Shown: positions 1 to 64,000 of the stretch, piece after piece
Layout: the number at the start of each line of letters is the position of its first letter
Position numbering within the stretch: the stretch's first letter is position 1
Source: Clostridia bacterium
Lineage (GTDB): Bacteria; Bacillota; Clostridia; JAAYHZ01
Assembly: GCA_050950825.1 (NCBI GenBank)
Contig: JBMNIH010000010.1
Location: 160,001-224,000 of the forward strand
Direction of reading: 5' to 3'
DNA: 64,000 bases
The notes under the pieces: generated by a model
What the model saw: only the letters and a program-made list of their open reading frames with translations
What the model was told of the DNA's origin: nothing
Database searches by the model: none
Translations under genes and position numbers: made by a program

Positions 1-179
1 TGCTATTGTCTTCATGAATTCTTAAATAGGTGATGTGTAATAATCAATTAAAAAAACAAATGTGGAAAAATTGATGGAAATGATATATGATACAGACAAG
101 ATTTAATCTTATCATAAGGGTGAACTCTCTCTTTTTATTTCCGAATGTATATTGACGCTATCAAAGCTTCAAAATGGGT

Positions 180-209
180 TTGACGTATCCTCTGCGGTTA
201 TTATATAAT
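180..209 (+). promoter_or_regulatory. sigmaA-like promoter of argS
   Basis: TTGACG-N18-TATAAT. Confidence 0.55.
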
Positions 210-345
210 GTTTCAAAATATGAAAACGATGTGAGCGAAAGAATTTGCTTTCACTGTGAATAATTTAGAAGAGCCGGGAAGAGTGCTCATTGAAAACGAA
301 CGGTATATGCAAGGGATACTCCTTGATGAATAAATAAACTTTGAT

Positions 346-360
346 AATTTTCTGGAAATT
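346..360. promoter_or_regulatory. CodY-box-like site in argS leader
   Basis: AATTTTCTGGAAATT, 1 mismatch to AATTTTCWGAAAATT; AT-rich context so chance match possible. Confidence 0.45.
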
Positions 361-366
361 TTAATT

Positions 367-394
367 CTTCGTCTCTTCTTTGACGAAGTTTTTT
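367..394 (+). terminator. leader terminator/attenuator before argS
   Basis: CTTCGTC-N8-GACGAAG followed by T6, 30 nt before ATG. Confidence 0.65.
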
Positions 395-424
395 ATTAAA
401 AATGATTGTTAAGGCAGGTATGAT

Positions 425-2116
425 ATGGACTACAGAAAAATAGTTTCCGAAATGATCAGTAAAGCATCCGATTTAGAGATTGATAAAATAGAAAACATGA
501 TAGAAGTTCCTGCAAATTCGGAGTTGGGCGATTACGCTTTGCCTTGTTTTAAGCTGGCATCGATCTATCGAAAGGCACCCGTATTGATTGCCCAAGAGCT
601 TGCGGGAAAGATATTACCCGACAGCCACATCAGCAATATACAAGCGGTAAACGGATATCTGAACTTTTTTGTCAATAAAGAATCCTTTTCGGCATCCGTG
701 TTGAATGAAATACTGGAAAAGAAGGACCGGTATGGCGACGACACGGTCGGAGGAGAGCAAACCGTTATTATTGAAAGCTCCTCTCCGAATATTGCGAAAC
801 CCTTCCATATCGGTCATTTGTGCTCCACCATCATCGGCCAATCCCTTTATCGGCTGTATGAAAGTGCAGGATACAAAGTGGTAAGAATCAATCACTTAGG
901 AGACTGGGGTACTCAATTCGGGAAGCTGATTTCGGCATACAAACGCTGGGGAGACGACCAAGCGATTCAGGAAGAACCCATAAAGGAATTGCTGCGTATC
1001 TATGTGAAGTTTCACGAGGAAGCGGAAAAAAACCCCGAACTGGAGGAAGAGGCTCGGAGATATTTTAAGAATCTGGAGGACGGATCTCCGGAGGAAACAA
1101 GGCTTTGGCAGTGGTTTAAGGATCTTAGCTTGAAAGAATTCAACAAACTGTACAATCGTCTGGGCGTCAGCTTTGATTCCTACAACGGCGAAAGCTTCTA
1201 TTCCGATAAAATGGACGAGGTCGTATCTTTATTGGAGGAAAAATCTTTGTTGAAGGAAAGCGACCAAGCGAAGATTGTGGATTTGGAACCGTATAATATG
1301 CCTCCTTGCATTATTGTAAAATCCGACGGTGCTTCCATTTATGCAACCCGGGATATTGCGGCGGCCATCTACAGAAAAAGAACCTATGATTTTTATAAAA
1401 ACATTTATGTGGTCGGTATACCCCAAGCGCTTCATTTCCAACAGTTTTTCAAGGTATTGGAGCTGATGGGATGCGAATGGAGCAAGGACTGCGTTCATGT
1501 CGGCTTTGCTCATGTTCGGTTTCCGGATAAAAAGCTTTCCACCCGTTCGGGAAACGTCATTTACTTGGAAGATGTTTTGGACGAATCGGTGAACCGTATC
1601 AAGGAATACATGACCAATACCAAGCTTGATGAAGATATGATTGAGCCTACCGCCGAAAAAATCGGAATCGGTGCGGTTATCTTTGCTTTTTTGAAAAGAT
1701 CGAGAGAAAAAGAGATGGTCTTTTCTTGGGAAGAAACATTAAACTTAGAAGGCGAATCCGGTCCTTACATTCACTACACTTACGCCAGAGGATTAAATAT
1801 CCTGCGTAAAGTGGAAGGCTTGGAAGACCGGCCGGACTTTTCTTTGCTGAAAGAAAAGGTGGAAATCGCAATTATTCAAAAACTGTCCGTATTACAAGAA
1901 ACGATTGCAGAAGCCATTAGTCGTAACGAACCGATGGTTATTGCACGGTATGTGATCGAGCTGTCCAAGCTGTTTAACTCGTTCTATAACTCTTGTAAAG
2001 TTATCACCGAGGAAATAAAATTAAAGACGGCACGGGCGAAATTAATTGAAGCATGCTGCATTGTCATTAAAAAATGCTTGTATTTATTGGGAATTGAAAC
2101 GGTAGATGCAATGTAA
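425..2116 (+). CDS. argS: arginine--tRNA ligase
   Basis: SSPNIAKPFHIGH, DWGTQFG, KSDG..YATRD, KLSTRSG motifs. Confidence 0.97.
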   Translation: MDYRKIVSEMISKASDLEIDKIENMIEVPANSELGDYALPCFKLASIYRKAPVLIAQELAGKILPDSHISNIQAVNGYLNFFVNKESFSASVLNEILEKKDRYGDDTVGGEQTVIIESSSPNIAKPFHIGHLCSTIIGQSLYRLYESAGYKVVRINHLGDWGTQFGKLISAYKRWGDDQAIQEEPIKELLRIYVKFHEEAEKNPELEEEARRYFKNLEDGSPEETRLWQWFKDLSLKEFNKLYNRLGVSFDSYNGESFYSDKMDEVVSLLEEKSLLKESDQAKIVDLEPYNMPPCIIVKSDGASIYATRDIAAAIYRKRTYDFYKNIYVVGIPQALHFQQFFKVLELMGCEWSKDCVHVGFAHVRFPDKKLSTRSGNVIYLEDVLDESVNRIKEYMTNTKLDEDMIEPTAEKIGIGAVIFAFLKRSREKEMVFSWEETLNLEGESGPYIHYTYARGLNILRKVEGLEDRPDFSLLKEKVEIAIIQKLSVLQETIAEAISRNEPMVIARYVIELSKLFNSFYNSCKVITEEIKLKTARAKLIEACCIVIKKCLYLLGIETVDAM

Positions 2117-2138
2117 ATACTATGCGGAGGGTGATAAA

Positions 2139-2954
2139 ATGGATAAGAAGTTTACGGTATTGGTTATCGGAGCACATCCCGATGATTGCGAGATTAAAGT
2201 AGGCGGGTTAGGAATCAAATGTGTCGAAAAAGGATACAGGGTAATATTCATGTCCGCTACCAACGGGGAAACCGGCCATCAAACGCTGAGTAATGAAGAG
2301 ACGGCTCGGATCCGTAAAGGAGAGTTTGAAAGATCCTGTAATATGGCCGGTATCGAATGTTTTGTGACCGACATTCCCAGCAATAAAATCTTACCGGATA
2401 TCATAACCAGGGAAATGTTCGTGCGAATTATTCGAGGTTATCAGCCGGATATTATCATTACCCACAGATTAAACGACTACCATCCCGATCATCGGATTAC
2501 GGCACAGCTGGTGCAGGATACTTCTTACGCCATCAAAGTGCCGAAGGTATGCCCGGATGTACCGCCGCTGCGTTATACTCCCGCTATCCTGTATATGTCC
2601 GATAGTTTCAAAAGACCTTACGAATTTTCTCCTCATATTGCCTTGGATATCGACGCCGTTTTGGACAAGAAGATGAGGATGTTGGCCTGCCACGAGTCCC
2701 AAGTTTACGATTGGCTGCCGTGGGTGGACGGAGTATCGGACCAAGTACCGGAGGATAAAGAAGAAAGATACTTGTGGATGAAAGAAGACCGTTCTTCTAG
2801 GGATAAAAAATGCGCCGATCGGTTCAGAGAGCTTTTGTGCAAACGATACGGAGAAGAAAAAGGCAAGAGTATCGTTTATGCGGAAGCCTACGAGGTCAGC
2901 GAATACGGAAGACAGTTATCTTTTGATGAGTTGGATGAGATATTCCCGAAATAA
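2139..2954 (+). CDS. PIG-L/LmbE family deacetylase
   Basis: AHPDDCE and YHPDH motifs; GGAGG RBS before ATG 2139. Confidence 0.9.
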   Translation: MDKKFTVLVIGAHPDDCEIKVGGLGIKCVEKGYRVIFMSATNGETGHQTLSNEETARIRKGEFERSCNMAGIECFVTDIPSNKILPDIITREMFVRIIRGYQPDIIITHRLNDYHPDHRITAQLVQDTSYAIKVPKVCPDVPPLRYTPAILYMSDSFKRPYEFSPHIALDIDAVLDKKMRMLACHESQVYDWLPWVDGVSDQVPEDKEERYLWMKEDRSSRDKKCADRFRELLCKRYGEEKGKSIVYAEAYEVSEYGRQLSFDELDEIFPK

Positions 2955-2969
2955 AGGAATGGAGATATA

Positions 2970-3005
2970 AAAGGGCGAGAATTGAATTTCCCGCCCTTTC
3001 GTTTT
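2970..3005. terminator. terminator between convergent genes
   Basis: AAAGGGCG...CGCCCTTT inverted repeat. Confidence 0.6.
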
Positions 3006-4197
3006 ATTTATTTGCGTAGTTATCGAAATAACGTTGAATGTATATGATAGGGGTACCTTTATCGCCGCTTCCTGACGTAAGATCCGCCAAGCTTCCAATA
3101 AGGTCGGTTAACCTTCTGGGGGTGGTCCCTTGCGATACGGCATTGCCCACCAAATCCGGTTCTTTTTTTCGAATATATTCGGTGACGGCTTTCGTCAATT
3201 CTTCTCCGCTTAAATCTTTGAAGTAGTTGTCCGCCAAATATTTTAATTTCACTTCGTTCGGTTTTCCTTCAAGTCCCGGAGTATATGCAGGTGAGACCAC
3301 AGGGTCCGCCAGCTCCCATATCTTTCCGACGGGATCTTGGAAAGCGCCGTCTCCGTATACCATAACTTCTACGGTTTTCCCGGTTCTTTTACGGATTTCT
3401 TCTTGGATGGCCATAACAATGACGTTGCAGCCTCGCGGAAACAATTTTACGCTGTCTTCCGATGCTTTGTTGGATCCTAAAAGTCCGTATTGTTCGTTGT
3501 ACCCGCTGTTGTCAACGGATTGTGAAAGTATATCGTCCAATCCGTAAAGAATATCGCAACCGGCATTGTTGATTAATCTTTTTGTTCGGGTTCTTGTATG
3601 GATGTCGCATACCAATACGTTTTTGGTGTACCGGAGGATCGTCACGGGGTTATTGGAAAATATGATTTCGCATTCCGCCCCGGCGTTTACCACCAATTCT
3701 TTATAGTATGTGACATAATCAACGCCTGTAAAGTAATGCTTTGTATAACCGAAATACTTGCGGAATTGCTCTTCCGTTAAAGTATCCGAATACGGATTTA
3801 TATTATATTGATCCAAAGAATCCGGATCAATCAAATGGTTTCCCACTTCGTCTTTAGGATAACTCAGCAAAAGGATTACTTTTTTAACGCCCTTTGCAAT
3901 CCCTTTTAAACATATGGCAAATCGATTTCTGCTTAGAATCGGAAACACGACACCCAATTCCGTATATCCGAATTTTTGTCTTATATCTTTGGCTATTTGA
4001 TCCGTGGTAGCATAGTTTCCTTGAGCGCGAGCGACCACCGATTCGGTTACGGCAACAATATCTTTATTCTCGATATCATAGCCTTCCGATTTGGCTGCAT
4101 TAACGACTACATCCGATACAATACGGACCACGTCGTCTCCTTTTTTAAATATCGGTGCTCGAAGCCCTCTTACTATTGTTCCTACCGCTCTTTCCAT
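3004..4197 (-). CDS. F420-0:gamma-glutamyl ligase (CofE-like) family protein
   Basis: GLRAPI, VTESVVARAQGN and DLTSGSGDKGTP motifs typical of the Firmicute family. Confidence 0.8.
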   Translation of the reverse strand: MERAVGTIVRGLRAPIFKKGDDVVRIVSDVVVNAAKSEGYDIENKDIVAVTESVVARAQGNYATTDQIAKDIRQKFGYTELGVVFPILSRNRFAICLKGIAKGVKKVILLLSYPKDEVGNHLIDPDSLDQYNINPYSDTLTEEQFRKYFGYTKHYFTGVDYVTYYKELVVNAGAECEIIFSNNPVTILRYTKNVLVCDIHTRTRTKRLINNAGCDILYGLDDILSQSVDNSGYNEQYGLLGSNKASEDSVKLFPRGCNVIVMAIQEEIRKRTGKTVEVMVYGDGAFQDPVGKIWELADPVVSPAYTPGLEGKPNEVKLKYLADNYFKDLSGEELTKAVTEYIRKKEPDLVGNAVSQGTTPRRLTDLIGSLADLTSGSGDKGTPIIYIQRYFDNYANK

Positions 4198-4351
4198 CTT
4201 TCACATCTCCTTACTATGTCAACTCCGCTAAAAAACGAATCAACGGCATCGCAAGTCACATTATACACGATGTGCTGATATAAAAAAAGTAAATAGTTAT
4301 TATGGTTGGTATAAGTTTAGTTTATGCGGGTCTTGGAAGAAAAGAAATCGA

Positions 4352-5059
4352 TCATAGGGATTCACTTTTTTTAGAGATACCGAAAAGTTCGATTTCTTTA
4401 TTAATGCTCTGCATTTCTTCATCGATCTGCGCTATGCGGTCGGCACAGGACTTCAAGCGCTCAAATAGGCTTTCCGCCGGACAATCCGCATTTTTATAAC
4501 GGATTTGATGCTCCAAGCTCGCCCAAAAATCCATGGCAATGGACCGTATCTGGATTTCTACCGGTGTTATATGGATTTTATCTTTTATGACCACGGGAGT
4601 GGAGACAATGATGTGCAAGCTTCGATATCCGTTCGGTTTAGGATTTTTAATATAGTCTCTTGTGCACATCAACGTAATGTCTTTTTGACTGCAAAGCATG
4701 TCGGCGACCGTATAGATATCGTCTTTAAAGTGGCAAATGACACGAATGCCTGCGATGTCCGTCAATACTTCCTTGGCCTTCTTAATACTCGGTTCGTAAC
4801 CTTTTCTTTTTAATTTGTTGAATATGCTTTCCGGTGTTTTTAGTCGGCTTTCAATATGATGTATAGAGTTACGATTGTATAATTTATAAAAATTATGATC
4901 GATGCTTTCCAGCTTTTCTATGATGTTCTCCATGGCTCGGTTATAAATTGTCTGCATTTCCGGAAGTTCATCATAGTTTTTACCTAATAATCTGCGCAGA
5001 TCGATAACGTTCTGTTTTTCCTTCGTCGATATATTTCTTTCAATGATGATCATTACCAT
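4352..5059 (-). CDS. small alarmone (p)ppGpp synthetase, RelA/SpoT domain (YwaC/YjbM-like)
   Basis: SRLK, DIAGIR, NGYRSLH, EIQIR..AMDFWASLEH motifs. Confidence 0.9.
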   Translation of the reverse strand: MVMIIIERNISTKEKQNVIDLRRLLGKNYDELPEMQTIYNRAMENIIEKLESIDHNFYKLYNRNSIHHIESRLKTPESIFNKLKRKGYEPSIKKAKEVLTDIAGIRVICHFKDDIYTVADMLCSQKDITLMCTRDYIKNPKPNGYRSLHIIVSTPVVIKDKIHITPVEIQIRSIAMDFWASLEHQIRYKNADCPAESLFERLKSCADRIAQIDEEMQSINKEIELFGISKKSESL

Positions 5060-5443
5060 ACTCCGTTTTCAATAATTTGTTTTGCTTTCAACGTTCTCAA
5101 AGTCGGTTACGACTTTTCGATTTTCCAACGTTAATAAGAACCTAAAAAACAAACACAGACAAACCCCCTGCAAAATTTACAGACGGTACCCAATATTTAT
5201 TTTATTCTTTCTTTCTACGAATTGATTTCCACCTTTTATATTTTAGCACGAAAGCCTCTTTTTAGTCAATTCAAGCGGATGCCAAATGGTACACCGAATG
5301 GTATAATTAACCGGGTTTACTTGTATCGATACTCTAATAAACTAGGAATCTCCTATAGATCTAGAAGTATTTGGCTCAAATTTTTTCGCTCTTATTCTTG
5401 ACTTTGATAAATCGATTATGATATATTTATATTCGCCTTGTAT

Positions 5444-5534
5444 GGAGAGATGGTCGAGCTGGTTTAAGGCACCGGTCTTGAAAACCGGCGTAGGCGTGAG
5501 CTTACCCTGGGTTCGAATCCCAGTCTCTCCGCCA
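5444..5534 (+). tRNA. tRNA-Ser(TGA)
   Basis: GGAGAGA/TCTCTCC acceptor stem, anticodon loop CTTGAAA, long variable arm, GTTCGAATC, encoded CCA. Confidence 0.96.
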
Positions 5535-5550
5535 ATTTCATATTTTTTAT

Positions 5551-5644
5551 GGAGAAGTACCCAAGTAGGCTGAAGGGGACGGTTTGCTAAACCGTTAGTA
5601 GGGGAATTACTCTAGCGAGGGTTCGAATCCCTCCTTCTCCGCCA
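5551..5644 (+). tRNA. tRNA-Ser(GCT)
   Basis: GGAGAAG/CTTCTCC acceptor stem, anticodon loop TTGCTAA, long variable arm, GTTCGAATC, CCA. Confidence 0.96.
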
Positions 5645-5650
5645 ACCATG

Positions 5651-5683
5651 CACCTTTCGAAGTTTTCGAAGGGTGTTATTTTT
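5651..5683 (+). terminator. terminator after tRNA pair
   Basis: CACCTTTCGAA/TTCGAAGGGTG stem plus T-rich tail. Confidence 0.75.
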
Positions 5684-5832
5684 ATCTCAAATATCGGGTT
5701 TTTTACGTCAAATGGATACTATTTGGGTACTATAGATAACAAAAAATACATAAAATTACGATAATCTATCTTTTTTTATCGATCGATTTCTCAATAAACC
5801 GGTCTCGGAATGCTGAATTACCGGTAGTCATA

Positions 5833-7860
5833 TTACAAGGAGGACAATACTCTTTCTATATCCTTTGTCGGCTCTTGGCATGCAAAGTCTTCGCATATAT
5901 ACGCGGTCACTTGGTTGTCCGTTATATAATCTCTCAGGTGAGGACAAACCTCATAAACGGATTCGTTCCCGTCATGGAATAGTACGGTTGTAAAGGGTAA
6001 GAATTCGCTGTCAACTCTTTTCCGTACTTTAATCAATTCATCTTTATTTTTTCCGGTAAAAATAATTTGACGATTCTTTCGGCTACCGGCCATAAGAGCC
6101 GTTACAAAGTGAATATGAGCGGCAGGTTCGTTGTTTATATCTTTTCCGAAGGCTTTAAAAATCTCATCGGCTTTTTCTTTCAATTGGAGATCCGATGTAT
6201 ATTCATATAACCGAAGCAGATTCATGGCGGCTACGGAATTTCCGGAAGGGGTTGCACCGTCATAGTGTTCTTTAGGCCGAAGAATCAACGATTCGTGGTT
6301 ATTTCCGTAGAAGAAAAATCCGCCCGATTGTTCGTCCCAAAACTCGTTTATCAATACTCGGTTAAAATCCAATGCTTTTTTCAAGTATTGAGAATCAAAT
6401 GTGGATTGATAAAGCTCAATTAAACCGTAAATCATGTAAGCGTAATCATCTAAAAACCCTGCTGCCGAATTTTCACCTTCTTTATATCCGTTAAGCAAAT
6501 GATTTTTTTCATCCGTCATATACCGAAGAATAAAGTTTACGGCTTTTTTTGCCGCTATAATATAATCGCAGCGCTGAAGTATTCGCCCGCCAATAGCTAA
6601 AGCTGCAATCATCATGCCGTTCCAAGAAACCAATATTTTCGTATCTTTAAATGGTCGAGTTCTTTTTAGACGCTCGAAACAAAGCCGTGTTCGAATTTCT
6701 TCCATCTCTTTTTTCAATAGCGGATCCATAGTATCCAAGTCGGTTTCAATCAGATTTAAAATGTTGGACCCGCTAAAGTTCCCTTCTTTGGTTACTCCGT
6801 AATATTTTTGCAGTAAGCTCATCTTGTTTTCATTGAACAGCTTAAACAGCTCATTATAGGACCATACGTAGAACTTGCCTTCTTCGCCTTCCGAATCGGC
6901 GTCTTCGGCAGAGTAAAAAGCACCGTCGCTCGAGGTCAGATCACGAAATACATAAGCAAATATCTTTTCGGCGATATCTTTATACAATTCTTTTTTGGTA
7001 CATGCATAGCATTCGGAGTAGGCGATAGCCAATAAAGCGTTGTCATAAAGCATTTTTTCAAAATGTGGAACCAGCCAAGCTTGATCGGTTGAGTATCGGG
7101 AAAAACCGTATCCTATGTGGTCGAATATTCCTCCTTTGTACATAGAGGTCAAGGTATGCTCCGCCATATGCAATGCATTTGTATCGGAGGTTATTTTGTA
7201 ATATCTCAAAAGAAAAAGCAAGTTATGAGGGGTGGGAAACTTTGGAGCCGTGCCGAATCCTCCGTATTTCGGATCGTAATCAGCCTTAAGCAAACGATAA
7301 GCCTTGTCAATAGTTTTGATATCCGGTTCTTCAGAAGGAATTACCATTGATTTTTTTAGGTATTTATCAATCTCCGTAATATCTTCATACAAGCGTTCTT
7401 TATCCGTTTCCCAGAGCTTTGCGAAGTATGTCAGGATGTCAATAAACCCTAAGTACCGTCCTTTGGTTTCCTTGGGAAAATAGGTACCGGCGTAAAACGG
7501 TTTTTGATCCGGAGTCATAAATATACTTAACGGCCAGCCGCCGGATCCGGTTATTCCTTGGCATACTCGCATATAGATGTGGTCAATATCCGGTCTTAGT
7601 TCCCTGTCCACTTTAATGGACACATAGTGTTTATTCAATATTTTTGCCACTTCTTCGTCTTCAAAGGATTCTTTCTCCATAACGTGGCACCAATGGCAGG
7701 TAGAGTAGCCGATGGAGAGGAAGATGGGTTTGTCTTCTGCTTTAGCTTTTTCAAAAGCTTCATCACTCCATGGAAACCAATCGACAGGATTGTATGCATG
7801 CTGAAGAAGGTAAGGGGATTTCTCATGGATTAGCCTATTGGCTTTCTTATTAGTTGACAT
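5833..7860 (-). CDS. YyaL/SSP411-like thioredoxin-domain protein
   Basis: [33 protein letters not shown] motifs. Confidence 0.92.
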
Positions 7861-8290
7861 ACGGGCGTTACCTTCCTTTCATAATTTGGTTTTATAGTAA
7901 AGTATTATTTTTATTTAACACTAAACTATTATTTGATAGAAAGCAATTATATATTCAAAGCAGGTATTTGGATGAACAAGATAACGGTAAACGCTTGGTA
8001 ATCGTTATGAGTTTGTATAATTTAATGGATTCGGGACTTGTACCGTGTATTTCTACCACAAATCATATAACTTATCCGACAATGCCGTATTGAATTTATC
8101 AAACCTACGATCTAAGTTTATCTAACAAATAACTCTTTCATTCTTTATGGAAAATATATCGTAAATAAAGGGAAGCCATTCTTCGGCGCGAAAACTGAAA
8201 ACATTCCGGTCCGTTTACTCATATTAGGGAAAAGGATTTTCCATGCTATTAACCCGCACTCTTCCGACATTGTTACACGCTACAATTCCG

Positions 8291-8428
8291 GTTAACATCC
8301 TATCGTTTCTCTTTACAGTTAACAACAGTTAACAAATATTAACGTTAATTAATAATAAATCTAATAATTTTATTAAAATATATTTACAATCGGTAATTAT
8401 CGGCATATAATATTAACAAAGAGTAACA
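8291..8428 (+). promoter_or_regulatory. DeoR-gene promoter with 10-bp-period TAAC repeats
   Basis: TTTACA(8383)-N17-TATAAT(8406); ACAGTTAACA x2 at 8315-8334 plus degenerate copies. Confidence 0.5.
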
Positions 8429-8482
8429 TAGATCGGACACGTGTTTGTCTTTATAATGACAAAGCTAAGGAGTGGATTTTAG

Positions 8483-9280
8483 ATGTTTATTGAGGAACGG
8501 CATCAAGCGATATTAAATTTACTTAAGGAAAACGGAAGAATCAAAATCAGTGATATCCAAAAAGAATTTAATATTTCTCTTGAATCCGCAAGACGTGACT
8601 TAAGAATTTTGGAGGAGAAAGGGCTTCTTAAAAGAACGCATGGAGGAGCGATACCCTTGATGCAAGTGGGATTTATACCTCCGCGTGTCAGAGAAATAAA
8701 GGAAGTGTTTGATAATTACGATGCAATTGCCAAAAAAGGAGCCGAATTTATTAAGGAAAACGATATCGTATATCTCACAAGCGGTTCTGTGGGATTCATA
8801 ATGCTAAAGTATTTGCCGCGAGATATAAATTATACTTTGGTTGTCAATTCCGTATCCCTCGCCAATGAATTAAAGCTATGGGACAATGTAAGTGTTTATG
8901 TTGTCGGAGGCAAGATGAGACAGCATAGCACTGCATCCATGGTGGATAGCCTTGCCACTTCTTTTGTGCGTAATATGCATTTTGATTTGAATCTTATGAC
9001 TGCCGGCGGAGTTGATGCTCAATTTGGCGTGTCGAACGGAACTGACGAGACCGCAACTTTCCAAAGAGCCGTTATTGAGAACTCTCGAAGAAATATCCTC
9101 TTAATGCCGAATCAAAAAATCGGGTTTAAGGCCTTCATTAAAGTGTGTGACGTCAATAAGTTTGATACATTGATAACCGATTGGGATGCATCGGAAGAGG
9201 AATTGGTTAAAATCCGGGAAGCCGGTGTTGAAGTAATTGTTGTTGAGAATGAGAAGGACGGCAACCCTGCCGATAAATAA
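8483..9280 (+). CDS. DeoR/GlpR family transcriptional regulator
   Basis: ERHQAI...SARRDL..LE..G...RTHGGA HTH plus sensor domain. Confidence 0.93.
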   Translation: MFIEERHQAILNLLKENGRIKISDIQKEFNISLESARRDLRILEEKGLLKRTHGGAIPLMQVGFIPPRVREIKEVFDNYDAIAKKGAEFIKENDIVYLTSGSVGFIMLKYLPRDINYTLVVNSVSLANELKLWDNVSVYVVGGKMRQHSTASMVDSLATSFVRNMHFDLNLMTAGGVDAQFGVSNGTDETATFQRAVIENSRRNILLMPNQKIGFKAFIKVCDVNKFDTLITDWDASEEELVKIREAGVEVIVVENEKDGNPADK

Positions 9281-9320
9281 AACCGTTTTAAGGATGTTAA
9301 GTGACAAAAAGAATTTTTGC

Positions 9321-9369
9321 GCTCCTGCAAAAACCGATTCGTTTCATTGCGGTTTTTGCAGGAGCTTTT
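9321..9369. terminator. terminator between convergent genes
   Basis: 16-bp perfect stem GCTCCTGCAAAAACCG/CGGTTTTTGCAGGAGC. Confidence 0.8.
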
Positions 9370-9380
9370 CCAAATTCAAA

Positions 9381-10856
9381 TCATAAACCGATGTTGCGAA
9401 GTATAATTCGCATAATACTGTGAGGAGGCAGTTCCATTGAATTTTTAATATCCGTTTCTACGGGTCGGTCCGAGATGTTGTAGGGTTCTTCGAAAGTATT
9501 CATGCTTCGTACGTTCGGATTCCAAAGGATGTCTGCGCGATCCAAAATCCACATATCATCAAGCCTAACATTTACTTTTTGCTTGTTGTGCAAATCCTTG
9601 TTTACCATTGTAATGACAAGTTTTTTGCCGTCGCTGCTAATTGATGCCACGCAATCCGTCATGGAATTGGGGCGGTCTTGATATATCGGTATTATGGTTT
9701 GTTTCAAATGCTCCTTGAATAGCTTAAATACGTAGAAGGTAGGCGTTTTATAACACTTCGGACCTTCCGTTTCGAATAGACTTTGCAAAAGGTTGACCAA
9801 TTGGGTTTCCATTGCAAATTCAACAATGTCGCAGTTCCTATAAAACAAGTGGAGGGTGCATGCGGCAAATATGGCATCTCGTAAGGTCTGGCGCTGGCGT
9901 GTTCCGTTCTCTAAGGTTGCTTCCGAATGCCAAAGGCTCCATTCGTCAAAGCAAATGGTGGTTTTGAATCTTTCGTTTGTATGCTCCGATATATATCCGC
10001 GGTGTAAATCGATATCCTTTTGATAATATTTCAGCGCGTCCAAGGAGAAATAATAGTTCTCATCGCTGAAATCCACCGCATCGCCACACTCCTTATAGCG
10101 TGATTTGGCACTTCCGATATAGTGATGGACGGAAAGGGAATCGGGTCCTTTTTGCCGTTGCCGGTGCGTTACATAGTCCAGGAATTTGCCGACCCAGCCC
10201 GGCAGGTAATGGCGCTCGCTCAGTCCAAGCCCGATGATGTGCAGATCGTTTCTCAATTCCCGTATTGCGGTTGTAAACTTCAGATAGTTCTGTGCATAGG
10301 CAACCGGGTTGTTATAATCAATCCACCATACGTTTTCATCCGTGTTTCCGATGCCCCAATACTTTACGTTATACGGTTCGGGATGACCGTTCTCGGCACG
10401 ATAAGAACCGTACTTTGTTTCAACGGGCCCGTTGCAATATTCATACCAATCAAGGAATTCGTCCGGACTGCCGGTAGCGGTATTGGCAACAATGATCGGC
10501 TCCGCTCCTATTAATCGGCAGAAATGAATAAACTCATCCGTACCAAAATCGTGGTGCCATATTTTATCCGGACAAGGTATCGGATGGATCCTGCTTTTTC
10601 GTTCTTTTCCTACTCCGTCCTTCCAATGATAATGATCCGCACAGCAACCTCCCGGCCAACGAACAGCGGCAATACCCGCTTCGCGGCAACCGTCGATTAC
10701 GGATTTGCGAATGCCGTCCACATTAGGTATGGGTGATTCTTTTCCGACCCAAATACCGTCGTATACAGTGCTTCCGAAATACTCAAAAAAAGTACTGTGC
10801 AAAAAAGGGCTGATTCGATGTGTTTTCACAGGTTCGTTATAAATATATAAATTCAT
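9381..10856 (-). CDS. GH51 alpha-L-arabinofuranosidase-like protein
   Basis: RWPGGC.AD.YHW.DG, FGTDEF, YWGIGN, FDEW motifs; GGAGGT RBS supports ATG 10856. Confidence 0.88.
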   Translation of the reverse strand: MNLYIYNEPVKTHRISPFLHSTFFEYFGSTVYDGIWVGKESPIPNVDGIRKSVIDGCREAGIAAVRWPGGCCADHYHWKDGVGKERKSRIHPIPCPDKIWHHDFGTDEFIHFCRLIGAEPIIVANTATGSPDEFLDWYEYCNGPVETKYGSYRAENGHPEPYNVKYWGIGNTDENVWWIDYNNPVAYAQNYLKFTTAIRELRNDLHIIGLGLSERHYLPGWVGKFLDYVTHRQRQKGPDSLSVHHYIGSAKSRYKECGDAVDFSDENYYFSLDALKYYQKDIDLHRGYISEHTNERFKTTICFDEWSLWHSEATLENGTRQRQTLRDAIFAACTLHLFYRNCDIVEFAMETQLVNLLQSLFETEGPKCYKTPTFYVFKLFKEHLKQTIIPIYQDRPNSMTDCVASISSDGKKLVITMVNKDLHNKQKVNVRLDDMWILDRADILWNPNVRSMNTFEEPYNISDRPVETDIKNSMELPPHSIMRIILRNIGL

Positions 10857-10868
10857 ATGATATACCTC

Positions 10869-11300
10869 CCTAATAATACTTTGATTTTCTTTGAATATCT
10901 CACTCATTCTTAGATTTTCTCATTTTTCAAGATGAGCCACATGGACAGACGATACATTGTTGCATAATTATGGATTCCATAGTGCATACTAATTAAACCT
11001 GTGTCATTTTGCTGTTTTACGGCCATTAGTATCCACACATTCTCCGGTGGCAACCCTCCCATGTCTAGCGGGGTCATAGCCCTTATGGTGAAAATTCATC
11101 CCGACTATCCGGCTCTTCTTGTCAATGTTCAATCTATAATGAATGAATAGTGAAAACTTGAGTTTTACTCTGTCCCCTTGCACCGCTTAGTTACTTCCGT
11201 CATTGCTCGAGGAAGACTGTCAAGGGTCGGCGCAAGCCGAACGCAGTCTTGCCCTTGACCGTCTTACGAGAGCAATGTATCCTTCCATAAGCGGTGTAAG
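10869..11300 (-). ncRNA. candidate bridge/seek RNA in IS110 3' non-coding end
   Basis: About 430 nt non-coding; nested hairpin CACCGCTTA..CATTGCTC..GTCAAGGG / CCCTTGAC..GAGCAATG..TAAGCGGTG. Confidence 0.5.
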
Positions 11301-12584
11301 TTATGCAGCTTTGGTTTCAGGTCTTCTTATATCGCTCATCATCTTTTGCGGATCGTACGCTACGTTTTTCGTCAGTATCGCATAAAAAATCCGAATCAGT
11401 TTGTTACTCAATGCAACCAAAGATTGCATCTTCTTCAGCGGATTTTCCTTCCGGCTTGTGTAATACTCGTGCAGAGCTCTAAATTCCTCATTCTTGGATA
11501 ACAACGGCATCATCCCAAATGTCAGATAATATCGCAGTCGTTTTCTCCCTCGCTTGCATATGGTGGTCTTGCCTTTATGTTTCCCGGAGCTGTTCTCTTT
11601 CAGACTTAGTCCTGCCAACTTTTGTATCTGTTTCGGATGCGAAAAACGCTTTATGTCACCTATTTCCGCTATGAATCCTGCCGCCGTAACAAGTCCTATT
11701 CCCTTGATTTCAAGCAATTTCTCAAACCCCGGTATTTCTTTCGTCAATCTTTCGACTAACTCCATTGTTTTATCATATTGACGTTTTTTGCTTTCATAAT
11801 CTTCAAGCAGCATTTCCAACTCATACTCGGCGGAAATTAGCCCTTCCGTCGTTCCTACGGACGAGACGGCTGCCTCCAACAGCATCTTTGCCCTGTTTCT
11901 TCCGACTGCTCGTATCTTGTATTTCTTCCAAACGGCTATGATTCCGTCAACACCCTTCTCTTTTATCTTCGTCGGTGTCGCGCACTCTTTCAATACGAGG
12001 ATCGCCGCTTTCCCTTCCCAATCCTTAAACACCTTCGTCAATTCGGGAAAGTATATGCAAATCCATCGGCTAATCCTATTCTTGATTGCGGAAAGCTCCT
12101 TCATAATTCGCCAACGGCTGTCCATAGCCGTTCGCAATTCCTTGTATACCCCTTCCGGTAGATAGGGTTCTATATATCTGCCGTCTTTAATCAGCATGGC
12201 GATGGTTTTCGGATCTTTTCGGTCGGTTTTACTCGGGTTATTGTCATCCAATTCCTTGCTTTTCTTTACATGGTGAGGATTAACCAACGCGATCCTCATA
12301 CCGCTTTGTCTTTCGATATATTCTCCAAGGTTGAACCAATAGTGCCCGGTGGGCTCCATACCTATCGTCACATCCTTGAATCCATTGTTATTGACTAGTT
12401 TCCTGACCCAATCTTCAAACCTTGAAAACCCTTCCGCGTCATTATTGAATTTCAATAGCTTTCCGTATTCCAATCCTCTGAAATTGAATGCTCGGGCGTA
12501 ATGTGTTTCGCTTCCAACATCAATTCCAACAATCAATGTTTTTTCTGTTATTTGCATTATTCTTTCATTTTGGGTATACTTCAT
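11301..12584 (-). CDS. IS110 family DEDD transposase/recombinase
   Basis: VGIDV, MEPTG, KTDRKD motifs and C-terminal ENSSGK. Confidence 0.95.
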   Translation of the reverse strand: MKYTQNERIMQITEKTLIVGIDVGSETHYARAFNFRGLEYGKLLKFNNDAEGFSRFEDWVRKLVNNNGFKDVTIGMEPTGHYWFNLGEYIERQSGMRIALVNPHHVKKSKELDDNNPSKTDRKDPKTIAMLIKDGRYIEPYLPEGVYKELRTAMDSRWRIMKELSAIKNRISRWICIYFPELTKVFKDWEGKAAILVLKECATPTKIKEKGVDGIIAVWKKYKIRAVGRNRAKMLLEAAVSSVGTTEGLISAEYELEMLLEDYESKKRQYDKTMELVERLTKEIPGFEKLLEIKGIGLVTAAGFIAEIGDIKRFSHPKQIQKLAGLSLKENSSGKHKGKTTICKRGRKRLRYYLTFGMMPLLSKNEEFRALHEYYTSRKENPLKKMQSLVALSNKLIRIFYAILTKNVAYDPQKMMSDIRRPETKAA

Positions 12585-12741
12585 TGTAGATGCCTCCTGT
12601 TGATTTTGATTTGTGGTTACTTGTTGTGCAACTCACATTTCAAATTCTACAGTACGGCATCTTCTTTTTCAAAGTTCATTTTATTTCACTACAGGAATGC
12701 TCATTCAATAGCATCCGGGAATTTACCGCATGATATGATTT

Positions 12742-13169
12742 TTATTCGACGTTATACATTTTTTTCATGTCCGCAACGGATTTTACGATAATTTCTTTTA
12801 ATACGTCGATATTGATATCTTCCAATTTATTAATGTAAATGCATGAACCCGAGCCGGCTTTGTATTTACCGAGTTTATTCAGAAGATCTTGATAATTGCT
12901 TGCTCCCGACATAATGTATAGGGATATATATTGTTTTCTCGGTGAAAAAGCGATTAACGGCCAATCTCCTTCTTGCTTGCTTCTTTCCGATTTGTAATGA
13001 TAGGAACCGTATCCGATCATGTTGTTGCTCCAATACTCGGCTTTTTCATTTAATACGCTATCAAAAACTTTTTTTAATTCGATACTGTCCAATCTCTTTT
13101 TTCAGGCTCAACACTCATTAAGTATTCATCGACATTAAGATCCGTTCGCTTTGTTTTTATTTCACCCAT
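12742..13169 (-). pseudogene. DUF1801 (YdhG-like) protein, frameshifted
   Basis: GAGGAG RBS and ATG 13169 (MGEIKTKRT...) are out of frame with the body (MIGYGSYHY, FSPRK); 1 nt missing at A6 run 13097-13102. Confidence 0.75.
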
Positions 13170-13469
13170 CATCAATCTCCTCGGACAATTTGTTTTTCAT
13201 ACGTTTATTTTACCGGAATTCTTTATTGTCTGAATGATAATGTTTTGTTGCTTTCTTTTAACAAATATAATATTCTTTTAACGGAGAACATAAAAGTTGT
13301 AATTTAATCTGTTGAATGGACGCAGATTAATAAGAAGAGACAAATTTGTTATCGATTTTTATAAAAAATGAATAGTTAATTCGGTATACTTTTGCACGGA
13401 TTTGTGATAAAATGGCACACTGATTCGTGTTTTATGTTTATTCAACAAAGTTGGGAGGATCGAAGGATA

Positions 13470-15641
13470 ATGTCAATCGTAAGTCTGGTTATCATTGCGT
13501 CTATTTTGGCCGTCTCTTTCGCCGCTTTTAACTTCGTAAAGGTTAAGAGAATGGATGAAGGTACGGAGAAAATGAAGGAAATTGCAGCTGCAATCCGTAT
13601 TGGCGCAAATGCATTTATTAACTACGAGTACAAGGTTCTTTATGCGGTTGTTGCAATCGTAGCCGTTTTAATGGTCGTGTTGACCTCTTGGTATGCCGCC
13701 GTTTCATTGGTCATCGGATCGCTGTTAAGCGGTGCTGCCGGATTTATAGGTATGAAAATTGCAACTTACGCAAACGTTCGAGTTTCAAACGAAGCGCGTA
13801 CAACGAAAGATATAGGTAAAACCGTAAAAGTCGCCATTCGCGGCGGTTCGGTTATGGGCTTGTGTGTATCGGGCTTTGCTTTATTCGGTTTATTTTTAGT
13901 TTATGTTATTTTCGGTTTGCTGCTGGGACAATTGGAGGATTTGAGTTCATATACAAACTGGCTCGGCGTTTCATTCATTCCCTTTACAATGAGCTTGTCC
14001 GGTTATGCGTTAGGTTGTTCCATGGTAGCGATGTTCAACCGTGTCGGTGGCGGTATCTATACAAAAGCTGCCGATATGGGAGCGGATTTGGTAGGTAAGA
14101 CGGAAGCTCATATTCCGGAAGACGACCCTCGTAACCCCGCTACCATTGCGGATAATGTAGGGGATAACGTTGGAGACGTTGCCGGCTTAGGCTCCGACTT
14201 ATTGGAAAGCTATGTTGGCTCCATTGTTTCCGCTATTATTTTAGGGTACCACTTGGTTATTTCGGCGCAAGCTAACGGAAGCGCTATTGCGGACGGTATG
14301 CTAACGAAGTTAATCATGTTCCCGCTGGCTTTTGTTGCCACCGGCTTGATTTCTTGCTGTTTAGGTATTGCAACCATCATTTTCAAATCAAAAATGTCCC
14401 ACGACCCTCATAAGGATCTTAACTTAGCCACATATATATCTGCAGGATTAACCATCTTATTTGGTTTTGTTTCATCCTACGTCATTTTTGGTAAAGTTGA
14501 AAATCTCGGTACATTCAATTTTGCAGCCGGTTGGATTTCTCCTTGGATTGCCGCTACCATTGGTGTGGCTGCCGGTGTTATCATAGGCGCTATTGCCGAA
14601 TACTATACCTCGGATGGATTTAACCCCACAAAAAATCTTGCGCATGCATCTCTTGAAGGTTCCGCTTTAACAATCACCCAAGGCTTGGCGTTAGGTATGA
14701 AATCTTGTATGGCTCCTTGTATTATATTGGCCGGCGGAATCATTTTTGCCTATGCCATCTCGGGTCTTTACGGAGTTGCGATATCCGCTATGGGTATGCT
14801 TTCCTTCGTAGCCGCCACGGTTTCCGTAGACACATACGGTCCGATTTCGGACAATGCCGGCGGTATTTCTGAAATGTCCGGACTTGAAAAGGATGTTCGC
14901 CGTATTACGGACACATTGGACTCCGTAGGAAATACAACCGCAGCCATCGGTAAAGGATTTGCTATCGGATCGGGAGCGTTAGCCGCTTTGGCTTTAATGA
15001 TTTCCTATTTGTATTCATACAACGAAATCGGAACCAACTTATTATTAAATATTGTTAAGCCTATTGTTCTGGCCGGTGCTATCGTCGGAGGCGCTTTGCC
15101 GTTTATGTTCTCCGGTATCTTGATTGAAGCCGTAGCAAAGGCCGCTCGTAAGATGGTGGACGAAGTTCGCCGTCAATTTAGAGAAATTAAAGGTATTATG
15201 GACGGATCCGAAAAACCGGATTACAAAACTTGTATCGAAATCTCCACAAAAGGTGCGATTAGCGAAATGAAGTTCCCGTCTATAATGGCTATTGTGGTTC
15301 CCGTGGTTTGCGGTTTCATTTTCGGTCCCGAGTTTGTAGGAGGTCTGATCATCGGATGTACGATATCCGCTATCATGCTTGCTCTGTTCTGCGGCAATGC
15401 AGGAGGCGCTTGGGATAATGCGAAGAAACACATTGAATCCGGCGGAATCGAAGGAGTCGGAAAAGGCACGTCCGCTCATGACTCCGCAGTTGTCGGAGAT
15501 ACGGTAGGAGATCCTTTGAAAGATACCGTAGGTCCGTGCTTGGATATCTTTATTAAGATTATGTCAACGGTATCCCTTGTTGCCGTCAGCATTTTCAGTA
15601 AATACAATTTGGCGGATCTTTTATCAAATTTATTTAAATAG
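13470..15641 (+). CDS. hppA: membrane pyrophosphatase, K+-dependent type (probably Na+-translocating)
   Basis: GGGIYTKAADMGADLVGK, DNVGDNVGD, GNTTAA, GDTVGDPLKDT motifs. Confidence 0.94.
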   Translation: MSIVSLVIIASILAVSFAAFNFVKVKRMDEGTEKMKEIAAAIRIGANAFINYEYKVLYAVVAIVAVLMVVLTSWYAAVSLVIGSLLSGAAGFIGMKIATYANVRVSNEARTTKDIGKTVKVAIRGGSVMGLCVSGFALFGLFLVYVIFGLLLGQLEDLSSYTNWLGVSFIPFTMSLSGYALGCSMVAMFNRVGGGIYTKAADMGADLVGKTEAHIPEDDPRNPATIADNVGDNVGDVAGLGSDLLESYVGSIVSAIILGYHLVISAQANGSAIADGMLTKLIMFPLAFVATGLISCCLGIATIIFKSKMSHDPHKDLNLATYISAGLTILFGFVSSYVIFGKVENLGTFNFAAGWISPWIAATIGVAAGVIIGAIAEYYTSDGFNPTKNLAHASLEGSALTITQGLALGMKSCMAPCIILAGGIIFAYAISGLYGVAISAMGMLSFVAATVSVDTYGPISDNAGGISEMSGLEKDVRRITDTLDSVGNTTAAIGKGFAIGSGALAALALMISYLYSYNEIGTNLLLNIVKPIVLAGAIVGGALPFMFSGILIEAVAKAARKMVDEVRRQFREIKGIMDGSEKPDYKTCIEISTKGAISEMKFPSIMAIVVPVVCGFIFGPEFVGGLIIGCTISAIMLALFCGNAGGAWDNAKKHIESGGIEGVGKGTSAHDSAVVGDTVGDPLKDTVGPCLDIFIKIMSTVSLVAVSIFSKYNLADLLSNLFK

Positions 15642-15659
15642 ATTCATTATATATAAAAG

Positions 15660-15691
15660 AAAGCCCGAACAAGAAGGATTCGGGCTTTTTT
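15660..15691 (+). terminator. hppA terminator
   Basis: AAAGCCCGAA/TTCGGGCTTT plus T-run. Confidence 0.8.
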
Positions 15692-15700
15692 GAATTTTTA

Positions 15701-15731
15701 TTGTCAACCATATATTTATAACGGTTGACAA
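15701..15731. promoter_or_regulatory. BirA operator
   Basis: TTGTCAAC-N15-GTTGACAA palindrome directly upstream of bioY. Confidence 0.85.
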
Positions 15732-15783
15732 TCGGGAGCTTATTCTATAAAATATCGAAAGATATTTTTCCGGGAAGGTTTTT

Positions 15784-16329
15784 ATGAAAAACAGACAAGA
15801 CATATACCGAATGGTATTAACGGCCGTAGCGGCCGCCGTACTATGTGTTTTGGGCCCTTTGTCCATACCCATCGGCATTGTACCCATTTCCTTTACGAAT
15901 TTTGCCCTTTTCATTTCCCTGTACGCTTTGGGTATGAAAAACGGTACATACGGCTATATTATCTATTTACTCATCGGCCTTACGGGGGTACCGGTGTTTT
16001 CGAATTTCAGCGGAGGCATAGGAAAATTGCTCGGCCCTACGGGAGGCTACTTAATAGGAATGATCTTTACCGCCGTTATTGCAGGGCTTTTCATCGATCG
16101 TTTTTTGAATAAGAAAATCCTATGTTTTTTGGGAATGGTTATCGGAGCCTTGGTATGCTATCTATTCGGTTCCGCTTGGCTTTCCTATCAAGGACATATG
16201 TCCATCGCCCAATCTCTATCCGTTGGCGTTATTCCCTTTATTCCCGGCGATTTGGCTAAAATTCTAATTGTCGCCCTGATCGGACCGAAGATTCGAAAAC
16301 GGCTGACGGAATCACGGGTCGACTCGTAA
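15784..16329 (+). CDS. bioY: biotin ECF S-component BioY
   Basis: VPIS, G.PVF..F.GG...LLGPTGGYL.G, FIPGDLAK motifs. Confidence 0.93.
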   Translation: MKNRQDIYRMVLTAVAAAVLCVLGPLSIPIGIVPISFTNFALFISLYALGMKNGTYGYIIYLLIGLTGVPVFSNFSGGIGKLLGPTGGYLIGMIFTAVIAGLFIDRFLNKKILCFLGMVIGALVCYLFGSAWLSYQGHMSIAQSLSVGVIPFIPGDLAKILIVALIGPKIRKRLTESRVDS

Positions 16330-16351
16330 TCAATTTTATATCTCCATTCAT

Positions 16352-16376
16352 AACCGGCTTGCAATGCCGGTTTTTT
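16352..16376 (+). terminator. bioY terminator
   Basis: AACCGGC/GCCGGTT plus T-run. Confidence 0.7.
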
Positions 16377-16456
16377 ATTACTCCGCGGACGGATTAAGGT
16401 ATAAATGCTCAATTTTTTGCAAAAAGTATGGTAAAGAAATATCAAGAGGTACGTTT

Positions 16457-16639
16457 ATGCGGAAAATCTGCTTGTGGACGGTGTGTATCGGTTTACTGTT
16501 TTTTATATACAGCTGCAGCCAAACAAAGAATCAAGATATCGCTATGTATGAAAATCAAATCAAGCATATGGAAAGCGAAATGGAACAGCTGAGAGAAGAA
16601 AATGAGCGGTTAAAGAAGCTGCTCGGTGAAACATCATGA
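16457..16639 (+). CDS. small putative lipoprotein with coiled coil
   Basis: GAGGT RBS, signal peptide ending IYSC, heptad-rich tail; ATGA overlap with the next gene. Confidence 0.6.
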   Translation: MRKICLWTVCIGLLFFIYSCSQTKNQDIAMYENQIKHMESEMEQLREENERLKKLLGETS

Positions 16640-17730
16640 GCAACCAAATCAATCGCCAGCGGTTAACCGTGTCCGAATGGCTTTTGCTGTATATTGTTAC
16701 AACGTATGCGCCTACCACTCGTTTGGTGTCACAAATGACCATAATCAAAGCCAAGGAGATGGCATGGCTTGTGCCCATTGCAAGCTGTATTGTCTATATA
16801 CCGCTTTTAGCGGTTGTGGCCGTTATTGTCAAGAAGTTTCAAGGAATGTCCTATATAGATATTTTGACATCCGTTTTCGGGAAATGGGCCGGAAAAGCCG
16901 TCGGTACGCTTTTGCTTTTGTATTTGGTTGTTTTGCTTTCCATGTACATTCGATATTCCACCGACCAGCTGACCACCACCATCTATATTGCCACCGACTA
17001 CCGAATATTCGTTTTCATCGAATTGTTTGCCATTTTCTTTATGCTGCGAGGAGGAATCGCCACCATCGCAAGGATGAACAAAATCATTTTCTTTTTATTG
17101 GTTTCCCAATTTGTTTTGCTTTTAATCTTCATGGCAAAGGATATGGACCTTCAAAACGTCACTCCCGTTCATACGGGAGGTATTCCCGGTGTATTTGACG
17201 GTTTAAGCTATGCTCTATGCATCTTAGGTTACGTTTCTTTTCTTTTGATCGTAAACGACAAAGTCATTTTACATGAAAACTTTCAAAAGGAATTTATACG
17301 ATTGGGTATTTTCATGATCACCGCTTTTACGCTGGTCATATTTTGGACGTTAGCCATATTCGGGCATCGTGTTACGGAAAGGTTAAATTATCCTTTTTTC
17401 CAAGCGGTAAAGGGCATCATCATCTTTAAAGGGATGACCGGAATGGAAGCTTTGTTTTTGTCTTTGTGGCTTTTGTCCGAATTCATGATTATTTGCCTTT
17501 ACAGCTTTTGCATCCTTCATTTGGCTCGAGGCATTTTCAACATCAAAAGCGAGCTGCCTTTTTTGAGTGTTTTTCTCGTTTTTATATTCCTGTTTTCTCA
17601 ATACTTTTGCAGCAATACCTTTGAATTGCAGAAATTTTCGAGAAATATTTCCACGCCGGGGAATATGGTTTTTGCGGTGGCGTTGCCCTTTGCGGTATAT
17701 GTTGCGGGTAAGATCAGAAAAAAGATTTGA
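16636..17730 (+). CDS. spore germination receptor B subunit (GerAB/KB family)
   Basis: QINRQRLT..., AW, polytopic APC-type membrane protein, YPFF; ger context. Confidence 0.85.
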   Translation: MSNQINRQRLTVSEWLLLYIVTTYAPTTRLVSQMTIIKAKEMAWLVPIASCIVYIPLLAVVAVIVKKFQGMSYIDILTSVFGKWAGKAVGTLLLLYLVVLLSMYIRYSTDQLTTTIYIATDYRIFVFIELFAIFFMLRGGIATIARMNKIIFFLLVSQFVLLLIFMAKDMDLQNVTPVHTGGIPGVFDGLSYALCILGYVSFLLIVNDKVILHENFQKEFIRLGIFMITAFTLVIFWTLAIFGHRVTERLNYPFFQAVKGIIIFKGMTGMEALFLSLWLLSEFMIICLYSFCILHLARGIFNIKSELPFLSVFLVFIFLFSQYFCSNTFELQKFSRNISTPGNMVFAVALPFAVYVAGKIRKKI

Positions 17731-17755
17731 TTCTTTAACTTTGGAGGGTTAAAAG

Positions 17756-19236
17756 GTGATAGACGAACAAACGATCAAGGAGATGGAGATTACAACGGAA
17801 AATATAAAAGCGGTGTTTAAAGACCAAGACGATGTTATGTACAAGGATGCCTTTATTCGAGGTGAGCCTGAGTTAAGAGCGGATTTGGTGTATGTGGACG
17901 GAATGGCCGACGTATCCTCCATTAACGAGGATATCATCAAGCCTTTAAATGAAAATCCGGTATTTCAGCGTGTAAACACGCAGGAGGAGGCTTACGAAGC
18001 CGCCGTAAACGGCGGTATTTATCACGGCTCCATGGTGATGTTAAAAGACATGGAGGAGCTGGTAAGTACCCTTCTTTTCGGTTTTACGGTGGTCGTTTTC
18101 GACGGTATTAAAAAGGCGATTGCTTTTGAGACCAAAGGTTTTAAGTATCGGTCGGTTACGGCGGCACAAGAAGAGAATACGTATAAATCTCCGAAAGATG
18201 CCTTTGTTGAAAACATTCGGGTAAATGTCTCGTTAATTCGACAAAAAATCATCAGCCGTCATTTGGCCGTTAGCGAATTGGATGTAGGTACATTAAGCAA
18301 CACCCCATGCAGCATTTTGTATATGAGCAATATCTGCAACGAAGAGTTCGTTGAAATCATAAAAACAAGGTTGAAGAATATGAAGCAGGAAGACGCCCTG
18401 TCCATGCAGGATGTATATGAAAGCTTGGTGGAACACAAGTATACCATGTTTCCTCAGGCGAAAAGTACGGAAAGCTCATCGATAGTGTGTTCTTCATTAA
18501 TGGAAGGAAAAGTGGCGGTTTTGATAAACGGCATACCTTACGCATTGATTTTCCCGATGGTGTTCGGCGATTTATTTAATTCTTCCTTTGATTACAACAT
18601 CAATTTCGCTTTGGCAAGCTTCTTTCGTATTATGCGTTATGCAAGCTTTTTGTTTACCCTTCTTCTTCCCGGGATTTATGTTGCCATTGCGGAATTTCAC
18701 CCGGAAATGATTCCTTTCGCTTTGTTAAATGCCATCGGCGCCGCGAAAGCGGGAACACCCTTCAATACGGTTCTTGAAATACTGATTATGAGCTTTACTT
18801 TTTACGTATTAATCCAAGTAAGCATGCAGGTACCCACCTCCATGGGCTCCGCCGTATCTATCGTAGGAGGTATTGTGTTAGGACAGGCGGCGGTTCAAGC
18901 ACAGCTGGTATCTCCCGGCGTCATTGTGGTTATTGCCGCCGCGTCCATTGCCGCCTTGGCCATTCCCAACAAGGATGCCAATTTTGCGGTATGGATATGG
19001 CAAGGCTTTATTACCATACTGACCTCCGTGTTCGGATTATACGGCTTATCCGCAGGATTCATATTGTTCCTTTACTGTCTGGCACGATTGGAGTCTTTAG
19101 GCGTTCCTTATCTGTCGCCCTATATCCATCCTCCAAAATGCAGCCCGAAGATTCCTTTATTCGTTTTCCCCTTACCGATATTCAATACCGGCCGATCTAT
19201 TTAAAGCCGAAAGAAAAGGAAAGGAAAAAGAAATGA
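17756..19236 (+). CDS. spore germination receptor A subunit (GerAA/KA family); C-terminus apparently frameshifted near 19125
   Basis: PKDAFVENI..N.SLIR, FHPEMIP, GQAAVQA.LVSP motifs; unshifted ORF stops at 19204, conserved tail in another frame stops at 19236. Confidence 0.85.
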
Positions 19237-20405
19237 AGAAGAAACGATTGATTGTTATGCTTTCCTTGCTTCTTTTTTTGACCGGGTGCAGCAGCTTGCC
19301 CCATAAAATACCCTTAGAAGATATCCAAGCCATCTTAATTGCCGGTATCGATGTGAACGAGGGTATGGTGGAGCTGACCGTCATGAGCGTGGGTAGCCAA
19401 CCGGGATCCGGTGACAAGAAGGGAGAGGAAGCGATAAAAATTTACGAAGCGACCGGAAAAACGGTGTTTGAAGCCAAGCAGAACTTAAGCTTGTATAACG
19501 ATAAGCACTTAATATGGGCTCATTTGGAATATATCATAATCGGAGAGGATACGGCTCGAGCGGGGATCGCACCCCATTTGGATTTTTTCTTAAGGCATCA
19601 TGAAAACCGTTTGACGGACGATCTTATCGTAGCGAAAAATATGACGGCAAGAGAGTTCATACGTTCGACGGACACGGCTCAGCCGAAGATAAATGAAAAA
19701 ATACGCCATTTGTTTAAGGATGCGGAAATCAAATCCACCATCCGTAATGTGAATTTAAAGACTTGGGCGTTAAAACATCTTTCGGACACCATGTACGTCA
19801 TTTTGCCCGTTTTAAGTACAACGGAAAGAACGCATAAAGAAAAAGAACAACAAGAAGAGGGCACTCAAAAAAAAGATATTCGGACCGACGGATATGCCGT
19901 ATTTAATCGAGAAGGAAAACTGATTGATTATGCTTCCTTGGAGTATTCCCGAGGGATCAATTGGATTACCGATGAAATTCATTCCACGGCGGTGGTAATC
20001 GAACCGGAATCCGGAGCCCAATTATCCGCACAAATCATACGATCAAAAACCAAATTGGAAATAGACGAAGAAGCCGTATCTTTGAATGTGGATATTAGCT
20101 TGATATTCAATATTCCGGAATACACGGGCAATAAGGAACTGTACGATTTGGAATACGTAGGGTTAATCAAAGGAAAGCTGGAGGATATGATCGAAAAAGA
20201 AGTGATCGATACGGTAAAATACTTGCAAAGCTTGGATGCCGATGCCATTAATATCGGTAATGTCTATTACCATAAATATCCGAAAAGGTGGCCCATGATG
20301 AAAGATATGTGGGAAGAGAAATTCAGGCAAATGAACGTGAACGTAAGCGTTAGGTCTACCTTAAGAAATACGTATAACATCCTTAACCCCATGGAGAAAG
20401 AGTGA
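19233..20405 (+). CDS. Ger(x)C germination lipoprotein
   Basis: Lipobox LTGC, AGID, G.TVFEA, YIIIGE..AR motifs. Confidence 0.88.
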   Translation: MKKKRLIVMLSLLLFLTGCSSLPHKIPLEDIQAILIAGIDVNEGMVELTVMSVGSQPGSGDKKGEEAIKIYEATGKTVFEAKQNLSLYNDKHLIWAHLEYIIIGEDTARAGIAPHLDFFLRHHENRLTDDLIVAKNMTAREFIRSTDTAQPKINEKIRHLFKDAEIKSTIRNVNLKTWALKHLSDTMYVILPVLSTTERTHKEKEQQEEGTQKKDIRTDGYAVFNREGKLIDYASLEYSRGINWITDEIHSTAVVIEPESGAQLSAQIIRSKTKLEIDEEAVSLNVDISLIFNIPEYTGNKELYDLEYVGLIKGKLEDMIEKEVIDTVKYLQSLDADAINIGNVYYHKYPKRWPMMKDMWEEKFRQMNVNVSVRSTLRNTYNILNPMEKE

Positions 20406-20409
20406 TTGT

Positions 20410-20616
20410 ATGGTCCTTGTGTTGGTTCTTTTAATCGGTTTAAGTATTTATGACATCCGATTGTTGAAAAAAGAAAACGACAAAAAGCAGATGATTATGT
20501 ATTGTATTTTTGCACTGGCGACCTTGGCCTTCGGAATATGGTATATCACCGGAACCATCGAACACAGCTTCTGTTATGAATTGTTTCACCTTTTGGGAAT
20601 TAGCGATAGAAACTGA
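20410..20616 (+). CDS. small two-TM protein (possible ger D-type subunit)
   Basis: 68 aa, two hydrophobic helices, directly after gerC. Confidence 0.6.
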   Translation: MVLVLVLLIGLSIYDIRLLKKENDKKQMIMYCIFALATLAFGIWYITGTIEHSFCYELFHLLGISDRN

Positions 20617-20724
20617 TAAAAATTTATCAAGTACCTTTTCATCTCCATTTGAATATGATATACTTGGGTTTATCGTTAAACAATGAATTTCAATTTTGGC
20701 TTATAAATCCGGGAGGTGAAAAGA

Positions 20725-20847
20725 ATGGAGTCAGGCGGAAGTAGTTCCGGCAGTGGAGGTATACGATTACGTATAAAGAAAAAGGCACCGAAGGAGTCTC
20801 CTTTGGCTCTGTTCTTTTGTGCTTCTTGTATTTGCCATGTCGGTTAA
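20725..20847 (+). CDS. putative mgtE leader peptide (40 aa uORF)
   Basis: GGGAGGTG RBS; MESGGSSSGSGGIRLRIKKKAPKESPLALFFCASCICHVG*. Confidence 0.55.
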   Translation: MESGGSSSGSGGIRLRIKKKAPKESPLALFFCASCICHVG

Positions 20848-20989
20848 CCTCTTTTCTTTTATACGTTTTCAATCGATTCTTTCGCTGTCCCTGCCTAACC
20901 GTTATACGGAAAGTATTATGAAATAAAGCAAAAAAGCGTTTTGCTTTATCGGAATTTTTTTGCTTAAAAAATGAAAGGAGGACAGCCCC

Positions 20990-22324
20990 ATGAGTGAATG
21001 GATTTTGGATTTAATTAATAGAAATAAATATGCCGAAGTCCGAAACATGCTTATTGAAATGAACGTGGTGGACATCGCTCAGATCGTAGAAGAAATCGAT
21101 AAGGATAAGCTTTTAATCCTGTTTCGCATATTGCCGAAGGAAATGGCGGCAGGAGTTTTTTCATACATACCGTCGGAGCTTCAGGAGTTTATTGTCGAAT
21201 CCATTACGGATAAAGAAATCAAAAATATTATCGATACTTTGTTTCTTGACGATGCCGTCGACTTTTTGGAAGAAATGCCGGCGAATGTGGTCAAGAGGGT
21301 TTTAAGAAACACGGATCCCGAAACGAGAAAGCTGATCAATCAATTTTTGAATTATCCGGAGGATTCCGTCGGCAGCATCATGACCATCGAATTTGTGGAC
21401 TTAAAGAAGGAAATGACGGTCCGCGAAGCGATTCAACACGTAAAGGAAACCGGGGTGGATAAAGAAACCATTGACAATTGTTATGTTCTGGATAACAACC
21501 GTATTTTGGAAGGCGTCATATCCATCCGTAAGCTGATTTTAAGCGACGATAACGAAAAGCTAGAGGACATCATGGAAACGGATATCAAGTCGGCGAACAC
21601 CCACGACCACCGAGAAGTTTTGGTGTCCCTGTTCAAAAAGTATGACTTGCTATCGCTGCCGGTGACGGATAACGAATACCGTTTGGTAGGGATTGTTACC
21701 GTTGACGACGTAGTCGACATTATGGACCAAGAAGCTACGGAAGACTTTCAATTGATGGCAGCCATGCAGCCCTCGGAAAAGGAATATTTGAAAACCGGCG
21801 TACTGGAGTTGGCTAAAAACCGTATTTTTTGGCTTCTAATTTTAATGATTTCCGCTACATTTACAGGAAGTATTATTAGCAAGTACGAAGATGCACTGCA
21901 AGCGGTGGTGATACTTGCATCCTTTATTCCCATGATTATGGATACCGGTGGTAATTCCGGTGCTCAGTCGTCTACCATGATTATTCGAGGTCTCGCATTA
22001 GGAGAAGTAAAACCAAATGATATTTTAAAAGTGATTTGGAAAGAGCTAAGAGTCGGTATTTTAGTGGGAATTGTTTTATCTTCCGTTAATTTTATAAGGC
22101 TTTTAGTCCTTGTGAAGGTAGATACTTTTATCGCTTTAACCGTAAGTATAACCTTGATGCTTACTGTGGTTGTAGCAAAGCTTGTGGGAGGAACGCTCCC
22201 CTTAGCCGCTAAGAAGGTAAAGCTGGATCCGGCCATCATGGCGAGTCCTTTGATTACAACCATTGTGGACGCCGTTGCCCTTTTGCTGTATTTCCGATTT
22301 GCAACAATTTTGTTGGGGATATAA
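20990..22324 (+). CDS. mgtE: magnesium transporter MgtE
   Basis: N-domain, two CBS domains, DTGGNSGAQ, DPAIMASPLITTIVD. Confidence 0.97.
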   Translation: MSEWILDLINRNKYAEVRNMLIEMNVVDIAQIVEEIDKDKLLILFRILPKEMAAGVFSYIPSELQEFIVESITDKEIKNIIDTLFLDDAVDFLEEMPANVVKRVLRNTDPETRKLINQFLNYPEDSVGSIMTIEFVDLKKEMTVREAIQHVKETGVDKETIDNCYVLDNNRILEGVISIRKLILSDDNEKLEDIMETDIKSANTHDHREVLVSLFKKYDLLSLPVTDNEYRLVGIVTVDDVVDIMDQEATEDFQLMAAMQPSEKEYLKTGVLELAKNRIFWLLILMISATFTGSIISKYEDALQAVVILASFIPMIMDTGGNSGAQSSTMIIRGLALGEVKPNDILKVIWKELRVGILVGIVLSSVNFIRLLVLVKVDTFIALTVSITLMLTVVVAKLVGGTLPLAAKKVKLDPAIMASPLITTIVDAVALLLYFRFATILLGI

Positions 22325-22331
22325 AAAAGTG

Positions 22332-22361
22332 TTGACATGGAGGCTTTGTTCGTCATATAAT
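22332..22361 (+). promoter_or_regulatory. sigmaA promoter of aro operon
   Basis: TTGACA-N18-TATAAT. Confidence 0.75.
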
Positions 22362-22390
22362 ATCCTAAATTTATTAAGAGGTAAGGTTTT

Positions 22391-22516
22391 ATGGAAACTT
22401 ATCGCCCGGAAAGAAGAATAAAGTTAAATTTGAATAGCTACTTTAGCTTCTTTACCTATGCCTTTTTTGCGTTTTATTTCTTTTTCTTTAGAACCGGGCG
22501 AATCGTAAGACCTTAG
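22391..22516 (+). CDS. Phe/Tyr-rich attenuator leader peptide (41 aa)
   Basis: AGAGGT RBS; METYRPERRIKLNLNSYFSFFTYAFFAFYFFFFRTGRIVRP*. Confidence 0.85.
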   Translation: METYRPERRIKLNLNSYFSFFTYAFFAFYFFFFRTGRIVRP

Positions 22517-22534
22517 GTTTTGGTTAAGAAAATC

Positions 22535-22568
22535 AAAGCGGGAGGCGGATTCAGCCCCCCGCTTTTTT
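22535..22568 (+). terminator. attenuator terminator of aro operon
   Basis: AAAGCGGGAGGC/GCCCCCCGCTTT stem (1 mismatch) with T6 run. Confidence 0.85.
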
Positions 22569-22672
22569 GATACATCCGGTTCGGATCTTCGTCAAAACCG
22601 GTTGCCCAAAAAACAGGGGGAGTCGAATCGAAAAAAGCCTTCCGAAAGATAATAAGTGAAGGAGGACACCCC

Positions 22673-23680
22673 ATGATATTAGTTTTAAAAACCAATGTGG
22701 AAGAAAAGAAGATCGAGGAATTGATCCGGACGTTAGAAAGCAGTCAAATACGTGTGGAAAGAACCAAAGGCGTGGACTACACCATTTTGGCGTTAATCGG
22801 CGATACACGGTCGGTTAATGAAGGGACCATACTCAATTCCGACATTGTTCACCGAATCATTCATGTACAAGAACCGTACAAGCAAGCGAATCGGCTTTTC
22901 CATCCGGAGAATACGACGGTCAAAGTAGGCGACTGCACCATCGGAGGAGGAGAATTTGCCGTTATTGCAGGTCCTTGCTCCGTAGAAAGCGAGGAACAGA
23001 TTTTGACCGTTGCACGGGAAGTAAAAAAATCCGGAGCAAAATTCTTACGAGGCGGCGCATACAAACCTCGAACATCCCCCTACAGCTTCCAAGGATTAGG
23101 GGAGCGGGGATTGGATTTGCTCAAGCTGGCAAAGGAAGAAACCGGCTTGCTGATTGTCTCGGAAATATTGTCAACGGACCAATTGGACCGTTTTGTCCGG
23201 GATGTGGACATCATCCAAGTAGGCGCTCGAAACATGCAGAATTTTTCCTTGTTAAAAGAACTGGGTAGGGTCCAAAAACCGGTTATTTTAAAGAGGGGAA
23301 TGTCGGCCACCATGGAGGAATGGCTTATGTCGGCGGAGTATATTATGGCGGAGGGGAATAAAAACGTCATTTTGTGCGAAAGAGGAATAAGAACATTCGA
23401 AACCTACACCCGCAACACCTTCGATATCAGCGCCATACCCATGATTAAGCACTACAGCCATTTGCCCATAATCGCCGACCCCAGCCACGCGACAGGAAGG
23501 TGGTGGATGGTAGAGCCTTTGGCAAAAGCGGCGGTAGCGGCGGGAGCCGACGGACTCATGGTAGAGGTGCATCCGAATCCGGAAAAAGCTCTATCCGACG
23601 GAGCACAGTCTTTAACCCTCGAAAGCTATAAAAAATTAATGAATGAAATTAATTTAATGATCGGAAAATTGGCGTGTTAA
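22673..23680 (+). CDS. aroF: DAHP synthase (type I-beta) with N-terminal regulatory domain
   Basis: [26 protein letters not shown] motifs. Confidence 0.95.
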
Positions 23681-23715
23681 AATACGGATATACGGTCTTT
23701 GATGAGGATATGAAC

Positions 23716-24786
23716 ATGAAGGAATTGAATTTAACGGCAACAGACAGCCGTTCCGTGATATTAATTGAAGAAGGGCTGCTGCATCGATTACCGGAGCTTG
23801 TAAGGAACCTGTTTCCTTTGTCTAAGGTTTTAATCGTGACCGACGAAAACGTGGAGAAGCTATACGGCAAAAGCGTTTATGAATCCTTGGCACGCTCCGG
23901 CATCCCTTGCGTCAAAAAGGTATTGCCTTTCGGGGAGAGGACAAAATCCTTTGAATACTTGAATATAATCTTGGATTGCTTGGGAGAAAACGGCTTTACG
24001 AGAAGCGATGCGGTAATGGCCTTAGGAGGAGGAGTCATAGGAGACTTATCCGGCTTTGCCGCCGCCTTATGGCAAAGGGGAATGAAATTAATCCAAGCTC
24101 CGACAACCCTTCTGGCCCAGATTGACAGCAGCATCGGAGGAAAGACCGCCATTGACACCAAATGGGGGAAAAACACGATAGGCGCTTTCAAGCAGCCGGA
24201 CTTGGTTTGCATCGACCCTCAAGTCTTGACAACCCTTTCGAAAACGGACTTTTCGGCCGGTATGGCGGAAATGATCAAGTATGCCTGCATTCGCGACAAA
24301 GAGATGTTCCGTATTTTAAAAACGCATTCGGACAATATATTCCCGCACCTTTCGGAGCTCATTCTTCAAGCATGCAAGATTAAGAAAGAGGTTGTGGAAG
24401 AGGATTGCTTTGATACGGGATTACGTATGATTTTAAATTTCGGCCATACCGTCGCCCATGTTTTGGAAGGGCTGAACGATTTCGAGGGCTTGCCTCACGG
24501 GTATGCAGTGGCTTTGGGTATGATCGACATAACCAAGCGGTCGGAAGCCCTCGGGTGGACTCTTTCCGGAACGGCGGATCAAATACAAAAGCTGTGTGAC
24601 GCCTACGGACTTCCTACGGAAATGCCTGCGGTAGACAAGAGAGCGGCCGTTTCCTTTTTGTTAAGAGATAAAAAAGCCAGAAGCGGTCAAATGAATTTGG
24701 TGTTGTTAAAAGAAATCGGTTCCTGCTTCATTAAAAAGATGGACGTAGGGGATGCGATACAATTTCTCGGTTGGGAGGAAAAATGA
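23716..24786 (+). CDS. aroB: 3-dehydroquinate synthase
   Basis: GGGVIGD, PTTLLAQIDSSIGGKT, LNFGHT; start codon uncertain (23674/23710/23716). Confidence 0.94.
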   Translation: MKELNLTATDSRSVILIEEGLLHRLPELVRNLFPLSKVLIVTDENVEKLYGKSVYESLARSGIPCVKKVLPFGERTKSFEYLNIILDCLGENGFTRSDAVMALGGGVIGDLSGFAAALWQRGMKLIQAPTTLLAQIDSSIGGKTAIDTKWGKNTIGAFKQPDLVCIDPQVLTTLSKTDFSAGMAEMIKYACIRDKEMFRILKTHSDNIFPHLSELILQACKIKKEVVEEDCFDTGLRMILNFGHTVAHVLEGLNDFEGLPHGYAVALGMIDITKRSEALGWTLSGTADQIQKLCDAYGLPTEMPAVDKRAAVSFLLRDKKARSGQMNLVLLKEIGSCFIKKMDVGDAIQFLGWEEK

Positions 24787-26054
24787 TGCAGGTTACCGTT
24801 TATCCTTCAAAGTTAAAAGGAACCCTTTTTGTGCCTCCTTCGAAAAGCCAAGCCCACCGTCTGTTATTGGCGGCGGTACCGTCAAAGGAACCTTGTGTCA
24901 TTGATTCCGTCGCTTTCTCCGATGATATATCGGCAACCGTCGGAGCCATGGAGGCATTGGGTAAAAAAATCGATATGAAAAAAGGTGATTTCGAATATCG
25001 TTTGACGGTTCAAGAGGGAACTTTGACAAAAAACCCCGTGATAAATTGCAAAGAATCCGGTTCCACCTTACGCTTTGCCATTCCCTTGGCGCTTGCCGTA
25101 GCCGGCGAAGCGACATTTACGGGGGAGGGCCGTTTGGGGGAAAGGCCTTTGAACGTTTACAAGGATTTGCTTGAGAAACAGGGTATTTTATGGGAAGCGG
25201 ATGTTAAAGGACTGCCTTTACACGTTAAAGGCGAATTGATGCCGGGTATTTATTCGGTTCCGGGCGATATCAGCTCTCAATTTATTACGGGGCTGTTGCT
25301 GGCGCTTCCTTTGCTTAAAGGGGATTCGGTGCTTACGATTGAAGGCGTACTTGAATCGGCGCCTTACGTGGACATAACCGTCGACGTGTTAAAAAAATAC
25401 GGTGTCCGCATCACGGAAGAGGAACCGTACCGAATTTACCGAATTCCGGGAGGTCAAACCTTCGGGAACGTGAACGCCATGGTGGAGGGGGACTGGTCCC
25501 AAGCCGCTTTTTATATATTGAGCGGATTATTCGGAAACGGCGTATTGCTAAAAGGATTGGATAAAGATTCATACCAGGGGGATAAAAGGATCGTTTTCTT
25601 TTTACGTTCCATGGGAGGAGATATCCGATGGACGGATGAAGGACTAATGGCGTACCCTTCGGAATTAAAAGGTGTCGACATGGATATTTCCCATTGCCCG
25701 GATTTGGCTCCGGTGTTGGCGCTGGCTTGTTCTGTAGCAAAAGGATGCAGCCGCATATCGGGAGCAAAAAGGCTTCGGATTAAAGAATCCGACCGCATCG
25801 AATCCGTGGGAAACACATTGAAGGCTTTAGGTGCGAAGATAGAATGCTTGGACGACGGATTTTTCATTGAGGGATCCGAAGCTTTAAACGGCGGCAAGGT
25901 CTTTTCGTATAAAGATCACCGAATTGCCATGATGGCGGCTGTTGCCGCTTGCGTATCCGAAGAGCCGATTGTGCTGGAAGGAGCGGAAGCCGTTAAAAAA
26001 TCGTATCCGAACTTTTGGGAGGATTACAAAATGCTTGGAGGGATCGTAGAATGA
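24783..26054 (+). CDS. aroA: EPSP synthase
   Basis: PPSKS..HR, ESGSTLRF, SSQF, KESDR, DHRIAM motifs. Confidence 0.95.
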   Translation: MMQVTVYPSKLKGTLFVPPSKSQAHRLLLAAVPSKEPCVIDSVAFSDDISATVGAMEALGKKIDMKKGDFEYRLTVQEGTLTKNPVINCKESGSTLRFAIPLALAVAGEATFTGEGRLGERPLNVYKDLLEKQGILWEADVKGLPLHVKGELMPGIYSVPGDISSQFITGLLLALPLLKGDSVLTIEGVLESAPYVDITVDVLKKYGVRITEEEPYRIYRIPGGQTFGNVNAMVEGDWSQAAFYILSGLFGNGVLLKGLDKDSYQGDKRIVFFLRSMGGDIRWTDEGLMAYPSELKGVDMDISHCPDLAPVLALACSVAKGCSRISGAKRLRIKESDRIESVGNTLKALGAKIECLDDGFFIEGSEALNGGKVFSYKDHRIAMMAAVAACVSEEPIVLEGAEAVKKSYPNFWEDYKMLGGIVE

Positions 26055-27133
26055 GCAGCCAATGGGGTCAAAAATTGAAAATATTTTTATTCGGGGAATC
26101 CCACGGAGACGGAATCGGCGTGGTGATGGACGGTGTTCCGCCCGGCATCAAGCTGGATATGTCTTTTATACGAAGGGAAATGGAAAGGCGGTCCCCGGGA
26201 AGGCACCGATGGTCCACGCAACGTAAGGAAGCGGATGCTCCCGTTATCCTAAGCGGAGTGTACAACGAGCATACCACGGGTACTCCCTTATGCGCCGTTA
26301 TATACAACAAAGACCAAAGATCCCAAGATTACAAAAAGCTTGACCGGATACCGCGGCCCGGCCATGCCGATTACACCGGTTCTATTCGTTATAAGGGGTT
26401 TAACGATCCGAGAGGAGGAGGCCACTTCTCGGGGCGATTGACGGCGCCTTTGGTTTTCGCGGGGGCCGTAGCCCAGCAAATCTTGCATAAAGAAGGTATA
26501 TACGTAGGCGCCCATATTAACAGAATCGAACAGGTAACGGACCGGGAGATTGACAAGACGAACATTTCCGTGGAAATGATTCAAAATTTAAAAGCGAAGG
26601 ATTTTCCCGTTATGGATGATGAAGCGGGAGAGCAAATGAAGGATAGAATTTTGAACGCCTTCAACGGCTTGGACTCCGTAGGAGGGGAAATTACGACGTT
26701 TGCCGTAGGCGTTCCTGCGGGAATCGGAAGCCCAATTTTCGATGCTTTGGAAAGCAAGATTGCGTCCTTGGTCTTTTCCGTACCGGCGGTAAAAGGTCTT
26801 TCTTTCGGTACCGGATTCGATTTGGCTCTTATGAGAGGAAGCGAGGCGAATGATCCGTTCCGGATGGAAGGAGAAAAGGTTGTTACTTTGACCAACCATA
26901 ACGGAGGCATTTTGGGAGGCATCTCCAACGGTATGCCCATTGTTTTTAAGGCCGTAATCAAGCCCACCGCATCCATTGCCTCCGTTCAAAAGACCGTCAA
27001 TCTTTCCACAGGGGAAAACTGCGATATTTCGATTCACGGAAGGCACGACCCTTGTATTGTGCCGCGAGGAGTACCGGTGATGGAAGCCTGTATGGCTTTG
27101 GCGCTTGCGGATGCGATTTTGTATGAAAGGTAA
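26051..27133 (+). CDS. aroC: chorismate synthase
   Basis: GESHG, PRPGHAD, GRHDPC motifs. Confidence 0.96.
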   Translation: MSSQWGQKLKIFLFGESHGDGIGVVMDGVPPGIKLDMSFIRREMERRSPGRHRWSTQRKEADAPVILSGVYNEHTTGTPLCAVIYNKDQRSQDYKKLDRIPRPGHADYTGSIRYKGFNDPRGGGHFSGRLTAPLVFAGAVAQQILHKEGIYVGAHINRIEQVTDREIDKTNISVEMIQNLKAKDFPVMDDEAGEQMKDRILNAFNGLDSVGGEITTFAVGVPAGIGSPIFDALESKIASLVFSVPAVKGLSFGTGFDLALMRGSEANDPFRMEGEKVVTLTNHNGGILGGISNGMPIVFKAVIKPTASIASVQKTVNLSTGENCDISIHGRHDPCIVPRGVPVMEACMALALADAILYER

Positions 27134-27143
27134 GGGATGATAA

Positions 27144-27980
27144 GTGAAAGTGGGGTATATGGGCGTTCCCGGTTCCTATACCGAGGAAGCGGCCGTCGGT
27201 TATTTCAAAAACGAATACGAATTAACGGGTTATCCGAGTTTTCACGATGTTGTCCATAGGTTGGAAACCAAGGAAATTCGTTACGGGATTCTGGCAATCG
27301 AGAACTCTTCCACCGGAAGCGTTCATCAAACCTTGGATTTAATACGAGAAAAAAACCTCTACATCACGGGAGAAGCCATACAAAAGGTGGAGCATTATTT
27401 AATGGCGGTAAAGGGGTCAAAGCTGTCCATGATCAAAAAGGTGATTTCCCATCCCCAAGGCTTGGAGCAGTGCGGCAGCTATATTCGTAAAAACGGCTGG
27501 GAAATCGGGACCCATGTCAACACCGCCGCTGCGGCAAAAGAAGCGGCTCAAAAAAACGATCCTTACACGGCGGTTATCGCATCGAAACGGGCGGCAAGCA
27601 TTTACGGGTTGGAAATATTGGACGAAAAAATTCAAGACAACAATCATAACTACACGCGATTTGTGGTTTTGTCCGGCACAAAAGAAATCACGGAAGGAGC
27701 GGACAAAATCAGCTTGGTTTTTATCGTAAAAAACGTTCCCGGATCCTTGTATGCCGCCATTCAAGGCTTTGCCGAAAACGGAGTGAACTTGATAAAGCTG
27801 GAATCAAGGCCGATATGGGGCGAGCCTTGGCATTACTTTTTCTTCATGGACTTGGAAGGAAGCTTGGAGGACGAAAGAATTAAAAGAGCCCTTTCCTATT
27901 TGGAGATTCACTGCAAGTCCTATCGAATATTGGGAAACTACAAAAAAGCGTCTTTTTCCATGGAGGTAAAAAATGAATAA
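27144..27980 (+). CDS. pheA: prephenate dehydratase
   Basis: IENSSTG, SHPQ, TRF, ESRP (ACT domain). Confidence 0.94.
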   Translation: MKVGYMGVPGSYTEEAAVGYFKNEYELTGYPSFHDVVHRLETKEIRYGILAIENSSTGSVHQTLDLIREKNLYITGEAIQKVEHYLMAVKGSKLSMIKKVISHPQGLEQCGSYIRKNGWEIGTHVNTAAAAKEAAQKNDPYTAVIASKRAASIYGLEILDEKIQDNNHNYTRFVVLSGTKEITEGADKISLVFIVKNVPGSLYAAIQGFAENGVNLIKLESRPIWGEPWHYFFFMDLEGSLEDERIKRALSYLEIHCKSYRILGNYKKASFSMEVKNE

Positions 27981-28791
27981 CAAATACGGACTTATCGGGT
28001 ATCCTTTAGGCCACAGCTACTCTCCTTGGATACACGATGCCATATTCCGGCTTACCGGTCGGAAAGGAGAATATTCCCTCATCGAGATTACGGAGGATCA
28101 AATCCCTTCCTTTTTTGAAAAGCTGCATCGAAGCGGTTTGGAGGGCTTGAACGTTACCATACCCTACAAGCAAAGGGTCATACCGTACATGGACGAAATG
28201 TCCTCCGAAGCCCAAAGGATCGGTGCCGTAAATACGATTTTGATAAAAGAGGACCGCTTGATCGGGTATAACACCGATTATATCGGATTTATGGAGCTTC
28301 TTTCTACCTTATGCGATGACTTATCCGGTAAAAAGGTGCTGATTCTAGGAGACGGCGGCTCCGCAAGAACGGTATATACCTGTATGTGCGATTTAAAGGT
28401 GTCCGTATGCTATATGGCGTCAAGGAAACCTAAGAAAAGCCGAATGCTTTTTAAGGAAGCATTCGTCATTTCCTATGAGGAGGTATACGATTTGTCGGAC
28501 CTATATTTAACGGTGAATTGTACCCCGGTGGGCATGTATCCGAAGAAAGACGCATCTCCTTTGGATTTGGATAGAATAAAGCCTTTTCCGTATTACGTCG
28601 ATTTAATTTACAACCCTTCCGAGACCTTGCTGATGAAGCATGTGAACCGGACGGGAGGAAAAAGCGTAAACGGACTCTATATGCTGGTGTCTCAAGGCGT
28701 TGCCGCCCAGGAAATATGGACAAACCGGACAATTCCCAAGGATATAACGCAAAAAGTATTTCAAATAATGAAAGAGGAAAAGTCGCTATGA
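27973..28791 (+). CDS. aroE: shikimate dehydrogenase
   Basis: HSYSP, NVTIPYK, GAVNT, NTD motifs. Confidence 0.95.
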   Translation: MNNKYGLIGYPLGHSYSPWIHDAIFRLTGRKGEYSLIEITEDQIPSFFEKLHRSGLEGLNVTIPYKQRVIPYMDEMSSEAQRIGAVNTILIKEDRLIGYNTDYIGFMELLSTLCDDLSGKKVLILGDGGSARTVYTCMCDLKVSVCYMASRKPKKSRMLFKEAFVISYEEVYDLSDLYLTVNCTPVGMYPKKDASPLDLDRIKPFPYYVDLIYNPSETLLMKHVNRTGGKSVNGLYMLVSQGVAAQEIWTNRTIPKDITQKVFQIMKEEKSL

Positions 28792-29222
28792 AAATATTGG
28801 TTTTAAACGGACCGAATTTAAACATGTTGGGTGTGCGAGAGCCGGATATTTACGGAAAAGAAAATTATGCTTCCTTGTGTAAAACGGTGGAGGACGAAGC
28901 GAAAAGATTAGGAATTCAGGTGGATATAAGGCAGAGCAACCATGAAGGTCAGCTGGTGGATTGGATTCAGGAGGCTTTCGGTGTTTTTGACGGAATCGTA
29001 ATCAACCCCGCCGCCTATACCCACTACAGCATTGCCATCTTGGACGCCTTAAAGGCCGTGGGTTTGCCTGCCGTGGAGGTTCACATCAGCGACATCCATA
29101 AAAGGGAAGACTTCCGAAAACATTCCGTCACCGCACCCGCTTGCATCGGGCAGATCAGCGGCAAAGGAATATACGGATATGTTTTAGGCATTCGGATGTT
29201 GTATGACCATATTAACGGATAA
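28788..29222 (+). CDS. aroQ: type II 3-dehydroquinate dehydratase
   Basis: NGPNLNMLG.REP.IYG, QSNHEG, EVHIS motifs. Confidence 0.96.
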   Translation: MKILVLNGPNLNMLGVREPDIYGKENYASLCKTVEDEAKRLGIQVDIRQSNHEGQLVDWIQEAFGVFDGIVINPAAYTHYSIAILDALKAVGLPAVEVHISDIHKREDFRKHSVTAPACIGQISGKGIYGYVLGIRMLYDHING

Positions 29223-29258
29223 AAAGGTGCCGGATTTCTTTTATCCGACACCTTCGCT

Positions 29259-29684
29259 TTATTCGGATATGGCAAACATTAAAGAACACTCCGCCACAAG
29301 CTCGCCGTCAACCGTAGCCCTACCATTCCCAATGCCTATGTTTCCCATAATATTTTCGATTTCGGTTTCAAGGATTAACAGGTCTCCGGGAACCACTTTG
29401 CGTACGAATTTGGCGTTTTTTATTCTGCCTAAGAAAGCAAGCTTTCCCTTCATCTCATCCATGGTCATCAGCGCCACCGCTCCGGTCTGGGCGAGGGCCT
29501 CTAAAATCAATACTCCGGGCATCACCTTTACGTCCTTGAAATGACCTGCAAAAAACCACTCGTTTCCGCTGACGGCTTTTCGAGCCGTTGCGGATTTTCC
29601 GACCTTCAGTTGGTCTACGCGATCAATCATTAAAAAAGGTTCTCGGTGAGGCAGTATTTCCTTTATCTGTTCAATTCCAAGCAA
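29259..29684 (-). CDS. fabZ: 3-hydroxyacyl-ACP dehydratase
   Basis: LPHR.PFL.ID, F.GHF....MPGVL..EA.AQ motifs. Confidence 0.96.
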   Translation of the reverse strand: MLGIEQIKEILPHREPFLMIDRVDQLKVGKSATARKAVSGNEWFFAGHFKDVKVMPGVLILEALAQTGAVALMTMDEMKGKLAFLGRIKNAKFVRKVVPGDLLILETEIENIMGNIGIGNGRATVDGELVAECSLMFAISE

Positions 29685-29686
29685 CT

Positions 29687-30922
29687 TTATTCTCCCTTTC
29701 TAATCAAAAGCGTACTGTTGTGCCCCCCGAAGCCGAAGGAATTGGACAAAGCATATTCCGTGTTCATGGGACGAGCTTTGCCTTTGACGTAGTCCAAGTC
29801 GCATCCTTCTCCTTCCTTGATCAAGCCGATAGTAGGAGGAGCCATTCCGGCCTCCAGGGCCTTCACCGTTAGCAACGCTTCGACGGCACCTGCGGCACCC
29901 AGCATATGGGCCGTCATGGACTTGGTGGAGCTGACCAACAGCTTTTTGCTGTGCTCTCCGAAGCATTTTTTAATGGCATTGGTTTCGATAATGTCGTTTA
30001 AAGGAGTTCCGGTACCGTGAGCGTTGATGTAACCTATTTGTTCTTTATCAATGCCGGCTTCTAATATGGCCAACTCCATGGCTCTTGCTGCCCGGATTCC
30101 TTCAGGCATAGGGGCGGTTACGTGGTACGCATCGCATGTTTGACCGAAGCCGACAATTTCACCGTAAATTTTGGCGTTTCGTCTTTTAGCCGATTCTTCG
30201 CTTTCCAGCAACAAGAAAGCCGCTCCTTCTCCCATGACAAAGCCTTGTCGTTCTTCGTCAAAAGGAATGCATGCTCTTTTAGGATCCTTGCTTTCCGATA
30301 ACGCCTGCATTTGATGAAAGCCTTGCACGGCCAAATCCGTTAATACCGCTTCGGATCCTCCCGCCAAAGCGGCATCCAATCGGCCGTCCTTTATGGCGTA
30401 GTAGGCGTGGCCAATGGCATCCGTACCGGAGGAGCATGCCGAAACGACGGCGAAACAAGGTCCTTGCAGCGAAAGCTTGATGGCGATATTCCCCGCAGCA
30501 ATGTTGATGATGCTTTTGGGAATGAAGATAGCCGATACACCGATCGGACCTTGGCTCATCAGCAGGCGGTCTTGTTCGCATATGGTTTCCAAGCCCCCCA
30601 TGCCGCTTCCCAATACGACACCGACACGGTTTTTATCCAAATCGCCGTCATGTATACCGGCGTCATTCCAAGCTTCAAAAGCCGCCGCGAGGGCAAATTG
30701 TGTGAATAAATCCAACCGTTTCGCTTCTCTTTTGCTGACGGGTAAAACCGATTCAAAGTCTTTTACTTCTCCTGCAGCGGTTATACCCGTTTTTTCGGTG
30801 TCAAATTTTGTTGCGACATCGATGCCGCAAACACCTTCTACAGCCGATTGAAATGCGGTACTTGCATTGTTACCGATAGGGCAAACGGTCCCTAAACCGG
30901 TAATCATAACTCGATGCTTCAT
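29687..30922 (-). CDS. fabF: beta-ketoacyl-ACP synthase II
   Basis: SACSSG, NAHGTGT, AHMLGAAG, SFGFGGHN motifs. Confidence 0.95.
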   Translation of the reverse strand: MKHRVMITGLGTVCPIGNNASTAFQSAVEGVCGIDVATKFDTEKTGITAAGEVKDFESVLPVSKREAKRLDLFTQFALAAAFEAWNDAGIHDGDLDKNRVGVVLGSGMGGLETICEQDRLLMSQGPIGVSAIFIPKSIINIAAGNIAIKLSLQGPCFAVVSACSSGTDAIGHAYYAIKDGRLDAALAGGSEAVLTDLAVQGFHQMQALSESKDPKRACIPFDEERQGFVMGEGAAFLLLESEESAKRRNAKIYGEIVGFGQTCDAYHVTAPMPEGIRAARAMELAILEAGIDKEQIGYINAHGTGTPLNDIIETNAIKKCFGEHSKKLLVSSTKSMTAHMLGAAGAVEALLTVKALEAGMAPPTIGLIKEGEGCDLDYVKGKARPMNTEYALSNSFGFGGHNSTLLIRKGE

Positions 30923-30973
30923 ATGATTCATTCTCCTCAATTTCCAATAAAATCACACGCTTACTTCATGCGT

Positions 30974-31708
30974 TTATATAACCATGCCGCCGTCTACGAC
31001 AATCACCTGTCCCGTTATATACGAGGCGGCGTCACTGCACAAAAAAGCTACCACGCCGGCCACATCCGAAGGAGTGCCGAAGCGTTTCAAGGGGATACGG
31101 TCGAGCATATTCTTTTTAATGTCTTCGGGCAAAACATCGGTCATCGGCGTTTGGATGTATCCAGGAGCAACCGTATTAACGCAGATTCCTCTTCGAGCCG
31201 CTTCTTTTGCTACGGATTTACCGAATCCGATTATGGCGGCCTTGGATGCGGCGTAATTGGCTTGCCCGATGTTACCGGTAATGCCTACAACCGACGATAT
31301 GTTGATGATTCGACCTTGCCTTGCTTTCACTAAATGAGAAAGGGCTTCACGAGTGCAGTAAAAGCAGCTGTTCAGATTGGCTTTCATGACTTTTTCGAAT
31401 TGTTCGTCTTCCATTCTCATTAAAAGTGCGTCGTCGGTGATTCCGGCATTGTTAATCAAGGCATATAATCCTCCTAGCTCAAAGACGCAGGATTCCACAA
31501 CATTCTTGCAGTCATCGGATCCGGACAAGTCGCCTTTTAGCAAGGCGGCTCTTCTTCCTAAGCTTCCGATTTCGTTATATAGGCTTTTGGCTTGCTCTTC
31601 ACCGCTTCTGTAGTGGATGCCGATATCAAAACCGGATTTGGCAAGGGTTAATGCGATTTCTCTTCCGATGCCTCCGGATGCGCCGGTAACCAATGCAACC
31701 TTTGTCAA
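30974..31708 (-). CDS. fabG: 3-oxoacyl-ACP reductase
   Basis: [20 protein letters not shown] motifs. Confidence 0.95.
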
Positions 31709-32688
31709 CTTTCCTCACTTCCTTTACCTTGAATGCGGGACAATTCCAAGAGCATCGCCGCATTCTTTTCGAACAAACGATGATCGAATAAATCTCTCAC
31801 AATCTCCTCGGTGGTCTGTACGGAATCCAAAAGACAGGCGCATTGGCCGGACATGAAGGAACCGTTTTTTAAGTCCCCCTCTAAAACGGCTCTGCGAAGA
31901 GACCCTTCTCCTAATTTTTCGATCTGTTCGGCTCCGTTATCCGTATACTCCAGCTGTAGCATTCTTCTGCATAAGTCGTTACGAAGCAGGCGAACCGGAT
32001 GCCCCGTGGATCGGCCGGTAACGCGGACATCCGTGTCTTTTGCGCCGATTATTTTTTTCTTGTAATTTTCATGGGCGTTACAGGATGCGGAGAGTATAAA
32101 GCGGGTGCCTACCTGTACGCCGGATGCCCCTAAGCAGAAGGCCGCCGCAACGGAATTGGCGTCCCATATACCGCCGGCTGCAACGACCGGCAGGGATACG
32201 GAACGTACGACATTGGGTACCAATACCATGGTTGTCATTTCTCCTATATGGCCTCCCGCCTCGCAGCCCTCGGCAATTACAAAATCGGCACCGGCTTTTT
32301 CCATCATGACCGCCAATCCGCTGCTGGCTACAACGGCGGCAACCGTAATTCCGGCTTTCTTCCACATCTCGATATAGTCTCTCGGATTTCCCGCACCGGT
32401 GATAACCACGGGAACTTTTTCGTTTGCCGCAAGCTCCGCCACTTCTTTTACATAAGGGCTCAAAAGCATGATGTTGACTCCGAAAGGACGGTCTGTCAAT
32501 GTACGAATCTTATCGATTTGTTCTTTTACCCAAGAAGGAGGAGCGTTACCCGCTGCAATAACGCCCAAGCCTCCGGCATTGGAAACCGAAGCCGCCAAAT
32601 CCGCATCGGCAATCCAAGCCATTCCCCCTTGGATCAGCGGATACTCGGTTTTCAAAAGATCTTTTAATTTGGATAACCGGTTAAGCAT
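31705..32688 (-). CDS. fabK: enoyl-ACP reductase II
   Basis: QGGMAW, EG.EAGGHIG, GTRF motifs; fab context. Confidence 0.92.
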
Positions 32689-32923
32689 TTTTTGCTTCCT
32701 CTAAGTAAGAAACCAACTGTCCTACCGTTTCGATTTCTTCGAGTTTCTCGTTATCAATTTTTATACCGGTAGCCTTTTCCAGCTCAATCAGCATTTCTAC
32801 CATGTCCAAGGAATCCATGGTAAAATCGTCGTTGAAGGAGCTGCCGTCCTTAATCTCTTCCCTCGATAAATCCAATTGATCCATTAAAATTTTCGCTACG
32901 ATTTCCCTCATATTTTCTTTCAT
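32681..32923 (-). CDS. acpP: acyl carrier protein
   Basis: Acidic small protein with DSLD motif. Confidence 0.93.
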   Translation of the reverse strand: MKENMREIVAKILMDQLDLSREEIKDGSSFNDDFTMDSLDMVEMLIELEKATGIKIDNEKLEEIETVGQLVSYLEEAKNA

Positions 32924-32953
32924 GATGAATACCTCCAAATTTTTATATATTTT

Positions 32954-33931
32954 TTATTCAAGCGTCCAGTCGATCACGACACCGCCCCATGTCAGTCCCG
33001 AACCGAAACCGATGAGAGCGATTCTGTCGCCCGGCGCAAGCCATCTTTGGGTATAGGCATCCCATAAAGCCAGCAAAATACTGGCTGAGGACGTGTTTGC
33101 AAATTTTGAAAGATTGATGAAAAATTGATCTTGTTTGAATCCCGTGATTCTGGCCACATATTCAATGATTCTTGAATTGGCTTGATGAGGAATGATTTTG
33201 GTAAAGGGTTTGTCTTTACACTTTTCTTTAAGAAGGGTTATGGTGTCGGCCAAAACCTCCGAAGCAAAGGTAAAAACCTCACGGCCCTTCATAACCAGCT
33301 TGGTATTTTGCTCGGAAGGATACCGGTACCAAGGCGTGTCGTCGTCTTTGTTTTTAATAGTCAACACGTTTTCCTCGTCGCTTTTTCCCATTAAAACAGG
33401 ATAATGAATCGATCCCTCGGAAGACCGGCGTAAAACAATGGCTCCCGCTCCGTCTCCGAACAATACGCATGTCGACCGGTCCGCCCAATCGATATGTTTG
33501 GATATTCCTTCTCCGGCTAACACGAGAGCGTTGTCCAGCTGCAGCGTATCCATCAAGGAAGCCGCCGTAACCAAGCCGTATATAAATCCGGTACAGCCTG
33601 CGGAAACGTCAAAGGCGGGACAATCGGATATGCCTAACTCCCTTTGTACACTGCCGGCTAAGGTAGGAACGCGATCCGTAGAGGCTATGGTACTGGCAAT
33701 GACCAGTTGTATGTCGCGAACGGACAAGCCCGCTTTTTCAATGGCTTTTTTGCTTGCTTCGACACTTATGGAAACCGTCGTATCGTCCGTAAGAATATAT
33801 CTTTGTTTGATGCCGGTTCTTTGGACTATCCATTCGTCACTGGTATCAACAATTTGCTCCATCATTTTGTTCGTTACGATTAATTTCGGCAGCCCTTCGC
33901 CGATGCCGACTATTTTAACCGGTGCAATCAA
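32954..33931 (-). CDS. fabH: beta-ketoacyl-ACP synthase III
   Basis: DTSDEWI..RTGI, AGCTGF, PHQAN, NTSSAS, GFGSGLTWG motifs. Confidence 0.94.
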   Translation of the reverse strand: MIAPVKIVGIGEGLPKLIVTNKMMEQIVDTSDEWIVQRTGIKQRYILTDDTTVSISVEASKKAIEKAGLSVRDIQLVIASTIASTDRVPTLAGSVQRELGISDCPAFDVSAGCTGFIYGLVTAASLMDTLQLDNALVLAGEGISKHIDWADRSTCVLFGDGAGAIVLRRSSEGSIHYPVLMGKSDEENVLTIKNKDDDTPWYRYPSEQNTKLVMKGREVFTFASEVLADTITLLKEKCKDKPFTKIIPHQANSRIIEYVARITGFKQDQFFINLSKFANTSSASILLALWDAYTQRWLAPGDRIALIGFGSGLTWGGVVIDWTLE

Positions 33932-33962
33932 TTGTGATCTCCTTTCGCAACAGCGGTAAAAA

Positions 33963-34030
33963 ATATTACTAGGTAATAATACTATATGCTATTAGTAAGT
34001 GATACTAACACAAAACAAAAATCTTGTCAA
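33963..34030 (-). promoter_or_regulatory. fab promoter with FapR operators
   Basis: TTAGTA-N5-TACTAA (33992-34008) overlaps the -10 of TTGACA-N17-TAGTAT; second degenerate box at 33963-33979. Confidence 0.8.
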
Positions 34031-34187
34031 GGATATTTCCCAAAAATAAGTGCAAATAAAAGGAAAAAAAGGAGATAGTAGGAGGTTAAACTGAAAATCC
34101 GAATTATCCGTTCAGCTTTGCTAATAGAAACTGCAATAAATGGTAAGAAAGGGGAAGAAAATATTCTTTAAAAATTAAAAAAATTCC

Positions 34188-34216
34188 TTGACATCGGATG
34201 ACGGTATATGTATAAT
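34188..34216 (+). promoter_or_regulatory. sigmaA promoter of ilv-leu operon
   Basis: TTGACA-N17-TATAAT. Confidence 0.85.
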
Positions 34217-34235
34217 ACTCTTCAAATTTATAAAG

Positions 34236-34511
34236 GCTAGGATGAAGACGAGTATATTCACAAGAATTTTACAGAAAGTTTGCGGTTGATGGAAGCAAAT
34301 AAATTCCGAATATACGAATCCCTTCGGAGCCGTTGTCCCGAAATCTTTCTTCATAAGAAGAGCAGGAGAGTAAGGGCAAACGGGAAGTCCCGTTACAGAC
34401 AAAGGTTTTGTTAGAGACTGGTTAATTGGTTCGAATAGCGGACAAAGAAAGGGATATAACGATTGGAAAATTATACCCCGTCTCTTCACATACGAAGAGG
34501 CGGTTTTTTTT
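34236..34511 (+). promoter_or_regulatory. T-box leader with atypical antiterminator; specifier probably AUC (Ile)
   Basis: GATGAAG..AGTA, AGAAAG, GGTTGATGGAAG, GAATCC-CTTC-GGAGC, stem II with AGTA/GAA, CCGTTA F-box, terminator CCGTCTCTTC/GAAGAGGCGG-T8. Confidence 0.8.
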
Positions 34512-34558
34512 AAACAAAAATATAAGCTTTTGTAATGAGTTCCACAAAGGAGGTTGCC

Positions 34559-35059
34559 ATGGATAGCCATATCGTGTCGTTTCTGGTATCGAATCATCCG
34601 GGTGTGCTGTACAGGATTACCGGGTTGTTCAGAAGAAGAGGGTATAACATTGACAGTATTACGGTAGGAGTTACAACCGATCCGAAAATATCGAGGATTA
34701 CCATTGTCCTATGTGCCGACGATCGACTTTTAGGACAGATAATTAACCAACTGAAAAAGCTTATTGACGTGAAGAAAGTCAAGATATTAAAGAAAGAAGA
34801 ATCGGTTTTACGGGAAATGGCGCTGGTCAAAGTGAAACTGGAAAAGGACGAGGAGGAACGGGTAAAGCTTATTGAAACCATCGAGATTTTATCCGGACGA
34901 ATCGTGGATATCGGAGTCGAAACATGCATGGTTCAATTTTACGGAAGCTTTGAGGTGATCAACAAAGCCATCGCTTCCTTGGAACCCTTCGGTATCGTGG
35001 AAGTGGCGAGAACAGGTATGGTTGCCGTTCAAAGAGGCGACGGTACCATTGAAGACTGA
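34559..35059 (+). CDS. ilvN: acetolactate synthase small subunit
   Basis: N.PGVL.RI.GLF.RRGYNIDS, E.ARTG motifs. Confidence 0.95.
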   Translation: MDSHIVSFLVSNHPGVLYRITGLFRRRGYNIDSITVGVTTDPKISRITIVLCADDRLLGQIINQLKKLIDVKKVKILKKEESVLREMALVKVKLEKDEEERVKLIETIEILSGRIVDIGVETCMVQFYGSFEVINKAIASLEPFGIVEVARTGMVAVQRGDGTIED

Positions 35060-35084
35060 CAAAAGACATTTTAAAAATTTCTAA

Positions 35085-36113
<1,029 letters not shown>

Positions 36114-36123
36114 TTGACGAATA

Positions 36124-36154
36124 TCGGGAGAATTCCTTTTAAGGATTCTCCCGA
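36124..36154. terminator. intra-operon hairpin after ilvC
   Basis: TCGGGAGAAT/ATTCTCCCGA stem, no T tail on + strand. Confidence 0.5.
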
Positions 36155-36269
36155 ATAAAAAATCCGTATATGTAAAGGTATATCGTTTTATGACAAAGGG
36201 TTTTACCGGCCGGACGACTCTTGAATACTAGGATAAAGATATCGAAGGTATCAATTGAAAGGATGTCAA

Positions 36270-37859
36270 ATGGATAATAGGAGAGTATATATATTTGATT
36301 CGACATTAAGAGATGGAGCACAAGCAAGAGGAATATCGTTTTCGTTATCTGACAAATTGAATATGCTTAAGCTGCTGGATTCTTTAGGGATCGACTATAT
36401 CGAAGCCGGAAACCCCGCATCGAATCCCAAAGAAAAAGCTTTTTTTGAAAAAGCAAAGGACGTGGAGCTTCGGTATGCAAAACTGACGGCTTTCGGCAGT
36501 ACACGAAGGAAAAATTCAAAAATAGAAGAGGATCCCGGAATTCAAGCGCTGCTCTCGGCGGATACCGAAACGGTAGCTATTTTCGGGAAATCATGGGACC
36601 TGCACGTTACCCATGTGCTGCAAACCACTCTTGAAGAAAACCTGAGCATGGTGAAGGATACTCTGTCTTTCTTTAAAGAAAAAGGAAAAGAAGTGATTTT
36701 CGATGCCGAGCACTTTTTTGACGGCTACAAAGCCAATCCGGACTATGCCATGAGGGTATTGGAGGCTGCGGAGCAGGGAGGAGCCGATTGCTTGGTGTTA
36801 TGCGACACCAACGGAGGAACCTTGACCCATGAAACGGAGGAAATCGTGAAGGCCGTCATAAAAAATACGAAAACCATGGTCGGCATTCATGCCCACAACG
36901 ATTCCGAAACGGCCGTATCCAATTCCATCGCGGCGGTCTTGCACGGGGCGCGCCATGTGCAGGGTACCCTGATCGGGTTCGGAGAAAGATGCGGGAATGC
37001 CCGATTAACCTCCATAATCCCCAATCTTCAATTAAAAATGGGTTATCGATGCATACCGGAGGATAAAATGATTCTTTTGTCTTCCGTTGCAAGGGAAGCC
37101 GCCGAAATATCCAACGCCGCTTTGGACGAAAAGCTGCCTTACATAGGGCAGGATGCTTTTGCCCACAAAGGAGGCATGCATATTGACGGCGTAAGAAAGG
37201 TAAAAGAATCCTTCGAGCACATTAAGCCGGAATGGGTAGGCAACAAACGAAACTTCTTAATATCCGAAGTGGCGGGAAGAAGCGCCCTGGTTTTGAAGCT
37301 GCAGCATCGATTCCCCGAGTTGGTCGAGGACAAAGAGGCTTTGCAGAAGATTACGGATAAATTAAAGGATTTGGAGCAAGAAGGATACAGCTTTGAAGGT
37401 GCCGAAAGCAGCTTCGAATTGATGGTATTGAAAGAATTGGGTCGGCACAAGCCGAGCTTTACGCTGGAACACTTTAAAGTGATTGACGAGCACAGCGGCG
37501 GGGAGAAGGAGCAATTTGCCTCCTATGCCGTGGTGAAAGTGAAGGTTGACGGAACCAACCGAATGGCGGCAGCGGAAGGAAACGGTCCGGTCAATGCATT
37601 GGATAAAGCCTTAAGAGAAGCCTTAGTGGAGTTTTATCCGGAACTGAAGAAGATCGTTTTGCAAGACTATAAGGTCCGTGTATTGGATACGAAGATGGGA
37701 ACGGAAGCGGTGGTTCGCGTTGTGATCGAAACCAAAGACGAAGAACATATGTGGACCACTTTGGGAGTATCTACGGACGTGATCGAGGCCAGCTTGATAG
37801 CTTTAATCGATTCCATCGAGTACAAATTATGGGAAGTAAAATCGAAAAAGGAGCGGTAA
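36270..37859 (+). CDS. cimA: citramalate synthase (LeuA/CimA family)
   Basis: [39 protein letters not shown] motifs. Confidence 0.88.
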
Positions 37860-37863
37860 AAAT

Positions 37864-39126
37864 ATGGGAATGACAATGACTCAGAAAATATTGGCCAAGA
37901 AGGCGAACCTGCCTTATGTCGAAGCGGGCCAATTCGTAAAATGCCAAACAGACATGATACTGGGGAACGACATAACCGCCCCGGTTGCCATAAAAGAAAT
38001 GGAAAAAAAGAAGGTTCAAAAGGTTTTCGACAAGTCGAAAATCGCGCTGGTTCCCGACCATTTTACTCCGAATAAGGATATCAAAGCGGCGGAGAACTGC
38101 AAATGCATGAGAGAATTCGCCTATAGAATGGGCATTGAACACTATTTTGAAGTGGGGGAAATGGGAGTCGAGCATGCTCTTCTGCCGGAGAAAGGCTTGG
38201 TAACGGCAGGAGATTTGGTTATCGGAGCCGATTCTCATACCTGTACCTACGGCGCGTTAGGGGCCTTTTCCACCGGTGTGGGCAGCACGGACATTGCGGC
38301 GGCTATGGCGACGGGATATGCTTGGTTCAAGGTTCCCGGCGCGTTAAGATTTCATCTTACCGGAAAATTACGCCCCCATGTATCCGGCAAAGACGTTATC
38401 CTCCACATCATCGGAATGATCGGCGTAGACGGCGCGCTATACAAATCCATGGAATTTACGGGAGACGGTATCGGAAATCTGTCCATGGACGATCGCTTTA
38501 CCGTTGCGAATATGGCCATTGAAGCCGGCGGAAAAAACGGTATATTCCCGGTGGACGACAAAACATTGGAATATATAAAGGAGCATTCGAAAAAACCCTA
38601 TGAAATATTTGAAGCCGACGAAGACGCCGTCTATGAAAAGACATACCGGGTGGATCTATCCGAAATACCCTTGACGGTGGCGTTTCCCCATTTGCCGGAC
38701 AATACAAGGCCGGTGGAAAAGGCGGGAGACATTACCATCGACCAAGTGGTTATCGGGTCCTGCACCAACGGGAGATTGTCCGACTTGAAGGTTGCCGCCG
38801 AAATATTAAAAGGGCGCAAAGTGAAAAAAGGCGTTCGGGCGATCGTTATACCCGCCACACAGAAAATCTGGATGGAAGCCATGAAATTAGGCTATTTGGA
38901 AACCTTCATGGAGGCCGGATGCGTGGTAAGCACACCCACATGCGGACCCTGCTTAGGCGGTCACATGGGCATTTTGGCCGCCGGTGAAAGAGCCGTTACC
39001 ACTACCAACCGCAACTTCAAGGGAAGAATGGGTCATGTTACATCGGAAGTATATTTGGCAAGCCCTGCGGTAGCTGCAGCCAGTGCGGTGGCAGGAAGGA
39101 TTGTCGGTCCGGATCAATTGGATTGA
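37864..39126 (+). CDS. leuC: 3-isopropylmalate dehydratase large subunit
   Basis: DSHTCT, GSCTNGR, CGPCLG motifs. Confidence 0.95.
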
Positions 39127-39155
39127 CTTTAAAAGATGAACAGGAGGTATGTTGT

Positions 39156-39638
39156 ATGATGATACAAGGAAGAGTTTTTAAATACGGTGACCACGTGGAC
39201 ACCGACGTTATCATACCGGCAAGATATTTGAATACCACGGACCCTGCGGAGCTGGCAAAGCACTGCATGGAGGACATTGATAAAACTTTCGTTGACCGCG
39301 TAAAAGAAGGAGACATTATGGTAGCCGGCATCAATTTCGGATGCGGCTCTTCCCGAGAACATGCTCCTATTGCCATAAAGGCTTCCGGAATACGTTGCGT
39401 CATTGCCAAGTCCTTTGCACGAATCTTCTTTCGAAACGCCATTAATACCGGATTGACCATTATGGAATGCGAGGAAGCGGCGGAAGAGATAAAAGAAGGC
39501 GACGAAGTGAAGGTGGACCCGACAAAAGGTACCATTACAAATGTAACGACGGGAAAAACGTATAAAGCACAGCCCTTCCCCGATTTCTTGCAGGAAATCA
39601 TTTCGGCAGGCGGTTTGTTGAACACATTGGATATTTAG
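39156..39638 (+). CDS. leuD: 3-isopropylmalate dehydratase small subunit
   Basis: [22 protein letters not shown] motifs. Confidence 0.95.
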
Positions 39639-39662
39639 ATTTGAAGGAGACGGAAAAGAACT

Positions 39663-40721
39663 ATGACATACAAAATAGCCGTGATACCCGGAGACGGTAT
39701 CGGACCTGAAGTGATGGATGAAACCGTTAAGGTTTTGGATTGCGTGGCGAAAAAATTCGGTTTGGATTTTCATTACACGTATTTGAAAGCGGGAGGATGC
39801 GCTTACGACGAATACGGCGATCCTCTTCCGGACGTAACGCTGGAAACGGCGTTAAAATGCGATGCCGTAATGTTAGGCGCGGTAGGGGGACCTAAATGGG
39901 ATGAGCTTCCGGTGGACAAAAGGCCGGAAAAGGCACTTTTAGGCCTTCGTAAATCCTTAGGGTTGTTTGCCAACTTAAGGCCGGCGGTTCTTTTCCCCCA
40001 ATTGGCGGATGCCTGCCCGTTAAAAGAAGAGATCACCAAAAACGGATTGGATATTTTGGTGGTGCGGGAGCTTACCGGAGGCATCTATTTCGGGAAAAGA
40101 GCCACCGAAGGCGATGTTGCCTATGATACCATGACCTACAGCGTGAAGGAGATCGAAAGAATCACTCATGTGGCCATGAAAGCCGCCATGATGAGAAGCA
40201 AAAGGGTTTGCAGTGTAGACAAAGCCAATATTCTGGACTCTTCAAGGCTTTGGAGAAAGACCGTGAAGGAAGTGGCCAAAGAGTATCCTGAGATTCAGTT
40301 AGACCATATGTACGTAGACAATGCGTCCATGCAGCTGATTCGAAAACCTTCTCAATTTGACGTTATCGTAACGGGAAATATGTTCGGAGATATTTTATCG
40401 GACGAGGCAGCCATGCTCACGGGATCCATCGGAATGCTTCCCTCCGCCAGCTTGGGAGAAGGAAATATCGGGATGTACGAACCGGTTCACGGATCCGCTC
40501 CGGATATTGCCGGAAGGAACATTGCCAATCCCTTGGCCACGATTATGTCCGCCGCCATGATGTTAAGGTATTCCTTCGGGCTGGAGGATGCGGCGAAGGC
40601 CGTAGAAGAGGCCGTTTCCAAAACGCTGGACCAAGGATTTAGAACCGCCGACATTGCCGGCAGAGAACGCAATATAGTAAGTACCAAGGAAATGGGCGAT
40701 GCGGTGGCAAGAAATATATAG
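39663..40721 (+). CDS. leuB: 3-isopropylmalate dehydrogenase
   Basis: [29 protein letters not shown] motifs. Confidence 0.96.
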
Positions 40722-40732
40722 AGGTGTGAAAT

Positions 40733-42394
40733 ATGAGAAGCGATTATGTTAAAAAAGCCGTAAAATGTGCACCCCAGCGTTCTCTGTTCAAGGCCATGGG
40801 GTTCACGGATTATGAATTGACCCTTCCCTTGATCGGTATTATCCACGCGGGAAGCGAGATTGTGCCCGGACATATTCATTTGGATAAGATTGCCCGGGCG
40901 GTGGCGGAAGGCGTGCGAAGCGCCGGAGGAACACCGGTGATTATGCCGGTGATCGGTGTGTGCGACGGCATCGCCATGGGCCATGAAGGAATGAAATATT
41001 CCTTGGCTTCTAGAGAATTGATTGCCGACAGCGTGGAAACCATGCTGACCGCGCATGCTTTTGATGCCGCCGTTTTAATCCCCAACTGCGATAAAATCGT
41101 ACCCGGAATGATGATGGGTGCGGCTCGGGTGAATATCCCTTCCATTGTTGTAAGCGGCGGACCTATGCTTTCCGGGAAAAGCAGAGGAAGCAAGGATTTC
41201 AGTTTGACGGATATGTTTGAAGCGGTTGGCGCCTACAGCGTCGGAAGGATCGACGAAAACCAAGTGGCGGATTTCGAAAACAAAGCTTGCCCGGGCTGCG
41301 GCTCCTGCTCCGGTATGTTTACTGCCAACAGCATGAACTGCTTGACGGAAGCTTTGGGGATCGCATTGCCGGGAAACGGTACCGTTCCGGCCGTCTATGC
41401 CGAACGGATTCGTTTGGCCAAAATGACGGGCTTTCAGATCATGAGGTTGTTGAAAGACGATATTCGGCCGTCGGATATATTTACTCCCGAAGCCTTTGAA
41501 AACGCATTGGCGTTGGATATGGCCTTAGGCTGCTCCACCAATTCCGTTTTACACCTGCCGGCCATAGCCCATGAGGTGGGAATTCGAATCGATTTGGACA
41601 AAGTCAATGAAATCAGCGAACGAACTCCGAATCTTTGCCGCTTAAGCCCGGCGGGCAACCACTTTATGGAGGACCTGTATTTTGCGGGGGGCGTATCGGC
41701 GGTGCTGAACGAATTGATAAAGAACAATCTGATTCATGAGGACTGCATGACGGTTTCCGGCTGCACCGTTAAAGAAAGAGTCAAGGACAGCGAAATAACG
41801 GACCCGAATGTAATCAGAAGCTGCCAAAACCCCTATTCTCCGAAAGGCGGAATTGCGGTATTAAGAGGAAACATTGCTCCTTTGGGCTGTGTCGTGAAAC
41901 AGTCGGCGGTAGACGAGAAAATGATGGTTCATACCGGACCGGCTCGTGTGTTTGACGGCGAAGAAGAAGCTATTGCCGCCATATATGCCGGAAAAATCAA
42001 AAAAGGCGACGTGGTGGTCATCCGATACGAAGGACCGGCCGGCGGCCCGGGAATGAGAGAGATGTTGAATCCTACGTCGGCCATCGTGGGAATGGGCTTG
42101 GACAAAGACGTGGCGTTAATAACGGACGGACGATTCAGCGGGGCCACTAGAGGAGCGGCTATCGGCCACATATCTCCGGAAGCCTTCTCGAAAGGACCCA
42201 TTGCCGCGGTACAAGAAGGAGACCTTATCACCATCGACATTCCGAAAAAGACCCTTACATTGAACGTGGAGGATTCCGTTATAAAGAAAAGATTGGACGC
42301 CATTCCTCAACCTGAACCCAAGGTAAAAAAAGGTTGGCTGCATCGATATGCAAGAATGGTTTCTTCGGCAGACCAAGGAGCCGTATTGAAATAA
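40733..42394 (+). CDS. ilvD: dihydroxy-acid dehydratase
   Basis: [26 protein letters not shown] motifs. Confidence 0.96.
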
Positions 42395-42421
42395 AGAATA
42401 TAGGAAGAGAGGATAAGGGAT

Positions 42422-44128
42422 ATGAGATTAAAAGGAGCGGAAATAGTTGTTGAGTGTTTGATAGAAAACGGAACCGACATCATTTTCGGGTATCCCGGAG
42501 GAGCGGTCATTCCGATCTATGATGCGCTTTACGATAGAAAAGATCGCATTAAACATATATTGACTTCCCATGAGCAGGGTGCCGCACATGCTGCAGACGG
42601 ATATGCGCGGGTTAAGAAAAAAACCGGTGTATGCATTGCCACAAGCGGCCCCGGGGCAACCAATTTAGTCACCGGTATTGCAACGGCTTATATGGATTCG
42701 ACGCCTATGGTGGCCATCACCGGCAATGTTTCCACCGACCTTATCGGAAAGGACAGCTTCCAGGAAGTGGACATATTAGGCATTACCATGCCTATTACCA
42801 AGCATAATTATCAAGTGACCAAGGCCGAGGATATCGCAAGAACCATTCGGGAAGCTTTCATCATCGCCGAAACCGGACGCCCGGGACCCGTATTGGTGGA
42901 TATCACCAAGGATGCCCTGATGAACGAATGCGAATTCGAAGAATCATTACCCGAAGAAAGAATAAAAGAGCTGCGAGCGGTTGTAGGCATCGATAAGTGC
43001 AATCCGAAGATCGTAAAAGAGATCACAGAATCGGTGGAATATGCGGTAAAACTGATCGAAGAATCGAAGAAGCCGGCCATCTATGCCGGAGGCGGCGTTA
43101 TTACCTCCGGCGCCAAGGAGGAGCTTTTGGAGTTTGCGGAAAAAATACAAGCCCCGGTCTCCTGCTCGCTGATGGGTATCAGCGGTTTCCCTTGTGATCA
43201 TGAGCTGTATGCCGGAATGGTGGGCATGCACGGTTCCAAAACCTCCAATATGGCGTTTACCGAGTGCGATTTGCTGGTGGTATTGGGAGCTCGCTTCAGT
43301 GACCGCGTTACGGGGAAGGCCAATTTGTTCGCACGGGGAGCGAAGGTCTTGCATATCGATATCGATTCGGCGGAGGTCAATAAAAACATATCGGCATATC
43401 ACCATGTCATTGATGATGTCAAATGCGTTTTGAAGGAATTCAACAAACGACTGACGAAACAAGACCACAAAGAGTGGTTGGATAAAATCAGTAATTGGAA
43501 AAAAGAAGACAAAGCGCTGTTAGAAGGCCGCCACATGCCCCGGGAAATCATCAGCGGATTAAGAGATCTTTTCGATGAAGACGCGGTCATCGTTACGGAT
43601 GTAGGTCAGCACCAGATGTGGACGGCACAATACTACAAGTTCAGGAAAAGGGATATCTTCGTCACATCGGGAGGCTTAGGCACCATGGGCTTCGGCTTAG
43701 GAGCCACCATAGGTTCGCAATTCGGCTCCAAAGGACAGCGGGTCATTCTGATCACCGGGGACGGAAGCTTCCGAATGAATATGAACGAGATGCTGACGGC
43801 GGCCAAGTACAACCTGCCCATTATCGTTATACTGATGGACAACAACGCCCTTGGAATGGTGCGTCAGTGGCAGGATTTGTTCTACGACCGAAGATTTTCC
43901 GAAACCACCCTGCCGGAAGTAAAATTCGATGAAATTGCGAAGGCCATCGGATTCGACACGTATCGTATAGATAAAAGCGAAGAATTCGAAGGCGTGTTCA
44001 AGCAAGCGTTAAAGAGCCAAAAGCCGGTTTTGATTCAATGCAAAATCGACCATGATACCATGGTACTTCCCATGGTTCCTCCCGGAAAGGCTATTGACAA
44101 CATATTGATGAAGAAGGCGCAGATATAA
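42422..44128 (+). CDS. ilvB: acetolactate synthase large subunit
   Basis: GYPGG, HEQGA.HAADGYAR, GDGS..MN, GMVRQWQ motifs. Confidence 0.96.
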   Translation: MRLKGAEIVVECLIENGTDIIFGYPGGAVIPIYDALYDRKDRIKHILTSHEQGAAHAADGYARVKKKTGVCIATSGPGATNLVTGIATAYMDSTPMVAITGNVSTDLIGKDSFQEVDILGITMPITKHNYQVTKAEDIARTIREAFIIAETGRPGPVLVDITKDALMNECEFEESLPEERIKELRAVVGIDKCNPKIVKEITESVEYAVKLIEESKKPAIYAGGGVITSGAKEELLEFAEKIQAPVSCSLMGISGFPCDHELYAGMVGMHGSKTSNMAFTECDLLVVLGARFSDRVTGKANLFARGAKVLHIDIDSAEVNKNISAYHHVIDDVKCVLKEFNKRLTKQDHKEWLDKISNWKKEDKALLEGRHMPREIISGLRDLFDEDAVIVTDVGQHQMWTAQYYKFRKRDIFVTSGGLGTMGFGLGATIGSQFGSKGQRVILITGDGSFRMNMNEMLTAAKYNLPIIVILMDNNALGMVRQWQDLFYDRRFSETTLPEVKFDEIAKAIGFDTYRIDKSEEFEGVFKQALKSQKPVLIQCKIDHDTMVLPMVPPGKAIDNILMKKAQI

Positions 44129-45216
44129 TGAAGAATCAAATTCATGTCATATACGGCAAAGACCCGACGTTAATGACGGAAAAACTCTTAAAGGCAACCG
44201 CACCTTTGAAGGGCTTAAGCAAAAATATTGCCATCGGTATCAAACCGAACCTGGTCAGCGCTACGCCGCCTTCCGAAGGTGCGGTAACCCACCCGGAAAT
44301 CGTGGAGGGGATTATTAAGTACTTAAAGGAGCAGGGCTTTTACAATATAAAGATATTGGAGGGCTCGTGGGTAGGCGATGAGACAAAGAGAGCTTTTGAT
44401 GTTTGCGGATACAAAGCATTGTCTTCGAAATACGATGTGCCTTTGATCGATTTGAAAAAGGACGGCTATACCGAATGCAATTACGAAGGCTATAAAATCA
44501 AAGTATGCAACGAAATTTTAAAAATCGATTATTTGATTAACGTTCCCTTGATAAAAGGGCACTGCCAAACCAAGATGACCTGTGCTTTGAAAAACTTAAA
44601 AGGGGTTATCCCGGACAGTGAAAAAAGAAGATTTCATACCTTGGGTCTGCATAAGCCTATTGCCGTACTCAACAAGCTTGTAAAGCAGAACCTGATTATA
44701 GCCGACGCCATATGCCCGGATCCCTATTTCGAAGAGGGAGGACGTCCCTACGAAATGAATATGATCGCCTTGGGATTCGATCCGGTTTTAATGGATGTTT
44801 TTGCGGCGGAGGTTTTGGGCTATCGAAAAGAAGACATTTCTTACCTTATGATGGCCGAAAAAATGGGTGTCGGCAGCTTCGGTCCTTACGAAAAGGTCGA
44901 GCACGATCTTGAAAACAAGGGCTTTGATGAAATCCGTCAGCCGGAAGAAAAATATTTGAATTTAATCGATGAAGCCGGCGCTTGTTCCGCATGCTACAGC
45001 AACTTGGTCAATGCATTAAAGAGGCTGGACGAAGAAGGCTTATGCGGCTGTCTTGTGGACAACATTTGCATCGGCCAGTACTATCGGGATTATCCGGGAG
45101 AAATCGGTGTGGGAGATTGCACCGAAGCCTGTAAAATCAATATTCCGGGGTGTCCCCCGGAACAAGACGAGATTTATATCTACTTAAAAAAGCTGATCAA
45201 AGGTTCCTTACCTTAA
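44128..45216 (+). CDS. DUF362 domain Fe-S protein
   Basis: IKPNLV, THP, K.H....T.ALKNLKG; C-terminal CSAC...GDC...PGCPP. Confidence 0.82.
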   Translation: MKNQIHVIYGKDPTLMTEKLLKATAPLKGLSKNIAIGIKPNLVSATPPSEGAVTHPEIVEGIIKYLKEQGFYNIKILEGSWVGDETKRAFDVCGYKALSSKYDVPLIDLKKDGYTECNYEGYKIKVCNEILKIDYLINVPLIKGHCQTKMTCALKNLKGVIPDSEKRRFHTLGLHKPIAVLNKLVKQNLIIADAICPDPYFEEGGRPYEMNMIALGFDPVLMDVFAAEVLGYRKEDISYLMMAEKMGVGSFGPYEKVEHDLENKGFDEIRQPEEKYLNLIDEAGACSACYSNLVNALKRLDEEGLCGCLVDNICIGQYYRDYPGEIGVGDCTEACKINIPGCPPEQDEIYIYLKKLIKGSLP

Positions 45217-45580
45217 AATCGTAAGGCATGGATTTTGTTGCAATCACATTTACGCCGGTATTTAAAATGTTTTCATAAACCACATCACCGGCATTTATCG
45301 GAGCCGTATAAACGGTTTTTCGAATCTCCTTTACGGCTTCTCGAAGCATTTCCAAAGGTATTTCCCCGTCGGTTTTCACCGGCAAGGGGAAGATACCTTT
45401 TGTTGTTTTGCAGAAAACCGTGGATGTTAAAACGCGGTAGGAGCAGACAAACTCTTTTTTTGCATACGCTTCTCCCTTTTTGCATCGGTTCCCGGTTATA
45501 CTTATAATGCTGTCGCCTTCATATTCCACATTGACGGTGCATCCTATGGGACATTGTATGCAGATAATTTTTTTATCCAT
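45197..45580 (-). CDS. DUF1667 small CxxC protein
   Basis: CIQCPIGC, GNRC..G..YA, LPVKT motifs. Confidence 0.85.
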   Translation of the reverse strand: MDKKIICIQCPIGCTVNVEYEGDSIISITGNRCKKGEAYAKKEFVCSYRVLTSTVFCKTTKGIFPLPVKTDGEIPLEMLREAVKEIRKTVYTAPINAGDVVYENILNTGVNVIATKSMPYDFKVRNL

Positions 45581-45583
45581 ACA

Positions 45584-46405
45584 TCACGCACCTTCCTTCA
45601 ATATTTTGTAAAGATCCATGATGGAATCGAATACATAACTCGGTTTTATGGAGGATGCGGCCAAATCCTCTTTGCTTGTAGCACCGGTGAGCATTAATAT
45701 GGAGGTCACTCCGTGGTAAACGCCCAAGGCGATGTCGGTGGCTAATCGGTCGCCTACAACGGCGATATCTTCTTTGTGAAGCCCGGTGACGCGTAAAATC
45801 GCTTCGATGGTTTCCGGTTGAGGCTTCCCTAAATATTTCGGGGACTTACCCGTTGAAGCTTCGATCATGGCGCACATGGCACCGCAGTCCGGCAAAAAGC
45901 CTTTTTCTACCGGGCAGTTCACGTCGGGATGGGTGGCGATAAACTCGGCGCCGTTTCTTATATAATGGCACATTTTATCGATTTTTTCGTAGGTTAAAGT
46001 CAAATCAAAGCCGATGACCACAATGTCCGGATTTTCATCGGTAAGAGGGATCCCGTTTTCTCGAAAGGATTTTTCTAAAGCCGGCGTTCCGGATAAGTAG
46101 ACGGTTTTTCCGGGGCGCAGGGTCTTTAAAAAGTTAATGGTCACGTCTCCGGACGTCATGATTTTTTCAGGAGGTGCGTAAAAACCCAATCGATTCAACT
46201 TTTCCACGTACATGGTTCCGTCTTTGGAAGAGTTGTTGGTAAAAAACAAATAGTCTTTTCCTTGCTCCCTCAGGGTGTTAATAAATTCAATGGCACCGGG
46301 GATGACCGTCTCCTCCAAATAAATGGTGCCGTCCATATCCAAAACAAATAGCTTTTTATTTTTTAATTCCGAATGATTTTTCAACGTTAAAAACTCCTTT
46401 TCCAT
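45584..46405 (-). CDS. HAD-IIA (NagD-like) phosphatase
   Basis: DMDGTIY, TNNS, GKP, GDRL.TD motifs; start moved to ATG 46405. Confidence 0.9.
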   Translation of the reverse strand: MEKEFLTLKNHSELKNKKLFVLDMDGTIYLEETVIPGAIEFINTLREQGKDYLFFTNNSSKDGTMYVEKLNRLGFYAPPEKIMTSGDVTINFLKTLRPGKTVYLSGTPALEKSFRENGIPLTDENPDIVVIGFDLTLTYEKIDKMCHYIRNGAEFIATHPDVNCPVEKGFLPDCGAMCAMIEASTGKSPKYLGKPQPETIEAILRVTGLHKEDIAVVGDRLATDIALGVYHGVTSILMLTGATSKEDLAASSIKPSYVFDSIMDLYKILKEGA

Positions 46406-46407
46406 AT

Positions 46408-47670
46408 TTATTCCGTTACGCTTACGGTTATCGGGGTCTTTTTTTCCAAAACGGTTTTCACACGGTCTTCGGGAAGGGTAATCCGTACGGATTCTCCCGG
46501 CGTACAGCGAGATCTTTTTAATGATAACAAAAGAATGCCGTCGGAGGCTACCGTTATTGTACAATCTTTCATGGGTTTTGTCACACGGAACATAAGGGTC
46601 AGGGCGCCTTTCCCGTCTTTGGATAGGTGGGAAGGAACGGTGTAGCGAACATTGTCGCCGCACAATACCGGTATGCCGGAGCTTTCCTTTTCTTTTTGAC
46701 CGTAAAGCACGTATTCCGCCGCATTTTCTCCCGCCCTTTCGCTTTCGTCCGTTACGTAATCCACAAGGTCGTGAACATGAAGACAATTCCCGCAGGAAAA
46801 GATGCCCGGAACCTCCGTCATAAAGCGATTGTCAATGAAGGGCCCCCCTGTGACCTTATTCATGGAGATATTCGTACCGGATAAAATGTCGTTTTCCGGG
46901 ATAAGGCCTACCGAAAGGATGAGAGTATCGCATTCTACGATTTCTCGGCTTTCGGGGATCGGCTTTAGGCTTTGGTCTACTCTGCATACCTCAACCGCTT
47001 CAATCCTTTTTCTTCCGAAAATTTTCGTAACCGTGTGGCTGAGCTTTAAAGGTATGTTGTAATCGTTTAAACATTGAACGATGTTGCGGGTTAAGCCGGA
47101 GCTATAAGGCAGCAATTCGTATACTCCTTTAACCGTTGCTCCTTCTAAGGTCATTCTTCTTGCCATAATCAAACCGATATCTCCGGAGCCCAATATGACG
47201 ATGTTTTTGCCCGGCAATTTGCCTTCTATGTTTACCCACCGCTGTACCGTGCCGGCGGTGTAGATTCCGGCAGGCCTTGTGCCCGGGATGTTAATAGCTC
47301 CTCTCGGACGCTCTCTGCAGCCCATGGCGAGAATTACGGCTTTGGCTTGTATTTGGTATGCTCCTATATCCTCGTTTACCGCCGTTACCGTAAGATCGTC
47401 GGAGACTTTGGTTACCATGGTGTTTAAACGAATGTCTATATTTGTTTTTTTGATGCGGTCGATAAAAATTCCGGCATACTCCGGACCGGTCAACCGCGTT
47501 TTAAACAACTGCAATCCGAAACCGTCGTGAATGCACTGGTTTAAGATGCCTCCGAGCTCTTTATCCCGTTCAATCAATAGGATGTTTTTTACGCCTTTTT
47601 CGTAAGCGGATAGGGCGGCTGCAAGTCCTGCCGGTCCTCCCCCGATAACAACTATATCCGTTTTAATCAT
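46408..47670 (-). CDS. NAD(P)/FAD-dependent oxidoreductase
   Basis: GGGPAG, LNQCIHDGFG, GCRERPR, GSGDIG motifs. Confidence 0.9.
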   Translation of the reverse strand: MIKTDIVVIGGGPAGLAAALSAYEKGVKNILLIERDKELGGILNQCIHDGFGLQLFKTRLTGPEYAGIFIDRIKKTNIDIRLNTMVTKVSDDLTVTAVNEDIGAYQIQAKAVILAMGCRERPRGAINIPGTRPAGIYTAGTVQRWVNIEGKLPGKNIVILGSGDIGLIMARRMTLEGATVKGVYELLPYSSGLTRNIVQCLNDYNIPLKLSHTVTKIFGRKRIEAVEVCRVDQSLKPIPESREIVECDTLILSVGLIPENDILSGTNISMNKVTGGPFIDNRFMTEVPGIFSCGNCLHVHDLVDYVTDESERAGENAAEYVLYGQKEKESSGIPVLCGDNVRYTVPSHLSKDGKGALTLMFRVTKPMKDCTITVASDGILLLSLKRSRCTPGESVRITLPEDRVKTVLEKKTPITVSVTE

Positions 47671-49105
47671 GTTCGATTTCTCCTTCTTTCAGGATGTAGG
47701 AGCCTTTTTCGTTTTTGCAGATTTCATAGGGAGAGCATTGCAGCTCCCTTGCCAAAATCTCCAAAACCTTCGGCATACAAAAGCCTCCTTGGCACCGTCC
47801 CATACCGGCCCGAACTCTTCTTTTCACGCCGTCCACGGTTGTCGCTCCTGCCGGCCGCCGAATGCTGTCGATGATTTCGCCTTCCGTTACGGATTCGCAG
47901 CGGCAAATAATTTTTCCGTAAGCCTTGTTTTTTTGAATCCAACGGTTCTGCTCTTCCAAAGGAAGCTCCGCGATACGGGGAATGCCTTGTCGGATTCTTA
48001 CGGAATTCGGGTTTTCTTCCAAAAGGATTCCTTTGCTTTTTATCATTTCAATAACATACAATGCGATAGCCGGTGCCGCCGTCAGGCCGGGAGATTCAAT
48101 GCCCGCCGCATGAAAGAACCTCGGGTTTTTTTCCGATTCTCTAATGATAAAGTCGCCTGTATCGGGAGTCGCACGAATTCCGCTGAAGGAGGTAATGGTT
48201 TTGTTTAAACGGATATTCGGTACGGCCGCCATAGCGCCTTTGATGACCTCATCCAGCCCGGATGCGGTGGTGGAGGTATCTTCTTTATCTTCGATCACCG
48301 AAGCGGTGGGGCCTAAAAGGAGATTTCCGTCCGCCGTAGGAGAAACAAGGATTCCTTTTCCCTTTTCGGAAGGGGGTTGAAAGATGACCGTGTTCACCGT
48401 TTTCCCTTCGGTTTTGTCCAATATGATGTATTCTCCTCGCCTCGGGATAATGGTAAAGCTGTTGTCATCCGCCATGGCCGCGATTTTGTCGGCAAAAACC
48501 CCGGCGGCATTGATCACGCATCGGGCCTTTACCGTATCCTTCGCCGATTTTATCAAGTAAAGGTCCTCGGTTTTTTCTATTTTTTCAACTTTAAAATTTA
48601 AACGCAATTCCGCCCCGTTGGAAACGGCGTTTTCCGCGGCGGCAATGGTTAATTGGTAAGGGCATACGATACCTGCCCCCTTCGCATACAAGGCTCCTTG
48701 TACCCCGGGGTGAATGTTAGGCTCTAAACGCATGGTCTCTTCGCGGTTTAACAAGAACAGCTCCGAAACTCCGTTTTCCAATCCTCTTTGGTATAGCTTT
48801 CGGATGGAATCCGTGCCCTCTTGATCAAAGGCAGCGACAATGGAACCGCATTTTTTGTAGGGTACGTCCAGCTCTTGAACGGTTTTTTCCATCAGAGCGC
48901 ATCCTAAAACGTTCAATTTGGCCTTTAAAGTGCCTGGCTTCGCGTCGTAGCCTGCATGTACAATACCGCTGTTGGCCTTGCTGGATCCCGATGCCACGTC
49001 GTTTCCTTTCTCGAGCAGGCAGATTTTTGCTCGGTACATGGACAGCTCCCTTGCGATCATACAGCCGACAACTCCCGCACCGATAATGACAAAATCGTAG
49101 ATCAT
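47663..49105 (-). CDS. FAD-dependent glycerol-3-phosphate dehydrogenase-like protein with BFD-like 2Fe-2S tail
   Basis: GAGVVG, SKANSGIVHAG, CRCE, GRCQGGFC motifs. Confidence 0.88.
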   Translation of the reverse strand: MIYDFVIIGAGVVGCMIARELSMYRAKICLLEKGNDVASGSSKANSGIVHAGYDAKPGTLKAKLNVLGCALMEKTVQELDVPYKKCGSIVAAFDQEGTDSIRKLYQRGLENGVSELFLLNREETMRLEPNIHPGVQGALYAKGAGIVCPYQLTIAAAENAVSNGAELRLNFKVEKIEKTEDLYLIKSAKDTVKARCVINAAGVFADKIAAMADDNSFTIIPRRGEYIILDKTEGKTVNTVIFQPPSEKGKGILVSPTADGNLLLGPTASVIEDKEDTSTTASGLDEVIKGAMAAVPNIRLNKTITSFSGIRATPDTGDFIIRESEKNPRFFHAAGIESPGLTAAPAIALYVIEMIKSKGILLEENPNSVRIRQGIPRIAELPLEEQNRWIQKNKAYGKIICRCESVTEGEIIDSIRRPAGATTVDGVKRRVRAGMGRCQGGFCMPKVLEILARELQCSPYEICKNEKGSYILKEGEIEHD

Positions 49106-49125
49106 GAAAAACCTCCGTTATTTAT

Positions 49126-49190
49126 AAAACAAAAGCACCAAAGAACCCCACGGTTGAGGTTATTTGGTGCGTCTCCTGATCTCCACGCAA
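49126..49190 (-). promoter_or_regulatory. GlpP-type antitermination leader with terminator
   Basis: Minus strand GTGGAGATCAGGAGAC adjoining the GCACCAAA..TTTGGTGC-TTTTG terminator. Confidence 0.65.
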
Positions 49191-49387
49191 AAATATTTCT
49201 TTGTTACCTTTTATTATATACCTTCAAAAGCAATATGACAACGGTTCTTTTTTACTTTTTCAAAGAGGGAAATGAAAAGGCTTTATGAAAAATCATCCGT
49301 ATTTTATCTTTCGTAGTGATATAATAAACCAAAGCGGAAAAAAGGGATACCTTTCCGCCTCATTTCACCAAAAAACGAGGTGACGTT

Positions 49388-50239
49388 ATGAAGAAGATTG
49401 ACTTTCACGTACATACCATGACTACGCGGATGGCTCATTGGAGAAGGGCGACTCCCGAAGAGCTGTTCGACATCTACGAAAAACTCGGTGTGGAAAAAGG
49501 GGTCATACTTCCTTCCGTTCAGCAGAACGAGGAAGCCATTGACATCGTAGAAAAATATCCGGACCGGTTTTATTGGTTTTGCAACATCGATCCTCGAATG
49601 GGAAGAAATCGACCGGACACCGACTTGTCCTACTTTATTTCCTACTACAAGTCCAAAGGGGCCAAAGGAGTAGGGGAAGTGACCTGCAACCTGTATTTCG
49701 ACGATCCTTTTGTGGACAACCTGTTTTACCACTGCGAAAAAAATAAAATGCCTTTGTTGTTCCACATCGGACCTCAAATAGGGAATTGCTACGGTTTGGT
49801 GGATGATTTGGGCCTTCCGAGGTTGGAAAAGATGCTGGCCAAATATCCGGATTTGATTGTCATCGGTCATTCCCAGCCTTTCTGGGCGGAAATCAGCGCC
49901 GATGTCACAAACGAGAACCGCAACTCCTATCCGAAGGGAAAGGTCAAACCCGGGCGACTTTTAGAGCTTTTCCGAAAATATCCGAACCTTTATGCGGATT
50001 TGTCTCCCGAAGCCGGAAGCGGCTTCAACGCCATTGCAAGAGATCCGGAGTTCGGTTATCAATTCTTAGAGGAATTTTCCGACCGACTGTTATACGGATC
50101 GGATATCTGCTCGCCTCATGACCGATTGGCTCTTGCCCAATGGTTGGACGATGCCGTTGCCAATAAAAAGATATCCCAAGAGGCTTATGAAAAAATCTGC
50201 AGGACAAATGCGCTCCGCATTCTGGAAGGGGGTCGTTGA
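49388..50239 (+). CDS. amidohydrolase family protein (TIM barrel)
   Basis: DFHVH, FHIG, GHSQ, YGSD metal ligands. Confidence 0.88.
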   Translation: MKKIDFHVHTMTTRMAHWRRATPEELFDIYEKLGVEKGVILPSVQQNEEAIDIVEKYPDRFYWFCNIDPRMGRNRPDTDLSYFISYYKSKGAKGVGEVTCNLYFDDPFVDNLFYHCEKNKMPLLFHIGPQIGNCYGLVDDLGLPRLEKMLAKYPDLIVIGHSQPFWAEISADVTNENRNSYPKGKVKPGRLLELFRKYPNLYADLSPEAGSGFNAIARDPEFGYQFLEEFSDRLLYGSDICSPHDRLALAQWLDDAVANKKISQEAYEKICRTNALRILEGGR

Positions 50240-50240
50240 C

Positions 50241-51122
50241 ATGTTGAAGAAAATTGATATGCACGTTCATACCATTATGAGAAGAGGGATCTTGCGAATG
50301 GGAACGAACACGACCTTCGCAACGCCGGAAGAGCTGTCCCTTATGTATGAAAGATTAGGAATCGAAAAAGGCGTCATTCTCCCCGAGGTCAATTTTGAAT
50401 GCGCAAGCCACATGCAGTCCAACGAGGATGCCATTCGCATCGTGGAAAAATACCCGGACATGTTTTATTGGTTCTGTAATATCGATCCGCGGATGGAGAG
50501 AAACGACATCCGTATGGACCTTTCGAGGGTCATCGAGAATTACAAAGCTCTAGGAGCAAAAGGGGTAGGAGAAGTATGCGCCAACCTGTATTTCGACGAT
50601 CCTTTCATGGAAAACCTCTTTTACCATTGTGAAAAAACGGAGATGCCCGTTTTGTTCCATATAGGCCCCCAAGTCGGAGGCTGCTACGGTATTGTAGACG
50701 ATTTGGGCTTACCTCGATTGGAAAAAATGCTGAAGAAATTCCCCGGACTGCAATTTATCGGCCATTCCCAGCCCTTCTGGGCGGAAATCGGTGCCGATGC
50801 GACGGAAGCCAACCGAAACTCCTATCCTACGGGGAAAGTGGTCCCGGGACGATTGATTGAGCTTTTCGAGCTTTATCCTAATCTGTACGGGGATATGTCC
50901 GCAGGAAGTGGCTTCAATGCCGTAGCCCGCGATCCGGAGTTCGGATATGCCTTCATTGAAAAATACCAAGATCGCTTGTACTTCGGTACGGATATTTGTG
51001 CACCGGAAAACGACATGCAATTGTCCTTCTGGCTGGATGAAGCGGTTCAAAACAAGAAAATTTCCCAAACGGCCTATGAAAAGGTTTGCAGGGGCAATGC
51101 CTTGAAGCTTTTAGAACGATAA
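50241..51122 (+). CDS. amidohydrolase family protein, tandem paralog of the previous gene
   Basis: DMHVH, FHIG, GHSQ, FGTD; long blocks shared with 49388. Confidence 0.88.
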   Translation: MLKKIDMHVHTIMRRGILRMGTNTTFATPEELSLMYERLGIEKGVILPEVNFECASHMQSNEDAIRIVEKYPDMFYWFCNIDPRMERNDIRMDLSRVIENYKALGAKGVGEVCANLYFDDPFMENLFYHCEKTEMPVLFHIGPQVGGCYGIVDDLGLPRLEKMLKKFPGLQFIGHSQPFWAEIGADATEANRNSYPTGKVVPGRLIELFELYPNLYGDMSAGSGFNAVARDPEFGYAFIEKYQDRLYFGTDICAPENDMQLSFWLDEAVQNKKISQTAYEKVCRGNALKLLER

Positions 51123-51136
51123 AGGAGGATAGAGCC

Positions 51137-52102
51137 TTGAAATTCGGTATATTAGGTGCGGCACACGGACATATTGCCTCGTTTGCGGCGTCCATGATAA
51201 AAAAGGGGCATACCTTCGTCGGTATATACGACCCCGTGAAAAAAAGAACCGAATCCTATGTAACTCGTTTTTCGGTTCCCGTTTTCGACAGCCCGGAGGA
51301 TTTATTAAAGACCGGGGCGGAGGTTATCGGAACCTCGGCGGTAAACAACACAAAAATCGATGTTTATGAATTATGCGAATCCTATGGGGCTCATGTCATT
51401 GCGGACAAACCGGTTGTTACCGATTACGAGCAATACGAGCGCTTGAAAAAAATCATCGAAAGAGGAAGGATCCAAATCGGACTGCTCTTGACGCTACGAT
51501 TTTCCCCCCCTTATGTCCGTTTGAAAAGCCTTATTGATGAAGGCGCTTTAGGCGATCTTTTATCCTTTGAGTTTCATAACCCTCACAACTTGAATCCTTC
51601 CGCTCGTGAGGACTGGCATTTTTCCAATACGGAAAACGGCGGGCTTATCATCGATTTGATCATACACTGCGCCGATTTGTTGAACTGGTACGTGGGCGAT
51701 GTAAAGGATCCGGTGTATTCCGCAACGAAAAGAAAGACGGTATTGCCGGAAAAGGAAACCTTCTTCGATTACGCGGACGTGTATATGCAAACACAAGAGG
51801 GGATTACCGCTTTCTTTAAAACCGGTTGGCTCATGCCGGAGTGCGCTTCCGCCTCCGGGTACCGTGTGGTGGTGTCCGGGTCCAAGGGCACGGCGGTTAT
51901 CGATAACGGTACGTTGAAGGTGTGCTGCAACGGCCGTCCCTTTGAGGAGGTTTCTTGTCCTTCCGTTGCCGAAGATCCTACTGCGGATTTCCTTTTGGGT
52001 ATCGAAGGAAAGGAACGGCTGATTACCCACGAAGCCATTTTAAAAGCAACGAAAATGACGCTGGATATGGACAAAGCGGCTCGGATTATAAAGAATTGCT
52101 AA
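51137..52102 (+). CDS. Gfo/Idh/MocA oxidoreductase
   Basis: DKP, GG...DL.IH motifs; GGAGG RBS and TTG start. Confidence 0.85.
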   Translation: MKFGILGAAHGHIASFAASMIKKGHTFVGIYDPVKKRTESYVTRFSVPVFDSPEDLLKTGAEVIGTSAVNNTKIDVYELCESYGAHVIADKPVVTDYEQYERLKKIIERGRIQIGLLLTLRFSPPYVRLKSLIDEGALGDLLSFEFHNPHNLNPSAREDWHFSNTENGGLIIDLIIHCADLLNWYVGDVKDPVYSATKRKTVLPEKETFFDYADVYMQTQEGITAFFKTGWLMPECASASGYRVVVSGSKGTAVIDNGTLKVCCNGRPFEEVSCPSVAEDPTADFLLGIEGKERLITHEAILKATKMTLDMDKAARIIKNC

Positions 52103-52125
52103 AAGATAAAATATGAAAAACGATT

Positions 52126-52157
52126 AAAAAAGGGGCATCCGTTCGGATGCCCCTTAT
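52126..52157. terminator. terminator between convergent genes
   Basis: AAGGGGCATCC-GTTC-GGATGCCCCTT. Confidence 0.8.
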
Positions 52158-52172
52158 CCTATGGAATAGGCT

Positions 52173-53246
52173 TTACTTGCAATCGTTTTTGTCCATGCCT
52201 CTTCGGTCCCAAGGTCTGTTTAATCCCAATCCTCTTAAATCGGCTACGATGCCCTTTTCCTCCGCATCGTACAAACGCCAGATAACCCGAAGTCCTTGGA
52301 TGCTTTCCGGCCCGTCGGTGTTAGGACGTTTTCCGGTTCTTACGCATTCGAAGAAGTGTCGATTTTCTTCGTTGGTGTTTTTACCGGTGCTATTGTCTTC
52401 AAACACCAATTCCGTTTGGTTCTTGCCGTATTGTTCTCCTCGAAGGTTATTATGAACATATATTTTTCGTGCAACCAAGTCGGCCTCGATCATGCCTTCT
52501 CTGCAGTGGGCATGAATGCTGTACCTTAATTTGGAGCCTTTGGCTCCCCATGTTCCGAAATGATACCCCATGGCACCGTTTGCAAAAGTCATCGTGACGT
52601 TGCTGGTGCCTTCCTTTTCCATCCATTCCGTTCCGTAATTGCTGCCCATGTGGACGCCGCTGACGGGATCGCCTAAGAACCAAAGCAGAAGGTCGATGTA
52701 GTGGCAGCCGTGGCTAAAAAGCTGTCCTCCTCCTAATGTGTCTTTACGGTGCATCCAGCTGCCGTCTTCTCTTCTCGTATATTGCTCGGTCCATATGGAA
52801 ATTTGGAAGCAGTCGCCCAGCTCTTTTTTGTCCAGCATTTCCTTCAGCTTCAGCACCACCGGATTGTACCGCTGGACGTAGGCGGTCATTAAGACCAAAT
52901 TTCTTCTCTGGGCGGTATGTATCAGGTCCAAGCATTCGTCTTCGGTATTGGCCAGCGGTTTTTCCATGAGAACATGCTTGCCGCTGTTTAAAAAATACAT
53001 ACCGCATTCGTAATGAAGATAATGAGGCAGCGCAATCAAGACCGCGTCCACTTTGTCTACAATATCTCTGTAATCGGTTACATAGGTATCGCAATTCAAA
53101 GCGTCGGCCATTCTTTTTGCCCGTGCGATATCGATATCCACCGTGGCGGTTACCTGAACGTCTTCCGCAAATTGATCTTTCATATTCACTTGGTGAGCGG
53201 TTGCCATTCCGCCGCATCCCACAATTCCCAAACGTATGATACTCAT
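52173..53246 (-). CDS. Gfo/Idh/MocA oxidoreductase
   Basis: GCGGMA, MEKPLA, GGG.L..HGCH.ID motifs. Confidence 0.9.
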   Translation of the reverse strand: MSIIRLGIVGCGGMATAHQVNMKDQFAEDVQVTATVDIDIARAKRMADALNCDTYVTDYRDIVDKVDAVLIALPHYLHYECGMYFLNSGKHVLMEKPLANTEDECLDLIHTAQRRNLVLMTAYVQRYNPVVLKLKEMLDKKELGDCFQISIWTEQYTRREDGSWMHRKDTLGGGQLFSHGCHYIDLLLWFLGDPVSGVHMGSNYGTEWMEKEGTSNVTMTFANGAMGYHFGTWGAKGSKLRYSIHAHCREGMIEADLVARKIYVHNNLRGEQYGKNQTELVFEDNSTGKNTNEENRHFFECVRTGKRPNTDGPESIQGLRVIWRLYDAEEKGIVADLRGLGLNRPWDRRGMDKNDCK

Positions 53247-53393
53247 TGCAAACCTCCGGAGGTTATTGTTGCTTCCATTATATACAAGTTATCGGCTCGT
53301 GTCGAACACAAAAATGCAAAACCGGCATAATTCCGGTTAGGATATGATATAATGTTTAAGCGGTAATACCTATGGATAGGGGGATATTTTCAT

Positions 53394-53975
53394 ATGCAGG
53401 ACCAAGACCAAAGCAGAATCGACTTGACATCGGATGTGAAAAAAGCCAACAAAGCTTTATTCCCCATAATGCTGCTTTTGATTGCCTTTATCTATTTTTT
53501 ATACAACAACATCAACAACTCAAACCTTTATAACGATTTAAGATCCGCCGTAGGTTCTTACGATAATACATTTTTGTTTTTGCTGATATATTTGTTATGC
53601 CTTGTGTTCCTCATTATTTTCCATGCTTATCTTCACGCTTTTTTCCTAATTATTTTCGGACACTTGAAAAAAGAAAATATTAAAGTGGTGATAGAGAATA
53701 AAAAGCTGATGCCTTTCGTAAGCCACGATGTTCCGGTTCAAGTAGCCGCTTATCGCAGGGCCTTGTTTTTGCCGTATCTTTTGTTGGGCTTGGCTCCTTT
53801 GGCTTACGGTATCATGGAGCGCTTGCCCTTGATCGTGTTTGCCGGCATGCTGATTTGCATATGCTATATGGGCGACATTCCTCTTTTGTTTAAATTGGCT
53901 AAGATCGATAAAGAATACATGGCCATATCCCATCCGGGAAAATACGGATGTTTTCTGTACAAGAAGAAAAAATAA
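53394..53975 (+). CDS. DUF3267-like membrane protein
   Basis: HxxxH (HAYLH) in TM region, GD motif, HP...G tail. Confidence 0.65.
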   Translation: MQDQDQSRIDLTSDVKKANKALFPIMLLLIAFIYFLYNNINNSNLYNDLRSAVGSYDNTFLFLLIYLLCLVFLIIFHAYLHAFFLIIFGHLKKENIKVVIENKKLMPFVSHDVPVQVAAYRRALFLPYLLLGLAPLAYGIMERLPLIVFAGMLICICYMGDIPLLFKLAKIDKEYMAISHPGKYGCFLYKKKK

Positions 53976-54055
53976 CTCGTTATTTACTACCGTTTACAAT
54001 ATTTTTGTGCAGTGTGATATAATAAGGCATACTGTTGATGATAGGAGGAATACAG

Positions 54056-54874
54056 ATGCAGTCATTTGCCGATAAACTAAAGATTTTTAAAGAAAATAAA
54101 GTCGTGAACTGGCACGAGCATGTTTGGGCGGATGCAAAGGGCAATCTCAATGTTGCCGATGCGGACAGGCTGGTAGAAGGTGCCAAAAAAGCAGGCTTCG
54201 ATGTTCTGGTATGTTCTCTTCCCGTTACTCGAGGCAATCCGGCTCCGGAAATGTGCAAAAGGTATAACGACCTTGTTTATGAAGCCATGAATCGATATCC
54301 CGGTATCATTCAAGGTATGTGCTATGTCAATCCCGGATACGCCAAGGAGGCTGTCAAGGAAATCGACCGTTGTATCAACGAATTGGGTATGATCGGCGTT
54401 AAGCTTTACAATCAATATTACCTTTCCGATCCTGCGGTACATAGCGTGATTGAAAAATGTATCGAATTGGATATCCCGATTTTGGAGCATGCCGGTAAAA
54501 TGCACCCCCGTTCGGAAGACCAACCGTTTATATCCGACGGAACCCACTTTGCCATGGCGGCGGAAAAGTTCCCCGAAGCCCTGTTCATATACGCCCATAT
54601 CGGCGGAGGCGGGGACTATCATTGGTCCTTGAAAGCCATAGCCGATTATCCGAACATTTTCTTGGATATTAGCGGAAGTATTTATGACGAGGACATAATC
54701 GAAGAAACCGTTCGTAAAATCGGTGTGGAACGGGTTATGTTCGGTACCGACGGTTCTTTCAGTTCCTCGATGGGGAAATTGTTAGGCTGCAAATTAAGCG
54801 AAGCCGAAAAGATCGCCATACTAAACAACAAGACCATGGAAAGGTACTTGGAGAGGGGGATGAAGAGATGTTAA
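54056..54874 (+). CDS. amidohydrolase family protein (ligands intact)
   Basis: WHEH, EHAG, AHIGG, FGTD. Confidence 0.87.
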   Translation: MQSFADKLKIFKENKVVNWHEHVWADAKGNLNVADADRLVEGAKKAGFDVLVCSLPVTRGNPAPEMCKRYNDLVYEAMNRYPGIIQGMCYVNPGYAKEAVKEIDRCINELGMIGVKLYNQYYLSDPAVHSVIEKCIELDIPILEHAGKMHPRSEDQPFISDGTHFAMAAEKFPEALFIYAHIGGGGDYHWSLKAIADYPNIFLDISGSIYDEDIIEETVRKIGVERVMFGTDGSFSSSMGKLLGCKLSEAEKIAILNNKTMERYLERGMKRC

Positions 54875-55647
54875 TCGATATGTGCGGATATTTGGGCCAT
54901 TGGCCGTTTCGAAAAATCAACAACAACGATGTCGAAAGCTTTGTAAAAGTGATGGATGATTACAAAATCAATCTTTCGGTGGTCTCCTCGTTAAACGCCG
55001 TATTCTACAAAGACACCATGCAGGGCAATGAAGAAATCGCCGAAGAAATCAAACCCTATTCCGATCGTTTGGTCGCTTTTTGCGTGATTAATCCTGCGTA
55101 CCCCGCTTGGGAAAAGGATTTCAGAACCTGTATTGAAAAGTTAGGTATGAAGGGTCTCATGATGTACCCCTATTATCATCCTTACCGATTAACGGAAGCC
55201 AATGCCATCCGTTTGGCTAACCTGGCCGGGGAAGCGGGAATTCCGGTTCATATCCCGGTATCCATCATTAACGTAAGGCAAAGGCACTGGCTGGATACCA
55301 CGGAGATTTTAAACACCTCCGACTTTATTGCTTTAATAAAGAATGCTCCGAACACGGACTTTATCGTATCCAACGGAGCTACCGACGCCATTGCGGCCGC
55401 CGCTAAAGACGCGGATTCCAAGAGAAAAGGGAAGGTCTATTACGACTTCCAGCGTGTCGAAGTATTCCTGCCTTCTTTTGAAAGATTGTTAGCTACCGTC
55501 GGACCGGAGCAGATCGTATTGGGAACGGGAAATCCGTTGCAGTATTTGGATACCCAGTTCGTCAAGCTCCATTATATGGATGTATCCGACGAGGTAAAAG
55601 ACTTGATTACGTACAAAAATGCCGCTCGATTGTTAAAGCTTGCATAA
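54868..55647 (+). CDS. amidohydrolase-like protein lacking canonical ligands
   Basis: DMCGYLGHWPF, INP, YP.YH; LGTG instead of GxD. Confidence 0.78.
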   Translation: MLIDMCGYLGHWPFRKINNNDVESFVKVMDDYKINLSVVSSLNAVFYKDTMQGNEEIAEEIKPYSDRLVAFCVINPAYPAWEKDFRTCIEKLGMKGLMMYPYYHPYRLTEANAIRLANLAGEAGIPVHIPVSIINVRQRHWLDTTEILNTSDFIALIKNAPNTDFIVSNGATDAIAAAAKDADSKRKGKVYYDFQRVEVFLPSFERLLATVGPEQIVLGTGNPLQYLDTQFVKLHYMDVSDEVKDLITYKNAARLLKLA

Positions 55648-55659
55648 ACGATTCCTATC

Positions 55660-55696
55660 GGCCCGATGATACGCTTTTTGCGATGATCGGGCCTTT
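55660..55696 (+). terminator. hairpin between the two amidohydrolase pairs
   Basis: GGCCCGAT/ATCGGGCC plus TTT. Confidence 0.45.
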
Positions 55697-55721
55697 GTCG
55701 TTACAAGGAGGCGATACAAAA

Positions 55722-56471
55722 GTGATTATCGATTGTCATTGGCATGTTCTCTTCGACGATTATGAAAGGGTTATTCAAACAAGCATAAACGAATTGAAAA
55801 GATGCGGAATGGACCGCTGCGCGCTGATGTTCCATTTGGATCTTTATCAAAAGGAAGGCGATCTTCACAGGCAAGGGGAAGCTTTGAAAAAAGTGTTAAA
55901 GGACCGGAAAGAGTACTTTGTTCCTTTTTTGACCGTGGACCCTAACGTGGATTTCGGAATTGTTAAAGAAGGGGTGGAAGAATACGTGGTCAAAGGTCCC
56001 GCCGTGGCGGTAAAGGTCCATCATTCCATGAAGGCGGACCGTAAAGAATTCGAGCCCTTGGCAAATCTTCTTTCCATGCACGGGATTCCCGTATTGATTC
56101 ACTGCTGGTACAAAACGGTACAAAAATACGAAAACGAATCGGATCCTTCGAATATCGCAAATCTTGCGGCCAAATTTCCGGATTTGAAAATCATTATGGC
56201 TCACATAACGGGCTGCGGCTTCCGAGGGATTCAGGACATTGCTCCGTATCCGAACGTCTATGTGGATACCTCCGGATCACAGCCGGAGGACGGCATTATG
56301 CAGTACGGGCTGGATTTGTTAGGAGCCGATCGAATCTTATTCGGTTCGGATTTCCCGGGAAGAGATCCGGCTACGCAGTTAGGCCGTATTTATTCTTTGG
56401 ATATGTCGGAAGAAGACCGTAACAAGATTTTAGGCGGTAACTCCGTCCGGTTGTTTGGAGGTGCATTTTAA
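55722..56471 (+). CDS. amidohydrolase family protein (ligands intact)
   Basis: DCHWH, IHCW, AHITG, FGSD. Confidence 0.87.
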   Translation: MIIDCHWHVLFDDYERVIQTSINELKRCGMDRCALMFHLDLYQKEGDLHRQGEALKKVLKDRKEYFVPFLTVDPNVDFGIVKEGVEEYVVKGPAVAVKVHHSMKADRKEFEPLANLLSMHGIPVLIHCWYKTVQKYENESDPSNIANLAAKFPDLKIIMAHITGCGFRGIQDIAPYPNVYVDTSGSQPEDGIMQYGLDLLGADRILFGSDFPGRDPATQLGRIYSLDMSEEDRNKILGGNSVRLFGGAF

Positions 56472-57235
56472 TGATGAAGTTGAATCTTTGCGGGCTATAT
56501 GACGCTTCCGCTTGGGTAGGAAATTGGCCTTTTGTTCCTTTAAGATACAACACACAGGATGCATTGAAAAAGAAGCTCTCCGAACAGGGAATTTGCAAGG
56601 CTATTTTATCGTCTTTGGATGCCGTATTTTCTCAAGATCCGACGCTCTGCGCACAAGAAATCCTCCGGGCCGACCGCGAATTTTTCATACCGGCGCCCGT
56701 TACGGACCTGAGTCGTGCGAATTGGAATGAATGCATTTCTTGGATGGACCGAAACGACGTGAAGATCATCAAGCTTCTTCCGAATTACCATATGTATTCT
56801 CTTGAGGAGCAAATCGACAAATTGGTAGAAGAGACCGTAAAGAGGGACGCGGTGATATCCGTACAAGTGAGAATGCAGGACGCAAGGGGACAATACCCTC
56901 TTCTTCAGGTCAAGGATGTGGACGTCAAAGAGCTTGAACGGGTCGTGAAAAAATACCCGGATCAAAAATTCTTGTTAAACGGTATGTACATGGGTGAAAT
57001 CAGGCCCTTTGCGAATATGGACAATGTCCGCATCGAAACCTCGGCCCTAGAGCTGAATGACGTTTTTCGGTCTTTGACGGAAGGATATCCGCAGGATCGC
57101 TTCGTATTCGGTACCCATACGCCTTTGTTTTTCCCGGAAGGCAACCTGTTCAAGCTGGGATACGCAAGCATATCGGATCAAGAGAAAAATAGGATCGGTC
57201 GGGAAAATTTAAGCCGATTTCTTGGGATCGAGTAG
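56471..57235 (+). CDS. amidohydrolase-like protein lacking canonical ligands
   Basis: DASAWVGNWPF, LPNYH; FGTH instead of GxD. Confidence 0.78.
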   Translation: MMKLNLCGLYDASAWVGNWPFVPLRYNTQDALKKKLSEQGICKAILSSLDAVFSQDPTLCAQEILRADREFFIPAPVTDLSRANWNECISWMDRNDVKIIKLLPNYHMYSLEEQIDKLVEETVKRDAVISVQVRMQDARGQYPLLQVKDVDVKELERVVKKYPDQKFLLNGMYMGEIRPFANMDNVRIETSALELNDVFRSLTEGYPQDRFVFGTHTPLFFPEGNLFKLGYASISDQEKNRIGRENLSRFLGIE

Positions 57236-57262
57236 AACCGTTTCAAATTTTTCGGCCGATTG

Positions 57263-58063
57263 CTATTGATAGATTTTGATCTTGACCCGCAGTCGGCCTT
57301 TTCTTGTTTCGCCCATGATTTCGGATATTTCCGCCTTGCCATAGCCTCGTAAAGATAAAAGAGTGTTTTCGGGTATTTTCTTGGAAATATCCGTTGTTTC
57401 TTTGTAGTTGACAAAAGCCCTTCCGCTTTTGATCAACTCCGCCGCTTCGGAACGGGAAAGATGAAAAGCGGCGCCGACAATACAGTCCAACCGCAGCGAG
57501 GATACGCTTTCCGTAAGCTCCTTGAAGCTTTCTTCGGGAACGATGATGTTGTCGAAGGATTCCGGTCGTGTATTTACCGAATATTTCCCGACCTTTGTCA
57601 AGGATTGATGAATGGTTTCCGTTACGCTTTTTTTCCCTACGATCATACAGCCCTTCGGATTTAACAACAGGTCGCCGAAAAACTCTCTTTTTATGCCTAA
57701 ATTCATAACGGCGCCCAAATAGTCTCGGTGGGTTAAAGAATCGGCGCCTGTAACGGGGATGATGGAAACGAGTGAAAACATCCGGTCAATCTCGGCCGAT
57801 TCTTCGGAGAAATCCTCCGGCATGATAACGAAGGATTTTCGGTCCGCCTTTTCATAGCCGCCGAATTCGAAATATTTCACGTCCTTTATTTGAAACAACA
57901 GGTCTTTTACTACGGCTCTTTTAAAGGGATCCAAAAAATCGGTGCAAACATAGGTCCATGTTTTTGCCGCCGTTTGCGCCTTGTCCAAGACCTTTAAATA
58001 GGTGATGCGATCCTCGTCTTTGTATGTTAAGCTTACTTTTTCTCTTAATGTCCGGATGTCCAT
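57263..58063 (-). CDS. ylmH: YlmH/Sll1252 S4 RNA-binding protein
   Basis: TDFLDP, GGY..A.R, HRDYLGA, SLRLD, RGYGK motifs. Confidence 0.88.
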   Translation of the reverse strand: MDIRTLREKVSLTYKDEDRITYLKVLDKAQTAAKTWTYVCTDFLDPFKRAVVKDLLFQIKDVKYFEFGGYEKADRKSFVIMPEDFSEESAEIDRMFSLVSIIPVTGADSLTHRDYLGAVMNLGIKREFFGDLLLNPKGCMIVGKKSVTETIHQSLTKVGKYSVNTRPESFDNIIVPEESFKELTESVSSLRLDCIVGAAFHLSRSEAAELIKSGRAFVNYKETTDISKKIPENTLLSLRGYGKAEISEIMGETRKGRLRVKIKIYQ

Positions 58064-58572
58064 TAGCTGTTCTCGGTCTCTTTGATGGGCTTTGAAAATA
58101 GAACGTTGTTAATGTATTCTAAAAACAGCTCCACGTCGGAGATTACGAAGCCTTTTACGGTAGAGTCGGTCATAAAAAGCTTCAAACCTGCAATGTTGCG
58201 AAACAAGGTTCCGTATGTGGCGTGTTTGATGTTTGTAAAAAGAATATCTTCTCGATGCAGCTCTTTTTTAATAAAAAACAAAAAGATGAGTCGGTCCTTC
58301 GTCAAGTAAAGCAGACCGTCCCTTATATACCGGTCGGAATAGTAGTTGGCAATATCTTTATGAATAATGTCTTGGTCAATGGTTTGGTCTAAGTTCCTGT
58401 ATTTTTTAAAGCTGATATCGGAAACCAGGCTTGTAATCAACGTAAACAGAGCAGCTGCCAAAATGCCGACGGCGAGTGCCCGACTTGGAGGTATGAAAAA
58501 TACGGCTATTGCAAAAACAACAAATCCGAAAAAAATACCTGCGGTTACAGCTGTTCTTCTAAATTTGTCCAT
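58063..58572 (-). CDS. hypothetical membrane protein (2 TM plus PH/GRAM-like domain)
   Basis: N-terminal TM helices, G.LYLT.DRLIF; RBS present, coupled to ylmH. Confidence 0.6.
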   Translation of the reverse strand: MDKFRRTAVTAGIFFGFVVFAIAVFFIPPSRALAVGILAAALFTLITSLVSDISFKKYRNLDQTIDQDIIHKDIANYYSDRYIRDGLLYLTKDRLIFLFFIKKELHREDILFTNIKHATYGTLFRNIAGLKLFMTDSTVKGFVISDVELFLEYINNVLFSKPIKETENS

Positions 58573-58771
58573 AAAAAACTCCCTTGCTGAAATTGTGGCA
58601 CACTTATTTTAACACATCTTAAGAATTCGTCAAAACCATGAACGGTTATAAAAGATAATAAAAATATTTCTTGATTTTCACCCGGAATATTGTATAATCA
58701 GAAAATGTTTTTTGTGATAATTTTTGACGGCTGTTCATGATACGGCTGTTTTCATATACGGAGGGTTCTAT

Positions 58772-60589
58772 TTGAAAAACGAAAAAATTAGAAACGTTGC
58801 CATCATAGCCCATGTCGACCATGGGAAAACCACGTTGGTTGACTGCATGCTGAAGCAAAGCGGTTTGTTTCGAAAAAACCAAGCGGTAACCGAAAGAATG
58901 CTGGACTCCAACGATATCGAAAGAGAAAGAGGCATTACGATTTTAGCCAAAAATACCGCCATTGAATACAAAGGCGTTAAAATCAATATTGTGGATACCC
59001 CGGGCCATGCGGACTTCGGCGGCGAGGTGGAACGAATTTTGAAGATGGTGGACGGCGTACTGCTTTTGGTAGACGCCTTTGAAGGCCCTATGCCCCAAAC
59101 TCGATTTGTGCTGCGAAAAGCATTGGGTATGGGTTTAAAAACCATCGTGGTGATTAACAAAATCGATCGGCCGGATGCTCGATGCAGCCAAGTGGCCGAT
59201 GAAATATTGGATTTGTTCATTGATTTGGATGCACCTTCGGATCTTTTGGAGTATCCTTTGGTTTATGCATCGTCCCGAGACGGGTATGCGGTTTTGTCCT
59301 TAGAGGATCCGAAAGAAAACATTCTTCCTTTGCTTGATGTTATCTTAAAAGAAATACCGGCTCCGGAAGGAAATTCGGAGGAGCCCTTGCAGATGCTCAT
59401 TTCCAGCATCGACTATGACGTTTACACCGGAAGAATCGGCATCGGGAAAATACAAAGAGGAAAAGCGCTCATTAACGGGAACTATACCTTATGCAACTTA
59501 TCCGGCAAAAGGGAAGAAATGAAAATCAGCGCCATGTACAGTTTCAAAGGGTTAAATCGAATTCCTTGCGAAGAAGCCTACGCCGGAGACATCATTGCCA
59601 TATCCGGTGTGGAAGGGATCGGCATCGGAGATACCATATGCGATCCGGATGTACCGGAGCCCTTGGAATTTGTGAAAATCGACGAGCCTTCCATTTCCAT
59701 GATGTTCACGGTGAACGACAGTCCTTTTGCAGGCTTAGAAGGCGAATACGTCACGTCAAGGCATTTAAGAAGAAGGCTGTTCCGAGAACAGGAAAAAGAC
59801 GTATCTCTTCGGGTTGCCGAAACCGATTCGGCGGATACGTTTCAAGTATTCGGAAGAGGAGAGCTTCATTTGTCGGTTTTAATCGAGACCATGCGAAGAG
59901 AAGGATACGAGTTTCAAGTGTCCAAGCCCTTTGCCGTTATTAAAGAAACACCGGAAGGTAAAATGGAGCCTTTTGAAATGGTATTTATTGAAGTACCGGA
60001 TTCTTTTGTGGGAACGGTTATCGAAAAATTGGGATCCCGAAAGGGAGAGCTGGTTACCATGGAGGGAGGAGGCTCCGAAGGCTTTACCAGGCTTCAATTT
60101 ATCATACCGGCTCGAGGATTGTTAGGGTATCGACAGGAATTTTTGACCGATACGCGGGGGTTAGGCGTTATGTATTCTTCTTTTCATGAATACGCTCCCT
60201 ACAAAGGCGAGATTCCCACAAGAACCCGAGGTTCTTTGGTGGCCTGTGAAACCGGAACCGCCGTAACCTTCGGCTTGTTCAACGCCCAACAGAGGGGCCA
60301 GCTGATTATCGGACCCGGTACGGAGGTTTACGAAGGAATGGTGGTAGGCATCAACTCGCGAAGCGACGACATTGCGGTAAACGTTTGCAAAAAGAAGCAT
60401 TTGACTTCCATTCGAAACGTGCAATCGGAGGATCCCTTGCGTTTGGTTACTCCCGTTGATATGACATTGGAGCAAGCCATCGAATTTATAAAAGAGGACG
60501 AGCTGATCGAGGTGACACCGAAGAATTTCAGGATACGTAAAAAAATACTGGATAAAGTGATGCGGGAACGAATGGCAAGAAGAGGATAA
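58772..60589 (+). CDS. typA: translational GTPase TypA/BipA
   Basis: [34 protein letters not shown] motifs. Confidence 0.96.
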
Positions 60590-60599
60590 ATAAAGGGGC

Positions 60600-61910
60600 T
60601 TACAAGGCCCCTTCGCTTTTTATTGCTCCGAAAATTTTATCGTAGTAATCGGTCGTTTGCCCTTTTAACACGGACAGCGCTTTTATTGCTTTTTGGCTTC
60701 CGCGAAGAGCGTATTCCATAAGAATTCCTTCTTCCTTGCATAAATCGTCGTGAAGAGGAATGACTTCTCTTAACAAATACATGGTGTATTTCACAAGTCT
60801 TAAAGGACCGTATACGAAAGGCGCCGAGCCTCTAATCGGCATCACCACGACGGAATTCAATTTCTTGATATTATCAAACAGAGAATTTTCTTCGCAGCTT
60901 TCGGCAAAAACGACGGTGTGGAAGGTGCCGAAGAAGGTATGGTTAATTATGCCGTGAGCATCGGTGCCGGACACCAAAGGAATTTTGTATTGCTTGTACA
61001 GATCGTGATACAAGGCCAGCTGAATGGCGTTGATGTCCAAATAGTCTCCGTTAAAAAGCTCGAAGGCGTCGAAAATACCGGTTTTCAAAAAGGCTTCCGT
61101 CAAGGGAGTGGACACATTGTAACGGTCTCCCGCCGCCCAATAGGGATGGGCAAAGATGCAGATGCCTCCTTCCTGTCGTACTTTTTCGATGACGTAGAGG
61201 CAGGAAGCGTATTCGTATCTTTCTTTTTCCGTTTCCAAAAAATCAACGGACCGGCTTTTTTCTTTAATGAAGGAAACGTACTCTTCTTCGCTTCCGTAAT
61301 ATTTCTTTACCGTGTCCTTGTTCCCGAAGCCTACCATGTGGGTGCTTGTTCGAGGCGGATGGATTTCTTCTCCTCGGAATATTTTCAAATCGATATCCAT
61401 ACCGGCGAATGCTTCTTGGGCTTCGACGGAGGGGCTGTATTCCCGATGGTCGGTAATGGCCATAAAATCAAGCCCGACTTTTCGGCAGGCTGCGGCTATA
61501 TACCCGGGCGTGTTTCTCCCGTCGGAGTAATGGCTGTGAAGATGGAAATCCCCTTTGTAGGGTCTTAAGGAATAAAGATCTTGATCGACGCAATAAAGAT
61601 GGAAAACGGCGATCGTATCTTGAAAATCGTTGTCTTCACAAGACAAAAGCAGCCGGTATTCTTGCTCGTGATCAAAAACAAAGGAGCAGGTCAGCGTCTG
61701 ATTGATGCATTTTGCCATCCGGTACGGCCGCTTTTCCTTATCGTAGGTATCGATTTCCATCGGTGCCGCCGTAATTTTATACATTCCGCCTTCCAAAAGA
61801 GGTGTCCCGAACAGGGATTTAATGCGAATGGTCGTATTTTCATTTTTTAATACGACCTTCGGATAGACGTCAAAAATTAAAGCCGTGTTTTCATAAACTC
61901 GTGGTGCCAT
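60600..61910 (-). CDS. PHP-domain metallohydrolase
   Basis: HLHS.YSDG, TDH, AHP, TDAH motifs. Confidence 0.8.
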   Translation of the reverse strand: MAPRVYENTALIFDVYPKVVLKNENTTIRIKSLFGTPLLEGGMYKITAAPMEIDTYDKEKRPYRMAKCINQTLTCSFVFDHEQEYRLLLSCEDNDFQDTIAVFHLYCVDQDLYSLRPYKGDFHLHSHYSDGRNTPGYIAAACRKVGLDFMAITDHREYSPSVEAQEAFAGMDIDLKIFRGEEIHPPRTSTHMVGFGNKDTVKKYYGSEEEYVSFIKEKSRSVDFLETEKERYEYASCLYVIEKVRQEGGICIFAHPYWAAGDRYNVSTPLTEAFLKTGIFDAFELFNGDYLDINAIQLALYHDLYKQYKIPLVSGTDAHGIINHTFFGTFHTVVFAESCEENSLFDNIKKLNSVVVMPIRGSAPFVYGPLRLVKYTMYLLREVIPLHDDLCKEEGILMEYALRGSQKAIKALSVLKGQTTDYYDKIFGAIKSEGAL

Positions 61911-61951
61911 GACAATTCCTTTCCGTAATTTTATTATATTCGTTTAAAATA

Positions 61952-62713
61952 TTAATCTCCGCCTAAGAAGCCTCGCAGCAAGGGGCCTCCCATGCCGGAT
62001 TCTCCGCGGTTTCTGTCGGACCCTAGGCCTGTCGCCGATACGATTCTTTGTGCAAGTCGAGACAAAGGCAACGTTTGTAAGTATACCGTCCCCGGCCCAT
62101 CCAAGGTGGCAAGGAAGAGGCCCTCGCCTCCGAACAAAACGTTTTTGAATCCGCCCACAAATTGAATATCGTAATGCACGGAGGGCTCGAAGCCCACGAT
62201 ACATCCGGTATCGATGCGGAGTCTTTCGCCGCTCGAAAGATCTTTACGGACAACGGTGCCGCCGGCATGGATAAAGGAAAGGCCGGATCCGGTAAGCTTC
62301 TGCAGGATAAAGCCTTCGCCGCCGAAAAAGCCGGCTCCCAATCTTTTTGTAAAGGCGATATTAATATCGATATTGTCGGAAGCACATAAAAAAGAATCCT
62401 TCTGGCATAGAAACGAACCGCCGTACAAGTCCAGGTCGATGGGGATGATTTTGCCGGGATATGCGGCGGCAAATGCAACTTGGCTGTTTTTGCCGCTTGT
62501 ATTGGAGAAGGTGGTAATGAAAAAGCTTTCTCCGGTTAACATCCTTTTGAAGCCTTTTAATAGTCCGCCTCCCGTGCCGGTTTGCATTACAATACCGTCA
62601 GCCATATACATCATGGCTCCTACTTCCGCTCTCACCGTCCCGCCGGGGAACAAATCGATTTCCACCATTTGCAAATCGTCCCCGTATATTCGGTACTTCA
62701 AACTCTCTGACAT
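61952..62713 (-). CDS. TIGR00266/AIM24 family protein
   Basis: AE.GAM, GESFF, GGEGF/GGEGLF motifs. Confidence 0.88.
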   Translation of the reverse strand: MSESLKYRIYGDDLQMVEIDLFPGGTVRAEVGAMMYMADGIVMQTGTGGGLLKGFKRMLTGESFFITTFSNTSGKNSQVAFAAAYPGKIIPIDLDLYGGSFLCQKDSFLCASDNIDINIAFTKRLGAGFFGGEGFILQKLTGSGLSFIHAGGTVVRKDLSSGERLRIDTGCIVGFEPSVHYDIQFVGGFKNVLFGGEGLFLATLDGPGTVYLQTLPLSRLAQRIVSATGLGSDRNRGESGMGGPLLRGFLGGD

Positions 62714-62826
62714 AGTATCCTCCGAAAGACTTTTCGCTTTGATCCATTATACCACACCGAGAAAAGGACACAAAACTATCTTTTTCGGTTATTTCCGAAA
62801 TTTATCAAATATACTGAAAAATTAGA

Positions 62827-62855
62827 TTGACAAGCATTAACTTTGCCGGTACAAT
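62827..62855 (+). promoter_or_regulatory. veg promoter
   Basis: TTGACA-N17-TACAAT. Confidence 0.85.
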
Positions 62856-62885
62856 AAAGAAAACACAGGGGGAAGGTGAATACTT

Positions 62886-63152
62886 TTGATTCAAAAAAAA
62901 GACTTTTCGCAAATTAAGAGAGATATTGAAACCTGTGTAGGAGAACGGATCAAGCTGAAGGCAAACAAAGGCAGAAGCAAGACCTTTGAAAGAGAGGGAA
63001 TCATCGAGCAGTCTTATCCTTCCGTGTTTGTGGTGCGGCTCGATTTCGATTGCCGGTCCGCTCGAAGAATTTCATACAGCTATACCGATGTTTTAACGAA
63101 ATCGGTGGAAATTGTATTGTTGAAGGACAACAGAGCCATTGAAGTTTGCTAG
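62886..63152 (+). CDS. veg: Veg family protein
   Basis: LKAN.GR.K, YPSVF, SYSYTDVLT motifs. Confidence 0.93.
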   Translation: MIQKKDFSQIKRDIETCVGERIKLKANKGRSKTFEREGIIEQSYPSVFVVRLDFDCRSARRISYSYTDVLTKSVEIVLLKDNRAIEVC

Positions 63153-63384
63153 TTCTTAAGTGATATACAAACCCAAAATGGTTTTTTTTATGTATATCAT
63201 GTTTGTTGTGACCAAAAAATATTCTCTTACAAAAGCGGTTATGGGGCATAATGATATTTTGCAAGAAAACTATTTTATATGAAAGTATAAAATAGTTTTT
63301 TTTGATTTCTTTTTTATCAAAACGCATATTCCCCGCCTTGGACAAATATATATGAATAAACGTATACCGCCAAGGAGGATATGT

Positions 63385-64000
63385 ATGGAGATAAACTATT
63401 TGTCTGAAAATATAAAGCTATACAATTTGTCGAAGGCTATCAAAAAGACTGTTTTTATGGAATACGAACACGTCATATCCGATTCGAGGGCCGATGTAGC
63501 CTCGGTCATTAAAGGGAATGCCCACGTTACCGAAGATAATGTTGTATTGGACAACGGTTTGCTTAAGCTCAAAGGCAAGCTGAAGACCGTTGTTTGCTTG
63601 AAAAGTGTCAACGGAAGCTTGTTCAGCGTTCAGCAGGTGTTGGACATCGACGAAAAACTGGACACTTTCGAGGGAGGCGACGAAATCACCATCGCATCCT
63701 CTTGCGTCGTGGAAAAAGTCGAATGCCGGATCATAAACGAAAGAAAAATCGGGGTTCGGGTTCGGTTTGATGTATTTGTAGACTGCAACGGAGTAAAAAG
63801 CGTGGATGTCATTTCCGGGCTGGAGGAAAATCAGAATGCGGAAGTGAGAACCAAAGAGCTGCAGGTGAACCGATTTGCAGGAAACATCGATAAAAACATA
63901 GAAGTGTCGGATACCTTCTTGATTCCCAATGATTTTCCGGAAGTGTTCGAATTGCTGGATTATGAAGCGGTGTTAAAAAACGTGGAAAGCGTCATTAGCG
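63385..64000 (+). CDS. SPOCS/DUF3794 spore coat assembly protein (SipL-like), truncated by window edge
   Basis: AAGGAGG RBS; open frame MEINYLSENIKL...ISDSRADV...IINERKI; follows veg. Confidence 0.7.
   Translation, partial: MEINYLSENIKLYNLSKAIKKTVFMEYEHVISDSRADVASVIKGNAHVTEDNVVLDNGLLKLKGKLKTVVCLKSVNGSLFSVQQVLDIDEKLDTFEGGDEITIASSCVVEKVECRIINERKIGVRVRFDVFVDCNGVKSVDVISGLEENQNAEVRTKELQVNRFAGNIDKNIEVSDTFLIPNDFPEVFELLDYEAVLKNVESVIS

Follow-up and report, generated by a model that had tools for sequence, protein, structure and literature searches.

A probable Phe/Tyr leader-peptide attenuator upstream of the aroF operon in an uncultured Clostridia lineage

In the enterobacterial attenuators of the pheL-pheA and trpL type, the position of the translating ribosome decides between alternative helices of the leader RNA. 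The locus described here, located in a 64,000-nucleotide stretch of a Clostridia genome (hereafter the window), resembles these systems by its short ORF, its run of regulatory codons, its terminator and its alternative helices, the choice between them depending presumably on ribosome position. It differs from them by a longer leader mixing Phe with Tyr, by regulatory codons placed between the strands of a closing hairpin and outside its 5' strand, unlike the classical trp scheme, and by the genes it would govern, that is the whole common pathway plus pheA and not pheA alone. Furthermore, a search of positions 20000-31000 against Rfam at E up to 1 gave zero matches, including to leader families (Phe_leader, Trp_leader) and T-box. 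The diversity of pheL is treated in PMC3082878.

Outside the enterobacteria, the aroR leader of C. glutamicum (Mentz 2013, PMC4046766) likewise consists of an aromatic-codon leader peptide before a DAHP synthase gene, with the same pathway logic. As summarised in a review (PMC11802643, citing Neshat 2014), stalling of the ribosome on this leader, which carries a Phe-Tyr-Phe motif, raises transcription of the aroF operon under Phe limitation, and Tyr supply is described in that review as being without effect. C. glutamicum belongs, however, to the Actinobacteria, and the aromatic motif of aroR has 3 residues against 13 in 17 for the putative element of the window. Another described element, uORFC-13-1 (Brewer 2021, PMC8632094), was reported from Acholeplasma and from environmental or unknown organisms with 24 representatives containing 'at least one' Phe, and was proposed as an attenuator sensing Phe incorporation; compared by its published description alone, it shares with our locus a promoter, an RBS, a start codon, a Phe-coding U run and an intrinsic terminator immediately after, all before aroF. 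Within the Clostridia, Fuchs 2021 (PMC8237595) gave experimental evidence for a premature termination event in the 5' UTR of aroF in Clostridioides difficile; the case is similar in that the event takes place before aroF in a member of this class, but the passage describing it is silent on the mechanism. According to the older literature, leader-peptide attenuation was held to be absent from Firmicutes (PMC2965389).

We propose, with a probability of roughly 80%, that the element of the window controls the aroF-aroB-aroA-aroC-pheA-aroE-aroQ operon by ribosome-mediated transcription attenuation of the leader-peptide type, the leader sensing Phe and, probably, Tyr. The features on which this proposal is based are the following:

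22332-22361, plus strand: sigma-70-type promoter, TTGACA and TATAAT separated by 18 nt, with 12/12 consensus matches
22376-22381, plus strand: Shine-Dalgarno (SD) motif AAGAGG of the leader ORF, the ATG lying nine nt downstream, at 22391
22391-22516, plus strand: leader ORF of 41 codons with a TAG stop and Pro as the last sense codon
22439-22489, plus strand: regulatory codon run (codons 17-33), YFSFFTYAFFAFYFFFF, with 10 Phe, 3 Tyr and 0 Trp
22382-22409, plus strand: 5' strands of the predicted leader-closing hairpin, the outer one (22382-22394) spanning the start codon and the inner one being TCGCCCGG at 22402-22409
22494-22516, plus strand: region 2, in which CCGGGCGA (22494-22501) is predicted to pair with 22402-22409, and 22504-22516 with 22382-22394
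22535-22568, plus strand: intrinsic terminator made of a G+C-rich stem, a loop with GAUUCAG, then six T
22673-29222, plus strand: controlled operon of seven genes, aroF, aroB, aroA, aroC, pheA, aroE and aroQ, assigned by Pfam matches

The promoter, the RBS, the 41-codon uORF, the Phe/Tyr-rich codons 17-33 and the terminator announced by the original prediction were all located at these coordinates, the codon content being confirmed by translation, and ORF 22391-22516 does appear in the ORF listing. Transcription from the promoter is predicted to start near 22368. A ranking of every 10-80-aa ORF of the 3.55-Mb genome, whichever its strand, by aromatic residues per 17-aa window placed the leader ORF at the top with 13, the runner-up having 11; codons 17-33 of the leader are without any Leu, Ile, Val or Met. 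The leader peptide has zero family matches in Pfam and NCBIfam, and the search of the whole window with Rfam at gathering score returned two tRNAs and nothing else. A second aromatic leader candidate (C3:272810-272980, peptide stretch YGYFFVW) was set aside on sequence inspection alone. In four metatranscriptome runs (X1-X4, shares 0.20-0.28), 12 short contig pieces were obtained at a depth of 2-5.6, none of them spanning 22469-22607 or bridging the terminator.

The gene content of the operon covers the common shikimate pathway and the Phe branch, aroF encoding a DAHP synthase with an FXD domain, pheA a PDT+ACT protein and aroQ a type II dehydroquinase according to Pfam. This Phe-branch content matches the Phe-dominated leader and counts for the attenuator reading. 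The tyrA gene is located elsewhere in the genome, adjoining a second DAHP synthase gene, and the region upstream of that locus contains neither an aromatic uORF nor a T-box nor any Rfam match. The genome has 14 T-box matches, all of them outside 20000-31000. At the end of the operon, a 113-aa ORF without family (29203-29544) was treated as spurious because it is antisense to a 141-aa ORF adjoining fabF.

Conservation in relatives had been set as a test of the original prediction, and the parts of the leader are indeed kept in two close relatives, G001 and G002, whose aroF are 84% and 81% identical to that of the window. The three-species alignment retains the promoter (both TTGACA and TATAAT), the SD (GAGGTA, invariant), the ATG, the aromatic run, the stop and the terminator, which has an invariant stem and an invariant GATTCAG loop. 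Two metagenome loci (aroF 85% and 81% identical) have the same upstream regions as G001 and G002, and the comparison therefore includes only three distinct lineage sequences.

The terminator folds at -20.0 kcal/mol with a z of -4.04, none of the shuffles (0/200) being equally stable. It lies 18 nt past the leader stop and 104 nt upstream of aroF, with a stem G22538-C22546 / G22554-C22562 lengthened by A-U pairs and a T run at T22563-T22568. A hairpin plus T-run scan of the plus strand recovered it at -17.9 kcal/mol, whereas a consensus terminator scan reported the 22535-22568 hairpin solely as a minus-strand site, because AAA/TTT pairs were counted into the stem, leaving the tail short of T. 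Such a strong, conserved terminator with its T run counts against a leader acting chiefly on aroF translation or mRNA stability (SD masking, processing) and not on transcription termination, an alternative that we consider highly improbable. In its favour, it can be said that GCCUUCC (22637-43) is able to pair with the aroF SD GAAGGAGG (22658-65) and GGGGG (22616-20) with CCCC (22669-72), both pairings being in the MFE structure and both motifs being found in G001. The spacer fold has, however, a z of only -0.76, with 40/200 shuffles equally stable, and the corresponding segment is deleted in G002. Alifold applied to the terminator-aroF spacer gave a trivial U/A helix alone because the alignment is poor there.

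The strongest predicted structure of the leader is the hairpin closing the whole leader ORF. The segment 22382-22516 has an MFE of -39.1 kcal/mol (z -4.28; 0/200 shuffles), the equivalent hairpins of the relatives reach z -4.49 (G001) and z -3.43 (G002), and the helix 22402-09 / 22494-501 claimed by the original prediction is part of the whole-leader MFE. The inner closing helix is retained in the three-species alifold consensus, in which double changes affect 4/40 pairs and the covariation term is unfavourable (+4.11), three sequences containing almost no covariation. This helix persists in footprint-masked folds when the A site is placed at codon 18 or at codon 26, so that queued ribosomes or a late stall may have to be invoked for attenuation to work.

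The very high stability and the conservation of this hairpin would also suit a leader RNA bound by a protein or a small ligand (riboswitch-like or TRAP/PyrR-like), the U-rich tract and the hairpins being the sensor and the ORF being incidental. Across the three species ACCGGGCGAATC is invariant at 12/12 positions, even at the third positions of its codons, which goes in the same direction, and candidate aromatic-amino-acid-associated riboswitches have been proposed before aroF-type operons in Lactobacillales, as reported in PMC4448216. We nevertheless consider this explanation very unlikely. The open frame, the SD and the start codon are present in all three species, the region is without an Rfam family match, and the aromatic reading is preserved through TTT/TTC and Tyr/Phe exchanges occurring between the relatives within the run. 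The comparison of 170 unique aroF upstream regions strengthens these objections: a uORF with at least 7/10 aromatic residues is found on the sense strand in 48 of them, against 1/170 on the antisense strand and 0.9 predicted by dinucleotide shuffles keeping the U-richness, and SD-like motifs favour in-frame starts (41/104) over out-of-frame starts (4/54), although these family-wide statistics overstate independence because the tested loci share kinship.

These numbers place the putative attenuator of the window in a broader set. Among the 48 aromatic uORFs, 37 have an in-frame start with an SD-like motif ahead, and their leader ORFs are self-structured, with a mean z of -2.41 and a z of -2 or below in 32/48. 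When the threshold is at least 6/10, a hairpin and a T run lie downstream of the uORF, before aroF, in 64 of the 68 cases. The window leader, which scores 8/10, fits this uncatalogued Firmicute aroF leader group, defined by an aromatic uORF and a terminator. The sole Peptostreptococcaceae locus of the sample (L045) has an aromatic score below 5/10, and in 20 related loci Rfam at gathering score gave two T-boxes alone, in L048 and L068, both on the opposite strand. The original prediction presumed that Firmicutes seldom control aromatic genes by a peptide attenuator; for aroF this premise has to be abandoned, as 48/170 loci carry one and analogues are described in print (PMC8632094, PMC4046766, PMC11802643).

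The composition of these peptides bears on another explanation, in which the ORF would encode a small hydrophobic protein having a function and a terminator of its own, and aroF would be expressed by read-through or from another promoter without amino-acid sensing. A hydrophobic stretch of 20 residues could cross a membrane, Lys-Lys often comes after the aromatic run in distant relatives, and a peptide motif is conserved (see below). The uORF cores contain, however, 59.3% of Phe/Tyr/Trp, a quarter of the residues being Tyr, and 5.9% of Leu/Ile/Val/Met, a composition that does not resemble that of membrane helices, and the aromatic density of the leader is unmatched by the other small ORFs of the window's genome. 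Moreover, no consensus promoter-like site was seen in the terminator-to-aroF interval, and every counted aromatic uORF sits directly upstream of aroF, a position that follows from the scan itself because outside the window's genome it covered aroF upstream regions alone. We judge a small-protein function extremely improbable.

A further possibility is a leader of the arrest-peptide or effector-sensing type, in which the ribosome would be slowed by the nascent chain itself, in addition to the supply of charged tRNA, within the exit tunnel or on reaching Pro-stop, the terminator switch then reading the stall. In agreement with this, conservation extends beyond the aromatic residues. G[FY][FY]A[FWY], a motif whose Gly codon varies at the third position (GGT, GGC, GGG, GGA), is present in 15/68 aromatic uORFs, where residue shuffles predict 0.2; G001 and G002 carry it as GFFAF, and the three lineage leaders all finish with Pro-stop. 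Termination is slower after a C-terminal Pro, and Pro-stop is likewise the end of TnaC, with which free tryptophan slows the ribosome. Several observations make such a leader unlikely all the same. The Gly of the motif is lost from the window's leader, which reads YAFFAF, and the Gly/Ala codons provide the few G-C pairs of the A-U-rich leader hairpin, so that a reason at the RNA level is available for their conservation. CCN-UAR doubles as the 5' strand of the candidate middle helix in the antiterminator (see below), and in the present geometry a ribosome halted at the stop codon would promote termination and not read-through. Finally, an arrest motif would need far fewer than 13 aromatic codons in 17.

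The attenuator model requires an alternative to the terminator, for which the predicted elements are:

22500-22552, plus strand: candidate antiterminator in three parts, an outer helix, a middle helix and an inner hairpin
22500-04 / 22548-52, plus strand: putative outer helix, GAAUC with GAUUC, the 3' strand lying within the terminator loop
22511-14 / 22542-45, plus strand: putative middle helix, CCUU with GAGG, CCUU taking in the first base of the stop codon
22517-25 / 22531-39, plus strand: putative inner hairpin

The 5' strands of this candidate are overlapped by region 2, and the ORF contains an invariant GAATC complementary to the terminator loop GATTCAG. The antiterminator is the weakest element of the model, and its identity is one that we infer from predicted folds. 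The pairing 22511-25 / 22531-45 put forward by the original prediction is the MFE of the local segment (-11.3 kcal/mol), and the topology is identical in the predicted folds of the window, G001 and G002; its stability, in contrast, stays within the range of shuffles. The candidate 22500-22552 has an MFE of -13.6 kcal/mol, and the z values for the window and the two relatives (-0.78, -1.06 and -0.70) are not distinguishable from those of shuffled sequence. Similarly, the longest contiguous antiterminator-terminator helix in the window has 5 bp, a length reached by 78/100 shuffles.

The support depends on the part of the terminator taken into account. For the duplex between the post-aromatic segment and the terminator 5' arm alone, the z values of +0.57, +1.26 and +0.50 in the three species give no lineage support, and the same test across aroF loci (mean z -0.28; above 0 in 25/63 loci) gives weak support. 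When the post-aromatic segment is paired with the terminator 5' arm plus loop, shuffles are beaten in 51/63 loci (mean z +0.79), and 15 pairs are observed in the window for 8.8 expected. The antiterminator helix extends into the terminator loop in 54/63 aroF loci, and contiguous helices of at least 8 bp are found in 20/63, with sequences quite different among loci. The original prediction held that a ribosome at the stop codon blocks the antiterminator and that a stall on Phe/Tyr codons frees it, and the footprint-masked folds are in agreement with this view: with the A site on Phe33 the antiterminator is predicted to fold, and it is lost once the A site is moved to the stop codon.

Taken together, these data favour a Phe/Tyr attenuator over the aro operon, as initially predicted, for the core reading and in all comparative tests, the antiterminator statistics of this lineage and the premise of rarity being the parts left without support. 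We infer the translation of the leader, the stalling on aromatic codons and the response to Phe/Tyr, and the sequence of events could be as follows. RNA polymerase would initiate near 22368, and a ribosome would load at the SD and ATG (22376-22393) and translate the 41-codon leader. When charged Phe-tRNA and Tyr-tRNA are ample, the ribosome would reach the Pro-TAG end, its footprint lying over 22494-22516, and after its release this segment would be absorbed into the very stable leader-closing hairpin; in both situations the terminator 22535-22568 could form and a transcript of about 200 nt would stop at the T run. Under a shortage of charged Phe-tRNA, and probably also of Tyr-tRNA, the ribosome would stall in the aromatic run and keep the leader hairpin open, and the freed 22500-22525 would pair with the terminator 5' arm and loop before the 3' arm is made, resulting in read-through into aroF.

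The mechanism is a textbook one, and leaders of this kind are common in Clostridia-type bacteria. A further hypothesis could be issued, namely that the aroF aromatic leaders found in Clostridia, in Negativicutes and in some Bacilli are homologous and of ancient origin, as a single family in which the peptide itself is selected, the nascent chain sharing in the stalling or in a slow termination, as a hybrid of hungry-codon attenuator and arrest-peptide sensor. Its grounds are the conservation of the core G[FY][FY]A[FWY] and the Pro-stop end of the lineage, and we consider it unlikely.

For this uncultured Clostridia lineage, the attenuator reading provides a testable regulatory model, in which the common aromatic pathway and the Phe branch would be under a Phe-dominated leader, the Tyr branch (second DAHP synthase with tyrA) being located elsewhere without such a leader. 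Leaders of this group are overlooked in genome annotation because no Rfam, Pfam or NCBIfam model captures them, and two of their properties, an antiterminator 3' strand usually in the terminator loop and a leader ORF usually self-folded, offer handles for a family model and for mechanistic tests. At the scale of the Firmicutes, our results add evidence that leader-peptide attenuation is a common control of aroF.

The candidate Phe/Tyr leader-peptide attenuator (22332-22672) follows mgtE, which ends at 22324, and precedes the aroF operon. Its features and the operon are the following.

22332-22361, plus strand: sigma-70 promoter TTGACA-18 nt-TATAAT, with 12/12 matches to the consensus
22376-22381, plus strand: Shine-Dalgarno (SD) sequence AAGAGG, nine nt 5' of the ATG at 22391
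22391-22516, plus strand: leader ORF (uORF) of 41 residues with a TAG stop, from translation
G22538-C22546 / G22554-C22562, then 22563-22568, plus strand: intrinsic terminator, a G+C-rich core followed by six T, beginning 18 nt past the TAG
22673-29222, plus strand: operon aroF-aroB-aroA-aroC-pheA-aroE-type II dehydroquinase gene, with frames that overlap or abut

The promoter, the ribosome-binding site, the Phe/Tyr-rich uORF of 41 codons and the terminator are all present where the original prediction had placed them, and the observation of these leader elements at the locus is confirmed; the ORF, said to be missing from the ORF track, is present in the mechanical ORF list. Codons 17-33 read YFSFFTYAFFAFYFFFF and encode 10 Phe and 3 Tyr, the complete leader ORF containing 10 Phe and 4 Tyr with Trp absent. 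When all ORFs of 10-80 aa on both strands of the window's own genome (3.55 Mb, 11 contigs, 43.7% G+C) were compared for aromatic content per 17-aa window, the leader ORF came first with 13 residues, the runner-up having 11. The terminator fold (-20.0 kcal/mol, z -4.04) was equalled in stability by 0/200 shuffles. It was found on the plus strand by a scan for a hairpin plus a T run; a consensus terminator scan reported the same hairpin on the minus strand only, because the plus-strand stem count absorbs the flanking A/T pairs. No Rfam family matched the leader at E up to 1 (20000-31000 scanned); at the gathering score, the hits were two tRNAs in the window and, in 20 related loci, two T-boxes, both on the opposite strand. 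The leader peptide matched no family of Pfam or NCBIfam.

Two close relatives, G001 (same genus, aroF 84% identical) and G002 (same family, aroF 81% identical), provide the two distinct sequences of the lineage besides that of the window within the databases searched, the two best metagenome loci having upstream regions identical to theirs. The three-species alignment keeps TTGACA, TATAAT, GAGGTA and the ATG, together with the aromatic run, in which TTT/TTC and Tyr/Phe exchanges are observed, and all three leaders have Pro as their last codon before the stop. A 12-nt block, ACCGGGCGAATC, is invariant, third codon positions included. The terminator is also conserved, including its loop GATTCAG. 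Terminator loops are ordinarily free to vary, and since both this loop and the GAATC of the ORF are invariant, a pairing between them is suggested.

To place the leader in a wider context, 190 aroF-related loci were collected (30 from genome relatives, 80 from named genomes and 80 from metagenomes), of which 179 combined an upstream stretch of 350 nt or more with a match whose start fell in the first five residues, giving 170 unique upstream regions. Within 400 nt upstream, uORFs with at least 7 aromatic residues in a 10-residue stretch occurred in 48/170 regions in the sense orientation and 1/170 in antisense, against 0.9 expected from dinucleotide-preserving shuffles; at 8 or more the numbers were 23, 0 and 0.0, respectively. 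As the loci were selected by similarity to one aroF and are mutually related, these counts apply only to the sample examined, and the loci are less independent than the statistics imply. Where the uORF had at least 6 aromatic residues in 10, a hairpin (at or below -8 kcal/mol) and a T run then preceded aroF in 64 of the 68 cases. In 37/48 of the uORFs at the threshold of 7, a start in the same frame carried an SD-like motif, and such motifs accompanied 41/104 in-frame starts vs 4/54 out-of-frame starts. The uORFs could also be read as membrane peptides; their cores contain 59.3% Phe/Tyr/Trp and 5.9% Leu/Ile/Val/Met, an aromatic-heavy and aliphatic-poor composition which argues against this reading. 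Judged by record titles, carriers of aromatic uORFs include Pelosinus, Clostridium tetanomorphum, Thermotaleaceae, Tissierellaceae, Selenomonadales/Acidaminococcaceae, Moorellales, Oscillospiraceae and Christensenellaceae-type MAGs, and Vulcanibacillus.

The reading as a ribosome-mediated Phe/Tyr attenuator is therefore well supported by comparison across loci and relatives, whereas the accompanying claim that such a leader is unusual in Firmicutes is not supported, 48 of the 170 sampled loci carrying an aromatic uORF. In the relevant passages of the literature, the uORFC-13-1 motif of Acholeplasma and environmental DNA is described as a Phe-coding uORF that precedes aroF and adjoins a terminator (PMC8632094), and premature termination before aroF was seen in C. 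difficile, no mechanism being given in that passage (PMC8237595). The aroF leader of C. glutamicum is described with a Phe-Tyr-Phe motif (PMC4046766, PMC11802643), Phe limitation increasing transcription and Tyr supply being without effect according to the review (PMC11802643). As stated in 2010, the discovery of a His leader in bacilli gave the first leader-peptide system known from outside Proteobacteria and Actinobacteria (PMC2965389), and a different candidate riboswitch is reported before aroF-type operons of Lactobacillales (PMC4448216). A full-text search of openly accessible articles returned no description of the widespread clostridial aromatic leader.

The strongest structural signal is the predicted hairpin closing the entire leader ORF, not the antiterminator. 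The fold of 22382-22516 (-39.1 kcal/mol) has a z of -4.28, and the equivalent hairpins reach -4.49 in G001 and -3.43 in G002, with 0/200 shuffles as stable in each of the three. In this predicted structure the start-codon region is paired with the stop-codon region, TCGCCCGG with CCGGGCGA, and the U-rich Phe codons with the first, purine-rich half of the ORF; the closing helix proposed at 22402-09/22494-501 occurs in the minimum-energy folds. Alifold on the three sequences retains the closing hairpin and the terminator, with poor covariation support since 4 of the 40 pairs have double changes and the covariation term is +4.11. Across the family, leader-ORF self-structure has a mean z of -2.41 (at or below -2 in 32/48, above 0 in 5/48).

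The peptide itself contains a recurrent motif, G[FY][FY]A[FWY], found in 15 of the 68 aromatic uORFs vs 0.2 expected from residue shuffles (loci L002, L003, L005, L008, L034, L037, L041-L044, L052, L068, L114, L115 and L117) and often followed by Lys-Lys. It is present in G001 and G002. The third position of its Gly codon varies among the uORFs, and the conservation of the motif resembles that of a peptide under selection. However, the G-C pairs of the leader hairpin are also predicted to come from these Gly and Ala codons, so the conservation may reflect RNA structure instead.

Concerning the antiterminator, the helix proposed at 22511-25/22531-45 occurs in the minimum-energy fold, and RNAfold predicts an identical topology in all three species: an outer helix between GAAUC of the ORF and GAUUC of the terminator loop, a middle helix between CCN-U (last codon and stop) and GAGG or GCGG of the terminator 5' arm, and an inner hairpin. 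The energies are -13.6, -12.9 and -13.2 kcal/mol, with z of only -0.78, -1.06 and -0.70. Duplexes against the 5' arm alone gave z of +0.57, +1.26 and +0.50 in this lineage and a mean of -0.28 over 63 loci (6/63 at or below -1.64, 25/63 above 0). When pairs to the 5' arm plus loop were counted in the minimum-energy fold, the window had 15 vs 8.8 expected (z 1.55), and 51/63 loci exceeded their shuffles (mean z +0.79). The longest contiguous helix is 5 bp in the window, a length attained by 78/100 shuffles, and averages 6.92 bp vs 5.87 shuffled over the 63 loci, reaching at least 8 bp in 20 and surpassing 95% of shuffles in 14; its 5' strand lies within the uORF in 50/63, and in 54/63 its 3' strand extends as far as the terminator loop. 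In L008, L034, L035, L037, L044, L052, L059, L068 and other loci, an ORF segment complements the terminator upper stem and loop, this segment being roughly 25-65 nt 5' of the leader stop codon in distant relatives. The helix sequences are unrelated between lineages (TAATGAGT/ACTCATTA, TTCTAAGG/CCTTAGAA, GTTTCTGCT/GGCAGAAAC, AAATGAGT/ACTCATTT), and such complementarity with lineage-specific sequence supports a putative covarying antiterminator. The family-wide helix results support, at the family level, a predicted design in which an ORF strand pairs with the terminator upper stem and loop; the window matches this design in form only.

Folds with 33 nt masked for the ribosome agree with the proposed switch at the stop codon: with the A site there, the antiterminator is prevented and the terminator forms. 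With the A site on Phe33, the antiterminator is predicted to form in a transcript ending before the terminator 3' arm; with the A site on codons 18 or 26 and a single ribosome, the closing helix is retained. These outcomes suggest that the element would act as a classical attenuator in a different arrangement, the regulatory codons here being flanked by the two closing-helix strands. For read-through, a late stall or queued ribosomes would probably be required.

Directly 3' of the terminator, a hairpin CCGGUU...AACCGG (22576-22601, plus strand) is present in the minimum-energy fold. Visual inspection shows hairpins at this position in G001 and G002 too, there with other sequences (GCAGU...ACUGC and CGUAU...AUACG); a poor alignment kept alifold from recovering the hairpin. 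Further downstream on the plus strand, GCCUUCC (22637-43) is able to pair with the aroF SD GAAGGAGG (22658-65), and GGGGG (22616-20) with CCCC (22669-72). These motifs are common to the window and G001 and deleted in G002, and the fold is no better than shuffles (z -0.76); the element (22616-22672) may constitute a second, translational control layer.

In the operon, aroF encodes a DAHP synthase with a ferredoxin-like N-domain and pheA a prephenate dehydratase with an ACT domain. A candidate operon terminator is the inverted repeat CGGATAAAA...TTTTATCCG (29216-29247), located at the stop codon of aroQ. The 113-aa ORF after aroQ (29203-29544, plus strand) is probably spurious and not a gene, since it has no family match and a 141-aa ORF, a neighbour of fabF, runs opposite to it on the other strand. 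A second DAHP synthase (locus L191, C4:622425-624571, minus strand; 54% identity to the window's enzyme) lies immediately 5' of tyrA on a different contig; an aromatic uORF, a T-box and an Rfam match were all looked for upstream of it and none was found. With this second enzyme and tyrA located elsewhere, the operon of the window is that of the common pathway and the Phe branch, in keeping with a leader that has 10 Phe and 4 Tyr codons but lacks Trp. The genome has 14 T-box matches, 10 of which exceed the cut-off, and none of the 14 is at the aro operon of the window. One at 34230-34488 (plus strand; 75.6 bits, under the family cut-off of 93) immediately precedes an operon of acetolactate synthase small subunit, ketol-acid reductoisomerase, LeuA-type synthase and a leuC-like aconitase-family protein, so that in this genome branched-chain genes would be under T-box control and aromatic genes under that of a leader peptide.
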